From positions 248,001 to 312,000 of the forward strand of contig OX337236.1 of NCBI GenBank assembly GCA_946965045.2: a stretch of 64,000 nt of DNA, in the 5' to 3' direction. The DNA comes from Epithemia pelagica. Its lineage: Eukaryota; Protista; Bacillariophyta. Below, piece after piece: positions 1 through 64,000 of the stretch (its first letter is position 1; the number at the start of each line of letters is the position of its first letter). The position numbers were made by a program, and so were the translations under genes. The notes beneath the pieces are model-generated. The model was not told where the DNA came from. It saw nothing but the letters and a program-made list of their open reading frames with translations, and searched no databases.

Positions 1-594
1 CGGCAAGGTGGACAGTGCTTGCTGTACTGGTACATAGCCTTGGTCGGAAGCGTCGAGTTGTTGCTCGATATACGCAGCTGCTTGCTTCACATAGTCGTGC
101 GAGACCACTTCTACCAAGACTGCTTGATGTTCCTTGCCACCCAGTATGGTTGTTTGGAACATGGGATACAACAGCACTGTTTGGTTGTCGTCCTTGTCGT
201 CACTATCCTGTATTGGATGTGTGTTGGTCCTTGTGCGGGTTCGTTGTTTCGAGTCCTTGTTGTTGTTGTTGTGGTCGTCGTCTTGGAACCATTCGTGGAG
301 GACGGACCGTACCACGTCGACCGAGACGCCCATAAATTGTGCTCCGTCCTCCAGTCGACACCGACCTCCGAGGGTTGGTACCGCCACGTTGAGAAACTCG
401 TCTCGCACAGCCTCTCGGGTCCTGTACACGCCCAGAGAGGAACGATACCGTGGGAAGCCAGCATCCGGTGGCCGTTCCTTCTCCTTGCTACGAGTGTCCG
501 CAGACGTTGCTCGATGCAACAAGAGACTCATGAGACTGTCGGCATCGTCTTTGCAAAATGGACCATTCGTCCTTGTTCCTTCCGTTGCCGTCAT
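1..594 (-). CDS. 5' part of a hypothetical protein running off the left edge (198 codons, MTATEGTRTNGPFCKDD...)
   Basis: Manual translation gives an ATG at 594 and no stop down to base 1. The D/N/T-rich linker matches the style of neighbouring genes. It is absent from the ORF track because no stop is in the window. Confidence 0.5.
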   Translation of the reverse strand, partial: MTATEGTRTNGPFCKDDADSLMSLLLHRATSADTRSKEKERPPDAGFPRYRSSLGVYRTREAVRDEFLNVAVPTLGGRCRLEDGAQFMGVSVDVVRSVLHEWFQDDDHNNNNKDSKQRTRTRTNTHPIQDSDDKDDNQTVLLYPMFQTTILGGKEHQAVLVEVVSHDYVKQAAAYIEQQLDASDQGYVPVQQALSTLP

Positions 595-926
595 GGTCTC
601 GGGATTATGATGATAATGTCCAAGTATGTTGTGTATTGCTCTGTTTGTTACAAGACAAAGATCTCACATGCTGATTGCTGATGCTTGTTCTATTGCGCAT
701 ATACCACCATGGTGCTTCTGTCAAAAACGCGAAGCCTGGATCTTTTTTTCCGGGTTCTATGATTCGCGACTGGATGAGTCATGAGTCGGATCAGTCCCGA
801 GTGCGGAAGAACCCCAACTGGCACGGATACACCCAATCGGTACGTGCCTTTGAAAACTGATGTTTCTTCTATTGACTTTAAAGTCCTGGACGCTCGAGCG
901 TGTGTATTTCCCCGTCTTTGGGTCGA

Positions 927-1704
927 CACCCCCTAGCGGGGGTGGCTAAGAGGGTTTAATTTCGTGTAGCCAACCCCATCTCTCTGGTGTCCGGTCTAGT
1001 CGGCAGGCATATCTCATTTTCACAACCACGATAACAACACGACAAGTCTAGTCGGCAGGCATATCTCATTTTCACAACCACGATAACAACACGACAATCA
1101 AACTTTGTTGTTGCTGGTGACCTCCTATGATCACCCCATCATGATCCGACCATCGTGTGATTCATATTAGTACCATGGTAGTGCATTGTGAGCGGCGCAG
1201 TGCATGAGGGTCACTCTAGGCAAGGATGAAAATAGTGGCCCAGCATTATGGCACGACACGAGACCATGATGGCCCCCAAAACACATGGGAATAGAGGTCC
1301 TGCTGTCGATACACTCCGTTACTACTGTTATGTATATTGTGTACCATTAGGTGTCGAAACAATGAATGATAAGAGCCATACATCCCTCTTAGATGCTTCG
1401 TTCGAAATTGTGAGGCGTTGCTTCCGTATGACCGTGCCACGAGGCATGGTGCCTGTGAACCAGCTCTACAATAGACTCAACCTTCATATTTTGGCCATGC
1501 AGATGTATCCTACGCTATTGGTTAGAGGTCTATGACTCGGCCGACAGGTACCAAGTGTCAAAATAGGTGCACAACAACAGGTGCAACACCGAGGTCCGTG
1601 TTGTTATCGCGATGGATGGAATGAGAAACAGGTTATTTTTCTACCAGAGAGATGGGGGTGTTTCAACGAAATTACAACCTCAAAGACACCCCCGCTAGGG
1701 GGTG
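927..1704. mobile_element. Non-autonomous TIR DNA transposon, Mutator/MULE-like by its 9-bp TSD
   Basis: Imperfect TIRs of about 60 bp (CACCCCCTAGCGGGGGT... at 927-988, reverse complement at about 1644-1704). TTGGGTCGA flanks both ends (918-926 and 1705-1713). No transposase ORF. Confidence 0.8.
994..1097. repeat. Perfect 52-bp tandem duplication inside the TIR element
   Basis: GTCTAGTCGGCAGGCATATCTC...CACGACAA at 994-1045 and 1046-1097. Confidence 0.95.
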
Positions 1705-1903
1705 TTGGGTCGACAGTCGACACCCCAATTATTTTGTTCTGTACTTACTACATTATTATTATTTGGGGCAGTGGTTGCGTCCAAAAGCCAAGAGAGAGAC
1801 GAGTTGACCATGACGAGAGGAGATAGAGCGAGGAGACAGCGGCATGTATATTCTCCAGTGTGATATGCGAATAGCCCATTGTTTCGAATTTTTTTGTGTC
1901 TGA

Positions 1904-3434
1904 ATGAACGTATACAGTACGGTCATGTCCTTTTCGTTGAGCCAACAAAAGGCGTTGGCCATTGTGCCCAAGGTGACGGGTTGCTTGTCCATGACCTCCT
2001 CGGCCACCATTTTGTGGTTGATTGGTCGACAAGCCGAACCCAAAACGGTGTATCATCGCTTGTTGGTGGGCATGTCCGTGGCCGACATTTCCTCTAGTTT
2101 GTGGTTGTCCCTGTCGACCTGGCCCATTCCGCGAGAATCGGGCATTTTGTGGGCGTCCGGGACGGATCGAACCTGTTCCGTCCAAGGCTTTTTTACTCAA
2201 TTTGGCATTTCGTCGCCCCTTTACAATGTATCGCTGTCACTCTATTATCTCTTGGTAATTCGATATTCATGGAAGGAAGAAAAGTTGCAAACCATTGAAA
2301 AATGGTTGCATCTCGGTCCCTTGCTGTGGGCCTCGGGGACGACGATCGCCTCCTTCGCCATGAATTTGTTTGGCTGGGCCAATTTGTGGTGTTGGTTGGC
2401 CAAGTCGGGACCGTGGACGGACAATCCCAATCTTTGGCGATGGGCCTTTTTCTATGGACCGCTCTGGTCCGCCCTCCTCTTTGTCACTTTGGCCCTCCTG
2501 AGTGTCTTTCACCATGTTCGGACCGTGACCTTGCGGTCCGAACAATACTTACCCGATGTCGTGTCCACACAAGTCTTTTACGATCATGGATTTCGCGAAA
2601 GTAGCAGCAATGGTATGATGCGTGCGGCAAGTACCAGAGCTTCTGTCGCACAACCATCCCATGCAACTCGAAGTCAACCACCATCCTCACGAACAATACA
2701 ATCCTCACTCCTCACCCGTACTAGTACGCGAATCGGTAGAACCAGCGGTTCGACGGTCCAGTGCGACGGCACCCACCTTGCACGTTTATGGGATGCAAGT
2801 TCCCCGTGCGGAAACGGAACTGGAGGCATCTCCCAGTATGCCAGTCACTACTACTACTACTACGAGCACGACCACTACTACTTCCATTGCTGACGCTCTC
2901 CTGTGCAACCCCATTTGTTGTTGTCGTGGTGGCTGCTCCCACAACGATCGACCGCCACGGCATCCCTTTGCCATTCGACGTCGTCAAGTGGCGCATCAAT
3001 GTTTGCGCTATGCCTGTGCCTTTTACCTGACGTGGATTCCCATTTCCTTGGTCCGCATTTTGCAAACCATGGACCATCCGCCCGTCTATGCCATTTTACT
3101 GTGGGCCGCCATTGCCACACCGATGCAAGGCTTGCCCAATTTTTGCATTTATCTCTTTCCCAAATACTTGGCCCGACGACAGGCCCAACGCAATGTCACG
3201 GCACCAGAAGAAGAAGAAGATGACGACGACGACGAAGCGAATAAAGAGGAGGAGTGTTTGGAAGATGAACCCTCTACGGCTGCGAATCATTATCCTTCTC
3301 ATGAGACAACACCGCGTGAAACAGTACAAGAAGCAACCACCACAGCGGAAACCAACGGAATGGACGACAAGCGAGAAACTGATGTAGTGACAACCACCAT
3401 CCATAATGATGCATTGGAATCCAGTCCGTCCTGA
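1904..3434 (+). CDS. 7-TM G-protein-coupled receptor (cAMP-receptor/Git3-like), reading frame split in the third intracellular loop
   Basis: ORF 1904-2893 gives TM1-5 (YHRLLVGMSVAD, CSVQGFF, YNVSLSLYYLLVI, NLWCW, FFYGPLW). ORF 2622-3434 gives TM6-7 (AFYLTWIP, PMQGLPNFCIY). A phase-compatible intron at 2613-2799 or a frameshift joins them. Confidence 0.85.
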
Positions 3435-4060
3435 TAGACCAACGGACCACGCTCCGGGGAGTTTGATTCTTGTCGTATGGATGATATGAGGGTTGCTCCA
3501 ACAAGTCACACTTTTACCAAACGTTTTTTTGGGTCATCATGAGAGAAAACGCCATGGAACGTACAAATCCAATGGCCAATGTTGTTGACACGTACTCGTA
3601 GCCACACAGGCGTCTACCGACAGACACGGTCGAATCTAGAGATTCTCTCCTCGAGACACAATCACAAGCAAGGGTGCTATCCGTTCACGAAATGGTGTGC
3701 GGAATGAATCACCAGAGAGACGGTTGTTGTGATTCAAAGAAATTGGACAACAACAACAACAGCAACAACAAGAAAGAGAGGAAACGAAGGGGAAGATGAA
3801 GAGCATCTTTCGAGTCGACCAAACGAGAGAACCACGTCGTACAAGAAGGAACATGCCTCCAAAGAGATGCTGGAGAATCCTGTAGGTAGATTGTTTGCCC
3901 GTGTGTCACTTCTGTCTACGCCCCCCTCTCTGTGATATGGCTCCACTAGTAGCTAGAGAAGTATACGACTTTCTCGAGGTACGAGTAATATATTAGTGGA
4001 ATGACATGGAGGTTGGAGAAGACTAGATTGTTTGGCTCTTGTCTCGTGTCCCTTCTCCTA

Positions 4061-4320
4061 CTCCTAGTGTCTAGTCTACCGGTCTCTGTCCTCATATGAG
4101 GACATCATGTCCAAGATATTAAAGCCTGGCAACCGGTACCAAGATATTAAAGCCTGACAACTGGTACGTGTACTATGACCAAACTAAACCTGAGGAAAAC
4201 GATGGTGCCATCCATTTTTCTCTATGCTGCAAAGAATACCATGAACTGAGATGTGCCAAATGTGTCCTCATATGAGGACATATCCTCATATGAGGACAAT
4301 GGTAGACTAGACACTAGGAG
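4061..4320. mobile_element. 260-bp MITE, Tc1/mariner-like (TA target)
   Basis: Perfect 20-bp TIR CTCCTAGTGTCTAGTCTACC (4061-4080) / GGTAGACTAGACACTAGGAG (4301-4320), TA on both sides. Confidence 0.85.
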
Positions 4321-4708
4321 TATATTCAAGGAGTACCGTCGTCTCATAGCATAGATCTAGCCATAGCCACCATAGCTATGGACCACATAGCACAATCGCG
4401 CCGCATTCTCTTCTTGTTGTGTGATTTGAATGCCCCGGCCGGCGACCACGCGTGACGAGACGTTCAAGAATAAGCGTTTTGAAACCGAATCCGAAAGGAT
4501 TCAAACCGACCAACCATAAAAGATGTGGTCGGGAATCGGGAAGCAAAAAGTTCATGGCCACAACAACAAATGATGAAATAGAAGCAGCCTCTCTCTATAG
4601 TGCACATTGTCGTCCATGATACTCCTATAGAAAAGGACAGAGGACTCTCGCAAACACAAACAAACAAACAAACATCTTTCCGTAACAGTCCACTGGTTTG
4701 AGTGAATC

Positions 4709-7700
4709 ATGTGGACACCAATAAGGTGTCGGACAAGACCCACGTCCACCACCATCCGGATGGTGCGGCCCCTTGTTGTGATGGTGGTATGGCTGGCCGT
4801 TCTTCTCGGCAGAACAGTCGTCATTCATGGTGGATTTGTTCCCCTCGAAGAGGATCCCCCCACACCTGGAATGCCAGAGCCACCACTCCAACAAGAACAA
4901 GTTGACCAACCAACGACAGTTTCATCGCCTCCCATGGCACAATCTGCCTGGACCGAACACGATCGATTGGATCGGGACTTGTCGCTCCATTCTCCCACCA
5001 ATGATACCACGACGACAACGATGACGAATGCCGCTCGTACGGCGAGTCAAACCCTGTGGATGGGTTCCTCCATGACGCATCGCTTGGAAGCCTTGTTTCA
5101 AAAGACGACGTCCGACACGTGTCGAGCCTTGATTGTGCGTCATTTGGGCTATTTCGTATCGGCCCTGGGTCGAGAAGAAGCCTTGCCCTTTGCCGGCAAT
5201 GGCGGTTTTCGACTCGAAACGACGTGTCCCGAACCAGCCTACGAAGATTGGACCAATTTGCCACCCGGCATGCATTTGGGACATTTGCAAAATCGTTCCT
5301 ATCAACCGCCGCCCACACAAGCCACGTATGTGCAACATGCCAATGACTTGAAACTCTTGTATTTGATTTTGGCCCATGACGATGCACCGGCCGTCATTCG
5401 ATTGGTCCAAGCCTTGCAAGACAATGACAACGACAGTACTCCTCACCCCCACAACAACAACTCCACACACTTGAAGAATGCGTCTTTTTCCTCACAGTCC
5501 CCCACCAGCAACAAAAGCACTCCCACCTCTTGGTTTGTCATTCATGTCGATGCCAAGGAATCCAGCGAGGCCACCTACCAACGTCTCCACGACTATGCCC
5601 TCGAGCATGCCAACGTTCATGTCGTGGCCCATCCCTACCGGGTGCGGGTCACTTGGGGTGGCTTTTCCATGGTCAATGCCACCTTGCAAATGCTCCAATT
5701 CGCCACGGGACACCTTCCCGGACAGGCCGCCTTGGACTTTGACAAGGCCATTCACTTGTCCGCCACCACCTATCCCCTTGCCTCCACTACCGAAATTCGA
5801 CACGAATTGGCCAAGTATCCCGTGGATGCCAATTTTATGAATGTGATTATGAAACCACAGTAAGTGTGTAGTGTGTGTGTGACAACCAACGGAAGGAATA
5901 ATGGAACCGTGCGTGGCTCACGCGTGTTTGTATGTATGACTGTTTGTTTTATCAGGAGATCCAAAACATGGAATTACTTTGTCGAATGCGACGACGCCTT
6001 GCATCGCATTTACCAGTTGCCGGTACCCACGCACGCCACGCATGGCTTTGATTTGTTTGAGACCAGTCAATGGTGGATCATTAGTCGCGACTTTGCCGAG
6101 TACTTGGCGGCCGCCCGTCCGGGCACCTTTGTGCACCAATTTGTCCCCTACGCACAGCATGTCGTGGTATCGGACGAACACTTTTTTGGCACCATTTTGC
6201 GCAATACCGAGTTTTGTTTGACCCATGTCAATCGCAATTATTTGCACATGGAATTTGATACCTGGGAATCCGACGTACCCCCCTCGCAACGAGATGGTCG
6301 CAAATGCATCATGAAGGATCCGCATCATTGTGGACGATCGCCTCGAACCTTGACAATGGCCGACGATGGACCCCTTTTGGAATTGTCGGACAATTTGTTT
6401 GCCCGCAAAGTACGTACGCATGATCGTATACACATGGGGATTACGATGGGTTGTGGTCATTCGGGTCCATCCTAGTACTATTACAAGGATGCAACCTTGG
6501 TGAAACTCTCGTCCTCACCACCGTTTTGCTTGTTTGTTTGTATTTATTTCTATATTAGTTGACGGGCGATTCCGACCTCAAGGATCAGGTGGATCAATGG
6601 CGACGAGAACGAGAAGAAGATATTCAACACGCATTGCGTCATCCCGAACAGGGTATCCAGCTCCGTCGTCGTCACGCGGTGGAATTTGAAGGGGAGGGTG
6701 TCTTGTTGGTGGCCAAATCCACGGTCCAACCCAATGCCATGCCCCAATGTTTGGGATTGGGCGATGTGGGCAATGTCGTCCAGTTGGTCCCCTGCTTTTA
6801 TCCCTGGGTCCCCTCCAATTTGTTGCCGCGCTGGGAAACGGGCGCCGTGATTACTGCCGAAGTCCGACCCCACAACAAGTGGGAGTGGTCACCCTGTACC
6901 AGCACGCATGGCCGTTTGGAACGCAACCCGGTCACGGGAGGCATGACGGTCCACGCCGCACCCAACCACCACAACAACACGACGACGACGACGACGAGTC
7001 GTCATGGACCCTTGTGTATGCTCAAACAAGTCGATGGAGGTATGTATCATGGCTTGTCTTTGTGTAGGTCGTAGTTGTGGGTGAATGTGTTTTCTCATGT
7101 GATCTGTGACGACTTTTGCTACCTATTATTATCTAGTTCGAGCGGGACGGTGCTTTGATGGGGAAACCGGAAATGGTGAGGTGGAGACCAATGTGTTTCC
7201 CTGCATTCGTGACAATTGGGGTCAACTCGTGTCGGTGGGCACTGGTCAGTTTGCTCCCACCGATGCCATTTACATTTCGGTTCCCCAGCAACGGCAACGC
7301 TACATGGAAGAACAAGCGGGTCAGACCTATCATCCCACTCTGTGTCTGGGCATGGCCCGTAATGGATCGTCCACGACAACAACCAATTCAACTGTCACGG
7401 AGGGGACCGGGAATCATGATCATGATGACCGTCCAAACAACAACAGCAACAAGATTGTCATGGTGCCCTGTTTTGGGAATCGTACGGACATGATGATTTT
7501 GGAATTTTTCTTTGTGCCCTTTATCATTCCCACCGAGGAGGAAGAGGAACGACTGCAGGCCCTCACACATGACCCTGCATCCTTGGAGATGCAACAACAA
7601 CAACAACAAGAAGCCAAAGAAGAAAAAGAACCAGTGGCTCTCATCGACAACGACGGTTCGTTTCTGGAGACATCCCCGGATCCGACCCATTGTGTAGCAG

Positions 7701-7714
7701 TCGATCCGGACTAG
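4709..7714 (+). CDS. GT14 core-2/I-branching (xylosyltransferase-like) glycosyltransferase; exons 4709-5859, 5956-6409, 6559-7039, 7137-7714
   Basis: Motifs YLILAH, FVIHVDAK, RVTWGGFSMVNA, HLSATTYPL, SQWWIISRDFAEY, SDEHFFGT, LFARK. N-terminal signal anchor. All three introns are GT-AG and their phases match. Confidence 0.88.
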
Positions 7715-8032
7715 TAGACATTGGAGACATGACACCGATGGATGCATTGAGCAATCGCTTCGCGTGTGTCGTGAGAAATAATCATGGGTTGCTCTCTACT
7801 CATTCTTATCTCATACATGGTGCATGAAAGAAGATCCAATCGTTGGTCTCCAGAGACTCTGTGCATGGCGTTATTGATCGCACGATCCATCCAGAGTCAT
7901 TGCTTATACAGCCCGTCCATGTCTCCGATTCAACGACAATTCAAAAGAGCGCCCAAACCACCGTAGGCACGCGGATTGGATGGCCGAAACCACTCTATTA
8001 TAATAGGACTATAGTCCGTAGTGGGTAATAGA

Positions 8033-11000
8033 TTACTCAACGGCTCCTTCATTCTCCTCTATTAAGACTGGTTTTTGTGCGCTGAACGAAGTAGAATCGC
8101 GCGTCATTTCGTGGGCGCGAGTGGAAGATGGCACTCCGTCACGATTGTCCCCATGCGAGGCAGGATCTTCGTCCGCATGACCATCTCCATCCGTCCGATC
8201 CTGTCCGCACGGCGCTGAGAACACGAGCCCCAAGACGCAGGAACTGGCCAGGAGCCTCAACCACCAGCGAGACGAGGACAAGAGTCCCGATGCTGCGGAG
8301 GAAGATGACAAGACATCCAACGAAGTACCTCGTACCATGGTTGCAACGGGTCCATCTCGTTGTATGCGGTCGTTCATGGCGGTATGAACCAATCGCATTG
8401 TTATCGAGACGACAAAAGAGTTCAACAAGGCTCCGCCAATCAGGTATCCCGCGTTCCATTCCACAGAAGACTGGACGGTAAAACAATTGGCGTCACTCAA
8501 GTCCGCATCGCTTGGCCAGTAATCTTGAACAACTTCGTTGATGGTCTCGCATCGATCACCAATAATAAAGGAAGCAAAGGTTGAAATTTCGAGTAAAGAC
8601 GCCACAATGGACAAACAAAACACTTCGACAGCACTCCAGGCATTCGCGATTTCGGCTAGAAAAAGGATATCAAGCTGCCGTTTTACATTCATGGGAAACA
8701 CAAGCAAGATAAAGAGCCAGTACAGACAGGCAAAGGGTGCCACAACGGCATAAAAGAAGTATGCTGTCATCAAAATGTACGTGCCGACAGTCGAGTGACT
8801 GGACGCCGGAATTGATGTACCCAACGAGACCAACGAATAGGCGGTTCGGCGGTTCTCCTCGCCCAATGCAAGACCAGCCAGACCACCGAATTCAAATACA
8901 AAGCTCGTCTTCGTTATGCCAATGCCCAGAAGAATCGCCGCTGCCATCCATAACAGCAGGAGTAAAACCATGCAAAGTCGTGACAGCTGTCGTCTTGTTC
9001 CGTTGACATGAAACGAATGGTACAAAAGAGATTGCGGAGGTTCCGCTGTCGATGGATTCGCAGCATTTTCGTCTGTCGTTGTCGGTTCTGTTTCTGTCGT
9101 TGGAAACACACTTTCGGCCAACCGGTGGCAGTACACTGCATCATGTCCCAACCCCAGGGACAGTGTCGTGGCCAACAAAAAGCCATAAAACCCATAGTGT
9201 GGAACGACAGCAACATCTAGGCCAATCACATCGCCATCAAAGAATCGAAGGTGGTACCGAAAGGCCACCATCATCAATACTAATACGTATGTGTCCACAA
9301 GTGAAAATTTGCCAAGTGAATCCAAGGCCAGCAACAGCTGACCTCGCGGTCCATCTTGAATCTTGCGAGACACAAAGCATATCAGCATAATGACAAGTTT
9401 TGCATACGGCCAGATTCCACTGAAAACAACCACCAAAAAGAAAACCGGATAAATACCGGCATTCCACATTTCATGGGCCGTTCCAAATAAGGTGAATTCA
9501 AATAGCGACGGCAGCTCCAACGTCTTTCTTCCAATCACTGCAGTAAGTTCAACACTGGCACCCACAGACAGATTGCTACTTAGAAGAATGAATATCGTTA
9601 CAAGGATCAGCATGGGTAAGCCAATTCGTGTATGCAGAGCAATGTGTGGACTGTCCAAAAGGGCCGGCTTTGGTTTTTCCACATTGTTTGGTGTATCATT
9701 AAACGGATTGTAGGGATTGGTTCCATTCACAAGGTCGTCCCCCATGCCTGGATCGAGCAACGGCTGCGTCATTGGGTTTGCCGATTCCTCCGGGTTCGGA
9801 TCGGCTCCTCCATTCGATCCACCATGGTTGGGCAAGGCGGATTTTTCTTGGAGTAACAGGACCACAGGTTGTGCTAGAACCAGCATGGTGGCTACAATTA
9901 GAATCATTGACCACAACTCTTGGGGATCGTATAGCTCGTCGTGGTCGTCGTCGGTATTAGTATCGTCATGATGTGGGGAACCAGTTTCATGGCCCGTACA
10001 CAACTGAAACGCTTCGGAAAGAGAATAGACTGACGCCAAATTGACAAAATCGCGACCGGAATCGGCAGCCCAGCCGACCATGGCCTGGACCAAGTCTTGC
10101 ACCACCGGATAATCCAGAGTCGTCAAGGTATAGGTCATGGTCTCATTCGTGTTGGCATCCTCATTCTTGTTGTCCTGTAGTGTCACAGATGTGCTAACAT
10201 TGGCCGCAAACAATCCAATGGCAAAGCTGGCATTCTCTCCGTTCAATGACGACGACATGACGCCGGACGATACGAGGAAATCATCCACTGGAACCAAAAG
10301 GCAATGTCCATGTTCAAAGACACGGGCCAAGCCAAATGACTTGAGTTGATTCACGTTGTAGTGCAAGAGTAACCGGTCGGCCAAAGCCAGGTCATTCCAA
10401 AACAGTGTAATGTTGGCGGTGGCGGTAATGTTGGGCAAATGAAGGTCCAGCTGCAAGACCAACTGTGGTACTTGTACTGCGGCTGCTGTGGACGGTTCGT
10501 TGGTTCCATAGGACACGGCATTGGAGAGGGATAGTCCATCGTCCGTGGGTGCCAACAGATTCAGCGAGTCAATTTGTCCAATGTTCTGAAAGTACATATT
10601 GGTCACGTTTAAACGATACAGACCAGCATGCGGGTCTCTGTCACGATGAAATTCTACTGTCATCTCCTTGTCCTCTCGGACCTCGGTCTTTTCTTTGTGC
10701 CACTTGTTGTTGTTGTTGTTGTTGATGGTGTTGCCCCACCAGGACCACACGTCGTCGTCGTCATCGTCGTCGTTGTCGTCGCGTGCCAGGAGGTTCCACG
10801 ACGACGAGTGTTGATCCTCCAAGAGGGTTTGAGTGACGGAATCGGCCGTACATTGAATGTACCGATTCAAGTGGTCCAGTGTCTTGGGGTGGGACAAAAA
10901 GGTTTGCAATTGCTGAAGCGGCATGACTTTCGAAAAATTCAGCCACTGCAGAGACATGTCGTCGGATGGTGATGATGGTGGTGGAGGACACACCAGCTCC

Positions 11001-13324
11001 TCGTCGTCTCGTTGTCGTCCCACGAATGGATGCGTAGAATCATCATTATCATCATTGCAATCATAATTGGATGCATTGGTCAGGCGTCGCAAAAAGTCCT
11101 CCAACGACAAACGGACAGGTCCCTGAACCAAGCCGGCAATGGCATGAGAAATGTAGTCGGGATATCCCTGAATCAAAAGTTCCAAGGCATTGTTGAACAA
11201 GTCATCCAAATCTTGTTCCAAGACTTGAGCAGTCGTCAAGACGACTGGAGGATCGCCGTTGGTTGCCGTCGTGAGGGTGGGAACAATCCGCATCGATTCC
11301 AGGGCTGTCTGGACCGCAAGCTCGGGCGCGGTGAAGTCCAAGACCGATTCCAAGAGACACTGTAGGGAATCCATGGGAATGTCATTGTCCCACCATCCCT
11401 GGAGGACATTGAGAAGGACACCCGTCGTGACATTGGTGTGCCACAAGGACGGATCGACCCACAGTGCCAGTGTCGCATTCCAATCCAAATGACCCAACTG
11501 CAACTCGAGGGTAAATTCTTCGTGCAAGTCTTGAGGGCCGGAAAACATGCCGCCCGGAATGGACGACACATTGAGGGCGGCCTGGATCCGAATCTGGAGT
11601 GCCTGGTCGGTCTGCAACCGTGACACAAAATAGTCGTCCGCGCTCGTTTCAAAGAGTTGCAACTGGTTCCACTGATCCAAACCCGAGAGGGCAATGGTGG
11701 AAACATTTACGTGCAACGCTCCGTATCCGGGCCATAGCAGGGACAAATTGTGCAATCGATGCGGTAGAGGCATGGAATACCACAAGACTTTGTCGTCATC
11801 GTCGTCATTGTCAGGATCCTTGTCGTCGTCGTCGTCATCGTGCGCATGGACCGTGTCGAACGGCGGTTGGTCTTGCAATTCCAAGAGTGCTCGAATGACC
11901 CCATTGACCCCATGAAAAAAGAATCCACACGACCGTTGGTCGTCATTGGACGACGGTTGTTGGAGGCTGGGCAACCACGTGGGCAACAATCCATAATGCA
12001 AATGTCGTCGCACAAAGGCATTCCCAACACTGAGTGCATGGGTCAAGAGTGGAGCTTGCGTCGACCATGCCACGGCGTCCTTTCGAAACGAATCATCATC
12101 ATCAGGATCATCCTCCTGGATGATCGCGTCTGGCCTGTCCCGGAGTGGCCCTTGATCTTGTTGCTGCTGCTGCGGTTCCCTCCTACTCCACTCGTGATGC
12201 TCGGGTGGTGCATCATCATCATCATTGTCGTCGTCGTCGACCACCAAGTGTTGATTCAAAAAGTCCGTCACGGAGTGCAAGTAGGACGACACGAGAGGAT
12301 CCACCAACTCTTGGAGGGCGGGACAGACTTGCTGAGAAATTTCGTCTTGGACATAGTGTTGAATGGAATGACGGAACCAATCCACCATGTGCGCGGACAA
12401 ACTCCCGGAAAAATGCAAGGTGGGAACCACCAAGGTGGAGTGACAGGCCGTGGTTTGAACCGCGTCTGGTTGCCTCAGGCCCAGTGAATTGTGGGTCGAC
12501 GAGGAAACCTCCCACACGAGACGAATGGGATCGTGTTGGGTCGGATCGACCGGGTCATGCTTGTGATGGTGGTGATGGAACCGAGGCGCCCGAGGTTCCT
12601 CGTCGTCGTCTTCTTTTTTTTCTTTTGGGTGGTTGTGGTTGGGCGGAGGAGTCGCCAGGACGGCATGTATTTTTCCAGTAAAGCCACCCGTGGCATGATA
12701 GGAACCGGTACACGTGGCCGAGACATTGGCCACCCCCAACGCCAAGGAGGAGGAGGAGAGGGTCGTGTCATTGTGCGACGAGGCATCATCATCCTGATAA
12801 AAGGATTGGATCCGTTGCAGAGTAAAATTGGCACAGACCAAATCGTGAAGTTGGACCGTGACCATGTGCGATCGAAAGGATTGATTGGGCACGGCAATGC
12901 GCAAAAAGTACAACCAACAGGTAAAGGAATGATAGCGATGGGGAGGAGGAGGAGGATCCGTGGCAAACGTGGTGGTGGCATTGGGACCACGGCATTCGGG
13001 TGGAATCTCGCCAAGGACCGCAGAATCGGCAATCTCGTCGTAGACCACAGCATCATCAACAGCATCATCATCAGCAGCAGTATCAGGAACATTAGTATCC
13101 TCGTTCATTCTTGTTGTTGTTGTTGATGATGTTGTTTGGATGGATGGTCTCTCCTCCTTCAACGAATGGGCGTTCACCATCCCCGGCGATCCATCCTTCC
13201 AACACAACACTACCATCCATACAGCGACCCATCCACTCCTACACCAGTGTGACCACCAAGAACCCCTGTACAGTCTTGCTTCATTCCTCCTTGGTGGCAT
13301 TGTCCTTGTCGTCATGGTCGTCAT
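8033..13324 (-). CDS. Large single-exon membrane protein (about 1760 aa): signal peptide, BPI/LBP-like N-terminal region, two C-terminal PqiA (paraquat-inducible protein A) domains
   Basis: PqiA motifs FSGIWPYAKL...LGKFSLVDTYV and VAPFACL...EIANAWSAVEVFCLSI. First plausible ATG at 13324. BPI-like pattern TACHSTL...EISQQVCPAL. Confidence 0.85.
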   Translation of the reverse strand: MTTMTTRTMPPRRNEARLYRGSWWSHWCRSGWVAVWMVVLCWKDGSPGMVNAHSLKEERPSIQTTSSTTTTRMNEDTNVPDTAADDDAVDDAVVYDEIADSAVLGEIPPECRGPNATTTFATDPPPPPHRYHSFTCWLYFLRIAVPNQSFRSHMVTVQLHDLVCANFTLQRIQSFYQDDDASSHNDTTLSSSSLALGVANVSATCTGSYHATGGFTGKIHAVLATPPPNHNHPKEKKEDDDEEPRAPRFHHHHHKHDPVDPTQHDPIRLVWEVSSSTHNSLGLRQPDAVQTTACHSTLVVPTLHFSGSLSAHMVDWFRHSIQHYVQDEISQQVCPALQELVDPLVSSYLHSVTDFLNQHLVVDDDDNDDDDAPPEHHEWSRREPQQQQQDQGPLRDRPDAIIQEDDPDDDDSFRKDAVAWSTQAPLLTHALSVGNAFVRRHLHYGLLPTWLPSLQQPSSNDDQRSCGFFFHGVNGVIRALLELQDQPPFDTVHAHDDDDDDKDPDNDDDDDKVLWYSMPLPHRLHNLSLLWPGYGALHVNVSTIALSGLDQWNQLQLFETSADDYFVSRLQTDQALQIRIQAALNVSSIPGGMFSGPQDLHEEFTLELQLGHLDWNATLALWVDPSLWHTNVTTGVLLNVLQGWWDNDIPMDSLQCLLESVLDFTAPELAVQTALESMRIVPTLTTATNGDPPVVLTTAQVLEQDLDDLFNNALELLIQGYPDYISHAIAGLVQGPVRLSLEDFLRRLTNASNYDCNDDNDDSTHPFVGRQRDDEELVCPPPPSSPSDDMSLQWLNFSKVMPLQQLQTFLSHPKTLDHLNRYIQCTADSVTQTLLEDQHSSSWNLLARDDNDDDDDDDVWSWWGNTINNNNNNKWHKEKTEVREDKEMTVEFHRDRDPHAGLYRLNVTNMYFQNIGQIDSLNLLAPTDDGLSLSNAVSYGTNEPSTAAAVQVPQLVLQLDLHLPNITATANITLFWNDLALADRLLLHYNVNQLKSFGLARVFEHGHCLLVPVDDFLVSSGVMSSSLNGENASFAIGLFAANVSTSVTLQDNKNEDANTNETMTYTLTTLDYPVVQDLVQAMVGWAADSGRDFVNLASVYSLSEAFQLCTGHETGSPHHDDTNTDDDHDELYDPQELWSMILIVATMLVLAQPVVLLLQEKSALPNHGGSNGGADPNPEESANPMTQPLLDPGMGDDLVNGTNPYNPFNDTPNNVEKPKPALLDSPHIALHTRIGLPMLILVTIFILLSSNLSVGASVELTAVIGRKTLELPSLFEFTLFGTAHEMWNAGIYPVFFLVVVFSGIWPYAKLVIMLICFVSRKIQDGPRGQLLLALDSLGKFSLVDTYVLVLMMVAFRYHLRFFDGDVIGLDVAVVPHYGFYGFLLATTLSLGLGHDAVYCHRLAESVFPTTETEPTTTDENAANPSTAEPPQSLLYHSFHVNGTRRQLSRLCMVLLLLLWMAAAILLGIGITKTSFVFEFGGLAGLALGEENRRTAYSLVSLGTSIPASSHSTVGTYILMTAYFFYAVVAPFACLYWLFILLVFPMNVKRQLDILFLAEIANAWSAVEVFCLSIVASLLEISTFASFIIGDRCETINEVVQDYWPSDADLSDANCFTVQSSVEWNAGYLIGGALLNSFVVSITMRLVHTAMNDRIQRDGPVATMVRGTSLDVLSSSSAASGLLSSSRWWLRLLASSCVLGLVFSAPCGQDRTDGDGHADEDPASHGDNRDGVPSSTRAHEMTRDSTSFSAQKPVLIEENEGAVE

Positions 13325-13562
13325 GGTCGTCCTGCTTTTCGATTGGGGGCTTGAAATTTCCAATTTGGAGTGAAACTTTTGGATCCACGATTCAAACCGT
13401 CCGACGAGGAACATCCTACTTTCTGTTCCACTGTAAATCGTGAACGCTTTTCACGGGACTTGACACTGACACTAGATCTGAGTCCAGTATTTTTTGCTTC
13501 CATCGGGAGAGAGGGACGAGAGTGAACAACGGTATAGAGGCTTCGGGCAATCACCTCTTTGT

Positions 13563-13690
13563 GGCAAAGAGGCCAACGAGATCCAGAAACTAGTACGGGG
13601 ATACAGTCACCATTGACACTATAATAAAGCTGATCATGTCGAGCAAAAGGAAAGGTTCGAAGCAATCGTCCAGCATGAACAACAGAAAAA
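13563..13690 (+). pseudogene. Relic copy of the TOP6B promoter and first ~18 codons (MSSKRKGSKQSSSMNNRK)
   Basis: Aligns with 26698-26815 (CCAACGAGATCCAGA, TACAGTCAyCATTGACAC, TGATCATGTCrAGCAAAAGG...TTCGAAGCAATCGTC). Confidence 0.75.
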
Positions 13691-13730
13691 GTAAGAGAAC
13701 GACCAAAACACTACATCCATTGATCGATGA

Positions 13731-15484
13731 GTGGACGCCAATGCGCAAAACCCCATGACGGAACCCTTGTTAGATCCGGGTATGGGAGACGACCTTGGGA
13801 AGAGCAACAATCCGTACAATCCATTTCAAGACAAATCGAGTAATGTCGAAAAACCAAAACCGGCCCTTCTGGACAGTCCACACATTCCACGCCTTGTACG
13901 AATTGGTCTTCCCATGCTCATGCTTGTCACAATTTTTGTTCTACTGATGAGTAGCAATCTATCCGTGGGTGCCAGCGTGGAACTCACGGCAGTGATTGGA
14001 AAAAAGACATTGGAGCTTCCTTCTCTTTTCGAATTCACCTTATTTGAAACGGCCCGTGAAATGTGGCATGCTGGAATTTACCCAGTCTTCTTTTTGGTGG
14101 TGGTTTTCAGTGGAATCTGGCCCTATGCCAAACTTGTCATTCTGTTGATTTGCTTTGTGTCGCGCAAGATTCAAGATGGACCACGTGGTCAATTGTTGTT
14201 GGCCATGGATTCCCTCGGAAAATTTTCCCTCGTCGACACCTGTTGATGATGGTGGCCTTTCGGTATCACCTCCGATTCTTTGATGGCGATGTGATTGGCC
14301 TAGATGTTGCCGTTGTTCCACATTTTGGTTTTTATGGCTTCTTGTTGGCCACCACACTCTCCCTGGTGTCGGGACATGCGGCCGTGTACTATCACCGCGT
14401 GGCAGAGGTTGTGTTTCCAGCGACCGAGACTACGACCGACGAAGCTCGCGTGGAGCCAACGACAACATGTCCTTCACAGTCTCTTTTGTACCATTCGTTT
14501 CATGTCAATGGTCAAAGGCGCCAGCTGTCACGTCTTTGTATGTTTGTACTGTTGCTGTTGTGGATGGGAGCGGCGATTCTCCTGGGCATTGGGATTACGA
14601 AAAAGAGCTTTGTGTTTGAATTTGGGGGCCTGGCGGGTCTTGCATTGGGTGAGGAGAATCGCCAAACTGCCTACTCGTTGGTCTCCTTGGGTACATCGAT
14701 TCCAGCGTCTAGTCACTCGACCGTCGGCACGTACATTTGGATGGCGGCCTACTTTTTTTGCGCGGTCGTGGCACCCTTTGCCTGTCTCTATTGGCTGTTT
14801 ATCTTGTTGGTATTTCCCATGACGGTCCAACGTCAGCTCGTGGTTTTGTTTCTGGCCGAAATTGCCAATGCCTGGAGTGCCGTGGAAGTCTTTTGTTTGT
14901 CGATTGTGGCCTCCTTGCTGGAAATCTCGGCCTTTGCGTCCTTTATCATTGGTGACCGTTGCGAAACGATGAACGAGATTGTTCAAGATTACTGGCCCAG
15001 CGATACGGACTTGAGTGATGCCAACTGCTTTACCGTCAAGTCCTCTGTGGACTGGAACGCGGGCTACTTGATTGGAGGAGCCTTGTCGAACTCCTTTGTC
15101 GTTTCGATTACGATGCGATTGGTCCATGCCGCCATGAACGATCGCATACAACAAGATGGGACAGTGGTTTCGACCATGGCACGAGGTACCTCCTTGGATG
15201 TCTTGTCGTCTTCCTCGTCGAATGCCTCTGGACCCTCGTCCTCGTCCCGGTGGTGGCGTTTCTGTACCCGTCCCTGTGTGTTGGGGCTCTTGTTCGCAGC
15301 ATCGAGCCCATCGTTAGCTAGACAGGACCGGTCGGATGGACATGGTCGTTCGGTGGACGAAGAGGAACCCGGATCAAATGGAGACAATCGTGATGGAGTA
15401 CCAAGTTCCTTTCGTTCTCCCGAAAGGAGGGTCGATTCCACTACAGATCCACAACCAGAGGAACATGGAGGAACCTCGGAATAA
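13731..15484 (+). pseudogene. Inverted, 5'-truncated duplicate of the PqiA region of the 8033-13324 gene, frameshifted
   Basis: High peptide similarity to the C-terminal third of the parent. Net 10-nt deletion at about 14241 (DTYVLVLMM becomes DTC-stop). Homology continues into the 3' flank. Confidence 0.9.
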
Positions 15485-16188
15485 TAATGCAGTGGGTTTA
15501 GATTTGCCATCAAATCCGTGTATACTGTGATTTGGAAACTTCAATGGATGGGTCCACGGAATCGAATGGTATCCTGGCAAAATGGGACTAACGAATGGCA
15601 ACCAGAACCACAAACCCAAATCCAGCCACTGGACCAAAGATAGTGCAGGAATCGGAATAGACACACCATATTACAACCATGTCTGACCACTATGGCGCAC
15701 ACTGCTGGAACACACGCAGTAACGCGTTCCCCATGGCTCCCAGTCGATCCAGCAATCGCTGAGCCCGAACTGGATGCCACGAGTGTGAACACGTTGCTCC
15801 ATTCTCCTATTAAAGCTACGAATAGAATATTCTTGAGCAGGTTGGTGCGCACCCGCTCTTCGTATCCCATGTATATAATAGGAACCACTCTCTCTGGAGT
15901 TGTATTTTGGATGATGTGCTAAAATCACAGTGCCGGTGTGATGGATAGGGAGTAGTGAAGGAAATATGGGGGTAGATATTTTATGCGTTTTTGAAATGTA
16001 GCTTGCGACACAATATGGGTCAATTTGGGTCAATTTGTCTTTTGGGGCAATTTGTTGGGTAACAGAGCCACCCCCTTTTTCCTAAATTTCCTCTAAAGAT
16101 CACAATTTTCATACCGTGCTATTTCATATGAGTATGGCATCCTTCCTCTCGCTCCTATCCACACGAACGAACTCTCTCTGCATTGGCC

Positions 16189-18852
16189 ATGTACCGCTTG
16201 GGTCGTCGCACCGTATTCGCCGCGGTGGGTGGTTCTCGAGGCGGCAGTCTTTCTACAACAACAACACCAGGACCGGCGCATCCTCGAATCACCACCATGC
16301 TGCAACGACCCACAACAAATGCTGTCAGTCGTCGGAGGAGGAATCATTTCATACAGTCACACAGCAAGATGAAGTCGAAAGAGCTGGTAGCTCAGTGCAG
16401 GAAGGAACTCCAAAAAGAAGCCAAAGAAGCGGAGGAACTTTGGAGCAATCAGAAATGCATCGCATTCATCGACCGCTTGGTCCAACAAGGAGATCTTCAA
16501 GCCGCAAAAGATGGTCAATCCATCCCAGCTCCAGCTCCAAAGGAATCAGCAGCAAATAATTCAAAGATTGGCTCCGAAGAAAACGCTCTTGATAGAACTG
16601 AGAATTTTTCGACCATGAAGGATCTGATTCGATTTGCGGCCCAGTGTTCCAAAAAGAAAAAGGACACCATATTCTTTCGCGTAACCTGGGGAGAACAAAC
16701 TTTTGCAAGGCACGACGAAGACTACATCAACGATGAACTCAGTCGTAGCATGAGCAGGTTGACTAGGATGTCTGCTAGTTGGCAATGCCAAGGTGCGGAG
16801 GAACCTACCGACAAAGTCTTCGAGTTAGAGAAAACAACAAAGGAGGAAGTGGAAGATTTCTTTGGCCTTAGAGACGACATTGTGGCCGGAAAGACTTTTC
16901 TAGAGACGTGGCTCGTCCCCTTGAAAGCAAAAGACACAGAAAGTTCTTTTTATATTGCCAAAGTGGCTATTCCTTTCGTCAAGACGGACCCACCAGATGC
17001 CGACAAATACTTCCGTTCCAGTGCAGCACTCGATGAAAGCCAAGTAATCGTCGTTGCTGGCGAATCAGGAAGCGGCAAATCCGTGTTTGCATGTCAGCAG
17101 GCTCTTGAGCTCAAATATGATGTCCTCTATAAGGCGCTGACTGCTGATATCTTCAAGAATGCAGATCCAAAACCAAAAAAGAAGTTTCCTGCGCTGAATA
17201 CGCTGCTACAATCTGTCATCGACGACATGGATAAAAAAAATGATCTTGTCACTAGAGATCAAATTGATGTGGATGTGCTTTTTGACCTGAAAAAGGAGCT
17301 GAACATTTCTCGAAACTCTTGGGCTCGGAGTGTTTTCAAAGCAGCCTTTGACTCTGTCAAGGATAGAGCCAGGAAAGTTTATCCTGTGGAGAAGTGGCTA
17401 TCTGATAGATGGAAATTCAAAATCAAGCCTGACAAAGTAGCCATTGTCATTGATGGTGCTACGGATATTGATCTTGTTGAGGGTCTAATCGCAGTTGGGC
17501 AAGAGATCATGGACGATTATTCCTACTTGGCAAAACGCGGTGGTAGAGTGCAGCTGGTGTTGGCTGGTGTCGGCCTGGATGCAATCGAAATACCAGGCCG
17601 CATCAGAACCAACCCTAAATCCGCCAGGTTTGTTACCAGGAAAAGCCCTGTTGTCGAGAAAGTAATGAAAGGGGGAATCGTGTCAGGGGGCGTGTCACAG
17701 GAGGTCCAGAATGCACTTGAGCGAAGAGTCTTTGCCAGAGTCCTCAAAACAAACACGAGGATGTTCTTTCGATCGGTACTGCCGATCCTTCAATTGGATG
17801 TGCACTATGAAGACGCAGAGTATGAAGGAGAGCCAGAAAAGAGAAAAACTCGCTTGGAAGATCGTTTGGTTGCAGTTGGGTCGTTCCGAGCTCTAATGGA
17901 CCATGCGCCAAGGTTTTATGTTAATCAAATCACGGCAGGGGATTTGCAGAAGACTGGATCACTAAATGATCTTCTGCTACAGTCTTTTTTGGTCCACATG
18001 GTTAAGTCCATGGAAAGGCACGAACCCAAGGATGAAGTGCTGAAGGAGAATTGGGAGCAAGAGCTTGCTCTTGATCGCAAATTCAAATGCTATAAGGATT
18101 TCGACGAGTTTTCAGAACACAGTATCTACTCGAAGGGACTAGCAATCCGCAAGGGAACGTCAAATGCGCTGAAGTTTCTTGCCTGCTTCGGGTTGACATG
18201 TCAGCTTCGAGCAACTTTCGGTGAAGAATTTGAGGAGACGACAGCGCTACACTTTATGCGTTACATGCAAACCCAAGGATACGAGCCCCGGCGTGTTAGC
18301 TTGAAACATGCATGGCCGCCACCGCGCACAAAGGGTGACATCGCACCCCAAATAACGAGACTCGGCAACATTTTGGAGGAGCAAGGGAAAACGGAAATGG
18401 AGTGTTTGTTGCAGCTTCGGTCACAACCGACCGCAGGTAAATGGTGCTACGTGTTTTCCCAGGGCACAGCACGAGCTCAAGGCGGTGATGTTCTTGCATT
18501 GATTCTGGATATGAGAATGAAGGAAGAAACAGGTGAACTCTCAGGGATAAGTGAGCTCGAAGCCATTCAGTGCAAGCACGTTGCTATCTCGCCGAGCCGA
18601 GAAGTTGGTCGCGGATGGTGGCATGCTTTGGGTGTCGACTTGCAAAAGAATGGAGACTACAACCTGAGTCCAAAGTCAGGTTCTGCCGGATACTCGTACA
18701 TCGGCCTCACTGCATTCAGAGATTTACTCAGTCAGTGGTTGCCAGGGGTGGAAATCAAAATTGGAAAGCGTACTCTTGCGATGTCGTTTGAGACTCTTTC
18801 TAGTTTTCCAATTCCAAAAAGCAAAACGTGCTGTACGGACGAGGAAAGTTAA
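16189..18852 (+). CDS. P-loop NTPase plus C-terminal PD-(D/E)xK-like protein (Crinkler/RHS-type architecture), intronless
   Basis: About 887 aa ORF. Walker A GESGSGKS, degenerate Walker B AIVIDG, TNTR motif, C-terminal GGDVLAL...EAIQCK. Confidence 0.7.
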   Translation: MYRLGRRTVFAAVGGSRGGSLSTTTTPGPAHPRITTMLQRPTTNAVSRRRRNHFIQSHSKMKSKELVAQCRKELQKEAKEAEELWSNQKCIAFIDRLVQQGDLQAAKDGQSIPAPAPKESAANNSKIGSEENALDRTENFSTMKDLIRFAAQCSKKKKDTIFFRVTWGEQTFARHDEDYINDELSRSMSRLTRMSASWQCQGAEEPTDKVFELEKTTKEEVEDFFGLRDDIVAGKTFLETWLVPLKAKDTESSFYIAKVAIPFVKTDPPDADKYFRSSAALDESQVIVVAGESGSGKSVFACQQALELKYDVLYKALTADIFKNADPKPKKKFPALNTLLQSVIDDMDKKNDLVTRDQIDVDVLFDLKKELNISRNSWARSVFKAAFDSVKDRARKVYPVEKWLSDRWKFKIKPDKVAIVIDGATDIDLVEGLIAVGQEIMDDYSYLAKRGGRVQLVLAGVGLDAIEIPGRIRTNPKSARFVTRKSPVVEKVMKGGIVSGGVSQEVQNALERRVFARVLKTNTRMFFRSVLPILQLDVHYEDAEYEGEPEKRKTRLEDRLVAVGSFRALMDHAPRFYVNQITAGDLQKTGSLNDLLLQSFLVHMVKSMERHEPKDEVLKENWEQELALDRKFKCYKDFDEFSEHSIYSKGLAIRKGTSNALKFLACFGLTCQLRATFGEEFEETTALHFMRYMQTQGYEPRRVSLKHAWPPPRTKGDIAPQITRLGNILEEQGKTEMECLLQLRSQPTAGKWCYVFSQGTARAQGGDVLALILDMRMKEETGELSGISELEAIQCKHVAISPSREVGRGWWHALGVDLQKNGDYNLSPKSGSAGYSYIGLTAFRDLLSQWLPGVEIKIGKRTLAMSFETLSSFPIPKSKTCCTDEES

Positions 18853-20085
18853 GCGTGTAACTCACTGACTTTGAGTCCAGACGCGATTCTGGTGGACGAG
18901 GAACATGGTATGTACAGCAGGTTGGAAAATCGTAGTTTAGATAGTTCTTGTTGGTTGTGGTTGTGTGCGTCTCCAGGGACATGAGAAAGATCTCGTCCGT
19001 CTGCATCTCCTGCGTGTCTCGCCCTTTTTCTCGATCCCTCTGTGTTTCTTGGTTCTTGTGTGTCTTCTGTTCTCGGGAGACGGTGGGATGGCCAAGGTCG
19101 CTCCTGAGATGCTTCAAACCCCTTCTTTCCGCTATGACACCTCCAAAGTTTCAAGAGGTGCCTCCAATACATTCCACCCCCGGATCGGTGCTTTGCCCAG
19201 GAGCGAAAAAAGCTCACCATTCTCTTTTCTTCTTGTCCCGTCCACCATCTTCTTATTTTTGGTTGGAGTTCCAAACATGACACTGCTGCGGCCGTGCGCA
19301 ACACAAACAAAGAGAGAGCATCATTGAGAATTCTTGGGAAAGGATTTTGTTTGTGGTCCACACTCCACAAACACAACCATGTCCGTGTCGTGAAAACGCC
19401 GTGCCAGAAGGACACGAAATGGGTCCTCTCTCAGGCACACAACAAATGGGAGAGGAACGAAATGATCCTACCTAGTATACTCAATCTCGTGGATCTTGGG
19501 TACCAGTTTGGTGGTGTCATAATTCGTGTGTGGTGACACTTGAAATGAAGGAACGTGGTTGGATCGTATGGTACGCCCACAGGTGCTGTTATATATTATA
19601 TCTCATTTGAAATAACGATCTACTAATAGAGGGCATTCATTCTGTGCACCCAACAAGGAATGGTCATTCGTCATGGAAACGTGGTAGTATACTGTCATGG
19701 TTAAATCTTGCCGGCATCTTTCATGACCATTCCGCCATTCTGCAAATTGTAGAATAATATTGGGAGCACAGGGAAATGAAAAAAGTGACAAGCTGGACAG
19801 AAACATGTATTGGACAAGACACAACAACATGTTGATAGATAGAGAGATAAATATACAAGCGTGGGAGTCAATTCGTACCGACGGTGTCATGCAAACACCA
19901 CCAGCTTCAATATGATCAAAGGCATAATGGACCCGATTCCAATTGTTGGTATACACACCCGCTTGCAATCCAACCTTATTCCTCTTAGATTCCCTTTCCT
20001 TGTTCTTAACCTGTTTCTCATTCAACATAACCTCACATCTATCAGTCTCCGACAACAATTCCTTGCTTTCTTCTTCTAACACATC

Positions 20086-20370
20086 TGTTGGATCACTAGA
20101 TTGGCCCAAATGGAGTCTTCCGTGCACAGAAGCAATAGAGATGTAAATGTAGACGAATTGCTTTTCAAAATGATCGATCTAGAAAGAGTGAATGTTACGA
20201 CTAGAGTGTTGTCCAAGATGGGAGTTGTTGTTGTGCCAGTTGAGATCGAAATCATCCAAGATCTAGGTGTTCTATAACCGCCTCCCATACGGTTTCTATC
20301 CCAAGGATTTGGATGTGCGACCACTACGGGATCACGACATGAAGAGCGACTCAATTCTTTGATTCCGACA
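20086..20370 (-). repeat. 3' LTR of copia element (285 bp)
   Basis: Matches 26014-26305 except for one substitution and one 7-bp indel. Confidence 0.97.
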
Positions 20371-20661
20371 CCCTGCCTAATTGTGTCGCTCGAATGTCAT
20401 TGATGCCATAAATTTTTGATGAATGCAGAATGATGTGAGAACTGTGTTGCGTGTGCGTTGAAAGATACCCTGCCTGACTTCGATGTACTTGTTGTTGTTG
20501 GTAAGTGATGATGTTGATGTTTGTTTGTTGTTGATGTTGTTGTTGTATTTTGTTGGATTCTAATGTTGTTTTTGATTTGTGTTGAGTATGGAGTTCAGGG
20601 CAGATGCTGTCAATGAAGATGTCGCGTTTCACTGTGGTGGTATGAGAATGAATGGGCTTGG

Positions 20662-23600
20662 TCACTTGGAAGTCGATTGAGAGCGAAGAAAAAATTGAAT
20701 CCAGTATGGAATCGGGCCTTGATGGACCATCAATGCGGTTTCGGATCCAGCTATGGGTTCAACGTGAGCGCATGGAAGATCACTGGCAGTGTTTGTGGGA
20801 TCGTCATCGGCCTGAACGTTGGGATCAAGATTGGAGCAATAGACGAGACTGTGACGCTTGAAGTCAGGACCAGACAAATTCTTGGTGAAAAGATCGGCGC
20901 TGTTGTCAGGTGAGTGGACCCATACTGTATGAATGAGTCCTTCTTCCTTCATCTCACGCAAAAAATGCCACTTCACATCAATATGTCGAGTACGACCGCC
21001 CACACTCCATGAGTGTGTCAATGCAAGAGCTCCTTTGCAATCCATGTGTAGAATCATGGGTTTGGCAACGGTAAGTCCCATCTGTTCCAGTACGCGCATT
21101 CCAAACAACATCCTCTGACCTGTTTCAACGGCTGCAACAATTTTGGCTTCACTCACGGATAGAGTCACACAGTCTTGCATACGGCTAGATTCAGAAATGG
21201 GAGCATCTTGCAAGAAAACTGAAATACCAGATACGCTGTGGCGTCGTTCGGGATCCTTGGCGAAATCGGAATCACTGATACCACGGATGACAAAGTCAAA
21301 ACTGTCCTTGCGACCATCCCAACAACCAACCGGACGGAGTGTTTTACTGCGCTCAGAAGTGTCCATACAATACCGCATGACGCGGTACATTGCCTTGAGG
21401 TGGTTCTCCGTTGCTTGTTTCATAAACTTCGACAATTCACGGACGGAGTTCAAAATATCTGGTCGAGTCCATTTCATAAGATGCAATAACTTTCCAACCC
21501 CGCTACGATAGAGAGACTGCTGCTTGGAAGTCAAACTGGGGGATCCATCGTCATTGCGAAGAACTTCTCCAGGTGCTGCAGGAGTTGTATACGGCTGTGA
21601 AGGAATCGGTACGTCAAACTCATCGTGAAAGCTCTTCAACAACACGGGCTGACTCAACTTGCTCTGGCGATTGGTCCGATCGATGTCAATCTTGCACCCA
21701 ATATATTCGGTCATAGGACCACAATCATCACAGTCGAAATGGGCCTTCATTGCTTCTTTGGAATGGTGGACACCGGCTTCAGAGCCACAAATCAAAAAGT
21801 CATCTACTCATGACAGCCAAATCACTAATCCAAACGCAGTCCAGGCGAAATAAAGACAAGGGTCTGCGCGATTGCGAAGAAATCCAATGAGCTGCATCAC
21901 GACCTGAACCTTATTCCAAAAGGCTCGAGCGGCTTGCTTGGTTCCGTAGAGAGTCTTTCCCAGAAACACCAACCAACCGGGCGGATATTTGGATTCCATT
22001 CCTTTCGGAATGGTCATCCACATCTTGCGGTCCTTTTCAAAATCGCCGAGGAGAAAAGCGCCCTTGACGTCCATAATATGGACCACCCAATTCGCAATGA
22101 TGATCAGAACAAGAATGATCATGATGGTCATCTCGGACGCGACAGGAGCAAACGTCGCATGACTGTCATAATGTTCGCCGTCGACCTGTTCATAGCCACG
22201 GGCGTTAAGACGAGCACGAAAAGTGCCGTTCGCCTTCTTCTTCATGGCCCAAACATTACTCAGAATCTTAGCTCCGACAGGGACATCTTCCGGAGCACAC
22301 GGAATAAACACACCGTTATCAATCATGCGCTGATACTCATTTTCAATGGACTCAAGCCATTGGTCACGTTCAGGACCATTGATGGCTTCTTCGTAGGTCA
22401 GGACGTGTAACTCTTTAGTATTCTGAATTCCACCGCCTAGACCTGCACCCACTAGGGCACATTCCTGTGCAAGCGTTGTAGAGTTTGTGCTATATCCTGA
22501 GGCAATACTGTCAATCGGAAAGGTAGGAGCTTGATAGTCGGGATCGACATCAGTAGACAGAAAGGCATCACTGATATCATTGGAGATCAGAGGGGCATCA
22601 TCATGAAATACAGGAGCTCGATACACGTCGGCATGTTGATAGCCTTGTCGAACGTCAGAAGCTGGAGGAGCGAAATCGAAATCGGCATCTTCATGTCCCA
22701 AAGATGACATAGCTTGATAATACCGCACCTCAGCGCTACTCAGTTGCAATCGGCTGAAATCGATGCCAGCACATGCATATTCTTCAATCAGTCGCTTCGG
22801 AGGTCGAACATGTCGTCCTGTGCGAGTGACTTGCTCGCGACGAGGAGTTGCAGACGTCATCACGCTTACATTATCGTCGGCATCGTCGGCTTGATTGATG
22901 GTTTCGACAGTCGGTCGTTCAATCTCCATGGGTGCATTAGATTCGGGCTCGATCTCGTCTGTCTTTGGTTGGGCGTTGTTGTCTTCAAGCATTTCAATAA
23001 ACGGAGCATTGTCATCGATTAATGGTAGGTCTTCATGGTCGGCATAAGTACTGGGGTCAACAACTGGACTAACCATGAGATGGGGCACACTTGGAGGAGG
23101 AACAAAATACATGCGGCGAAGCCAAACCACATCTCGAGTCATATGGACCATTTTGGTGGTTGGATTGAACATTCGATATACATCGCCTGCATGATCCTTA
23201 CAATAGCCCACAAAGAGACAATGGGCTCCACGATCATTCAGCTTCTTTGATGTGTCTGTGGCGATCTTGACAGTTCCGGCCTCTCCCCATGTGCAAAGAT
23301 GATGGGCGAATTTTGGAAGTTGACCACACCAATGTTCATACCGAGTCTGAGAAACACCATTGATCTCAATGACGACGAGTCCATCTAATAAAGTCGCAGT
23401 ATCGAAGGCTGTAGTCCACAATAAATTGCGATATTCCAAAGGCAGGTTAGCTCGATGCATCATAGCTCGTCCACGCATAGCAATGGTAGAGATGCTAACT
23501 TCCGCTAGGAAGTTCTGTTGGGGAGTATTGCGCGCGGTGAACTCGAACTCGATGCCCAATTTCCACGCAGCAGACTGTGCTCGAGACTGTAGAAGAATGT

Positions 23601-25788
23601 TCTCACCGGCATTGTCAAGTCGGACATGTGTCACACCCAATCCATTGGATGCCCATCGTTGAAACAATTCGCAAACGGGTTCAACCATTGCGTTCTTTGA
23701 GGAATGAAAAGATGAGAATTTTAGTTGGGTCTTTCCATGCACTATCATACACCACTGGTATTTCTTGGGGTATGGCATCGATGGCGTACGACGGACAGAA
23801 CTCATGTCAAGATACACACGATTCACGGCAAGATTTTGGCTCGGATCATAATCGTCGTCAAGTTTGGTTTTCGACTTGGATCGAGGAAAGTTCTTTCGAC
23901 GTGCCTTTCCGGCTGCACATGCGGCACATTGGTCCATTGGAGATGAGTCAAGAGTGAATCCAAGATGATCCATGATGGCCTTGAGTTGATGATTGCCGAT
24001 GTGGCCAAGACGGTCATGTGCTTGCTGCTGTGTCATGATGTTGCGTTTTGTTGGGAAGTTGACATTGGGTACCGCGCCGATGATTTCTTGATGTGTCTTG
24101 CTGGTGTCACGACGTAAGTACATGCAGAAAATCATGCCATCTGGAGTGGGAATGACGATATCGAACTCAACATGCATCTGACCTTTGCTGATGACGATTT
24201 TCTCCGATGATCCAGACAGAGACCAACCTTGCTTCAGCATTTTCGATACGCTGAAAAGGTTGAAGGCAGCCGACGGAAGAAGATTCACACCAGTCAGACG
24301 AGCTGGGCCGACTTCGTGGCCATGTTTATCGCAACGAATACCAGGCAAATCACCAATCAACGAAGCAGTTTCGGTTGTATCATTGGCCATCACCAATCCG
24401 ATGGGATCAACAGGTTTGTGGAGGTTGATCATCCCTTGTGCATGGGATGTCATGTGTTGGGTTGCGCCAGTATCAGCGATCCAAATATTCGGATCACGCA
24501 AGATCTGAATGTCGGAAGGGAACTCGATTCCGCTCAAAAGCGCTTCAACATGAGTGCCTTGGGAAGGATTAGCAGTCGTGGCGCTATTGGTGTTCACAGG
24601 AGGACCGGTCAAATTTGATGCAACAACAGTGGCAATGTCTTGTGTTCCATTGGGAATTGGAGTCTGTTGTGGTGGTGGTTCTTGTGGAGCTTGTTGTTGT
24701 TGACGGCGACTTGTCCAGTTCGGCGGACGCAGATGTGCATTCTTGGGGTTCTCCCAGCATCGATGTGTCGAATGTCCATACACTTTACAATCCTCACAAT
24801 ATGGTCTTGGGCGATTGGGATCGTATGGGCGTTGTTGATACTGTCCTGGAGTGTTTGGTCGATATGCTTGATGCTGAGGAGGTCCATTGTTTGGAGCTTG
24901 GTATTGTCCAGCGACCAATGCTGTACCTTGATGGGCTTGATTGAGGCGCAAAGGACATTGGTAGTATCCATGGCCTGGCTCTTGGCAGAAGTTACAAATC
25001 ACATAAGGACTGGAGACCTCGGAGTTAGTGCTTCCAACGGCTTGACAAATGGGAGCATTCTTGACGACTTGAGTGGCTTGAAGTGACAATCCACCACTGT
25101 CAAGACTCGATTCCGTTCCGTCTTCGCCATCGTCATCTTCGTCATGGTGGAGATTCCATTGTGTCATCATGGCGTCGATCAGATCATCGGCCGTTACTTG
25201 ACTTCCTTTGGCTCGTTGTTCGGCGGCTACGATGGTGTTGTATACTGGAGCAGCTTTCTCGATCACAATGGCGACAAGATCGTCGTCACCCAACTCGTGG
25301 TTGTGTCGATTCTCAATCTGGGAGATCTTCTTGCGGAGAATCTTGGGATTCATGGTATCAGTCATGTTGATTTTGTTGATATCTTGTCGGATTCGTGTCT
25401 TGGCCGCAATGTTTTCGCTTGTATAATTTCGATTCAACCCCTTGATGATGATATGAGCTTGTCCACCCGGCCAATCAGCTGTGATGGACTTCATGACGAG
25501 CTTGAGATCGTCATCTGCTTGGAGAGCCATGCTGAGACAGGATACCGCCATTGTATTCCGGTGTAGAGCCTTCTTCTGCTTCTTTCCGGAGTCTGTTGAT
25601 TCGTCGATCACAGCATCTTCTGTTCCCGGCAAATCGGGATCAGGTTGTTCTGAGAGAGCTTGTATGAAATTGTATACTCGGGCATGAGAACGGAATCTCA
25701 TCCACCAGATCGGATAGTCCGACTTCTTCCCGGAGAAAGTTGGTACCTTGACCGCTGTTGCTGACTTGTCATTGCTTGTAGTATCCAT
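20662..25788 (-). pseudogene. Copia gag-pol polyprotein with one in-frame TGA at 21808-21810
   Basis: Two CX2CX4HX4C knuckles, protease WIADTGATQHM, HDRLGH...CAAC, integrase D..D..E, RT MDVKGAFL / LYGTKQA / (W)VDD, RNase H SDSDFA...ADLFTK. ORFs 21808-25788 and 20662-21795 share one frame. Confidence 0.95.
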
Positions 25789-26013
25789 GATGATGATTTT
25801 GATGATAGATGAATGGAGTTAGACGAGTTTGGCAAACAACAACACACGATCAACGATTCCAAACCTTTGCGGTAATGGTCGTTCTGTCCCGATTTCAATG
25901 TAACAATCCAACGATTTGACTCAGTTCTTCGATTCTTCTTGTTCCCGTAAGGCTTGATTCTCTTTCTTTTGCATCTGAGGGACCAACAAAGCAATCACCG
26001 ATACTAGCTAGTA

Positions 26014-26305
26014 TGTTGGATCACTAGATTGGCCCAAATGGACTCTTCCGTGCACAGAAGCAATAGAGATGTAAATGTAGACGAATTGCTTTTCAAAATG
26101 ATCGATCTAGAAAGAGTGAATGTTACGACTAGAGTGTTGTCCAAGATGGGAGTTGTTGTTGTGCCAGTTGAGAGTTGAGATCGAAATCATCCAAGATCTA
26201 GGTGTTCTATAACCGCCTCCCATACGGTTTCTATCCCAAGGATTTGGATGTGCGACCACTACGGGATCACGACATGAAGAGCGACTCAATTCTTTGATTC
26301 CGACA
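26014..26305 (-). repeat. 5' LTR of copia element (292 bp)
   Basis: TGTTGG...CCGACA; carries an AGTTGAG duplication absent from the other LTR. Confidence 0.97.
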
Positions 26306-26758
26306 ACATCATGTCCATTCGGACTACCATCTGTACTTTTTAGCATGCTTTTCTCAACTGCGATCTCTCAATCCCCTCTTCATTCCTCCATTAGATGCTC
26401 CTACGATACTGGACTGATTCATTTTACCACACCATCACTGATCATGGATTATACCACAATGGTCAGTCCCTTCGGTTTCAGATTTCAGAACCATGTATCA
26501 ATTCCGGTGGATCAAGTCGTCATTTCATGGAGGGACCGCCCGGCGCGATGAGGAGAATGACGAGGAGGGCAATGGTCGAGGAGGGCGCATGCCGGACAAG
26601 ACACTTGCCCTCCCGAAAGGCTGGGCGCGCGCGACGCGAAAGGACTGCGTCCAGCATTTTTTTCGCGACCGTCATTGCTTCCATGAGCACAAAAAGGTTG
26701 CCAAAGGAGACCAACGAGATCCAGATACAGTCATCATTGACACAAACAATAGTTGATC

Positions 26759-29204
26759 ATGTCAAGCAAAAGGGGAGGTTCGAAGCAATCGTCGTCCAAG
26801 AATAACAAGAAAAAGAATCCTGCAGCCACCAACAACGGCGAGGTGCAGATTCAAAAATCGCCGGCTGAATTCTTTGCCGAACATCAAGCCATTGCCGGCT
26901 TTGACAATGCCGGCAAATCGCTCTTTACCAGTTTGCGCGAATTGGTCGAAAATGGCTTGGATGCGGCCGAATCCATTGCCGAATTGCCCCAGATTGACAT
27001 AGAATTGCGCGAATATACCCAGGCCGAATTCAATCGCCTCCGTGGCGATTCCCCCGCCAAACAAGTCAATCCGGACCTGTACGTTGTCAAGGCCAAAAAG
27101 ACTGCTGCCACCAAAAAGCTCAAGGAAGGCACTACGACGACAACTGCCAAGGAGGATCCAAAGAAGAAAAAGACGGCAAAACAGAACAAGAGCACCAAAC
27201 CAAATGGCAACGAGTCGGACAATGACGACGACGACGACGAAGAGGAGTACCAGGATCCTGCTTCCACTACCACCAAAGCAGTCTGCACTCCCGGAGCCGA
27301 CGAACCAAACGACACCACCACCAAAAACAACAACAACAATACCAAGGATGGCAAAAAGGCGGTCCGCCGCAAGGCTCCGCAAGAAGCCTATTTTTCCTTA
27401 TCGGTCCAAGACAATGGCTGCGGCATGTCCCACGATGCCATTCCCCAGTTGCTGGGCCGCGTCTTGTCGGGGAGTAAATATGGCGTGCGTCAAACGCGTG
27501 GTAAATTTGGATTGGGATCCAAAATGGCCTTGATTTGGAGCAAAAAAAGTACCGGCATGCCGATTCACGTCACGAGCAGTCATCGACCCAACGGGGGACC
27601 CCCGGCCGCGACCTGGTCCTATTGTCAACTCGATATGGACATTCATCACAATGAACCCCGTATTTTGGAACACACGCAACATGACAATACTTGCCCCGAA
27701 ACGACGCCGTGGGTCGGCACACGGGTGCAACTCATGATTGCCGGCAATTGGACGACGTACAAATCACGCATTTTGCATTATTTGCAACAATTGGCCATTA
27801 TTACGCCCTACGCGCAAATACGATTTTGCTATTCCAATGCGTCCGATCCCAAACGTCAAGATGTCACGGTCCGCTACGAACGACGATCGGAACAAATGCC
27901 TCCCCCGGCCCAACAAGTCAAGCATCATCCTGCCTCGGTCAATAATTTAATTGTCCAACAATTGCTCCAACAAACCAAGACCAAGACACTGCACAAATTC
28001 TTGTCGACGGAATTGGCCGCCGTCAGTCCGGCCATGGCGCACAAACTCGTGGCCGAAGTCAATGTGTCGCCGGACTTGAAACCACTCGAGTTGGTGGACA
28101 AGAAAATTACTCGCTTGGTCCAAGTCTTGAGATCGGTTCAATTCAAAAATCCGGATGGGTCTTGTTTGTCCCCCTTGGGCGAATACAATTTGAATTTGGG
28201 CATTCGCAAAGTCTTGGAACCGGACACGGTCGCCACGGCCCGCGATCGTCCCAGCGCCTACGAAGGACATCCCTTTGTCGTGGAGGCCGCCGTCAGTTTG
28301 GGTGGCCCGCACGTCAAGGAAGGCATTACCGTCATTCGCTTTGCCAATCGAATTCCTCTCTTGTTTGAAGGCGGCGCCGATGTTGCCACCCGGGTCGCCC
28401 ATACCAAACTCAAGTGGACGCAGTACAAAATGGATCCCAAACGAGACAAGATTGGAGTCTTTGTCTCCATTGTCAGTACCAAAATTCCCTTCAAGGGAAC
28501 CTCCAAGGAATATATTGGAGACGATGCCACGGAAATTCAACAATCTGTCAAACGAGCCTTGCAAGCCTGCTGTAAGAAAAACTTGTTGTAGAGTTGTGCG
28601 TGTACATGGATATTGCTTTGTGTTTTCTCACCAAGTGTTGTTGTTGTTGTTGGTATTTGTCGTGATACCATCCTTGTCGTCTTGGATTGTCACAGGTCAA
28701 CAGCTTCGAGTCCACTTGACGAAACGCAATGCCATGAAAGATGCCAAGGAACGCAAGTCCAAGTTGGCCAAATACATTCCCAACATTAGTCAATCTCTCA
28801 TGGGAATTCTCAATGGAATGAAAAATGGGTGGACCGAACCAGTTGACGACAAACAAGAAGAAGAAGAGACCTCTCCCGCAGAACCTCCTTGCAAACGGCC
28901 CCGTTTGGACCTAGTACAGACCCGCGCGCTCTTGGATCAAGTGGACCGGAAGGAGATTACCCAAACGACAATTGAACAACGGTTGCGCAAGGCCATTGAA
29001 GGAAGTGGAATGGATGGAACAAGTGACGATCCGGCTCATTTGCTTCCAGCCGCAGACTGTCGCAAACCCTTGCTGTCCTTGGTCCCCCTTTACAACATGG
29101 AGGATCCCACGCATGATATTTATCATGCCCTCTTTCGATTCCGACCCATTAAACCAGTCTTGGATCTTACCACGGCATCAGGTCCGGATCCGCAAGAGGG
29201 GTAG
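26759..29204 (+). CDS. TOP6B: DNA topoisomerase VI subunit B; exons 26759-28571 and 28696-29204
   Basis: QKSPAEFF, ELVENGLDA, DNGCGM, GKFGLG (GHKL ATPase), RFANRIPLLF. GT-AG intron restores ACCQQLRVHL. Confidence 0.95.
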
Positions 29205-29540
29205 GATTCACTCCATTGATTGTACCGTTGGAAACGATCCTGGCCTACTATATGAAGAGGCGAATCGCAGAGCGCTGTGGTTGTGCGTTCCAAGAGAAAT
29301 GTGCATGTGCCCGATGGACCGCTCGACGTTATTGTTCGGATTTCTTCATCTCCAGATGCACGAACTCGTACATAAGTTGCACCTTCCCGTCCGGAAGGAT
29401 GATCCAACGAACCATTGACAAACCAAACGGTATTCTCCTGGGTTTCATCCGTGAAAGGATGCAGATGGAAGTTGCCGGTTCCATTTGCATTCTTTTGCTT
29501 ATGACACCAGGAGAATAGACTCACTCTCTCGTTAATTTGA

Positions 29541-29950
29541 GAGGATATGGAGCTTGATCCATGGATCACGGATGCGATCGAATAAAGAGAGATTCCCATA
29601 CTGCCGAACATTCCGTTTTCATATTGGTTGATTCGGTCGACAAGATACACACCAGATCAAGACAACCATACAAAATCGACCATGCACCAAGACCATCGAG
29701 GGCAATCTCAACAACGTCGAATGAGAACCACGACGGCGACGTAGAAGCAGACATGGGACATCACGCCACCCGCTCGACGACGTTATCATCACTGAAATTA
29801 TCCCCCAAGAGTGAGCAACTATGATATCAACTATTCACCTCCGCCACGAGATTTTCCAACAAACCACATCAATGCAACGAGGGACGACCTTGCCGACGGC
29901 AACCAAAGAGCGGTAGAGAACAATGAACCAAGCGACACCACTGTCCCAGC
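29541..29950 (+). pseudogene. Degenerate tandem copy of the 5' end of the downstream LRR gene
   Basis: Collinear similarity to 30304-30610 (AGGATATGGAGCT, GGATGCGATCGAATA, ACGTCGAATGAGAAC, CAAGCGAC); frameshifts and stops. Confidence 0.65.
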
Positions 29951-30309
29951 GTTGTTTCCCATGGAGTGTACAGTACGTTCCGAAGCATTTCCGAAACCAC
30001 CATGCCATCTAACGGAACGCCGAAAAGCCCAGCAGAACTGTCTGTATTGCATATTGTGACCGACTGCGCGACTGCGCTGTCCGTAGGCTCCCCCGGCGCG
30101 TAGGCGTGCTCGCTTGATCGTCGCGAGCCGATCTTCCGGATGCTGTTCGTGCCCAACCAAAAATCAAGGAGTCGATAGAATGATCCGGAAGAAACCTTGA
30201 TCCAAGAACAATCGACGACCGAAACGGAAGTAGTGGAGGGTCCATTTGCACCCTGCCTTTGATGAAACCATTGAGTAAATACTTACTTTCTCGTCATTCG
30301 AAAGAGGAT

Positions 30310-33300
30310 ATGGAGCTCATTCCAGGTCATGGATGCGATCGAATAGAGAGTCCTTCCTCTTGTGTCTTTGATCAAGTCGATCCAGTCGACACGACAGAAA
30401 ATCAGCAAATTCCCATTGCCATAAAAAGTCGACATTGCATTAAAACACAATCGATTGAGAGAAATGGCACCCACGTCGAATGAGAACACCAGTATTTCCG
30501 CCGAGGCAGACGTTGGAGAACACGAGCACGACACCCGCTCCGCGACGCCCAACAGCCAAAGAGCCGGAGGGGAAAATGGAGCAAGCGACTCTCCAGTACC
30601 CTCGGAAGCGTTGCCGCAGCCACAAGAAGCCCGGCCAGCGAGGAGCATTAGAGCCTCAGAGCCTCCCAATGTGGCAACGACGTACCGGACCACACAACAA
30701 CACAAGAAGAACCTCAACCACAAAACCAAGCGCCCATCATTGTTGTCACGGCGGAAATTAGTCCAAGCTGGAGCCATTGCCGTGGAACCGACACGGTCTC
30801 CAAACCCTACCAATATCAACAACAACAACAACAAGACAACAGATGTACTGGTTGACGAACCAACCGGTCCCCGTGTGGTAAAATTGAACAGCGACAAGAC
30901 TACAGCGTCAACAAAAACAGGGTTGTTTCCGGCCCCTCTTGCTTCGCCTCGCCGTGTTTCCCGTTCCTCGAACACCTCCACAACAACGTTGGTAACAGAG
31001 CCACCGCAGCCGGTGACTACTACTTTGACAGGGATCACAAAGCTCACGGTTGACAAACCATCCATTGGCCCATATTCTTCGGCATCCACTTATGCGTCCA
31101 CCGGAACAGTCCATCCATGGCTCGAGCACTGATGACGACAAGGATGATCCAGCTCAAGACCAGGAACAACCGTCCTCGTCGTCGACGCCATCTGCAGAGC
31201 ACGAATTGATTCGAGTACCGAGATATCCCACAACGACGGATCCTTATTCCTCTGAATTTCTTGTCAACGCTACATTGGTTGTGGACGACAACGAGGATTC
31301 AAACCGGAACATCAGTAACCCTGTCCAAGAGCCATTACGACAAGAGGGTCAAGGAGAAGTTACGTCCAATCCTCTTTTACCAAATCGGGTGGTGACAACG
31401 GCTAACACCACCTTGTTGGTAGAGGCGCGACCCTTGGACGAAGACAAGGAACAGGAAGAACGACAACGACAACGGGTACGATTCCTGACATGTATCAGCC
31501 TTGTCATGTTTCTCGTGGTGGTGGGAGTTGTAGTCACCATTGTGGTAGTTGTCACGTCCAACAACAATCGTGGTGGTGAGAATGCGGTTGGTGTGGACAA
31601 TCCCCTGGATCAAAACGACGATAAACTTTCACCGTCGCAGCCACCTTCGCCAGCTCCCACACGCTCTGAAACCACCCATTCTCCTAGTCCAGTTCCTTCC
31701 TGGACTCCCAGCAGCTTACCAAGCGCTGTTCCTTCGTCCGAGCCAACCGTCGCCTGTCCCAAACCCCATATCTGTTCTAGTGCGGATGGTGTTTGTGGCA
31801 ATTGCCTCGTGGAACGTGATGGCCAATCGGGCTGCAACTGTCCCATTTGCCAGTGTCTGGTTTGTGAACAAGATTCCGTCTGTTGCAGCTTTACGTGGGA
31901 CGACGTTTGTGTCGAATTGGCTCGAGACCTTTGTATTTGCGAAACCACACCGACGGAACCTCCCACCTTGTTTCCCACGTTTCGGCCCACCATTACCGCT
32001 GCTCCTTCTGTCAGTCCAGCCCCCACATTATATCCAACCATCTCCTCGGTACCCACCCAGTCTCCCTCAAATCGAATCCAATTTCCCGTGGAATTGATTC
32101 TGGCCTCGGACTATGCCATTCAAGGAGGGAAGGAGTTTGGAACGGACGAAGATACCTACCATATGAGAGCCCTCCGGTTTGTAGAAAACTCATCGGCTGA
32201 TATGGAACCATGGAGAATTGGACAACGCTATGTTCTGGCTTGTATCTATTATGCTACCAATGGCATTGCCCGACCTGGATCCTTTGTGATACTCGACTGG
32301 TTTAACCACTGGCTTTTGGAAGACAATGAATGCGAATGGTTTGGAGTTGTGTGTGAGTCCGAGTTTCCAGATCCGAAAAACACCGGCTCCACGTATGGTA
32401 ATGTGACTGAAATTGATTTGACCAGCAATATGTTGTCTGGAACGTTTCCCATTGAAGTGATTATTCTTCAAGATTCCCTACAAGTTTTGATTTTGAATGG
32501 AAATTTCGTGACCAATGTCGGTTTCACCCATGTCGCATGGTTGGGAGAATTGACCCAACTGCGCGTCTTGGAACTTGGCAAGACGGGGTTTGAATACGAC
32601 GGTTTGCCACCACAGCTGGGGGGACTCACCCAGCTGGAACGGCTCGATGTCAAGGGCACCAACTTTGTGGGACCCTTGAACGCCTCCATCTTTGATAACA
32701 TGAGCCAACTGCAACATTTGGATCTCAGCAGTCTTGAATTCAACAGTTCGCTTCCCGAAAACCTCAAAAATCTACCCGAGCTGCAGTATCTGGACTTGAC
32801 GGGTTCCTCCTTTACCGGGGACCTCAACACATTCTTTGGAGAAAGCGGGACCTTTCCCAAGATCAAGACCTTGGTACTGGATGTCAATCCTGACATTGGT
32901 GGTACCATTCCTACATCCATCTCGACAGTAACGACCTTGGAAACGCTGGGTATCTTGGATTGTGGCTTGACGGGGCCGTTGGACAGTTTTTGGGTGAGTG
33001 CTACCAATTTTGCATTCATTCAACGGATTCGGCTTTCCTACAATCCCAAGATTGGTGGTACACTGTCCACAGTCGTTGGATCCCTGCCCACGTTGGAGAT
33101 GTTGGACTTGGACAATTGCGGCCTCACGGGTACGATTCCAACCGAGCTGAGGAACTTGTCCAATCTCCAGATTTTGGTACTGCATACAAACGGGTTCCAC
33201 CAAGCCATCCCGACAGAATTGGGTGATATTCCGGGCTTGTCCTGGCTCCAATTGCACAGCAATGATTTGACGGGCAGTATGCCCGAATCCATTTGTAGCA

Positions 33301-33422
33301 ATCGAGTTTTGGGTAATTTGGGAACGTTGAGTGCCGATTGCGACGTCGATCTGCTGGATGGAGGGACGCAAATCACGTGTGATACCAAGACTTGTTGTAC
33401 CTGTTGTGGTTCAAACTGTTGA
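30310..33422 (+). CDS. Single-pass LRR receptor-like protein; main ORF 31050-33422, upstream coding segments in other frames (30310-30483, 30455-31132)
   Basis: TM helix (FLTCISLVMFLVVVGVVVTIVVVV), P/S/T stalk, Cys-rich module, QRYVLA...ECEWFGVVC cap, about 12 plant-type LRRs (LxxNxLxGxIPxE), C-terminal CTCC. Apparent frameshifts near 30455 and 31110. Confidence 0.8.
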
Positions 33423-33803
33423 ACACTTTGGTAATCTTGCATAGTCGCCCACTTTTAGTTATGTTTGCGTGGTTCCACCAGGAGCATTTTGATAGAGCCC
33501 GAGATCATCTACTCCTAAGATGGAACCCCACCTTTCTGTCCTTTATAGATAGCTTGCATAGCTTGCCGTAACAGAATTAGTCGTGGTTGAGTCGATCACC
33601 AGTACTTACGCACTCATCGGCGGCATCAACGACCCACAGAAGACGACCATGGGGAATGGGATGCACCCAAGCCCGGTTCGGTATCGTTTACGACTGCCAT
33701 TTCATCTGCATCTACTTGTTGAAACTTGTTGAAAAAGTATCCAGGACAATTCGCTGCCCATTGAGATCAATCCACATCATATTAGATTCGACCGACCACT
33801 AAG

Positions 33804-35583
33804 ATGACACCAGCGACGACACAACCAGGGCGACTGAATCTTGGCACCAAGGAATCCTGTGCCAAACGGTGTCGGAAAAGGATAGCGAAAAATGCCGTTC
33901 GTTGGAATCTGTCAATCATGGCGTGCCTTGTTATAGTTTGTATTCATCAACGGCCTCAGTGCACTGGTACTGCTGCTGCTGCTGCCTCGACAAGGATGCG
34001 CTTGTCGCTTCCTCCATTGATGCTCTGTACCGTGACCAATGAGCTGAAATGCCCGGCTACATATGCCTCCTCTTCCTCCAAACGATATCAGCATGCAGGC
34101 CACATTCATGAAGAATCTTTGGACTCCGTCGAACCGTCGAAGCGCCTGTCGACAACCACTCTCCATTCGGAACCTGGCGACTATGCCGACATGTTGAACA
34201 CTGCAACCAACAGTGGAGCGAGATCTCGTCTGAATCCAATGGCACGCATTCGGCAGACGGCGATCTGGAAACGTGTATCGAGACAAAGAAGCAAGATTAT
34301 TGCACAAGAAACTTTTGACAATGTCCTTTCTGCTAATGGAGAACATTCAGAATGCGACTCTTTCGATAACTTGCGTTTTTCAAAGGTGACTAGTTCACCA
34401 ACCATGCTTGCAAATGATCTTTTTCAAAGAGCTTTTCCTGACATTGTAGCTGGGGAGGCTGGACATGCATCTGTTGGCACAGAATACAATGTGTTGGGAG
34501 ATATGGCGACACGCGATTCTGTCGTGCTACGACACGTCATTGCCATTCACGCGGGAGGAGGGCAAACGGATCAAACGACTGGAATGGAGCAGTCCATACA
34601 GTACGCCATGGCCACCACACCTCAAACCCCTGTACACTCCACTCCAATTCCATCCTGGGTGGATCCTCCTGCTCCACCCCGTCCACCCAGCCAGCTTCCC
34701 TTGCGGTTTCTGCGGGCAGGCAAGGGCAATGTGGTGGAAGGGATTCGACGCTACAAGGCCACCTTGGCATGGCGTCGAGAAAACAAGATTGATGGGATAT
34801 TGAGAGAACCCAATCCACACTTTGCGCTCATCAAGAGAAATTATCCACATTTCTTTCACGGACGAGGATACCATGGTGAACCTTGTTTCTACGAACAACC
34901 ACCCAAAACAAACCTCAAGGCCATTCGGGAGGGTGGTGTGAGTCTATCCCAGTTGCTTCGACACTATACCATGGTAACTGAGTTTCAATGGCAGTATTTG
35001 GTGCGGGACGATTTGAAACGTAGCATTTATGTGATTGATTTAGCAGGTATGCGCTTAAAGGACTTTGTGGGCGAAGTGGTGGACTATGTGAAGAAAGCTT
35101 CTGCCTTATCTGGTCAGCACTATCCAGAAAGAGCTGGGGTAGGTAGGTGTCGAAATCATCAAACGCGGACAGAGAAAGCTGTTGATCCTCACTGGTTGAT
35201 CTCACCCCTACTTACGTTCTCTTAATGTTGTTCGATCGGTGTCTTGCAACTCAGTTTACGTGATTAATGTCCCAGCATGGTTCCAAATGATTTGGCGAGT
35301 AGTCAAGCCCTGGATTGATGAAGCTACTCTCAAAAAGATTTTTATTTTGCGAGACAAGGATGAAATCCGTCGATGTATGCAGGAAAAGATACCGCCTCAC
35401 CACCTTCCAAGGGAATACGGTGGTCAATCACCCTATCCCCTGGGTCAATCTCCTGAGGAATGGCAATTTGCTCGTTTGGTCGAACACAACAACCGAATCG
35501 CTGCGGGTGATTTCTCATGCGGTGGGGCAGCTCCTTACAGCATATGCCCTTTTTGTACCTGGGTTCCTCCTCGAAGCTACTGA
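33804..35583 (+). CDS. CRAL-TRIO (Sec14-like) lipid-binding protein; intron 35143-35254
   Basis: RFLRAGKG, YVIDLAGM, HYPERAGV-VYVINVPAWF...VKPWID, LPREYGG; phase-1 GT-AG intron. Confidence 0.9.
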
Positions 35584-35740
35584 GATCTGGAGAGCACCAG
35601 GCGAAGATTAGGAAGTTCCTGCAGCTGCCTTTGCGAGATGATCGCGTTTCCTTGTATCAACTTGGACACTAAGGGAAAGCTCAACACAGTCCCATGAGGA
35701 TGTAGCTTGATCTACTCACTAACAGTACATTTACTGCAGT

Positions 35741-36376
35741 CTAATCTCTTTTGGATCTTGTGTTTTGAGTACTTCTCCTATCGTTTTCCTTCACAAATGC
35801 ATACAACGCTGGGACGCTTTGCAATAGATCTTGAACAAGTTCAGGTGGTAGTTTCTGTTTCATCAAGTCTACCAACATGCCAATCACTACAATCCCTTGC
35901 TCGTGTGAAATCCCATAGTCTCGGAGTAGCTGATCCAACCACAGGCCATCCGATGGCAAAGTTTCTAGCATTTGAATTGTTGCAGCTGATAAAAACTGGG
36001 ACAGTACTTGTTTCAGGATATTCCATATGCCCAACAGATTGAGCACCAATACCACAAGTCCCACTAAAGTAGTTGGAGACGAAGAGACGTGTCTTCTTGT
36101 GAATGGAAAGTCTTGTTCTTGTCCATGTGTCGATGAGTCTGGTGGTCGGTCTGCAAAACTCGATTCCTCCCCTGAATGCCTGCTTCTTGGAACCCAGTCA
36201 TCGAACGACTGCGTTCCCAGCAAGAGGGTCAGCGCGGCCTCGATGTTGACACTAGCCGAGATTTCTCCCCGAGCTTGTTTGTCGAGAAGAAACCGAAAGA
36301 GTGCGCCAAAAGCTTGCTGCAGTCTGCTCTCTTCCAGACCCAAGCGGGTCGCAGCATTTCGAACTAAAGCTTCCAT
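35741..36376 (-). CDS. Small helical hypothetical protein, DUF2780/DUF2267-like pattern
   Basis: MEALVRNAATRLGLEESRLQQAFGALFRFLLDK and GISHEQG...LVDLMKQKLPPELVQDLLQSVPAL resemble bacterial helical-repeat DUFs (recalled, not searched). Confidence 0.6.
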   Translation of the reverse strand: MEALVRNAATRLGLEESRLQQAFGALFRFLLDKQARGEISASVNIEAALTLLLGTQSFDDWVPRSRHSGEESSFADRPPDSSTHGQEQDFPFTRRHVSSSPTTLVGLVVLVLNLLGIWNILKQVLSQFLSAATIQMLETLPSDGLWLDQLLRDYGISHEQGIVVIGMLVDLMKQKLPPELVQDLLQSVPALYAFVKENDRRSTQNTRSKRD

Positions 36377-36637
36377 TGTCGAAGTGATCAGACGGTGATA
36401 ATGCAATATTATTTCAAGAAAACTGGCTTCTTGTCCGCCTTGTCCATTGTCGTTAAAGCATCAGCACGACTGAACACCTGTGCCCCCACCTGGAATCGGC
36501 GCAATGGAAAATCGCGGAACAGAAAATCATCTCTACTCGTACTCGTATTTTGTTGCGCGGTCGAAGCAAGAAAAGAGTCGCCGCGCGCGAAAATAGCCCC
36601 GTAATTAACGCCATACGTAAGGGAGCAGTATATATAC

Positions 36638-36811
36638 CAATCCGCCTGCCCTCGGCGAATTGCTTGCTAACGCTGCAGTCCTTTGGTAGCTTTAGGGAAA
36701 GACTCCGCTGGTTGGTTGTGGCTTCTGATGACTAGGAGTCATCGGGAGCCTGCCAACAGCGGAAACGCTGAGGAGTAGATCATCGGGATCTAACCCTCTA
36801 GCGTCTGCACC
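36638..36811 (-). repeat. Split direct repeat B2 (174 bp)
   Basis: No differences seen versus 36968-37141. Confidence 0.95.
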
Positions 36812-36827
36812 GGGAGGGAGTGGTGGG

Positions 36828-36967
36828 ACCAACAGCAAACTTGGTAAAGATTGCGTTGCTCCAAAAACTCTGAGCTCCATGGCTGCTGTTGGCAGACTCC
36901 TAGACATAGCTAGTGTGATCTAGCTAGACTACGTGTAGCTACCTGAGTGTCCTGTCGCTGACGCACA
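36828..36967 (-). repeat. Split direct repeat A2 (140 bp)
   Basis: No differences seen versus 46878-47017. Confidence 0.95.
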
Positions 36968-37141
36968 CAATCCGCCTGCCCTCGGCGAATTGCTTGCTAA
37001 CGCTGCAGTCCTTTGGTAGCTTTAGGGAAAGACTCCGCTGGTTGGTTGTGGCTTCTGATGACTAGGAGTCATCGGGAGCCTGCCAACAGCGGAAACGCTG
37101 AGGAGTAGATCATCGGGATCTAACCCTCTAGCGTCTGCACC
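36968..37141 (-). repeat. Split direct repeat B1 (174 bp)
   Basis: Abuts A2 directly, reproducing the predicted circle junction. Confidence 0.95.
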
Positions 37142-37258
37142 ACATGTCTTTGCCTTGACTAGCCACCACAGCTGACTGCGGAGTGTGAGGGAGTAGCCGA
37201 TAGGACAATTGGAGGGCGTAGGACATGGGCACAAAGATACGGTTGCGGAAGAGGTGAG

Positions 37259-38263
37259 ATGAGTTCTGCAGCTCGGAGAACAGAAGAAAGCGAAACAACT
37301 GCTGAACAACTGGATCGTTTAAAAACAGTTGTCGAGGCACAACGCAAAGAATTGCACTGCGCTTTAGGAGGAGTGGATATCGCGCAAACAGAGCTGGATA
37401 AGACTCGCGTGTTGCACGCCCAGGAGCGTCAACATTTGGAAGACGTGCATGGCGGAATACTTGCATCCAAAGAGGCGTCGGTGATTCAGACGCAGAAAAA
37501 CGTGCGCGAGTTGGTGGGCGACCATCAAGCGGAGATCGATCGACTGGTGACCCGTGTGTGTGAAACTTTTGCGGAGGAAGGAGGAGACGGGGAAGACTTC
37601 GTGGAAACGGTGTTTCGAAGAGCATCTCCAAGCAACAAGAAGGTCGTGGTGGCTCTAGAGCTGTTGTTTCCGCACCCGGAAGACCAAGAAGTCGTTTTCC
37701 ACCAGATTTGTGGATTGGCCTTGGCTGGCGGACGGGAGAGGCCTTCTGCAGAGGAGGTTGTGGAACGAAAAGTGGCCGTTGTTCGTGAGTTGTTCACGCA
37801 GAACTCTGCCCGCCGTGGATTGCCTGTGCCAGTTCCCGGAGGGAGAGCCGCGACGGCTGCTGCAGCATCCGACCGAAAAGATAAGAAACCCGAGGCGGGT
37901 AAAAAGAGGTCCGAAGGGAAAGGAACTGGTGAAGCGTTTTCGAAGCGCGAGAAGCGTTCTTTGGAAGAGTGGTTGGGCCAACCGGGTTTCAGTACCCTAC
38001 CCAAGAAGCAGCGCAAGAGCAGTGCCCCTGTGAAGAGGAGCGCGAGTGTTTCGCCCAAGGAGAAAGGCCTGGGGTCGATCAAGGAAACTCCCACAAGGGA
38101 GAAATCGATTAAGGAAACTCCGACGAGGGAGAATACGGCGACGAGGGAAAACACGGCAACAGAGGACGAGCCGTTGTCGTGGAAGAAACATTTACCGGAA
38201 GTGGTTGTCCTGTCTGGCGATTCTTCGGGACGCGCGTCGAAGTCGGAATCAGACAGTGAGTGA
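37259..38263 (+). CDS. Antisense cargo ORF1 of the YR element (334 aa, coiled-coil N-terminus, basic/acidic low-complexity tail)
   Basis: ATG-initiated, heptad-like EQLDRLKTVVEAQRKELH, short internal repeats SIKETPTRE x2 and TATRE; does not overlap the YR, RT or gag ORFs. Confidence 0.7.
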   Translation: MSSAARRTEESETTAEQLDRLKTVVEAQRKELHCALGGVDIAQTELDKTRVLHAQERQHLEDVHGGILASKEASVIQTQKNVRELVGDHQAEIDRLVTRVCETFAEEGGDGEDFVETVFRRASPSNKKVVVALELLFPHPEDQEVVFHQICGLALAGGRERPSAEEVVERKVAVVRELFTQNSARRGLPVPVPGGRAATAAAASDRKDKKPEAGKKRSEGKGTGEAFSKREKRSLEEWLGQPGFSTLPKKQRKSSAPVKRSASVSPKEKGLGSIKETPTREKSIKETPTRENTATRENTATEDEPLSWKKHLPEVVVLSGDSSGRASKSESDSE

Positions 38264-38265
38264 AG

Positions 38266-38856
38266 ATGGAGGAGATGGCCGAGTTGATTGACGAGCTGGA
38301 TCAGATGGCGGATAGGCAGGCTCAAATGGCCGAGATTATGAGAGAGTTGGGACGGATGGCCGAGAGGCAAGTGGAGATCTCTAGTCGATTGCTTGAATTG
38401 AAGGAATTGGCGGAGAGGAGAGTGGAGCAGGCGATTCATGTGGTGGCGGCAGCGAACGCGGCTGTGGCCAACGGAGGAGGAGGGGGGGAGTGGGAGCCCG
38501 ATGGAGTGGGCCCTACGGGCAGAGAAGGAATGCGAGAGGGGACACCACGGGGCCGAGAGGAAGGGTCGACGGCCCGTGGAGGAAGATGGGGCTGGCGAGT
38601 GGCAAGCAAAGGGGTGGGTGGACCGAGTCCCCGTGGACGTACGAGTCCACGAACACAAGGTGGATTTATGGGTCGGCGGGCGAGCCGTGGATCGGAGGAG
38701 CGTTTCAAAGTTGGTGAGCGGGTTCGGATTCGAAACCCAAACGATCCCGCTGACCCAACTGGGCGGGTGGTGAAGGTAACAGACGCACGTATCCACGTGG
38801 AGACCGACAATGGCGTGCGTTATTCTCGAGCGGACAAGAACATAGCGAGGATTTAA
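38266..38856 (+). CDS. Antisense cargo ORF2 of the YR element (196 aa, coiled coil, G/R-rich linker, KOW/SH3-like C-terminal barrel)
   Basis: MEEMAELIDELDQMADRQ heptads; C-terminus FKVGERVRIRNP...TGRVVKVTDARIHVETDNG; ATG 2 nt after the ORF1 stop. Confidence 0.72.
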   Translation: MEEMAELIDELDQMADRQAQMAEIMRELGRMAERQVEISSRLLELKELAERRVEQAIHVVAAANAAVANGGGGGEWEPDGVGPTGREGMREGTPRGREEGSTARGGRWGWRVASKGVGGPSPRGRTSPRTQGGFMGRRASRGSEERFKVGERVRIRNPNDPADPTGRVVKVTDARIHVETDNGVRYSRADKNIARI

Positions 38857-38924
38857 GGTTGGAGCGGACGAAATAGTGATACCATAACAGAATAGTGAGA
38901 TACATTAGATGTGAATAGTGGTAG

Positions 38925-40337
38925 TTAAATATTTAGGACGCCTGCAATGGCCGCTTGACTATGAGGACCAATTGCTTTCGAGCAGTCACGGAGGTAGTGT
39001 TTGATCGAGTCTTCTTGCCATCGGAGTCGGAAGGCAATTTGGGGGAGGGGAACTTGAACGTTCCACAACGCTACAGCGGCTGTGACGCGTGTAGAATGGG
39101 CGACGAGCAAGTGGGCGTGACGCCGGTGGTAGTTGTGAGGGTTTGGGTACGCCTCCAGGCAAGCTTGACGGAGGGCTGTGATGATATCGGCCGACCTAAG
39201 GTAGGCTATTTTTCCCGGTTTGACCTGATAGGAGGCGAGGGGCAGGTGGGCTCCGATTTGGAGGGAGAGGGAGCGGCGGGCAATTGAACAGGATGCGAGC
39301 ACGGGACAGAGATAAGAGTGGCCGGAACGACGGAAGATGCGTTTCGTGAAATTATGAGCGCTTTTGTCATGCCGAAAGCGGATCTGGACTGCCGAGACGG
39401 TGTGTTCGTGTTTGGGGAGGGAAGCAAGTGGAAGCATGTCGTTCGCTTGAGTCAAGAAGACGAAGTCGCTGGAGACAAAGGCAATAGGTCGATCGTTCCA
39501 GGATGGATCATTAGGACAATTGGGAACGGCCGCGAAGACAAACTTTGAGCCAGAGGTTTGGGCAAATTCACTGGCACGGGAGCCGGTAAAGAGGCCAAGC
39601 CGGACCCAGTCGAAGAGAGTTGCGTCAAGTGACGAAGGAGGGGCCCCGACTGCACGGCAATAGAGCACGCTAAGGATGGCATCGGTGATGGGTTCCTTAC
39701 GATCGCGTGGACGTTGCCAGCGACGATGAAATTGTAATGGGTCGGATAGCAGTGGGTGCAGCAGGGTTGAGTTGGTTGGGTTGGAGATGTTAACAGGGCG
39801 GTTGAGGGCAACCTGAAGTGCGGAATGGGCAGCCGTTACGTAAGATTGAATGGTATCTGCTGCTAGGTCGGACCTCCTGTAGTAGTTCTCGCCGTTTGTG
39901 ACGTGATGTAGGTAAAGGTGTAGGATGTGTATGCATTCGTTATCGGTCAGGCGAGATAAAAGTTCGGGGGTGAGGTGATTGCGAGCGGACCATCGGGAAA
40001 AGTGAGCGCCTCGAGAGTCCAAAGTTCGATCATTCTTGTTCCTAGTTCGTCCTCGGTCCTGTTGAATTTGAAGCTTGTTAATATCATTGATAGCAACTTG
40101 GAGGGCACGCGGTAGGCGGTGGATGGGTCCAGCACTGGCTTGGACTGCTCGATAACGGAGGCCCAAGTGGGCGCAAGGGACGGGCGGGACAACAGGTCGG
40201 CATTGTGATTGAGCTCGCCCGCAATATGCGAGGCCTGTAATTGAACGGGAATAGGGGCAGAAGTGAGCATGGCTTGAAAAAGACGAGCAAGACGACGAGT
40301 TGCGGGCCGCTTGGCACGGGCGGCATGGGAGAGCCAC
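38925..40337 (-). CDS. Tyrosine recombinase of the retrotransposon
   Basis: Catalytic set looks intact: GSRASEF (R), RHDK (K), LCPV, HSTR (H-x-x-R), RW, HYLR (Y); overlaps the RNase H 3' end. Confidence 0.93.
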   Translation of the reverse strand: MALPCRPCQAARNSSSCSSFSSHAHFCPYSRSITGLAYCGRAQSQCRPVVPPVPCAHLGLRYRAVQASAGPIHRLPRALQVAINDINKLQIQQDRGRTRNKNDRTLDSRGAHFSRWSARNHLTPELLSRLTDNECIHILHLYLHHVTNGENYYRRSDLAADTIQSYVTAAHSALQVALNRPVNISNPTNSTLLHPLLSDPLQFHRRWQRPRDRKEPITDAILSVLYCRAVGAPPSSLDATLFDWVRLGLFTGSRASEFAQTSGSKFVFAAVPNCPNDPSWNDRPIAFVSSDFVFLTQANDMLPLASLPKHEHTVSAVQIRFRHDKSAHNFTKRIFRRSGHSYLCPVLASCSIARRSLSLQIGAHLPLASYQVKPGKIAYLRSADIITALRQACLEAYPNPHNYHRRHAHLLVAHSTRVTAAVALWNVQVPLPQIAFRLRWQEDSIKHYLRDCSKAIGPHSQAAIAGVLNI

Positions 40338-42799
40338 GAGAGCGCCGACGTGTTGTCGGTGCGCATGGAGATGACAAGGGTTTGGGGTTGCGGTGTAGCG
40401 TGAGAAGCCAGTCGCTGCAAGAACCAGAAGTTTATGAGAAGGACGACGAATTCAAGCAAGTTGATGTGCCACAGTGCATCGGGCGTGTCTTGAGTTGGAT
40501 CGGATAATTTGGTGGACTGCATATCTTTTGGTAGGATGAAGCCCAGGCGAAGTAAGTCGGGTTTGGTTAGTCTCCACATGAAGGGGTAGTGGGTGGATAA
40601 CCAGCCTCCCAGCCCTTCAATGGAAGCGTCGCCCAAAATTTCAAATTGCGAAACCCGCGGGATGCATAAAGCAATGGGACGGGTCCAAATGTGGGTCCGA
40701 GAAGAATGGAGGGTGGCCAAGAGCGTTCGGAGGTCCATAACGGTTTCTCGGTTGAGGGTGAACCGGGTTTTGTGCCAAAAGGAGGCGGCACGGGTGGATT
40801 TGCCTGCTGCTGCGGTGGCACGGAGGCGGTCGTTGAGTGCATACTGGAGGGACAACGTGTAATAGATGCCCAAGAGTGAGACTGGGGCGCTGTGACGGAC
40901 GAGGCCCAGAATTGTGGCCGCCATTTGCGGTGAAAGCCGACGCCCGTCGGAGTGCGTGGTGGGAAGGTCGAGGGCGTGTTGAAGATAGACCTGTAGTTGT
41001 GTCTGTTTATGGGACGGCCAGGAAATTGTCATAGTTCGAGTGTTGATGATATACCCCAGGAATTTCAGGCTGTGACTGATGTCACGCACAAATTTTATTG
41101 GATTAATAGGATCGGGTCGATGGGGGTCTTCGTCGGGGAAGCCGAAGGTGACGTATGCGGCGAGAATACTGCTATTGACTAACCGGTGGATCTCCGAGCG
41201 GATGGCCGCTCCACCGGTGTCGTCAACGAACGGAGCATACACCGGACGAGGGAAGGAGGACGGTTGGGATGCTAACAAGTGGGAGGTGCCTTGATTTAGA
41301 GCGTCGGGAGTGGCGGGCGTTAAGGTTCTGAGGGTGCGGGGGGACGGAGGAGGTGGGATAGCAATGGTGTCCGCCAAAAGAGTACGAGCGGAAGTGAGCT
41401 CAGCAAGGTAACGAGAGAGATGGGCTCGTAGCTCCCCCGGTAGCATGTAGTAGGAAGGACTGTTTTTGGCGCCAAAAATCATTCCAACGGGTATGATGAG
41501 GAACCAGCCGAGGACGCTTGCAAATGCTAAGGCAGCGTTGGGGTTGTATGTGACCCGACGGAAGGCGGCACTGATATCATCGGCGCTGAGCAGTATGTCT
41601 TCCGAGGGATGGTCAATACGCAGATTGTAGATGTACCGCAAAAAGCGTAGGAAAGCCGTGCCGTAAGCCACCGCGGGGTTACAGTCATCGTCACGTCCAG
41701 CATCAGGAATTTGGGCATTGGTGTTGCCGTCATCAGTGTCTGTGATTTTGGAGCTTGGATCGATGCACAAGCGGCCGGTGTCGCCGATGCGGTGGGGTTT
41801 GGGCGCTACCCAGTTAATGAGTGAAAGGAAAAGACCGGGGAGGAACCGCCAGATAATGCGGGGAAGGAAAAGATGATACTGTAGCTGTTCCTCTTTCTTG
41901 AACTTTTTGGTGATTTCCTCTAAGTTTTCTTGGACCCCGGGGTAGTTGTCAAGGAGGTTGCGTTGGGAAACGGCAACACGACTACAGGAATAGTGGCCTG
42001 CGAGAGGGGCGCCCAGGTGAAAAAGTTGCCAAGTGCGGGCATAGTCCAACCGTGGATAGTCCGGTGGGGGCTCAAAAGCTTTGACTCGGTCGATGATGTC
42101 AAAGGTGTCTGCCAGGCGTCTGTGATGATTATTGTAGATTCCGCCAAGCCAGCGGTACATGTCCGCATAGACGAAGTTTGCGCGACAAAGGGCAACGGCA
42201 AGCAGAAAAGCCTTACGGAATGGAAGGGGTTGGGATTTGTCTTCGCAGGGGGGCATGCGACAGACAGCGAGAGAGGTGCCATGAGCAGCGGCAACGCGGA
42301 GACGATGATAGAAGTGGAAGCTTGGCGAGGAGGCGACTAGGTTTTGTTGGTCCTGTGGGGACAAAAAATCCCATGCGTAGTGGCCGAGCAATTCAGGGGA
42401 AACAACATGGGGTGCGGTTGCCGCAAGGGGAGTGCCGTCAGGAGCAGCATGGGATGTGCCGACGTTGAGACGGTCGGGACCGAAACCAATTCGTTTGCGA
42501 TGGTGTGTGAACGACCAGAGAGGGAACAGGGGAAGAATTCCCCAGTTGGGCACCAAGGAGGAAGAGGCAAGGAGGAGTTGGGAGCGATCGGCGTCGGTCA
42601 AAAAGGGGTTGACGGTGGTTAACACCGTGTGCAACGTTGGCAACGCATAGGAGACCCGAGAGGGGGCAGCACGTGGGTGAGAAGGAAATACTGGTAGTTT
42701 GGGGACAGTAGGGACAGCCTCAGTAGTGGGAGCGGGAAGGGAGAGGAGAAGATCTGCCGTAGAGGTGGGATAAAATGTCTCGGGTGAAGTGGGAGGCAT
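39947..42799 (-). CDS. Reverse transcriptase / RNase H of the YR retrotransposon (950 aa)
   Basis: DDISAAF, FGAKNSP, FVDD, FLGYII, GDASIEGLGG, HINLLE, TDNTSA, HIAGELNHNADLLSR. Confidence 0.95.
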   Translation of the reverse strand: MPPTSPETFYPTSTADLLLSLPAPTTEAVPTVPKLPVFPSHPRAAPSRVSYALPTLHTVLTTVNPFLTDADRSQLLLASSSLVPNWGILPLFPLWSFTHHRKRIGFGPDRLNVGTSHAAPDGTPLAATAPHVVSPELLGHYAWDFLSPQDQQNLVASSPSFHFYHRLRVAAAHGTSLAVCRMPPCEDKSQPLPFRKAFLLAVALCRANFVYADMYRWLGGIYNNHHRRLADTFDIIDRVKAFEPPPDYPRLDYARTWQLFHLGAPLAGHYSCSRVAVSQRNLLDNYPGVQENLEEITKKFKKEEQLQYHLFLPRIIWRFLPGLFLSLINWVAPKPHRIGDTGRLCIDPSSKITDTDDGNTNAQIPDAGRDDDCNPAVAYGTAFLRFLRYIYNLRIDHPSEDILLSADDISAAFRRVTYNPNAALAFASVLGWFLIIPVGMIFGAKNSPSYYMLPGELRAHLSRYLAELTSARTLLADTIAIPPPPSPRTLRTLTPATPDALNQGTSHLLASQPSSFPRPVYAPFVDDTGGAAIRSEIHRLVNSSILAAYVTFGFPDEDPHRPDPINPIKFVRDISHSLKFLGYIINTRTMTISWPSHKQTQLQVYLQHALDLPTTHSDGRRLSPQMAATILGLVRHSAPVSLLGIYYTLSLQYALNDRLRATAAAGKSTRAASFWHKTRFTLNRETVMDLRTLLATLHSSRTHIWTRPIALCIPRVSQFEILGDASIEGLGGWLSTHYPFMWRLTKPDLLRLGFILPKDMQSTKLSDPTQDTPDALWHINLLEFVVLLINFWFLQRLASHATPQPQTLVISMRTDNTSALSWLSHAARAKRPATRRLARLFQAMLTSAPIPVQLQASHIAGELNHNADLLSRPSLAPTWASVIEQSKPVLDPSTAYRVPSKLLSMILTSFKFNRTEDELGTRMIELWTLEALTFPDGPLAITSPPNFYLA

Positions 42800-42979
42800 T
42801 TCATCAGACCACGGCGAACGGGCGCAAGTCGAACCTGGGCGATGATGTGCCGGTAGTCACGATGAGGGCGGGGGTTGTTGGGGGGCGTTTGGACGGTTCG
42901 GACGGTCTGAAGCCATGTGGGCTGTAAATTCCGGTGTAGGTTGGAGAAGGTGTCGAACGCGATCATGGTGACAGAACTC

Positions 42980-45900
42980 TCAGAGCGGTTTAAGGGAGGA
43001 TTGGGGCCAGTTGGAGATAGCCTGGGGAGAAAGGCAGACGTGGTGTCGATTGCATTGCAACGGTTGGCCTTCCGAGTTTGTGCGTGAACGATGGGGACCG
43101 GTGCACCCGACAACAGAGTTTTTGTCGATGTACATAAAGCAATATTGCTTTTGGTCGAAACGGGGAATGGTGAGGGAAGACGCGAGGTCGGCAAGGAGCT
43201 TACCTGAGTGGGTATAACGTTCTTTCCCTGCCGCGGTGAGGGTGACAAGCGGGACGAGAGCTTTTTGGCCAGGGCGACGTTGGGGTTGAGCGGAGTCAGA
43301 ACGAGCACGCTTGGGCGGTGGTTGGTCGGCAGCACGGTCAGGAGGACGGTCCGAGGGGGAGCGACGCCGTTGGGCACGATCGTAGCGTTCAAGAGGAGAA
43401 CGAGAGTCACCCCGGTGATCAGGACGAGATGGTAGGAGATAGTTGGGGGTGGAGCGGCAAAACAAGGGTGACATGGAGTTGGTGTGTTGGTGGGAGAGTA
43501 TTGTAGGAGCCGTAAATAAAAGGGTAAAGGTGGATCTCCAATCCAAACAGTAGGTGAGATTTGAGTCGGTTGAGTGCGGGCTCACATCGTAGATGAGAGT
43601 GCACTGGGGAACAAAGCCTTCAGGGTCTGCGGTGGCGGGGCAAGCTATTTTGGTACGATTCTGGGCGCCCCAGCGGAGGAATTGTTGAAACAGGTCACAG
43701 GTGTGATGGAGAAGGGCCTGAGATAGTTGTAGCGTGTGACTGGGTTGCGAGGAAGCCAATGTCAACCATGCATCTCGAGTTTGAGCTTGATCAAACTGAT
43801 GAGCTGCCCAAAGCAATTGACCGGCAAGGGGACCGCGGAGAAGAAAGGGGCTAAAACCTGGAGGGAATTGGGGGAAGGAGTCGTCGTTGGTGAGTACTGT
43901 GTTTAAGAAAAACACAATATGATGGAAGAACAGCTTAAACTGGGTGCAGGAGAGACCTTGTTGCGGGAGGCGACCCTCTGGGGACAAGGGGATGGACCAG
44001 AGGAAGTGCCAAGGAGTGAGGGATAGATATAATGACTTAGGGTCGTCGAGATGAAGAGTCTGACCTGCGTTGATACGGAATGTTCTCAGTGCTTTACGCG
44101 GGGCTTCTGCGTGAAGGAAAGACTGAGAAAAATCGACGCGGAACGGAGCCACCGGGTATTTGGAAGCTTCAATGGCGGCGGCGAGGAGGTCAATGGCCGC
44201 TACCTCGGCGGCAGAGCTGCGATGATCAGCGCCTGCGTAGGGCAGAACTTGGCGCAGCCAATCGTTGTTGAGATGGCTGGGGGTATGGAGAAGCTCGTGG
44301 GAATAGGAGGGACGTCTCGTGGTTGTGGGCAAGTTGGGGTCAACCAAACGTAGATCAGTAGGTAGAGCAACGATGCCCAGGAAGGCCCATTGGACTACAT
44401 GAGGTGGGAGTTGGTCGGTGTCTTGGAAAATAAAGCGGTCAAAAGTAAATTGACCGCGCTCTTCCATGGTGCGTCGGATGAGGGGAAGATACGCGGAGGA
44501 AGCCAAGGTGGAATGCACATATTTGAGCCGTGTGCTCGTAAACCAAGTTGGGTTGTCAACCGGGAGATACCAGGGTGAGGTAGTGGTGGAAACCAGGGGT
44601 GCGTCCCAGGCCTGACGTTGGTGCGCCAAGGGGTTGAAGGATTGGGAGTGGTAGGACTCCATGGCTGGAGAGGCTGGGTGATAATGAGTGGGTCGACGTG
44701 GTGGGTTGTGGGGTGCATGAGGAGAGGCGTTGGAGTAGGCATTGGCTGTAGAGGTGGAAGGAGACCGCTGGAGGCGGGGGGGAGGAAGGGGGGGGAGGAA
44801 ATGCTCCTGTCGCGAGGGAGGACGAGGCGGAAGTTGCTGAATGGGGTTTTGGGTGGGAAACGGCGGTGGGTCCGGACCGACGAGGAGACGATTTTGATGG
44901 GGTTGAGGTGGCGGCTGCTGTGGTTCCAGCTGCTGAGGGGTTGGAGGAGCACGCTGTTGTGGTTCCATCTGCTGGGGTTGCAGAGGAGCACGAGAGACAG
45001 GGACTGGGGCAGGAAACCGTGGCGAGGGGTCCAGGGCTGCTGGTGATGGAATGCGAGCCGTTGGAGGGTGAAAGGCTGTAGGACGACGAGGGAGGCTTTC
45101 TGCGGGAGGTTCCAGAGGGAATGGTCGAACTTCCGGTGTCTGGGGAGAGGAAGGAGGGTTTTTTTGCGAGGGTTTGTCCGGGGAATCGACATTCAAACGG
45201 GTAACCGTGTTGGGTTGGGGTGGGTTGAGGGACGAAGATGGTGACCGATCGTGTGGGGTGGATATGACGCGTTGAGCGAGATGATCGTTTGGGAGGTGAT
45301 TCAAAAATTCCGGAAGGTATTTTTGGACATCAAAGGAAGAAAAGGATTTGAAACCGTAGGAGGTGGACCACGACTGTGTTTGAGGGCGAAAGAGGAAAGG
45401 AACGTATGTGTGGGTGTTGTCCACGTGAGGGATGTTTTGAGGGAGGAACAGGTCGACGTCTTGGGAGGATAGCATGTTTGCTTTCTCCCGAAAGAAAGTG
45501 AAGAATTTGGTTCGCATGGTATGGGACGGATTGTTTTGGAGGAGTGCATCGGAGAAAAGCTTGGTTGTAAGGGAGAAGAAAGGATGCACAAACAGGGCTT
45601 CATAAGGGTGGATACGAGCCGGATAAGAACGGGGAAGGTTGGTAGAGATGGGGACGTTCTTGAGGGTGGTGAGGTCGGCTGCTATCTGCTTGGAAGTGTG
45701 CCAAACGGTAGCAAAGTCGTCGGCGCGTTGACTCACGGTGAGGAGCCAATCGTTGACAAAAGGGACGTCAAGCCAAGAGAGAGTTGTTGCCAAGTCTTTG
45801 AGATGGGAAGAACGAGTGGCTGGCATCGGGTTGTAGGTTTGATTCCAACCAAGAATAGCGTTAATTAAACTGGCGGAGTCAGGAATGGAGGCAGGATCGA

Positions 45901-46825
45901 AAAGGAGACCAATAGGAAGATGATGATGACGAGGAAGGGGAAGGGCGGAAAGAGCAATCCAGGAGCCCTCGATAGGAGAAGTGTTCTCAACTTGAATTGT
46001 GAGAATGGGTTCGTCGACGCGATGGAGGCGCGAGAAAATTTGATGGGCATGTGGGGGGGAGTCTTGGGAGGGGATCCAAAGAGAATGCCACGGGTCGTCA
46101 GGCGAGTGGAGGCGTGACGTAGACTGTTCAAGGATAACAGTGGAAAATAGGGCTCGGTGAGCACGGAGGGAGGCCAGTATGGAACTGGGGTGGGAAGTAA
46201 TCCACGAGTAGGGGTTAAGTTGTGAAATGGATTGGGGACGGATGCCCGATTGGAAAGCGAACGCAGGGGCAATTAACGTTGTAGGAAAACGAAACTGCGA
46301 GGAGCTGATTTTCTGGGGGGTATCGGAAAATACATGTGCTTGCAAGCCTTTTCCGTTGAAGGCAAACGCCGTGGGCCCGAGGACAACCAGGTAAGGGCCG
46401 GACGGGGGTGGGATTTTGGAGGAAAGCTTGCTGGGATCGGTGGTGGGAGCCGAGTCAAGCTGGACAACGGCTAGGAAGCCGGCAATAGTAGGTGAGTCTG
46501 CAGCCAGGGTATACTTGGCAGGGGAAGTGACTACGGTAGCGTCGGGAGAGGAATTATTTGGCCCAAAATTCAGGGAAAGAAGATTGGCCAAAAATTCCTT
46601 CTGGATTTCCTTGGATTTTTCTTCAGGGGACAAGAAAATAAAGTCTTTAGAGTTTTGGAGATCGGTAGGGTGAAGAGGAGACATGCCGGAGAACTGATTT
46701 GGATAGGTTGTGGTGGATGCCACAGGCTTGAACAAACCAGAAGGGGAGAACGAAAGGAACGACTGGGTCGTATCGGGAGAGATTAATCCGCGAAGGGTAG
46801 GATTAATAGCGAAAGATAACGACAT
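42980..46825 (-). CDS. Gag-like ORF1 of the YR retrotransposon (about 1280 aa)
   Basis: Uninterrupted ORF, P/Q-rich centre, C-terminal Cys/His cluster CFMY...CTGPH...CNRHHVC; first ATG outside repeat A at 46825. Confidence 0.85.
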   Translation of the reverse strand: MSLSFAINPTLRGLISPDTTQSFLSFSPSGLFKPVASTTTYPNQFSGMSPLHPTDLQNSKDFIFLSPEEKSKEIQKEFLANLLSLNFGPNNSSPDATVVTSPAKYTLAADSPTIAGFLAVVQLDSAPTTDPSKLSSKIPPPSGPYLVVLGPTAFAFNGKGLQAHVFSDTPQKISSSQFRFPTTLIAPAFAFQSGIRPQSISQLNPYSWITSHPSSILASLRAHRALFSTVILEQSTSRLHSPDDPWHSLWIPSQDSPPHAHQIFSRLHRVDEPILTIQVENTSPIEGSWIALSALPLPRHHHLPIGLLFDPASIPDSASLINAILGWNQTYNPMPATRSSHLKDLATTLSWLDVPFVNDWLLTVSQRADDFATVWHTSKQIAADLTTLKNVPISTNLPRSYPARIHPYEALFVHPFFSLTTKLFSDALLQNNPSHTMRTKFFTFFREKANMLSSQDVDLFLPQNIPHVDNTHTYVPFLFRPQTQSWSTSYGFKSFSSFDVQKYLPEFLNHLPNDHLAQRVISTPHDRSPSSSLNPPQPNTVTRLNVDSPDKPSQKNPPSSPQTPEVRPFPLEPPAESLPRRPTAFHPPTARIPSPAALDPSPRFPAPVPVSRAPLQPQQMEPQQRAPPTPQQLEPQQPPPQPHQNRLLVGPDPPPFPTQNPIQQLPPRPPSRQEHFLPPLPPPRLQRSPSTSTANAYSNASPHAPHNPPRRPTHYHPASPAMESYHSQSFNPLAHQRQAWDAPLVSTTTSPWYLPVDNPTWFTSTRLKYVHSTLASSAYLPLIRRTMEERGQFTFDRFIFQDTDQLPPHVVQWAFLGIVALPTDLRLVDPNLPTTTRRPSYSHELLHTPSHLNNDWLRQVLPYAGADHRSSAAEVAAIDLLAAAIEASKYPVAPFRVDFSQSFLHAEAPRKALRTFRINAGQTLHLDDPKSLYLSLTPWHFLWSIPLSPEGRLPQQGLSCTQFKLFFHHIVFFLNTVLTNDDSFPQFPPGFSPFLLRGPLAGQLLWAAHQFDQAQTRDAWLTLASSQPSHTLQLSQALLHHTCDLFQQFLRWGAQNRTKIACPATADPEGFVPQCTLIYDVSPHSTDSNLTYCLDWRSTFTLLFTAPTILSHQHTNSMSPLFCRSTPNYLLPSRPDHRGDSRSPLERYDRAQRRRSPSDRPPDRAADQPPPKRARSDSAQPQRRPGQKALVPLVTLTAAGKERYTHSGKLLADLASSLTIPRFDQKQYCFMYIDKNSVVGCTGPHRSRTNSEGQPLQCNRHHVCLSPQAISNWPQSSLKPL

Positions 46826-46877
46826 GACAAAGGAAGCAAAGGCAAAGACAAGAAAGAAAGAAGAAAGGAAGAAAAAC

Positions 46878-47017
46878 ACCAACAGCAAACTTGGTAAAGA
46901 TTGCGTTGCTCCAAAAACTCTGAGCTCCATGGCTGCTGTTGGCAGACTCCTAGACATAGCTAGTGTGATCTAGCTAGACTACGTGTAGCTACCTGAGTGT
47001 CCTGTCGCTGACGCACA
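46878..47017 (-). repeat. Split direct repeat A1 (5' end of element)
   Basis: Matches 36828-36967. Confidence 0.95.
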
Positions 47018-48145
47018 TGATCCCATAAATTCGAGCAGTATATACACTCCTCCCATAACTTTGAAGACATCTACTAATTGGAATATAGACGTCATTGTCT
47101 TTTTCACTTGTAATTCTAATAGTTTGTGGAATTTTGAACATTTTCATATATCATAGTCTACACTGATTTTGAAATTATAACAGTCGTTTCGTGTATCAAA
47201 ACTTGGATGATTTTTGTGATTTTCTCATCCCATCGACCATGGCCCAACTTTGAGCAGTACGCACACACTCAATATCCAACAGTAAACGTCAAGACCTTCC
47301 ATTCTGGTGTAAAATAATATGAACTATAGGACTTTGTCTTTATTTGTGATTTGACAGCACCGCTGTTGAGCATTCGGCAATTCCCTCTCTCAGACCATGT
47401 TTTTGCCTGCTTCACAGCATTGACCCTTTTTTGACACATTGAACCTTTCCTTGGTCAACTTTCGCCTCCACATACCATCTGTCTTGATCAATTGACTCTC
47501 CTTCATCCATTCTGACCTGGTTTGGCATCATTGGAAGATGATCCATGCCATTTTCATTGTCCGCCCTCATTGTCTCTCATGGTCATCGCGGATGGCCGCT
47601 CAAGTTCGAGAAAAGCGACTAAAATGACAAAAAATTCTCACTATGAATAAATTTGTACTCGAAATTAAAACTGGGAGTTTTCAAACCGTGTTAAGATGGG
47701 AGCAGTTTATGGGACACAAACCATATATCGCTAAAGTTTTATGGGAGTAGTTTATTTGCTAATCCGTTACCCTTAAAACCCGTTCCTTACGTATGGCGTT
47801 AAGTAGTGTAGTCTTGACTACTCCTATTTAATTTTCGAAAAAGTCACGCATACTGGGTCATTGTGAGTCGGCGCCACAACAGCAGCCACAAAAGTCCCGT
47901 CGCGTCCACAAATTGAAAAACACAAATTTTGGCTGAAAGATAGACCACGCCAATCATAAAAGACTCACAGCATTACTGATACCTCTATCTAGTTTTTAGT
48001 TATGAGTGCTATCTTGGATCTGTAGAGCGTCTGTCGATCAACCACAAGAATCACATCACGTCACTTCACACGAAAAACTGAAAGCTTAAGCCATGGCCTA
48101 GTTGTCAGAAATGGAGAAGGTTGTACTACGCCCGATGGTTACAAA

Positions 48146-48828
48146 ATGCTGGTCTTTCGTCCATCGAAAGGGTTGTGGGCACTTCGAGTTGTAAGCGGTC
48201 GATATCTGGGTAATTCTATGCCCAGGTATCTTAGCGCCATGGCACCGGAGAAGGAGAATACACCAAAGAGTTGGTGGGTTACCTGCGACAGTGATATGGG
48301 CATGAATGTCCTTAGTGGTAAGGGATGCACGTACGTACCAGCAGAATATCCAATATTAGTTCTTGGCCCGACGTTTCTTGCTGTTCGAGACGACGGCAAA
48401 TCGTCATGGGGAAACGGAGTCCCTAAAGAGCTTGATGATAAGCTTCGTGGAAAACAGAACTCTTTGCCGCGACCAAATTTGATCTGCTTGGGCCAAGATG
48501 GCGATTCAGCGGAAAAATCCAAACCCTGGCAACAGGTCTCTCTTCCGATACATACTACTGCAGAAACTCATTTGGCAATGAAATTTATCGTGGACTACCC
48601 AACGGATTGGATGATGCAATTCGTGGAAGGAAAAAGTCTCTTCCACCTGTCGGCTGTGTCAACCTTGGACCCAACGAAGAATGGTTTGTGAGATTCTCTG
48701 ATGGTGCATGGAGCTGCAGTGGAATAACCGATTCCTGCAACGAGCGTATTGACAAGCTGAAAGAAGGAGGCTCCCAGATCTTTGAGATTCTGTTTGGTTT
48801 CAACGACGCTTGGATGATTCGATACTAA
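48146..48828 (+). pseudogene. Hypothetical repeat protein split across two frames
   Basis: Internal repeat GVPKELDDKLRGKQNSLPRPNLICLG / GLPNGLDDAIRGRKKSLPPVGCVNLG; frame change near 48490-48530. Confidence 0.45.
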
Positions 48829-49440
48829 TCGTAGTAGCAAGAACTCTCAACTAGTGAAGATACCAACGCCTTTTAGGATCAGCCACAACGATTTTCGGGT
48901 CTTCGCGGTGGCGTTATTTCTGTGTAGTCAAATCGAGACATTACCGCCCACAACCCAAGCGCGGGATTGCGAATGTAGAAAATGTCTTTTCGATTTCTCC
49001 CTTGGTCGATTTACCAGGACAATGCACAATTTCGAAGCGACCTGAACACGATCCGTGAATCAAATGCGCCACAGCTGATAGGTTGTCCTGCAGCTCCTGG
49101 TGTTGCTCCATGAGCTGCATGATCTTGGGAGTCCACACGTAACCGCACTTACGAATCAGAGTGTCCACACTGTCGTCTTCACCAAAGCGTTCAACGCCGG
49201 GACAATTCGGCACACAGAAAAGTCACTGCAGTAATTGTGAAGGTGCGTTTATCTAGCCAGGCTTGAACACATGGGACCACCCATCAAATTTCCTTCTCTC
49301 AGTTCTATGAATTTGCTGGCGGCGTACCGCACGACACCCGGAGGACGTACGTGAAAGTATGAGATTGAGGTCAAACGAGAAGATGAAAGCCTTCCAACCT
49401 TCCAGCTCATCTTCGATGTCATCTATTCATTGCCTTCTGT

Positions 49441-50624
49441 TCAACCATCCTCCTCCTCCTCATTATCATCATACTCCTCCTCATCAACGTCGTCCTCGTC
49501 ACTGTCCGACTCGGGGACACAGAAGAACTCCCCTGCTGCAATTGGTCTCACAGCAACAACAGCAGCACTCCCATCTTCCAGCTCAACAACCTTGCAGTTG
49601 GGATCGGTGGAAGATCGGTGCATTTCGCAATCCGGCATATCCTTTTCAGTAAATACAATTGTCCCTTCTTCTATATTATCCGTTGCATACAATCCGTCTA
49701 CGTTCATCATTTGCTCCCCTTTTTTGCAATCCGGCAAGGTAGATTGTATAGCATCCGGATTATCCTTGCAAAAGAAATCCCTGGCATAAGACACCGAAGG
49801 ACACTCTTGCGGTAAAATAAGTGTGCGATGAAACCACAATCGAGTACTGAACAAAGCATAAAGATGAGTGAGTTCACCTGTAGATTCGAAAGAACAAAAC
49901 AAGTCTTCAGGACGTACTTGATGCATAGAATATCACCTTCTTCGCAGTTGACATGTATTCGAGACTCCTTGTCCCACTCTCTCACACCATGGTTCTTGAA
50001 ATGATCCAAAAGTTGCCGTGTTGGACGAATGATCCATTTCTTGGATCCAGACAACTGGTAGTGCCATGTACCGTCAAACGAGATTGAATCCGTGTGTTCA
50101 GGGCGACCTTCCAAGTTTAGATTGCCAGTCGGATTTAGTCCAAAGAATACCCAAATAGCACCGGAAGGGTATTTCCATTTAATTTCAGGAAGCGGATCTT
50201 CCAAGGGTAATCGTGACAGTACATGTTTGTAAGCCTTTTTGTCCTTTTGCACGAGAAAACTGCAGTAGCCACGTCTCCTGGTTGACGGTGTAGGGTTCAA
50301 GAATTCGTTTGGTGCAACGTTTTTGGTACCGTTTCGTCCATCACCAGGTGTTTCGACGCACCATGACGCCTTATCTTCGTCACTCAGACTCTCAAATAAA
50401 GCAACCAGGTCCTTCCATCCCAGCCTCCCTTGACTCTTGCCTCTATGTCCTTTGATATGAACAATTTGGTATTTTTCAAAAGCTTCTAGCAAGGCACTGC
50501 TTGCCTTGCGATCCTCAAAACGAAGTAGAAACTTTGGATCACAGTGATCAGGTCGCCGAATCCCCATTCTATCCAATGTATTTTTGGCGGCAAGAGAATA
50601 GAGCAGCCGTCGAGTGAGCTGCAT
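49441..50624 (-). CDS. JmjC/cupin 2-oxoglutarate-Fe oxygenase fused to a truncated SET-like domain; intron 49847-49917
   Basis: EHTDS, WHYQLSGSKKW, GDILCI-NTRLWFH after splicing; C-terminal HRSSTDPNC...VAVRPIAAGEFF; start uncertain (50624 or 50567). Confidence 0.8.
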
Positions 50625-50661
50625 CCTTTGAGAACAGGTACAATCGGTTGGCAGATGGTAT

Positions 50662-52662
50662 TTACCCAAGCATTTCTTGTCTCTTCTTCTCTTGGTATGT
50701 TCGACCCACTTCTGTGTTTCCAAACAACTTGGCGGCCTCGTCGTACAAGCGCACTAAATGTTTTTGGCTGCCGGAATCTTTGTCGTTTTCGTACGCAGAT
50801 TTTTCCACCTTGACAGCCTCTTCGACCAAATCGATCAAGCTCTGGTCGTCAAACGAAGAAGAAAAGATGGAACCCAAGGAGGATTCGATAAGAACTGTTT
50901 TGTAGACTTTCCGTGCCTGTGTAACGTCGTTCTTTTCATTGAGGTACTGAAGAAAGAGCAAGCAAGCGTCCAACGCATGGCGAACACCAAAGATGGGTTC
51001 TTCCATTTCCTGCAAGGGGACAAATCCAGGTGTCAAGAGTGCAATCTTCTCAAAGAGAGACATGAGACCAGTGTCGCCTTTTGCCTGCAATTTCGCTCCA
51101 AAGAGGTGAAGTAGCAATTCATAGTAGGTTGGATGGTTCATTTCCGTCTTGTTCAGGGCAGACTGAAGGATTTTAACGGGTCCTTCTTCTGACAATTCGG
51201 CGAGGTGAAGCCAGACTTTCAATGCGTCTTCTGTGGGCCTCACATCGGCAAATCGCTTCAAGCAATCCGCCGCTTCATCCTTTCGTTCCAGACGAGACAA
51301 CAACAGTGCTTGTTCCATGACAAGATCCGAAGAGAAGAAGTCGGCTTTTTCTGCTTCCTGAAAGAGAGTTTCCAACAAATCAATCCCCTTTGAAATGTCT
51401 GCATCCTCCTCGTCGTCTTCCTCGTCTTGATCAGCCTCTTCCTGCAAACTTGCAATATATCTTGTAATCATGCGAATGGCCTTCAAATACATGTCTCCTG
51501 TGGGGAGCATTTGAGTAGCCTGTCGCAACACATCCAAGACGGATGTACCCTCTGAAACCTCCCCTTTTGTGGAATCGTCGTTCAGCCGACGCTTTTTTGG
51601 ATTAGGTGCTTGTGTAGAACCTTTATTGTCCTCATCTTCATTGTCAGGCTCACCCTCGTCGTCATCCTCAGGTGATTTGTCGGCAGCTTTTGTCTTTTGC
51701 TTGTTCTCCCATTGGAACAGCGCCCACGCCATCCATGCATCAGGATTGTCCTTGCACAAATCGTCTCGAATACTTTGGACAATTTCCTTTTGAAAGCCTG
51801 CCGTATCGGGAAAAAGACGACATTGATCCCAAAACTTGAGCCGAAAGGCTACATCCTTGGGAATGGCCGTCACGGCGTTTCGAAAGACGACACGAGCCAC
51901 GTGAAAGGGGTCGGCCTCTTGTGTCTCGTCTGGTGCCGAGTCTGATCCTTCTTGTTTCTTGTTATCGCTGTTCTTGTCTTGTTTCGTCGAATCTCCTTGT
52001 AAAATTCCTTTTCGGGCCTGCAATCGTTGGACAAAATGCAATTCCAAGGCAAAGAGTTGCAACCACAAGTCGTGGGATTGTTGATTGTGCGCTCGAATCC
52101 CTCGTTGCATCAAGACACGGGCATTTTGCATACTTCCAAGGGCAAAAAATTCATGCGAGGCTGCCTCCCACCATAAACCGGCTTCATGAGGAAAAAGCTG
52201 CAAGGCTTCGGCAAGAATACGACTGAGTGCCGTATGGGCTTGGATTTCTTTGCAAAATTCAGCGTATTGCAAATACAAGCTCACATCGGACTTGCCAAAC
52301 TTGATGAGTGTCCGTCTCCACAAACGATGAATGTGATTGACAATGTGCGAATCACCAATACTCTTGCCAAGCTTTGTTTCGTGTTCGGCATTGGCCGTAT
52401 CGTCGGGAGTTTGTTCCTGCTGTCGTTGCCGGGCCAGCTTTTTGTAGCGCAATTGGCGCAACTTTTCCAGATCGACTTCGGCTTGAATATATCGCAAAAA
52501 GTCGGCCTTGCGAGCATCTTGAATCCTGCGCAGATCGTATTCCGAATTGCGACGGCGATCGACAATTTGGTGAATTTCGTCCGCTGTAAACAATTGTCGA
52601 TCTTGCAGATCCTGGAGGGCAGGGACCATCTCGTCCAACGCGGCTTGAACATCGTCCGCCAT
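50662..52662 (-). CDS. UTP6: U3 snoRNA-associated protein 6
   Basis: N-terminus LDEMVPALQDL...FTADEIHQIVDRRRNSEY...DFLRYIQAE; HAT-repeat features. Confidence 0.92.
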   Translation of the reverse strand: MADDVQAALDEMVPALQDLQDRQLFTADEIHQIVDRRRNSEYDLRRIQDARKADFLRYIQAEVDLEKLRQLRYKKLARQRQQEQTPDDTANAEHETKLGKSIGDSHIVNHIHRLWRRTLIKFGKSDVSLYLQYAEFCKEIQAHTALSRILAEALQLFPHEAGLWWEAASHEFFALGSMQNARVLMQRGIRAHNQQSHDLWLQLFALELHFVQRLQARKGILQGDSTKQDKNSDNKKQEGSDSAPDETQEADPFHVARVVFRNAVTAIPKDVAFRLKFWDQCRLFPDTAGFQKEIVQSIRDDLCKDNPDAWMAWALFQWENKQKTKAADKSPEDDDEGEPDNEDEDNKGSTQAPNPKKRRLNDDSTKGEVSEGTSVLDVLRQATQMLPTGDMYLKAIRMITRYIASLQEEADQDEEDDEEDADISKGIDLLETLFQEAEKADFFSSDLVMEQALLLSRLERKDEAADCLKRFADVRPTEDALKVWLHLAELSEEGPVKILQSALNKTEMNHPTYYELLLHLFGAKLQAKGDTGLMSLFEKIALLTPGFVPLQEMEEPIFGVRHALDACLLFLQYLNEKNDVTQARKVYKTVLIESSLGSIFSSSFDDQSLIDLVEEAVKVEKSAYENDKDSGSQKHLVRLYDEAAKLFGNTEVGRTYQEKKRQEMLG

Positions 52663-53423
52663 GGTGGTTCAAAATGAGTTCTGTAATTTAAAGCAGATGT
52701 AAAAGGTCTGTTGTCGTGATGCTCACAGGACCGTGAAAGTGTCTTGGAGTTCTGGTTCTGAAGTAAATAAGTAATAGAGGGAGGAAATCAACACAACAGA
52801 ACAAACAATGTGTGGCCTTCTTGAGTCCTGACTTCTTTGTTTTTTTTTGTGAGTCTTATTATTTTTGCGTCCGTTGTTGTGTTCCCGGGGCTGGGGCATG
52901 GCTCAGTCTTGCTCAGTCGGAGTCTTGGATTCAATGTGTCTGTGGTCTCCAGCGAAAGCATTTGCGACGGTCAGACCATCATGCAACTAACATGCCAATC
53001 GGCAACTCCTAGGAGTACCTAGAAAAGAGTTCGTTGTTTTATTCAATACTCCTAGCACCGTTCACAAGGCCGACAAATCGCATACATAAAGACTCAAACT
53101 CACATGTGATCTTCTAAATGGATCGACATGGCACGAAATGGACCATGAGGGTTTTGCGACATGTCCTCAAACCACTTGAGATACGTATGGTTCTTGGCCT
53201 AGAGACGACTGGTGACAATCCCGATGCTTGCTCCAAAGCATAAAGGCCCCGGTGACAATGGTGGCGAATGGTTGTTTGCTCCAAAGCAGGACATCCTTCA
53301 ACTGGCCAGGCTTTGCTAAACCCTTTGAAAGAATCATGGCAATCCTGTGCGCACATGACGACTCTGCCCAGTTGGCACAGAAATGTTTCATTCGTTGGCC
53401 AAAAGCTCCTTGCGGATTGCGTG

Positions 53424-56133
53424 TCATTTCCCGTTTTCCAATTGGTCAAGGATGCTATAAACGTCTTCGTCCAGCCACGATTCACGAATTTGCGTCACGC
53501 CACGAATATACGTTCTGGTGGATGTCACCATCTCGGTATACACCACACAGGCAGGAGCAGGGTTCCTTCCAAACAAGGCTACACACCCGCACACAAACAG
53601 ACACAACAAGACAAATCGGAAACAGGTTAGTTTCGTCCCTTGTAGTGGAATTGCATGCAGTCCCAACATAGAACATGACTTCTTTACCTGAACTTGGATG
53701 AATGGCAACGCGTTCCTTTCCCACTTTGGTCCGATAGGGGAGTCGTTGATGTTGGGCCAGATTTCCGGACTGTCCTCGTTGGGATGTTGTCGTTGTGCTG
53801 GTTTTATCCCGCGAGGCGGCTTGGAGAAAGAGTCCGGCCGCCACGGCCCGCAAAAATTGTTCCACGTCGTCGCCCGAAGACGACTGTGTGTCCATGCCCA
53901 ACCCATTGTGGGCCGTGTCGCGTTGACAAATGGATTCCAGTTGCGCACGAATGCTAAAAGCGCGTACCATGGCCCGCCCCGAAACATAATTTTGCTGACA
54001 CCATTCTCCATGGGACAAGACAGGATGTTTCGGACCCCTACTGTTTTGTTGCTGTTGTTGTTGGAGTAACTTTTTTTGCTTCTTGTGACCCCCCGACGAG
54101 GCTGGAACATAGACAGCTTCCGTCTGCCAGGCATGGTAGACTTTGAGACCCGTCGGAATGTCTCCTTCATAACTCGAAAACCGTTGATGTCGGGATGCCG
54201 CCTTTTGCGACTCGTCCCCCGAAGGCCGATAAAAAATGTTTTCGGCCGACAAGACGGATACGGCCGTGAGCATTTCTTGCAAACATCCATGCTCGCTTCC
54301 CTTGATCAACAAATGGCCATAGATTGGATCCAGTGGCAGCTGAGCAAGCTTGCGACCGTGCGCAGTCAGCTGCACCTTTTCGTTGAGAGCACCAAGTTCA
54401 TTCAAGGTCCTGGTAGCTCTCTTCACGGCATTTAGTTCGGGAGGTGAGACAAACTGAAAGGTCGATGGATCCGATATACCCATACCAAATATTTGCAATA
54501 AAACTTGCGCAATGTCCACTCGGAATATTTCTGGTACGCTTTCGACTGGTAGGCTTTCAAAGGCGGATTGTGGATACAAGCGGAAACACGTGCCTTCTTT
54601 AATCCGACCCGCTCTCCCCGCTCGTTGTGCCGCTTGAGACTGACTAATGTTTTCCACCTTGAGAGATTCCATGCCCGTTGCCGTAATCTGGCGACACTTG
54701 TGCTTCCCGGTATCCACCACATAGCGAATATCGGGCAGTGTCACGGACGTTTCGGCAATGTTGGTGGCCAGAATAATCTTTCGATCGCATCCATAGGGTT
54801 TATCTTGGAATGCCACGATTTGTGCTTCGGGTGGCAACGAGGCATAGAGCAAACAAATCATGACATTGCCAATAAGCAAGGAGCCTCCTCCCAAGGTTTT
54901 TCTGCCCTGATAGGCAACCACTTTATCTCCCGTCCAAGTACGCTCCTTTTCCTCTTCCTCTAGATTAAAGCGCAACAAACCCGCCAAATCCTCAATCTCT
55001 TCTTGTCCCGGAAGAAACACAAGACTGCATAATAATACCGTGTGAGGACAAATGATGAGATCTACAAACGACGACACGACACACACTTGACACACAATGA
55101 CAAGTACGGACTCACATATCACCGGGTGCTTCCTGCTCGTGGATTTGAAGTATGGTGGAAAGAGCGGCATCAATGTATTCATCGACGGGTTCCCGCGTGT
55201 ACAAGAGGTCTACCGCAAATTGCCGCCCCGGTATGGAAATGGTACACACCTCGTCGGGTCCACCAAAAAAAGTTTCAAAGGTTTCCAATTGCAAGGTTGC
55301 CGACATGACCACGACACGCAAGGGAGGAGACTTGTTGTTGTTGTTGTTGTCGCCCTTATTGCGTGTTTGACAGGCCCGTTTGACGACCCCCAACAAAATA
55401 TCGGTTTGCAAGGACCGTTCGTGACTTTCATCCAAAAAAATCACCGTATATCGATTCAATTCTGGGTCCACCATGGCTTCTCGAAGAAGCATTCCATCGG
55501 TCAAATAGACAAGTTTGGTTTCATGGGGATGAGTGCAATCCTCAAACCGCACCCGATATCCCACTTGACGTCCCACGCGACAATCAGCTTCTTGTGCGAC
55601 GCGTTGGGCCAAGCTATAATGTCGTACCAGAAAAGGATTTGTGTGGATCATGAAGAAGAATCAAAAGAGACAATCAGTGGGCAACAGGAATGGTGAAAAG
55701 AGTGGTGAGGAATGTAATAAAGGCTCGACAAGACACAATAAGCGAAACACATCCACAATCGAATCCAGAGTGAGTGGACGTACGTAATGGCCGCCACCCG
55801 TCGTGGTTGTGTGACGGCGATACACCCATAAAAGGAGGCTTGTTCCAAAATATAGGCGGGAATTTGTGTGGATTTTCCACTTCCAGTACTCGCTGTAATG
55901 AGAACCACCTTAGTTTGGTTCTTGTTCTTGTTGCTGCCACCATAAATTGCTTCCACCAATTCTTGTCGGTAGGGATAGACGGGAAGATTCTTTCGATACT
56001 CGTCCAGCACACCATCCTTCTTTGGAACAGTCTCGGATGCTGACGTTGATGCTGTAGACTCTTCAAATCGTCGCTTCTTTTTCTTCTTTTTCTTCTTTTT
56101 CTTGGATGGATTCGGGAGGGAGGAGTGGTTCAT
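53424..56133 (-). CDS. DEAH-box RNA helicase (DHX33/Prp22-like); exons 56133-55784, 55613-55116, 55024-53688, 53578-53424
   Basis: [59 protein letters not shown]; three GT-AG introns with matching phase. Confidence 0.92.
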
Positions 56134-56278
56134 GGTGATGGCAACGACCGAACAAATGAATCTTTGTGCGCGAGAAAGTCTTCATGGAGGGGGAATCGCG
56201 TTTAGGTCGCTTAGGATATCCCTTTTCAGTCGCACGCGGTCTTCCGCTTTTCACGCCTTTTTATGCGGCCACACCACC
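56134..56278. promoter_or_regulatory. Probable bidirectional promoter (145 bp) between the helicase and RINT1-like genes
   Basis: Divergent ATGs at 56133 and 56279. Confidence 0.55.
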
Positions 56279-58573
56279 ATGGCAGCCACCGCCACTACAA
56301 GCAGTAGCAGCGATGCGATTCCGCCTTCGTCTCTGTTGACGAGCCTCTACCAAAATGTCTCGTCGGAACAAATTGAACACGAATTGACGAAAACGCAACA
56401 AGCCTTGGCGTTGGCAACGACCAACGACCCGGACCGTCCCGCCAACCAGGACGCAACACCAGACCATCCTATTGTAGCACGAAATCCACTGGCAGAACTT
56501 GGACTGGTGGAACAGCAAGCCAATGAGTTGTTGTTGGCCAAGGACGTGGCGTGGTGGATGGAGAGTGTCCAAACAAGGGAACTGTCCGACTCGTTCTCCC
56601 TGGTCCACGAAGCGAGTGCCTGTGAACGACTGGGTCAGTTGCTCCGTCGCCACAAGTGTCCCACCTCGAACAACAACAACACCAACGAATCATCTTCGTT
56701 GTACAGTAATTTATATCGACATGAATTCCTACCAACCTACGACTATGTTCGAACCATGTTGGTGTTGGAACTGCGAAAAGGACTGCGACACGCCCAGTAT
56801 CCGTCCCACGAAGGATGTGCCCAATTGCTCCACGAATACGAAACCGAAACCAATGATGGTGCTGCCTCCTTTTCGCGAATTGCCACAACGGCCGAATGGT
56901 TGCATCGATTGACGGCCGAACGTGATTTGGTCAACAGTCATGTGCAGGGGACCAGTCCGGCCACGTCTTCCCAAGCGGTGGACGACGTGGTGTTGGAACT
57001 CTGTCGACCCTTTGTGGAAAAGATTCGTCATCACTTTGTGGAAGGTCATGAAACGGATCGCATTGATCGATTACCGGAATGGATCTTTGCCTACGTTCGA
57101 GAACAAGTCTTTCCGGACGCTACCGATGGTCCTTGGGAATTCATTCACTATGGTTTGACACCTCGCGTGCGGCCCGGGTTGTCCTTGGACTTTGTGAATG
57201 AAATGATTCGCCTCATTCAATGGGTCTTTGGGCAACGCAACGTCTTTCGACATGGTACCTTGTGTGGTGACCATTCGCAACCCGTCTTGTTGTGCCAGGC
57301 CATTGAACAATTGTTGCAATTTGATGAGTTTTTGAGTCGCTTGACGGGTCGTCAATCGGGCCGCATTTTGAGCTTTATGGACATTTATGTGGCCGGCGAC
57401 GAGGAACTCCTCCACTGGTGGCTGGAACGAGAACGAGAAGCCGTCTTTGATTCCTTGTTGCATGGCAAAGTATTGGACAGCAACAAGCAGAATGATACCT
57501 TGCCCACTTGTCGCGTGTCGCCGCGCGCCGAACTGTTTTGTTCCCTCTTGCGATCCATGAAACGCAAGGCCACCGTCTTTTCCTTTTCCGGTCCCTACTT
57601 GAGTCATGTTGCGGCACCATTGTGTCTCCATTTCCTCGATGCCGTCCAGGATTCCGCCTCGACCCTCAAAACGGTCCTCTTTCCATCACGACGGGTACCG
57701 ACGGCCCGCGAGATTCAGTCCCATGTGACGGATTGGATCCAGCTAATCAATGGGACGCATCAAAGTGCCCAGCTTTTGTTACACAACGACAATGACGACG
57801 ACGACGAACCGGTCACGACAAAGGGAGCACGATCGGCGGCGGCACACCACGACTTGGACCGTTTTGGACAATCCTTGGAACGCTTGAAACAGGTCTTGGT
57901 GGATGAATTTACGACCCAGTTTGTCGAACACGTCTTGCTCGAAAAGGCCAAACTAGCCAGTTACCTTATGCGGGCCTCCCATTTGTTGTCCACGTATCGT
58001 ACGGACGACGACGATGACGCCATGGACGATGAATTGTCGCCCGATTTGGCCGATACACACTACATCTTGACCGCCTTTTTGCAAGCAGTCCAAGAAGAGG
58101 AGGACCCTTCCATGAGCGGCATTCCTCGCACTGTGTCCGATCCACTGTGGTTTGCCTCGCGTGCCTTGCGCGATCGGGTACTGACCGTGGTATCGGAAAA
58201 GTGTTTAGAAGTGGCCTTGGATTGGCATGGGACGACGCCCGAAGTATCGGTGGAAGGAGCACGTGTCTTTCGCTCCGACCTTGCCTTTTTGGTGGGCGAC
58301 ACTCTGGTCCTTCCACCTACCGCCATGCGATTGTTGAATGTCACTCAATGTTTGGCCATGCCCGCCTCCCAACTCAGTGTCATGGGCGATGCGCTCAGTG
58401 GTTTGGCCGGACAGCCACCACCCTTGACCGAAGACATGTTTGCCATGGATGAACGTGTTTACGAAGAAGCCATGTCCATGATTGCGGCCAAGAATATACT
58501 CTTTCTACAATTGGGTGACTTTTTATCGATTCTCAATCGCCGACATGATCTAAGCTATGTCGCGGCATACTAA
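56279..58573 (+). CDS. RINT-1/TIP20 family ER-Golgi tethering protein
   Basis: About 764 aa helical protein; FRHHF-like IRHHF and TDRIDRLPEWIF motif. Confidence 0.8.
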   Translation: MAATATTSSSSDAIPPSSLLTSLYQNVSSEQIEHELTKTQQALALATTNDPDRPANQDATPDHPIVARNPLAELGLVEQQANELLLAKDVAWWMESVQTRELSDSFSLVHEASACERLGQLLRRHKCPTSNNNNTNESSSLYSNLYRHEFLPTYDYVRTMLVLELRKGLRHAQYPSHEGCAQLLHEYETETNDGAASFSRIATTAEWLHRLTAERDLVNSHVQGTSPATSSQAVDDVVLELCRPFVEKIRHHFVEGHETDRIDRLPEWIFAYVREQVFPDATDGPWEFIHYGLTPRVRPGLSLDFVNEMIRLIQWVFGQRNVFRHGTLCGDHSQPVLLCQAIEQLLQFDEFLSRLTGRQSGRILSFMDIYVAGDEELLHWWLEREREAVFDSLLHGKVLDSNKQNDTLPTCRVSPRAELFCSLLRSMKRKATVFSFSGPYLSHVAAPLCLHFLDAVQDSASTLKTVLFPSRRVPTAREIQSHVTDWIQLINGTHQSAQLLLHNDNDDDDEPVTTKGARSAAAHHDLDRFGQSLERLKQVLVDEFTTQFVEHVLLEKAKLASYLMRASHLLSTYRTDDDDDAMDDELSPDLADTHYILTAFLQAVQEEEDPSMSGIPRTVSDPLWFASRALRDRVLTVVSEKCLEVALDWHGTTPEVSVEGARVFRSDLAFLVGDTLVLPPTAMRLLNVTQCLAMPASQLSVMGDALSGLAGQPPPLTEDMFAMDERVYEEAMSMIAAKNILFLQLGDFLSILNRRHDLSYVAAY

Positions 58574-58693
58574 TATTCCAGTCTTTTTTTCTTGCCCATT
58601 CTCAAGAATGCATTGTATTCGCATAAAAACAACTTGTGTAGGAGTGTCTATACATATACACGAGCGGCCAATGTCGGAGGAGGGCGTCGTTCC

Positions 58694-59182
58694 TTACTTG
58701 ACCCATTTGTGATCGCAGTTGCAACAAACAAAAATCAAGGCCAAGGAATCGGATTGTGCAATATCGGACTGGAAAAAGACCGCTTCATTGTGATGGCAAT
58801 TGGCACAATCTTCATTTTGACTTCTCGCCAGCGTGGGATCATCCGAGACGGCCGAAGGAACCGTGTGCAAAATATTTCCCACTTCTTTTTTCTTTTCGTT
58901 CCGATACACGAGCGGTTGATCCGACGCATCTTCTAAATGATTGCATAATCGACATCCGTACATGAGTTTCTTGTTTCGTTTGTCTTCTCGTGGATACAGC
59001 ATGGCCGAATCATTGGGACAAAATCGCATCAACAAGAGGGCTTGATGGACGCCCGTGTCCTCTCCCATGTCCAAAATATCATCCTCTTCTTCTTCTTCCT
59101 GCCCCTCCATTTCCTCATCGTCCCCATTCATTATATCGGTTGTAGCGTTCGCTTGTTGCCCTGCATCCCATCCGTCGGCCAT
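58694..59182 (-). CDS. RPB9: RNA polymerase II subunit RPB9
   Basis: MRFCPNDSAMLYPRED, CRLC, DPTLAR, CANC...EAVFFQ...FVCCNC. Confidence 0.93.
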   Translation of the reverse strand: MADGWDAGQQANATTDIMNGDDEEMEGQEEEEEDDILDMGEDTGVHQALLLMRFCPNDSAMLYPREDKRNKKLMYGCRLCNHLEDASDQPLVYRNEKKKEVGNILHTVPSAVSDDPTLARSQNEDCANCHHNEAVFFQSDIAQSDSLALIFVCCNCDHKWVK

Positions 59183-59428
59183 GCTGAGTGTTGCGGATCC
59201 CCTTTTCTCTGTTTAGTGGTTTGGGGCAAACATGAACCGGGCGTCGTCGTCGCGAAGCAAGAGGGTGGATGCTCCGGTCGCGGAACAACTTTTAGTCGCT
59301 GAAAAAAATCTGCATCCACCTCCACCTTTCGTTCGTCTTTTCGCCACATTGCCAACAATTGTATATATCTATTGTCTCGCTCTCTCTTGTCTTTCATCGC
59401 AGAGCCAAAGTAATAACTTACGACGACC

Positions 59429-60221
59429 ATGAGCAACGACTCGGACGATGCTGGGCCTCCGCTTCCCGATTTTCGATCTCCTGGAATTAAATTGCAGACG
59501 GTGGCCCCCGCCTTGGGTGTGACGGGTGCCGGTAACAACCCCGATTATCTGGATTACGATCCCAAAGCACGAGGGTTCAACACGGTATTTGCCAATGCCG
59601 GCATGGCGTACCTCATGGTAAGGAAAAGAGAGTCCATGCATCCGATATAGTAATAGGTGAAGTGTCCAACTGACCTTTGGTTTCGCGACAGGGGATTGCG
59701 GGAGGTGGCATGTACGGATTTCGACAAGGGTTGCAATCGACACCGTCGACGCGTTGGAAGGTTCAATTCAATTCCATTTTAAATCACTGTGGGAGGTATG
59801 GAAGTCGAGCCGGAAACACGCTGGGCGTGTTTGCCGTGCTGTATTCCTTGTACGAAGTCATGGCCGATCAGGTACGAATTCTCTATACGACGACGCATAT
59901 CCAAACAACCAAACCGCCAAACCCGTTCGATACAACGATTCTCATTGTGTCTCTATTGGTACTCAAATTCTTGTTTTTGTTGCAATTCACTAGTATGATT
60001 TGGAGGATCGAATGGGTGCTCGATCCATTTCCCCCTCGTTGGGTGCCTTTGTGGCACCGTGTTTGGGAGCTGTGGGGGCCGGAGTCACGTATTATGCACC
60101 ATCGGGGATCCGTGCGGCCGGATTGGCCGGTGTGATTGGATTTGCCAGTGTCGGAGCGACCTATACCATGTATTCCATGCTCGGTGTCCCCTATGGAAGT
60201 GGTGGCTTTTTGTTCTTTTAA
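59429..60221 (+). CDS. TIM23: Mitochondrial import translocase Tim17/22/23 family, likely Tim23; exons 59429-59617, 59692-59871, 59994-60221
   Basis: YLMGIAGGGMYG, NSILNHCGRYGSRAGNTLGV; two phase-0 GT-AG introns. Confidence 0.85.
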
Positions 60222-60283
60222 AAGAAACGAATGGATGGACAAAGCCAGGGTTATGAGGAGGACAAGGAGACGTGGGAGATGGA

Positions 60284-60836
60284 TTGGCACGGAAACTGTG
60301 GACATGGCATAACTGACTGTACAAATGTAACAACAACGCTGCGTGACTTTGATTACGCGACACCCTTGTGGTTTGCGAGGAGAGAAGACAATAGTCGAAC
60401 AAAACGGATGGAAGGCGATGATGTGACGCGGTCCATACCAAAAGTCTTGTTTGGACTATTGCGCATTACTATAGAGTCTTTGGTATCTCTACGGATAGTA
60501 TGCAGAATCTTTCTATATTGTGATCCTGAGGAGTACGAATGGGAAATAGGAACGTGCGTACGATCATCCGTCCATCCCTACTAGCTAGAGGGAGCTATGG
60601 TAGCTACTCCGTCTTGAATAAAAAAAGGCTCTCCGTCCTTTGTCCGTCTATCCACGAGCTTCGAAACCCTTCGTCTTGTTGGGAAAAACCACACAGCCGC
60701 AACACGTCTCCTCTCTCCTCCTCTCGCTGAATATTTCAATCATTGCCCCTTCCGTTGTCACGACTGGAATAGGATGTCTAGAACGTGCGGTCCCCCATTC
60801 CTGGCGGATATCTGCTTTACCATAGCCCCAAAGAGT
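60284..60836. repeat. Non-coding repeat X, copy 1 (diverged copy at 62856-63427)
   Basis: Shared blocks GGCATAACTGACTGTACAAATGTAACAACAAC, CGGATGGAAGGCGATGATG, TCCCCCATTCCTGGCGGATA. Confidence 0.85.
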
Positions 60837-61388
60837 TGACCCAACCTTGTCTGTACTGATGTGGAGTGACGTGGCCGATGCTGGACAGACTTCGGCGACT
60901 GACATTCGAGGTGCGACCGCACCGCCTCGTCGCGAGGCGAGCATCCGATTTTGATCCCCCAGACTCTACGACTCATTCGCAAGGTGCCGATACTTGAGAA
61001 GAGCTCACTCTTCTGGATTCCAGCATTCTTGCAGGCCTGTAAAGACGAGTTCAAGACGATCGCAACGATCTTAGCTAGTTTAAAAATTCCCCTAACCCGC
61101 CCTGGAGCCTTTCGGTTTCTGAGGCCTTCGGCAAAAGATCTGTCTGATTGTTGGATTCGGATTTTGTGAGCTCCTCAACGGACAACGGACATGACTCTTG
61201 TGACCGACGTGCGATCTCTTGGACAGGCGCGAGCTTCAGGATGTGTTCGTAGTTTCCTCTTCGGTGGCGAGGCACAGACAGTTTCTGCATGTGGGTAACC
61301 GCCCTCCCCCTCACCCTCACCCCCCCCAAAGGTTGTGTCGTCTTTCTTTTATTCATAATCCGTTGTTTCAGCTTTGCAATGAATCACC

Positions 61389-62615
61389 ATGGAGCTGCTG
61401 CACTACAAGGCCATAGTTGACAATGAAGAATGGGAGGTATCGTCTATCGAAGTGAATAGGCAGTGGAATCTAAAGGAGCTGAAATTGACGCTTCTTTCCA
61501 CGAACGATTGGGATGGAAAATCGAAAGTGTCCTTCCTCCGTGCCAGTACGAGTACCAGTGACGACAAAGGAACAAAGCAACTTGCCCTATCAACAAGATT
61601 GCCTTTCGTTCTAGAGAACAACAGCGATGATAGCCCTTTAACTGTGATAATCGTTCAGCAGCAACAGCAGCAACTGTTGTCCGTCCCTCCGGTTTTGGAA
61701 CCAGTCATTGAATTCGTAAAGAAGCAGATGGACAAACATACCGAAGATAGGGCGTTTTCAAAAGCCGGCTATACTTGGGCCCGTTTACTTTTGAATGAAA
61801 GGGGTATCCGCGTTCGAACGAACGAGGTGAATGTACAAGATGGCGAGCAAGGCGCCGAGATTGAAGCGTTCGATTGGACGTTGGAAACGAAGGACATCAA
61901 AGTTGTGCGACCTGACGAACACTACAAAACACCGTTCGCAAAGGCCTGGTTTTCTCGGAACTTTCTTCTTCCGGATGACATGTTCGGTTTGAAGGTAGTT
62001 ACTGGGAGTTCTCTCCCCGAACTTAGAGGACACACGAAAAAGGCGAATGGGAAAAGTGATCTCGTAATCGGAAAGAAAGTCGAGCTACAGGTTGCGCCCG
62101 ATCCCTATGACTTTGCTTTTGGTCTCATTGAATTGAAGCAAGATATTTTCAACCTGAATAAGGGACAGAATATTTTGGAACTGGCGTCTCTTGCAACAAT
62201 AAGCCGAGTTGGAAAGAATGTTTCTCTGTTGGCAACGGACTGCAACACGAAATGGGAGCTATTCTGGTTTGAAGACGACAAGACGATCGTTCGTGGGGTT
62301 TATCGCAGCGGCCGCAAATGCTTGGAAGATTTTCGGAAGTTTCTGGTGGGTGCAGAGAGCCGCGTCCTCCGTCCTCCACCCAAGCAATCGCGCCTTGTGC
62401 TCCCGAATTTCGAAGAGCATAATGAGGATGATATTGACCCGGACGATGAACAAAATATGGATGGATTTGACGTGGATGATCCCAAAACAGCGGCATTAGA
62501 ACGCCAGGGGCAACTCGGTGTTTTGGCCGACTATCTTGGCGATCTGTACGGCGCACGCCCTTCTGTTCCATTTTGGGCAATGGCTGAGAACACCTGCCCC
62601 GATTATTATGTGTAG
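61389..62615 (+). CDS. Crinkler-like protein: N-terminal header, polyQ linker, PD-(D/E)xK nuclease-fold C-terminus
   Basis: GKSDLVI...LIELK...QNILEL...LLATD...WELFW pattern; intronless, 408 aa. Confidence 0.75.
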   Translation: MELLHYKAIVDNEEWEVSSIEVNRQWNLKELKLTLLSTNDWDGKSKVSFLRASTSTSDDKGTKQLALSTRLPFVLENNSDDSPLTVIIVQQQQQQLLSVPPVLEPVIEFVKKQMDKHTEDRAFSKAGYTWARLLLNERGIRVRTNEVNVQDGEQGAEIEAFDWTLETKDIKVVRPDEHYKTPFAKAWFSRNFLLPDDMFGLKVVTGSSLPELRGHTKKANGKSDLVIGKKVELQVAPDPYDFAFGLIELKQDIFNLNKGQNILELASLATISRVGKNVSLLATDCNTKWELFWFEDDKTIVRGVYRSGRKCLEDFRKFLVGAESRVLRPPPKQSRLVLPNFEEHNEDDIDPDDEQNMDGFDVDDPKTAALERQGQLGVLADYLGDLYGARPSVPFWAMAENTCPDYYV

Positions 62616-62658
62616 TGTCAGCGACGACACTTGGATTCGCTACTCTAATCCATCTTTC

Positions 62659-63690
62659 GAGCTGCTTTTTGGTGGTTGGTTTGGAGACAACAATTCACAA
62701 TGCTGTTTGGATTTTTCGCCACATATTCTATGGATCATCTTATCTGAGAGATGATGAATGTGAATGCTTGTCAAAGGCCCTTGTCGTGGCTATCCATTGA
62801 TAATACACAATTAGAGAATGTGAGAGTAATAAGGAAAATGACAATACAACCCAAGTTGGCACGGAATGGTGGACACGGCATAACTGACTGTACAAATGTA
62901 ACAACAACAACGCTACGTGACTTTTACACAACACCCCTGTGCTTTGCGAGGAGAGCAGACACTAGTCAAACAAACGGATGGAAGGCGATGATGTTACGCT
63001 GTCCATACCAAAAGTCCTGTTTGGACTATTGCGTTTTAATATAGAGTCTTTGGTATCTCTATAGTACGCAGAAGAATCATTCAATATTGTGATCAGGAGG
63101 AGTACGAATGGGAAATAGGAACGTTGCATGTCGATCTTCCACTCTCTTCCGTCCATCTCTAGCTAGAGGGAGCTATGGTAGAGCAACAGCTCTACTCCTT
63201 CTTGAATCACAACCTCTCCGTCCTTGTCCTTTGTCCGTCGATACAACCACATCCACGAGCTTCGAAACCCTTCTTCTTGTTGGGAAAAACCAACAACCGC
63301 AACACGTCTCCTCTCGCTGAATATTTCAATCATTGCCCCGCTCCGTTTTCACGACTGGAATAGGATGTCAAGAACGTGCAGTCCCCCATTCCTGGCGGAT
63401 ACCTCCTTCACCGTAGCCACAAAGAGTAGTCGAAACGACCGAGGCACATTTCTCCATGGGGGACAGAAGAGAGCTCTTTTGGTGGGTTGGAGAGACGACA
63501 ATTCACAATGCTGTCTTTGGAGTTCGCCATGGTCTATCGATCTCATATCTGAGAGATGATGATGATATGAATGCTTGCCAAAGGCCCTTGTCTAGGCTAT
63601 CTAAGGATGATACACAACTAGAGAATGAGACTAGAACCCATTTAGGTTTATGAGAGTAATATAAGGATAATAACAATACAACCAGACTTG
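62659..63690. repeat. Tandem diverged repeats Z (62659-62855), X copy 2 (62856-63427) and Z copy 2 (63471-63690)
   Basis: Z copies share ACAATTCACAATGCTG, TATCTGAGAGATGATGA, AATGCTTGyCAAAGGCCCTTGTC. Confidence 0.8.
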
Positions 63691-63722
63691 GTGGCGCTCT
63701 GTTTCAAGGGATTCTTCTTCTG

Positions 63723-64000
63723 TTAGAGCATGACGACGGCAGCGTCATTTCGGGTAGTGGGAGGGAACCTTCGTGGTGGCAAATAGGGATAATTGAGGGG
63801 CGCCATGCGGGACGATTTGGTGGGATCCATGGAATGGTGTGGTGCCTGTTGTTGTTGTGGTGGCGGAGGAGGAGCATGAGGCACGGAGGGTGGAGCCGTC
63901 GGAACATTGGTTCGAAGCACAAAGCCTTCTCCATCAAAGGTCATGGTCAAACTCATTTCGCCTCGGCCGTGTAACAAGTGACTAAACAAATTGGGTCCCA
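63723..64000 (-). CDS. 3' end of a gene entering from the right edge (P/Q-rich tail)
   Basis: Frame open from the window edge to the stop at 63723. Confidence 0.4.
   Translation of the reverse strand, partial: GPNLFSHLLHGRGEMSLTMTFDGEGFVLRTNVPTAPPSVPHAPPPPPQQQQAPHHSMDPTKSSRMAPLNYPYLPPRRFPPTTRNDAAVVML

Follow-up and report, generated by a model that had tools for sequence, protein, structure and literature searches.

Does a single diatom gene encode a lipid-transport system in one protein, and if so, is such a system new? The question is raised by a long open reading frame (ORF) in the window, a 64,000-nucleotide stretch of Epithemia pelagica DNA, for which a sequence-only reading had proposed a fusion of a BPI/LBP-like lipid-binding region to two PqiA domains. 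With a probability of about 0.8 we regard the gene as a diatom representative of the TUPALs, a class of proteins that combine a PqiA domain with TULIP-like domains, and its arm as taking over the job of an MCE protein. The features of the locus are compiled in Table 1.

Locus and Reading Frame

The ORF is the sole long one at the locus and remains stop-free across 5.4 kb, with Met1, Met31, and Met39 each being a possible start. The single ORF of about 1760 aa described previously was confirmed, its start at position 13324 corresponding to Met31 and a length of 1763 aa. In the database gene model P0001 (1691 aa), translation starts at Met103, and the signal-peptide stretch is consequently missing. 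This signal peptide, which had also been recognized before, is probable: a 12-residue hydrophobic core (aa 61-72) is preceded by Arg-rich residues, and in full-length homologues classical signal peptides occupy the corresponding position, ahead of a conserved PPxC...CWL motif.

The deviating start of the database model could be taken as a sign of an annotation or assembly artefact, i.e., of two adjacent genes read as one ORF or of a dead gene. Such an artefact is hardly credible given the long uninterrupted frame, the presence of the stretch in four sequencing runs, a Ka/Ks of 0.14 between the gene and its paralogue, and the identical order of parts in dozens of homologues whose sequences come from independent assemblies, among them those of Seminavis robusta and Mayamaea pseudoterrestris. 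A bacterial contaminant was rejected as well, since the locus is situated in a 60.5-Mb, 23-contig eukaryotic assembly with retrotransposons alongside, and since the named homologues are diatom and amoebal proteins.

The luminal arm is encoded by a single-copy gene, and the PqiA part recurs in the adjacent partial duplicate. The two genes share an intergenic region of ~340-430 bp. In the assembly, this PqiA-only copy carries a frameshift caused by a 10-nt deletion near position 14240, which is absent in one sequencing run. As judged from sequence comparison with the main gene, the paralogue has been under purifying selection. Due to the existence and maintenance of this copy, PqiA without an arm appears to be viable.

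Table 1. Features of the TUPAL candidate locus in the window (positions refer to the window; aa numbering from the first ATG; AF2, AlphaFold2).
Feature	Residues (aa)	Position	Strand	Evidence or remarks
Whole ORF	1-1793	8033..13414	minus	1793 aa counted from first ATG; intron unnecessary
Signal peptide (probable)	39-82	13169..13300	minus	Hydrophobic core aa 61-72; homologue N-termini
N-terminal motif PPxC ... CWL ... P[ND]QSF	138-184	12863..13003	minus	Homologue N-termini
Module 1	185-400	12215..12862	minus	BPI/LBP/CETP N-terminal-like TULIP barrel (AF2, Foldseek, VIA-align)
LBP_BPI_CETP profile-end match	318-374	12293..12463	minus	Pfam; C324/C364 on BPI C135/C175
Helical linker 1	440-515	11870..12097	minus	AF2; acidic disordered runs on both sides
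Module 2	545-782	11069..11782	minus	Curved beta-sheet and two long helices, TULIP-like topology (AF2)
Helical linker 2	828-872	10799..10933	minus	AF2
Module 3	930-1142	9989..10627	minus	Beta-sheet and 37-residue helix; membrane-proximal; duplicate of module 2
Single TM anchor	1170-1188	9851..9907	minus	Hydropathy 2.64
PqiA/LetA-like module 1, 4 TM	1259-1430	9125..9640	minus	Pfam PF04403, 31.6 bits; hydropathy
PqiA/LetA-like module 2, 4 TM	1478-1680	8375..8983	minus	Pfam PF04403, 26.7 bits; hydropathy
C-terminal tail	1681-1793	8036..8374	minus	Poorly conserved; presumably cytosolic
PqiA-only partial duplicate		13748..15484	plus	Head-to-head inverted; matches main gene aa 1212 to end

Membrane Anchor and PqiA Modules

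Both PqiA units and the TM helix postulated from the sequence were recovered. Scanned separately, each half of the membrane region exceeds the PF04403 cut-off of 23.8 bits (E 1.8e-7 and E 5.8e-6), and the whole protein matches this profile with E 8.7e-12 in two stretches. The hydropathy scan yielded the expected helices in both modules as well as the anchor, which separates the luminal arm from a cytosolic linker of ~70 aa. C1622 and C1644 are a conserved Cys pair on the predicted luminal side of the second PqiA module. Judging by the signal peptide, the sequons of the arm, and the odd TM anchor, the PqiA termini are probably cytoplasmic.

The zinc-ribbon (CxxC) domains of the bacterial proteins are absent, and the cytosolic linkers at aa 1189-1263 and 1430-1478 contain zero Cys. 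Due to the fact that eukaryotic LetA-like proteins without zinc-ribbon domains are described (PMC13017536), this absence marks a eukaryotic subgroup and does not exclude homology. In the 60.5-Mb assembly, no match to the MCE domain (MlaD, PF02470) was obtained, while control genomes matched.

Architecture of the Luminal Arm

The arm is a luminal region of ~1030 aa, for which AlphaFold2 predicts three tandem modules, each composed of a beta-sheet and a long helix. The model covered aa 185-1165 (981 residues) and reached a pLDDT of 82 and a pTM of 0.79. Nearly all of the top 35 Foldseek matches of this model are TULIP proteins (CETP, LBP, BPI, JHBP, Takeout, Der f 7, and SPLUNC1). VIA-align gave Z 11.0 for LBP, Z 10.5 for BPI, and Z 8.1 for Der f 7, and in a fold search independent of Foldseek the best TULIP matches scored Z 7.6-7.7, which is middling by the tool's own note. 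With 18 of the 22 N-glycosylation sequons and many conserved cysteines situated in the arm, and considering the signal peptide and the number of TM helices, an extracytoplasmic location of the arm is inferred.

A word-index protein search returned the protein itself and two relatives, and thus an exhaustive profile search was required. Among 205 cluster representatives the architecture is retained, a C-terminal PqiA region being present in most of the long ones, and >40 long homologues show the same architecture. PDB sequence searches, run with the full-length protein and separately with its PqiA part and each of modules 2 and 3, gave nothing or low-complexity noise, and LetA was not recovered. 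Three modules are present in the diatom subfamily, and between two and five or more TULIP-like modules were counted in the distant relatives scored, e.g., one module-1 unit and four module-2 units in P0126 of Balamuthia. Helical linker 1 includes a near-invariant C496 in a CGFFF motif.

Module 1 Is Related to BPI

For module 1 the fold check by AlphaFold and Foldseek gave a match to the TULIP fold, a long helix wrapped by a strongly curved antiparallel sheet; the predicted helix comprises 40 residues, and the module carries a disordered insert rich in acidic residues and His. The match of this module to Der f 7 comprises 130 aligned residues (rmsd 3.0), and the LBP and BPI alignments extend jointly over modules 1 and 2 across both BPI barrels. 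The preceding motif, which contains the conserved Cys pair C141 and C166, is located outside the folded model and probably represents the short first helix of module 1.

In the sequence-only reading, a peptide at aa 322-371 (nt ~12302-12451), within the segment 12280-12870, was likened to BPI/LBP N-terminal domains based on the spacing of two Cys. This similarity held: a profile of the 80-member family matches human BPI (1bp1) with E 1.4e-5 and aligns C324 and C364 with C135 and C175. Both cysteines are conserved in at least 90% of the 80 sequences, so that the position of the BPI C135-C175 disulfide is kept and the bond is predicted. The protein alone stays below the cut-off of the Pfam family LBP_BPI_CETP (PF01273; 12.0-15.9 bits versus 28.8, E 0.011-0.17). 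This cut-off is exceeded by two relatives, P0126 with 30.0 bits and P0132 with 33.1 bits, and P0003 matches with E 1.4e-5. As the family profile matches BPI and relatives pass the Pfam threshold, homology of module 1 to BPI is supported by transitivity. We thus assign module 1, on the basis of these alignments, as a homologue of the N-terminal barrel of BPI/LBP/CETP with its disulfide cysteines retained.

Modules 2 and 3 Are Paralogues

The beta-rich blocks further downstream, which had been regarded as possible additional tubular repeats, are real and mutually homologous. By hhalign (95.9%, E 5.4e-9, 181 columns), module 2 is identified as a paralogue of module 3. The fold evidence for TULIP tubes in these two modules is weak. 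In case of module 2, the structural alignments with BPI and LBP reach into the module (model residues up to 526-597). A Pfam scan of 77 sequences assigned no family to it, and JHBP alone appeared, in 4 of the 77 and never better than E 0.026. In Pfam scans of 13 relatives, PF02886, the family of the BPI C-terminal domain, was never returned, for which reason module 2 is not assignable to it.

Folded alone, module 3 reached a pLDDT of 86.7. For this model Foldseek found nothing significant (E at least 0.06), the best structural match at Z 6.3 was to unrelated beta-sheet proteins, with CETP/BPI at Z 5.1-5.2 and rmsd 7, and an ESM-atlas shape search gave TM <0.5 throughout, to beta-barrel fragments. 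For both modules, language-model features yielded the Grp7_allergen, JHBP, and LBP_BPI_CETP clusters as weak leads. Taken together, these predictions weakly suggest that modules 2 and 3 are TULIP-like. A complex prediction of module 3 with the TM anchor and PqiA, in which alignments were unused, had a score of 0.00 and speaks neither for nor against docking.

Proposed Function and Competing Explanations

The polypeptide unites PqiA with a TULIP-like domain, and the TULIP part is predicted to be extracytoplasmic; this combination defines TUPALs. By analogy to LetAB and PfTUPA, the arm would be a shuttle or a bridge that acquires lipids from the lumen or the cell exterior and exchanges them, in either direction, with the cleft of the PqiA pseudodimer. 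The pseudodimer in turn would insert lipids into the host membrane or extract them from it. In this way the arm would perform the job of the separate bacterial MCE protein (PqiB/LetB). In the sequence-only reading, a TULIP-type tube had been suggested to replace the MCE ring. The architecture, the predicted position of the arm on the side of the MCE protein, and the absence of MlaD from the assembly agree with this suggestion, which is largely right but not new, having already been published.

The compartment would belong to the secretory or endolysosomal system, or be the plasma membrane. The ER or complex-plastid membranes proposed before did not find support, as the protein and its homologues carry a signal peptide only and, unlike in the plastid presequences of diatoms, no aromatic residue follows the predicted cleavage site. 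Plastid targeting was rejected as unsupported, with no diatom-type plastid presequence present here or in homologues.

Instead of acting as a shuttle or scavenging luminal lipids, the three-barrel arm could form a fixed conduit between two membranes, e.g., chloroplast-ER/periplastidial, and represent a genuine counterpart of the LetB/PqiB tunnel. The pTM of the 981-residue arm model suggests a fixed arrangement of its modules, distant relatives differ in their module count as bacteria do in the number of MCE rings, and a bridge-like mode was left open by the PfTUPA authors (bioRxiv 10.64898/2026.09.11.750981). Nevertheless, we consider a fixed conduit unlikely, since a plastid-type presequence is missing in the protein and its homologues, a distal membrane-binding element was not identified, and the sole localized member resides in the digestive vacuole, facing the lumen. 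Among the rival explanations, the conduit is the nearest to the idea of the sequence-only reading.

Long acidic low-complexity inserts in the arm, the lack of a significant sequence or fold match of modules 2 and 3 to any lipid-binding family, and the selection on an armless PqiA copy would also fit an arm that merely resembles TULIPs and serves as a structural, adhesive, or cell-surface domain, PqiA working alone or with another partner. Such a role is very improbable in view of the sequence homology of module 1 to BPI including the disulfide position. Furthermore, the weak leads for modules 2 and 3 all point to TULIPs (the three language-model clusters, Pfam JHBP, and the top Foldseek matches Der f 7, Takeout, and SPLUNC1), and the fusion to PqiA recurs across eukaryotes. 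A TUPAL whose arm handles lipids remains the preferred explanation.

Going further, one may speculate that the arm consists of rigidly linked TULIP barrels, has a length set by its module count, in the way that bacterial tunnel length depends on the count of MCE rings, and bridges a defined luminal or extracellular gap, and that the PqiA-only copy, kept by selection and now with a segregating null allele, hints at a division of labour between two genes. Taken jointly, we regard both ideas as improbable.

Comparison with Known Systems

BPI, LBP, and CETP are secreted in soluble form and consist of two barrels. Module 1 shares with the human proteins (PDB 1bp1, 4m4d, and 2obd) the fold of the N-terminal barrel, the significant profile match, and the cysteines of the C135-C175 disulfide. 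In contrast to these proteins, the diatom protein possesses a putative third barrel, linkers of helical structure, inserts rich in acidic residues, and an attached membrane transporter, and its module 2 lacks a match to the C-terminal BPI domain of Pfam.

With E. coli LetAB/PqiABC (PMC13017536), the protein has in common a tandem of PqiA modules of the tetraspanin-like 4-TM type, whose two ends are in the diatom protein probably cytoplasmic, and an extracytoplasmic partner, here a putative lipid carrier, that is held in the membrane by a single TM helix. Unlike in E. coli, zinc ribbons are absent, and in place of a separate hexameric MCE tunnel the partner is TULIP-like and part of the same chain, and there is neither an MCE gene in the genome nor an outer-membrane lipoprotein partner.

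BPI/CETP proteins with a C-terminal PqiA anchor were described in protists and amoebae already in 2017 (Wong & Levine, PMC5507252), with a part order exactly as here, i.e., extracellular CETP/BPI domains followed by the PqiA domain. From this it was inferred that both parts handle the same lipid, and anchoring in the plasma membrane was assumed. This one-paragraph bioinformatic note contains no module analysis, and the diatom subfamily is absent from its description. Replacement of the MCE tunnel by a lipid-transfer arm was proposed in the LetA paper (PMC13017536, 2026), and the same idea, together with the class name TUPALs, is found in the PfTUPA preprint of September 2026 (bioRxiv 10.64898/2026.09.11.750981). 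According to this preprint, the founding and only studied member, PfTUPA of Plasmodium falciparum, is located in the lysosome-like digestive vacuole, and the type with N-terminal BPI-like domains occurs across eukaryotes, mostly in SAR.

With the TUPALs the diatom protein shares the PqiA double 4-TM unit and, in the same chain, TULIP/BPI-like domain(s) predicted to face the lumen, as well as the proposed hand-over of lipids between arm and membrane. PfTUPA differs in its single divergent ApiTULIP C-terminal to PqiA, whereas the arm described here is N-terminal, has its own TM anchor, and comprises three modules. The preprint reports one or two BPI-like copies and leaves diatoms unmentioned; its separate stramenopile type with an extended PqiA beta-sheet is not this protein.

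The claim of a new candidate system is hence not upheld, since the same fusion and functional inference are contained in PMC5507252, PMC13017536, and bioRxiv 10.64898/2026.09.11.750981. Because fusions of this class have been known since 2017 and have carried the name TUPAL since 2026, the protein is a new member and not a new kind. No new question is opened by it, the idea having been published since 2017 and tested in Plasmodium in 2026. The conserved three-module arm of the diatom subfamily and the head-to-head PqiA-only paralogue go beyond the published papers as modest additions. Since diatoms are genetically tractable and relevant to lipid biology, and the arm is single-copy, the gene is a practical target for the role of TUPALs outside parasites. 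In TUPALs as a class, the LetA/PqiA lipid transporter of bacteria is employed again, and a TULIP arm substitutes for the MCE tunnel.

Architecture of the coding region

The main gene is a single ORF of 1793 codons, and the other ORFs overlapping it are short and read its coding sequence in different frames or antisense. By hydropathy, a strong isolated TM helix is followed by two groups of helices. Pfam matched PqiA (PF04403) twice, and the halves scanned singly scored 31.6 and 26.7 bits, both above the curated cut-off of 23.8 bits. Thus the TM helix and the two PqiA units that a sequence-only reading had placed in one ORF were both recovered. The presumed cytosolic linkers preceding the two PqiA modules are entirely free of cysteines and hence lack the zinc ribbons seen in bacterial LetA, as reported for eukaryotic LetA-like proteins (PMC13017536).

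Coordinates of the main gene, the parts of its protein and the PqiA-only genes (nt, window positions unless stated otherwise; aa, residues of the main protein)
Feature	Position	Strand	Basis or remark
Main gene	8033-13414 nt	-	TULIP/BPI-like arm fused to two PqiA modules
Module 1	aa 185-400		AlphaFold2
Module 2	aa 545-782		AlphaFold2
Module 3	aa 930-1142		AlphaFold2
Helical linkers between modules	aa 440-515 and aa 828-872		AlphaFold2
TM anchor	aa 1170-1188		hydropathy
Helix groups past TM anchor	aa 1264-1430 and aa 1480-1676		hydropathy
Inverted partial duplicate of the PqiA part, no TULIP arm	13748-15484 nt	+	aa 1212 to stop
Third PqiA gene, L001 (G000:C8:1499045-1502248)	ORF 142-2862 of L001	-	906 aa; Pfam PqiA 36 bits

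Homology and fold of the extracytoplasmic arm

Taken alone, the main protein matches LBP_BPI_CETP weakly (E 0.17 at full length and E 0.011 when only aa 185-384 are scanned; 12-16 bits vs a cut-off of 28.8). A match with E 1.4e-5 is found at the aligned position of the 26% identical relative P0003, the cut-off is passed by the distant relatives P0126 (Balamuthia mandrillaris KAL6068024.1; 30.0 bits) and P0132 (33.1 bits), and further relatives reach 22-27 bits. A profile of 80 family members matches human BPI (1bp1, BPI residues 129-193) with E 1.4e-5 and LBP with E 0.0066. In the BPI alignment C324 is matched to BPI C135 and C364 to BPI C175, and across the family both cysteines show a conservation of 90% or more. 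These positions, together with the matches of relatives and family profile, bear out the two-cysteine BPI/LBP spacing that had been proposed, and the LBP_BPI_CETP match is real, although it stays below the cut-off in the main protein itself.

When the luminal region served as query of an exhaustive profile search, 205 cluster representatives were matched at E <= 0.001, including 81 at E <= 1e-30, and in most of the long ones a PqiA region is located C-terminally. Named diatom members are Mayamaea pseudoterrestris GKY94027.1 and Seminavis robusta CAB9516048.1, the latter annotated solely as “Paraquat-inducible protein A”. AlphaFold2 modelled aa 185-1165 from an 80-sequence alignment (mean pLDDT 82, pTM 0.79) as three modules, in each of which a sheet of several strands leads into a long helix, with acidic, His-rich and Asn-rich low-complexity runs disordered. 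Modules 2 and 3 are duplicates of each other by profile-profile comparison (95.9% probability, E 5.4e-9, 181 aligned columns); relatedness of module 1 to either was not detectable by sequence. Module 2 is single-copy in the genome. The order module 1, module 2, module 3, TM, PqiA is kept in the diatom subfamily, whereas the module count varies in distant relatives: P0126 of Balamuthia carries one module-1 and four module-2 units, and two metagenomic proteins of 1598-2268 aa (P0135 and P0146) a repeated unit of modules 1 and 2.

Almost all of the top 35 rows of a Foldseek search of the PDB with the arm model are TULIP-superfamily proteins, i.e., CETP (6.6e-4), LBP (7e-4), BPI, JHBP, Takeout, Der f 7/Der p 7, and SPLUNC1. 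Realignment of Foldseek matches by VIA-align gave Z 11.0 for LBP (260 aligned, model 1-597), Z 10.5 for BPI and, for module 1, Z 8.1 for Der f 7 (rmsd 3.0, 130 residues). A Foldseek-independent search ranked Der f 7, BPI, and YceB at the top, with Z 7.2-7.7 being middling by the tool's own notes. Module 3 folded by itself with pLDDT 86.7, and its Foldseek list is headed by Der f 7, Takeout, and SPLUNC1, yet with E 0.06-0.17; in VIA-align the best Z of 6.3 belongs to unrelated sheet-plus-helix proteins, CETP and BPI reach Z 5.1-5.2 over 133-142 residues, and an atlas search with this module returned no match. Weak indications for aa 440-1165 are language-model features in Grp7_allergen, JHBP, and LBP_BPI_CETP clusters (0.82-0.87) and JHBP as the sole recurring Pfam match (4 of 77 module-2 sequences). 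Accordingly, the TULIP-like N-terminal fold that had been proposed is well supported for module 1 as a BPI-type barrel; for modules 2 and 3, with their weaker matches, TULIP-like barrels are probable.

N-terminus and targeting

A hydrophobic core at aa 61-72 with arginines upstream looks like a signal peptide, and in full-length homologues clear signal peptides occur at the N-terminus, ahead of a conserved PPxC...CWL...PDQSF motif (aa 138-184 of the main protein), in agreement with the signal peptide claimed earlier. In the database, gene model P0001 (1691 aa) begins at Met103 and thus omits window 13106-13414 (-) including the signal-peptide-like stretch; this start is probably an annotation mistake. 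Conserved cysteines and 18 of the 22 N-glycosylation sequons occur within aa 80-1165, consistent with an arm that faces the lumen or the cell exterior. Plastid import in diatoms is marked by an aromatic residue after the signal-peptide cleavage site. Such a residue was found in none of the presequences of the main protein and its homologues, and the suggested location in ER or complex-plastid membranes is unsupported.

PqiA-only genes

A PqiA search of the genome gave a fourth match at window 14744-14953 (+), which is part of the inverted partial duplicate. The PqiA-only copy is arranged head-to-head with the main gene, only ~340-430 bp from its start, and shares 82% nucleotide identity with it over 1582 nt. 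From 13945 to the stop at 15484 all indels are multiples of three, except for one 10-nt deletion near 14240. A Ka/Ks of 0.14 (Ks 0.75, 567 codons) indicates that the copy has been retained as a coding gene, which would encode a predicted PqiA-only protein from a Met near 13755. The deletion breaks the frame in the assembly and in contigs of sequencing runs X1, X3, and X4. In one contig of run X2, derived from a different sample, the ten letters are present and the frame is open across this site; due to this difference, a null allele appears to be segregating. No such copy was found within 7 kb of the orthologue's locus in a 47%-identical species.

The third PqiA gene, on contig C8, also lacks a BPI-like arm. 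The encoded protein, whose N-terminus is long and of low complexity and whose two halves are separated by a long insert, may represent the other stramenopile PqiA type of the TUPAL preprint. Elsewhere in the window, positions 38000-46000 differ from the rest in a strongly positive GC skew (0.28-0.44) and a higher G+C (~0.55).

Relation to known lipid-transport systems

Wong & Levine 2017 (PMC5507252) described anchoring via a C-terminal PqiA domain for a small number of CETP/BPI proteins from protists and amoebae, and considered that both parts may handle one and the same lipid. The LetA paper noted LetA-like proteins of eukaryotes that carry a fused extracytoplasmic domain of lipid-transport-like type, and suggested that they replace MCE tunnels (PMC13017536). 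A September 2026 preprint (bioRxiv 10.64898/2026.09.11.750981) named the class TUPALs in a eukaryote-wide survey, with members mostly in SAR, described types with one and with two BPI domains at the N-terminus, and reported that PfTUPA, the founding member from Plasmodium falciparum, is essential for membrane clearance from the digestive vacuole. The main gene is a further member of this published fusion class. Since these texts already state it, the “candidate one-protein eukaryotic lipid-transport system” of the sequence-only reading is a correct rediscovery, right in substance but not new; the observation is confirmed, and its interpretation was wrong or unsupported on location only. Neither the diatom order of modules 1-2-3, TM, and PqiA nor the variable module count of distant relatives was found in the three texts.

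By analogy with LetAB (PMC13017536) and PfTUPA (bioRxiv 10.64898/2026.09.11.750981), the arm may take up or hand over lipid at the luminal or outer face, and this lipid would be shifted into or out of the bilayer by the PqiA pseudodimer. No MCE (MlaD) domain was found in the genome. With a signal peptide ahead of the arm, a single TM helix and a ~70-aa cytosolic linker behind it, and then PqiA with both ends presumably cytosolic, the predicted topology places the arm on the extracytoplasmic face, the same side as that of the TM-anchored MCE proteins LetB and PqiB in bacteria.

Follow-up and report, generated by a model that had tools for sequence, protein, structure and literature searches.

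Two open reading frames (ORFs) lie end to end on the plus strand of a diatom retrotransposon whose other genes are all read from the minus strand. Such an arrangement raises three questions: whether the two frames are genes at all, whether they belong to the element or were merely picked up by it, and what their products might do. We addressed them in the window, that is, the whole 64-kb stretch of Epithemia pelagica DNA under analysis.

Two antisense ORFs within a split-direct-repeat element

The host element is 10.4 kb long (Table 1) and has split direct repeats in the order A1-[ORFs]-B1-A2-B2, which is the Ngaro-type arrangement. A1 and A2 are 99% identical, B1 and B2 are 100% identical, and A2 overlaps B1 by 6 nt. 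The positions of these repeats place the two plus-strand ORFs between the recombinase ORF and B1, where the first-pass annotation had put a pair of 334 and 196 codons separated by 2 nt; the coordinates agree. We refer to the pair as the cassette. ORF1 and ORF2 occupy different reading frames, are antisense to the minus-strand element genes and converge on the recombinase ORF.

Table 1. Coordinates of the element and its cassette within the window (+, plus strand; -, minus strand)
Feature	Position	Strand	Remarks
Terminal repeat B2	36638..36811	-	Direct-repeat family D1, 174 nt, 100% identical to B1
Internal repeat A2	36828..36973	-	Direct-repeat family D2, 146 nt, 99% identical to A1
Internal repeat B1	36968..37141	-	Cassette begins just inside B1
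Leader 5' of ORF1	37142..37258	+	10-codon upstream ORF, 37225-37257
ORF1, 334 aa	37259..38263	+	Stop TGA 38261-38263; intact in 9/10 copies, pN/pS 0.30
423-aa open frame overlapping ORF1 and ORF2	37525..38796	-	Judged non-coding
ORF2, 196 aa	38266..38856	+	ATG at 38266; intact in 9/10 copies, pN/pS 0.32
Convergent spacer, 68 bp	38857..38924	.	Three AATAGTG
Putative tyrosine recombinase ORF, 470 aa	38925..40337	-	Motifs TGSRASE, HSTRVTAA, KHYLRD; stop at 38925
Putative reverse transcriptase/RNase H ORF, 950 aa	39947..42799	-	Motifs SADDISAAF, FGAKNSP, FVDD
First sense ORF, gag position, 1325 aa	42980..46957	-	C-terminal Cys/His cluster
Terminal repeat A1	46878..47023	-	Direct repeat

The ORF2 and recombinase stop codons face each other across a short spacer that is richer in A+T than the element as a whole (60% vs. 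45%) and has AATAGTG at positions 38872, 38891 and 38914, confirming an earlier description of this segment. Counting both strands, the motif occurs five times in the window (about 4.8 expected), and three of the five are in the spacer, which may contain 3'-end signals. At the other end, the short upstream ORF stops 1 nt before the ORF1 ATG, and the leader that contains it may serve as promoter or 5' UTR. A frameshift fusion of ORF1 and ORF2 was considered and rejected, since the ORF2 frame is closed upstream of 38260 and the ORF1 stop has no slippery site before it.

We class the host as a putative Ngaro-like, tyrosine-recombinase-type retrotransposon, with the reverse transcriptase (RT) and recombinase identities drawn from motifs read by eye and from the repeat structure. 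In translation, the three RT motifs of Table 1 stand in RT order; the same ORF had no Pfam match even at E <= 10 and no PDB sequence match, and its alignment to a Copia RT profile (hhalign) gave a probability of 0.2%. The recombinase ORF matched nothing in Pfam, PHROGs or the PDB, and its three motifs are invariant between two element lineages. The lack of a methyltransferase domain separates Ngaro from DIRS1/PAT elements; Pfam found none in any element ORF, although it matches nothing else in those ORFs either.

ORF1 and ORF2 are under purifying selection

We compared ten copies of the element, 96-100% identical to one another. B1 and the cassette are present in all ten and B2 is retained in most. 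Conservation among copies had been proposed as a check on the cassette, and it bears the proposal out: both frames are open in nine of the ten copies, and every indel in these nine is a multiple of three (four copies lack 18 nt of ORF2, and one copy lacks 24 nt of ORF1). Within this one species, selection on the cassette as measured by pN/pS is purifying (0.30 for ORF1 and 0.32 for ORF2, compared to 0.14 for the recombinase ORF). Values in the other frames range from 0.6 to 2.3, save for a low value in the antisense frame that shares wobble positions with the plus-strand frames, which is a by-product of that sharing. The constrained frame switches at the ORF1/ORF2 boundary, exactly as the plus-strand frames do. 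Variable sites are distributed 40/28/72 over codon positions 1/2/3 (chi-square p = 1.5e-5). About 60% of the substitutions seen in a single copy are non-synonymous, as expected if some copies are decaying. The leader is nearly invariant, with 2 of 117 sites varying, vs. about 8.8% in ORF1 and ORF2.

Open frames of this kind could also arise from composition. The plus strand is G/A-rich throughout the element (GC skew +0.18 to +0.43; 16-18% T in the two ORFs), and fewer stop codons are to be expected as a result. Moreover, the overlapping 423-aa minus-strand frame is open in 8/10 copies. Its pN/pS is, however, 0.97 across ORF2, and the value of 0.43 across ORF1 is accounted for by wobble positions that coincide there with those of ORF1. 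We judge this frame to be non-coding and under no independent constraint. The pattern of variation indicates that ORF1 and ORF2 are genuine protein-coding genes under purifying selection, and not artefacts of composition.

Three sequencing runs contain the stretch, and no run is recorded as RNA. The three are sets of contigs, with pieces of up to 509 kb, and resemble genomic DNA; their only joints come from a single run, are non-canonical (CT..AT and CC..AC) and of low depth, and speak neither for nor against splicing or transcription.

The cassette recurs in divergent lineages of the element

Three further, divergent element lineages in the same species keep the antisense ORF1-ORF2 layout, and two of them were scored. 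Identity to the window element is 60% for their RT ORF, 47-49% for the recombinase and, over its C-terminal ~555 aa, 48-51% for the gag-position ORF, while identity across lineages is 37-41% for the two cassette proteins (37-39% for ORF2). The convergent spacer is also kept in two other lineages, at 53 and 67 nt, with AATAGTG or AAATAG variants, and in one lineage (L052) ORF1 and ORF2 are 12 nt apart. Another lineage (L066) comes from ENA assembly ERZ21939226, where 4.6 kb of host flank is 100% identical to the source genome (G000:C4); this assembly represents the same strain, and L066 therefore provides no cross-species evidence. Protein searches, and metagenome scans with ORF1 and recombinase profiles, found neither ORF1 nor the cassette layout outside this species.

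These comparisons also speak to the origin of the pair. The first-pass annotation had allowed for a host gene captured in one copy only, which is contradicted by its presence in all ten copies and in the divergent lineages; what stood was its proposal of an element-encoded accessory module, given the ten copies, the purifying selection and the constant antisense position. The cassette appears to be a long-standing accessory module of this recombinase-type element group. ORF1 was found only in such elements, to which it seems specific.

Predicted structures of the two proteins

ORF1 is predicted to form a long helix (residues 14-107, coiled coil) followed by a disordered tail in which Lys, Arg, Ser and Thr abound, in keeping with the coiled coil and basic tail read earlier from the translation. 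A small helical region bears the conserved motifs LFPHPED and RR.LPVPV. The tail carries Lys/Arg clusters and appears NLS-like; at its end, hydrophobic residues give way to acidic residues and Ser, with a conserved EVV.L..SS stretch that acidic residues follow. Beyond the coiled coil, no family was found for ORF1 in Pfam, PHROGs, an ESM Atlas feature search or a PDB fold search. A prediction of the ORF1-ORF2 complex returned a score of 0.00 with the alignments unused, and is informative in neither direction.

The AF2 model of ORF2 comprises a helix (residues 2-70, coiled coil), a disordered Gly/Arg linker (71-145) and a barrel (147-196). The 75-residue linker contains 22 Gly and 14 Lys/Arg. 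The barrel is SH3-like, with five strands and a pLDDT above 90, and the helix is confidently predicted too. Thus, the coiled coil, G/R linker and barrel of the first-pass annotation all appear in the predicted structure. KOW (PF00467) did not match ORF2 above its Pfam gathering score, and just 3 of 85 family members (see below) reached E ~0.005. The best Pfam row for ORF2 was DUF4314 (E 0.05, 14 bits vs. a cut-off of 27), and the ESM Atlas feature search gave no usable match. Fold searches, which had been suggested as a check, retrieved only generic SH3-like barrels (Tudor, PWWP, KOW, NdhS and the BEL/Pao C-terminal domain). Among these, the Tudor domains of PHF1, PHF19, MTF2, 53BP1 and TDRD3 superimpose with an rmsd of 1.3-1.7 A over ~51 residues and Z of 7.3-7.7, a range counted as common arrangement by the fold-comparison tool.

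The aromatic cage of Tudor readers, made of three to four residues, is not conserved among the 85 ORF2-family members. F147, aromatic in 75% of them, is the only conserved aromatic position; an aromatic residue occupies position 177 in 39% of members and position 187 in 49%, where the window ORF2 has H and S, respectively. Chromatin reading of the Tudor methyl-lysine type, which had been among the roles suggested for the cassette, is unlikely for this reason. Several polar and basic residues of the barrel are conserved (R152, N157, K170, R175, T180, R188 and N192). No profile or fold match gives either cassette protein a biochemical activity.

ORF2 belongs to a family shared with Copia-type elements

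Searching 1.84 billion representatives with an ORF2 profile recovered 208 proteins at E <= 1e-3. The 24 matches that we read all have the coil-linker-barrel organization, and most listed matches align through the barrel positions; full-length ones include P0010 (profile positions 4-181, E 7e-13) and P0011. Members share the motif F.VGDRV.I.N...D..G.V..VT..RV...TD.G....RA..N, and Arg and Asn residues are invariant in the barrel.

In all six genomic contexts examined, the family member is the first ORF inside the LTRs, in sense orientation and just upstream of a Copia-type gag-pol (CCHC knuckle, RVT_2). One of the six was shown to come from another organism and two more likely do. The window ORF2 departs from this position: it is read antisense, comes second in its cassette and lies downstream of the recombinase ORF. 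The ORF2 profile matches the genome at about 50 sites; part of them were inspected, and every relative inspected lies inside a retrotransposon. A quick tree of the 85 members lacks resolution (6 of 82 branches starred), is silent on which element class had the gene first, and places the window ORF2 on a long branch. ORF2 and its relatives appear to constitute an unnamed, retrotransposon-borne family whose members begin with a short coiled coil and end in an SH3-like barrel, the two being joined by a variable linker.

Possible functions of the cassette

We consider it highly probable that the cassette is real, selected and element-borne and that ORF2 is a member of this family. The best explanation overall, which we favor with moderate confidence, is an antisense accessory module in which ORF2, of the shared family, would serve as a nucleic-acid cofactor. 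The cassette would be transcribed from the conserved leader or the B1 side, and ORF2 translated either by restart once ORF1 has terminated or from a separate transcript. Closely spaced cistrons occur repeatedly (2 nt apart in the window, 12 nt in L052, and overlapping the next ORF by 1-4 nt in the Copia elements), which may be read as support. Through its coiled coil ORF2 would oligomerize and present several barrels, together with the RG-rich linker, to nucleic acid. The Gly/Lys/Arg-rich linker and the conserved polar and basic positions of the barrel would suit such binding. ORF2 could then assist the element ribonucleoprotein or cDNA as a cofactor, whether during assembly, delivery to the nucleus or integration, with ORF1 possibly an adaptor. 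Our proposal that the cassette provides an oligomeric, nucleic-acid-binding cofactor of retrotransposition is tentative, as the barrel fold is common to protein-, histone- and nucleic-acid-binding domains and grounds the mechanism weakly.

The same fold could serve targeting. Chromodomains steer integration in chromoviruses, and an oligomeric ORF2 with a Tudor/chromo-like barrel might read a chromatin mark or bind a chromatin protein and so steer integration, with ORF1 contributing nuclear import and a SUMO-interaction-like C-terminus. The histone-reading Tudor domains among the best fold matches are consistent with this, as are the Lys/Arg clusters and the EVV.L..SS and acidic stretches of the ORF1 tail, and the invariant LPVPV of ORF1 could serve as a ligand for an SH3-like domain. 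The Z values of 7-8 are, however, those of a common arrangement, and no aromatic cage is conserved, F147 being the only conserved aromatic position; we consider a chromatin tether unlikely.

An improbable third reading, by analogy with viral silencing suppressors, which have been acquired independently, is that the cassette might be a portable suppressor of RNA silencing or of another anti-transposon defense, taken up separately by different retroelement classes. One small family occurs in two unrelated classes, in differing positions and orientations, and the family evolves fast (37-39% identity for ORF2, against 60% for RT). Convergent transcription across the cassette would also be expected to yield double-stranded RNA, and hence a need for a suppressor. 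Against this, neither protein shows similarity to any known suppressor in the databases searched. We give similarly little credence to a variant that draws on both of these readings, in which a portable accessory gene would have moved between Copia-type and recombinase-type diatom elements and now forms, with ORF1, an independently transcribed, stop-restart antisense unit acting on the host (by silencing suppression or chromatin tethering) and not on element RNA.

It is very improbable that the pair consists of host genes that a single element lineage took up recently and for which the element has no use. None of the databases searched contains a relative of ORF1 beyond these elements, and the ~50 genomic matches to the ORF2 profile, only part of them inspected, leave some room for a host source; but the cassette is kept in every copy, at a constant place and orientation in at least three more lineages whose core proteins are 47-60% identical, and all inspected ORF2 relatives lie within retrotransposons. 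Least credible of all is that the two ORFs are not genes, being either by-products of a purine-rich, T-poor strand or the shadow of a real 423-aa minus-strand gene, a reading already largely refuted by the lowest pN/pS falling in the plus frames and changing frame at their boundary, the third-position excess, the homologues at 37-41% in other lineages and the 208 distant relatives with a confidently predicted fold.

Significance and comparison with known systems

Retrotransposons seldom carry accessory genes, and most of those that they do carry are unexplained; the best-known antisense examples occur in plant gypsy elements and a few retroviruses. The cassette is the first antisense two-gene accessory cassette that we found described for a DIRS-order-like element, and ORF2 adds a new small-protein family, with a confident predicted fold, that is common to two mechanistically different retroelement classes and whose Copia version spans at least two organisms. 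This sharing across classes argues for a general function in diatoms, either in retrotransposition or in the conflict between host and element. With its short upstream ORF, ORF1 and ORF2 separated by gaps of 1 and 2 nt, the cassette also provides a compact model for tightly packed eukaryotic cistrons. Stress activates the transposons of diatoms, which also shape the genomes of their hosts, so that a regulator encoded by such an element would have practical interest for work on diatom genetics.

Several retroelement proteins are read antisense to the genomic RNA, including HTLV-1 HBZ, HIV-1 ASP and primate L1 ORF0. These are single genes that start from the 3' LTR or the 5' UTR; antisense coding is what the cassette has in common with them, as it has no sequence or domain relation to them and no bZIP by Pfam. 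LINE-1 ORF1p-type proteins combine a coiled-coil oligomer with a nucleic-acid-binding domain. ORF2 is similar in having an N-terminal coiled coil and a small C-terminal domain, encoded beside replication genes, and we use ORF1p as a working analogy; unlike ORF1p, ORF2 has an SH3-like barrel and no RRM or CTD, and no homology was detected.

The closest parallel in layout is found in Retand/Tat-lineage Ty3/gypsy elements (Grande, RIRE2, Retand), which carry antisense aORFs, 97% of whose clusters encode TRP28 (PF04195); their function is unknown, and a nucleic-acid-binding or regulatory role is suspected (PMC11963269). Like these aORFs, the cassette is antisense, occupies the interval from the last pol-type gene to the 3' repeat and is present in most copies. 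It differs in that the plant aORFs belong to LTR elements of flowering plants, while here we have split direct repeats, a recombinase-type ORF, a diatom host and two tight cistrons; TRP28/Transposase_28 (PF04195) is absent from ORF1 and ORF2 by Pfam.

In diatoms, Copia-like elements have an extra ORF upstream of the polyprotein, called 'ORF1' in Additional file 1 of Maumus et al. (2009), whose methods state that upstream ORFs were searched for and whose main text gives no description of the protein (PMC2806351). The Copia relatives of ORF2 share the position of this 'ORF1', before gag-pol and inside the 5' LTR; the published 'ORF1' may be a member of the family or a separate gag. The family member in the window differs from it in orientation (antisense), in location (3' end) and in having a second gene as partner.

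Opposite-strand genes are known in DIRS-order elements, since Kangaroo of Volvox and a PAT element of Daphnia have the recombinase inverted relative to RT (PMC4157794). In the window element, by contrast, the putative recombinase is in sense and two extra genes are inverted. The Ngaro elements of Cafeteria burkhardae measure 6-7 kb and have three sense ORFs recognized by Pfam, with no antisense genes reported (PMC8547959). The window element resembles them in its stramenopile host, in its A1-[ORFs]-B1A2B2 structure and in the order of gag-like ORF, putative RT/RH and putative recombinase, but is distinguished by its length of 10.4 kb, by core ORFs that escape Pfam and by its antisense cassette.

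Structure of the element and layout of the cassette

ORF1 and ORF2 lie on the plus strand of a minus-strand element, in a eukaryotic genome of 60.5 Mb and 23 contigs (assembly G000), of which the window covers contig C9 from 248001 to 312000. The first-pass annotation had described two plus-strand ORFs 2 nt apart that converge on the recombinase ORF (YR) across a 68-bp A+T-rich spacer with three AATAGTG motifs, and every detail of this description could be read in the sequence. The two ORFs differ in frame. A+T makes up 60% of the spacer, compared to 45% of the element, and the three AATAGTG copies in the spacer are among only five matches in the entire 64-kb window on both strands. The spacers of two divergent lineages described below contain one AATAGTG (L052) and AAATAG variants (L050), respectively. 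On the other side of the cassette, the leader between B1 and ORF1 (37142-37258) is nearly invariant, with 2 of its 117 sites variable in ten copies vs. about 8.8% in the ORFs. Within this leader, an upstream ORF of 10 codons stops 1 nt ahead of the ORF1 ATG.

Positions of the element, the cassette and related loci (window positions unless a contig or locus is named; identities are relative to the window element; "this strain" is the strain of G000)
Feature	Position or source	Strand	Remarks
Window element	36638-47023	minus	10.4 kb, edges are split direct repeats
Repeat A1	46878-47023	minus (element)	direct-repeat search
Repeat B1	36968-37141	minus (element)	direct-repeat search
Repeat A2	36828-36973	minus (element)	direct-repeat search
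Repeat B2	36638-36811	minus (element)	direct-repeat search
First sense ORF, 1325 aa	46957-42980	minus	open frame
950-aa ORF	42799-39947	minus	RT-like motifs
470-aa ORF	40337-38925	minus	recombinase-like motifs
ORF1, 334 aa	37259-38263	plus	between recombinase ORF and B1
ORF2, 196 aa	ATG 38266, end 38856	plus	between recombinase ORF and B1
Lineage L052	C6:878-886 kb		antisense cassette; first ORF 48%, RT 60%, recombinase 47% identical
Lineage L050/L055	C7:3.198-3.214 Mb		ORF1 (41%) and ORF2 (37%) homologues antisense, 67 nt from recombinase stop
Lineage L066	contig of ENA assembly ERZ21939226		ORF1-like, ORF2-like, then recombinase and first ORF on opposite strand
Copia-type element	L060:9665-15936		coiled-coil/barrel ORF first
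Copia-type element	L061:9660-15858		coiled-coil/barrel ORF first
Copia-type element	L062:9635-15657		coiled-coil/barrel ORF first
Copia-type element	L068:8001-13293		coiled-coil/barrel ORF first
P0010, P0011, P0063	this strain	same as polyprotein	upstream of polyprotein
P0009	ERZ25039514	same as polyprotein	upstream of polyprotein
P0015	ERZ27280938	same as polyprotein	upstream of polyprotein
P0012	JGI 3300060904	same as polyprotein	upstream of polyprotein

The window element has the split direct repeats of Ngaro-type elements. Its three sense ORFs (38925-46957, minus) gave no match in Pfam even at E <= 10, in PHROGs or among PDB sequences, and profile-profile comparison likewise left the RT and recombinase ORFs unrecognised; their RT-like and recombinase-like identity is seen only as short motifs, read by eye. 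The class therefore rests on the split repeats, these motifs and the multi-copy, near-identical state of the element, and we call it Ngaro-like rather than a proven member. This young, 10-copy element seems to represent a highly divergent lineage. The 1325-aa ORF closes with a Cys/His cluster (42983-43100, minus; C-x12-C-x3-H ... C-x3-HH-x-C), which may correspond to the zinc knuckle present in certain gag-like proteins of recombinase retrotransposons. Strand asymmetry is strong over the whole of 36638-47023 (GC skew +0.18 to +0.43, A > T on the plus strand) and does not change within the antisense cassette, so that the sense genes are rich in C and T, and the antisense genes in G and A.

ORF1 and ORF2 are selected coding sequences

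Open frames alone prove nothing in this element, because the base composition of its plus strand, G-/A-rich and T-poor along its whole length, favours long accidental frames and because a 423-aa minus-strand frame (37525-38796) overlaps both ORF1 and ORF2. Conservation among element copies, one of the checks proposed in the first-pass annotation, came out in favour of both genes. The host genome has ten copies of the 1.78-kb stretch, 96-100% identical, and each ORF is intact in nine of them. Length changes in the nine intact copies are all in-frame deletions (18 nt in ORF2 in four copies, 24 nt in ORF1 in one), while in the tenth, L005, ORF1 is interrupted by a stop and ORF2 by a 1-nt deletion with stops. 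Pooled pairwise pN/pS over the ten copies was 0.30 in the ORF1 frame and 0.32 in the ORF2 frame vs. 0.9-1.8 in the other plus frames (0.14 for the recombinase ORF, for comparison). With each variable site entered once, codon positions 1, 2 and 3 had 25, 21 and 42 variable sites in ORF1 and 15, 7 and 30 in ORF2 (combined chi-square p = 1.5e-5). Substitutions common to several copies were 35 synonymous and 26 non-synonymous, compared to 33 and 49, respectively, for those in single copies, a pattern expected of selection on the replicating lineage with decay of the copies once inserted. We conclude that ORF1 and ORF2 form a selected, two-cistron antisense cassette.

Low pN/pS on the antisense strand was limited to frames whose wobble positions coincide with those of the plus frame. 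The 423-aa minus frame gave 0.43 across ORF1 and 0.97 across ORF2; since ORF1 and ORF2 differ in frame, the minus frame is a wobble by-product across the first and not the second. Its value is low only where its wobble coincides with that of ORF1, so it has no constraint of its own and was rejected as a gene. In one of three public runs (X3, of unrecorded type), summed contig depth over 37489-38123, in mid-ORF1, was about tenfold higher than over the flanks (~20,000 vs. ~2,000), a depth that is not readable as expression.

The cassette has diverged together with the core genes

Protein searches of G000 revealed divergent element lineages that carry the cassette. In L052, an intact antisense ORF2 homologue of 177 aa, with coil, Gly/Arg linker and barrel, lies beyond a 53-nt convergent spacer; the ORF1 homologue of this lineage is frame-broken, and its stop precedes the ATG of the ORF2 homologue by 12 nt. 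The assembly that holds L066 is of this strain, a 4.6-kb host flank being 100% identical to contig C4 of G000; L066 is thus a further lineage and not another species. On these comparisons, the cassette and the core genes have diverged together, the cassette to 30-41% identity, with its place, order and orientation kept. A recent capture by a single copy or a single family is excluded by this co-divergence, and the earlier proposal of an element-encoded accessory module is supported.

An array at G000:C6:1673289-1705273 (L011-L014, L026-L033, L051, L056) consists of at least four units, arranged head to tail and each exactly 10,510 bp long. Every unit contains a 1045-aa minus-strand ORF, weak pieces of the 1325-aa first ORF and a stretch that resembles ORF2 (40% aa identity) but is degenerate, with three in-frame TGA; no RT or recombinase match was found in these units.

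Predicted structures of the two proteins

No Pfam or PHROGs family was matched by either protein; the best Pfam row for ORF2, DUF4314, was far short of the cut-off (E = 0.05). The domain plans proposed in the first-pass annotation agree with the AlphaFold2 models. For ORF2 (85-sequence alignment), these are a coiled coil (helix 2-70, pLDDT > 90), a disordered linker (71-145) with 22 Gly and 14 Lys/Arg in its 75 residues, and a five-strand barrel (147-196, pLDDT > 90). In Foldseek and VIA-align, the barrel groups with small SH3-like barrels, including the Tudor domains of PHF1, PHF19, MTF2, TDRD3 and 53BP1, PWWP, the KOW domains of Spt5/NusG, and NdhS (Z 7-7.8, some 51 residues aligned at rmsd 1.3-2.3 A), with none outstanding. 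An Atlas search added, at low TM, DUF5641, the domain at the C-terminus of BEL/Pao retrotransposon polyproteins.

For ORF1, the model, built on a shallow alignment, has a long helix (14-107; pLDDT about 80-90 to residue 60, down to about 55 by 107), a low-confidence helical region (111-185) and a disordered tail; coiled coils were the sole matches in the fold search. Of the 139 tail residues (196-334), 31 are Lys/Arg and 31 are Ser/Thr, matching the basic tail predicted earlier. The lineages share the islands ALE.LFPHPED, RR.LPVPV, EK.SL..WLG and, at the C-terminus, EVV.L..SS with acidic and Ser residues after it. As a lead rather than a result, and by its sequence only, the tail looks NLS-like and its end resembles a SUMO-interaction motif. 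In protein and metagenome searches, the ORF1 profile matched only the recombinase-element lineages of G000, and nothing outside.

The ORF2 family occurs in two classes of retroelement

Built from three lineages, the ORF2 profile matched 208 of 1.84 billion representative proteins (E <= 1e-3), most of them 100-230 aa long. The 24 that were read share one plan, in which a variable linker joins a coiled coil of ~25-30 residues near the N-terminus to a barrel at the C-terminus. Conserved residues are G150, D/E151, R152, N157, D163, G166, K170, T172, R175, T180, D181 and G183, and above all R188 (99%) and N192 (100%). One metagenomic match, P0005 (1319 aa), has 17 MIB/HERC2-like SH3 repeats and was reached through the F.VGDRVRV strand that it shares with the family; the first-strand motif of the barrel is, by this match, not specific to the retrotransposon family.

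Contigs were examined for nine family members. Six lie immediately upstream of a large polyprotein on the same strand, with RVT_2 and/or a CCHC knuckle on the locus in five of the six. The Copia gag-pol link of the L070 polyprotein and the L063 downstream ORF comes from BLASTP instead (41-45% identity to Copia gag-pol of this strain). In L060, L061 and L062, the family ORF starts 37-160 nt inside the 5' LTR and the LTR pairs are 100% identical; in L060, L061 and L070, it either adjoins the next ORF or shares 1-4 nt with it. L060 also has a 49-aa ORF between the coiled-coil/barrel ORF and gag-pol, and the gag-pol ORFs of metagenome contigs L063 and L070 open with an Arg/Gly-rich stretch. The host flank of L062 is only 79% identical to G000, over one conserved gene, and L070 is 70% identical at most; by these values, at least one of the three metagenome contigs is from another organism, and probably all three are. 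Decayed elements of the recombinase type, also of this strain, contain the remaining three (P0006, P0007 and P0008). Within G000, the profile matched about 50 places, including repeated frames of 183, 252 and 317 aa. The ORF2 family is thus retroelement-borne and found in two unrelated element classes.

Possible expression and role of the cassette

The cassette would be transcribed from a promoter of its own, on the side of B1 and the leader, and the A+T-rich convergent spacer would supply the 3'-end signals. The stop-start junctions of 1 nt (upstream ORF to ORF1) and 2 nt (ORF1 to ORF2), and similar junctions in the Copia elements, suggest that translation may restart after termination, a separate ORF2 transcript being equally possible.

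As to function, the first-pass annotation had offered anti-silencing, chromatin reading or targeting, and RNA binding. We tentatively favour an oligomeric nucleic-acid-binding cofactor of the element RNP or cDNA, like the coiled-coil ORF1 proteins of non-LTR elements, because the conserved coil would multimerise the barrel, and its conserved Arg, Asn, Thr and Lys, together with the RG-rich linker, would fit nucleic-acid binding. A role as a chromatin tether seems unlikely; chromatin reading by a Tudor-type methyl-lysine reader is itself improbable, since no aromatic cage is conserved in the ORF2-family alignment. A counter-defence factor would be about as unlikely as a tether.

Comparison with known systems

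The closest precedent for the position and orientation of the cassette is in plant Retand/Grande/RIRE2 elements, where additional antisense ORFs, most of which encode a TRP28 domain, separate pol from the 3' LTR (PMC11963269); ORF1 and ORF2, however, lack TRP28, and the window element is of another class. An inverted gene is known in two recombinase retrotransposons, Kangaroo and a Daphnia PAT element (PMC4157794), where the recombinase itself is inverted, whereas here the recombinase is in sense and ORF1 and ORF2 are inverted. Ngaro elements of the stramenopile Cafeteria have three sense ORFs only (PMC8547959), compared to three sense ORFs plus the antisense cassette in the window element. 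For diatom Copia-like elements, Maumus et al. (2009) recorded whether an ORF lies upstream of the polyprotein, and left it undescribed in the text (PMC2806351). We found no description of the cassette or the ORF2 family in the open-access literature on Ngaro, DIRS and diatom antisense ORFs, although absence there is no proof. Accessory and antisense ORFs of retrotransposons are already known; to these the cassette adds a variant, and with it an undescribed protein family, that of ORF2, which crosses element classes.
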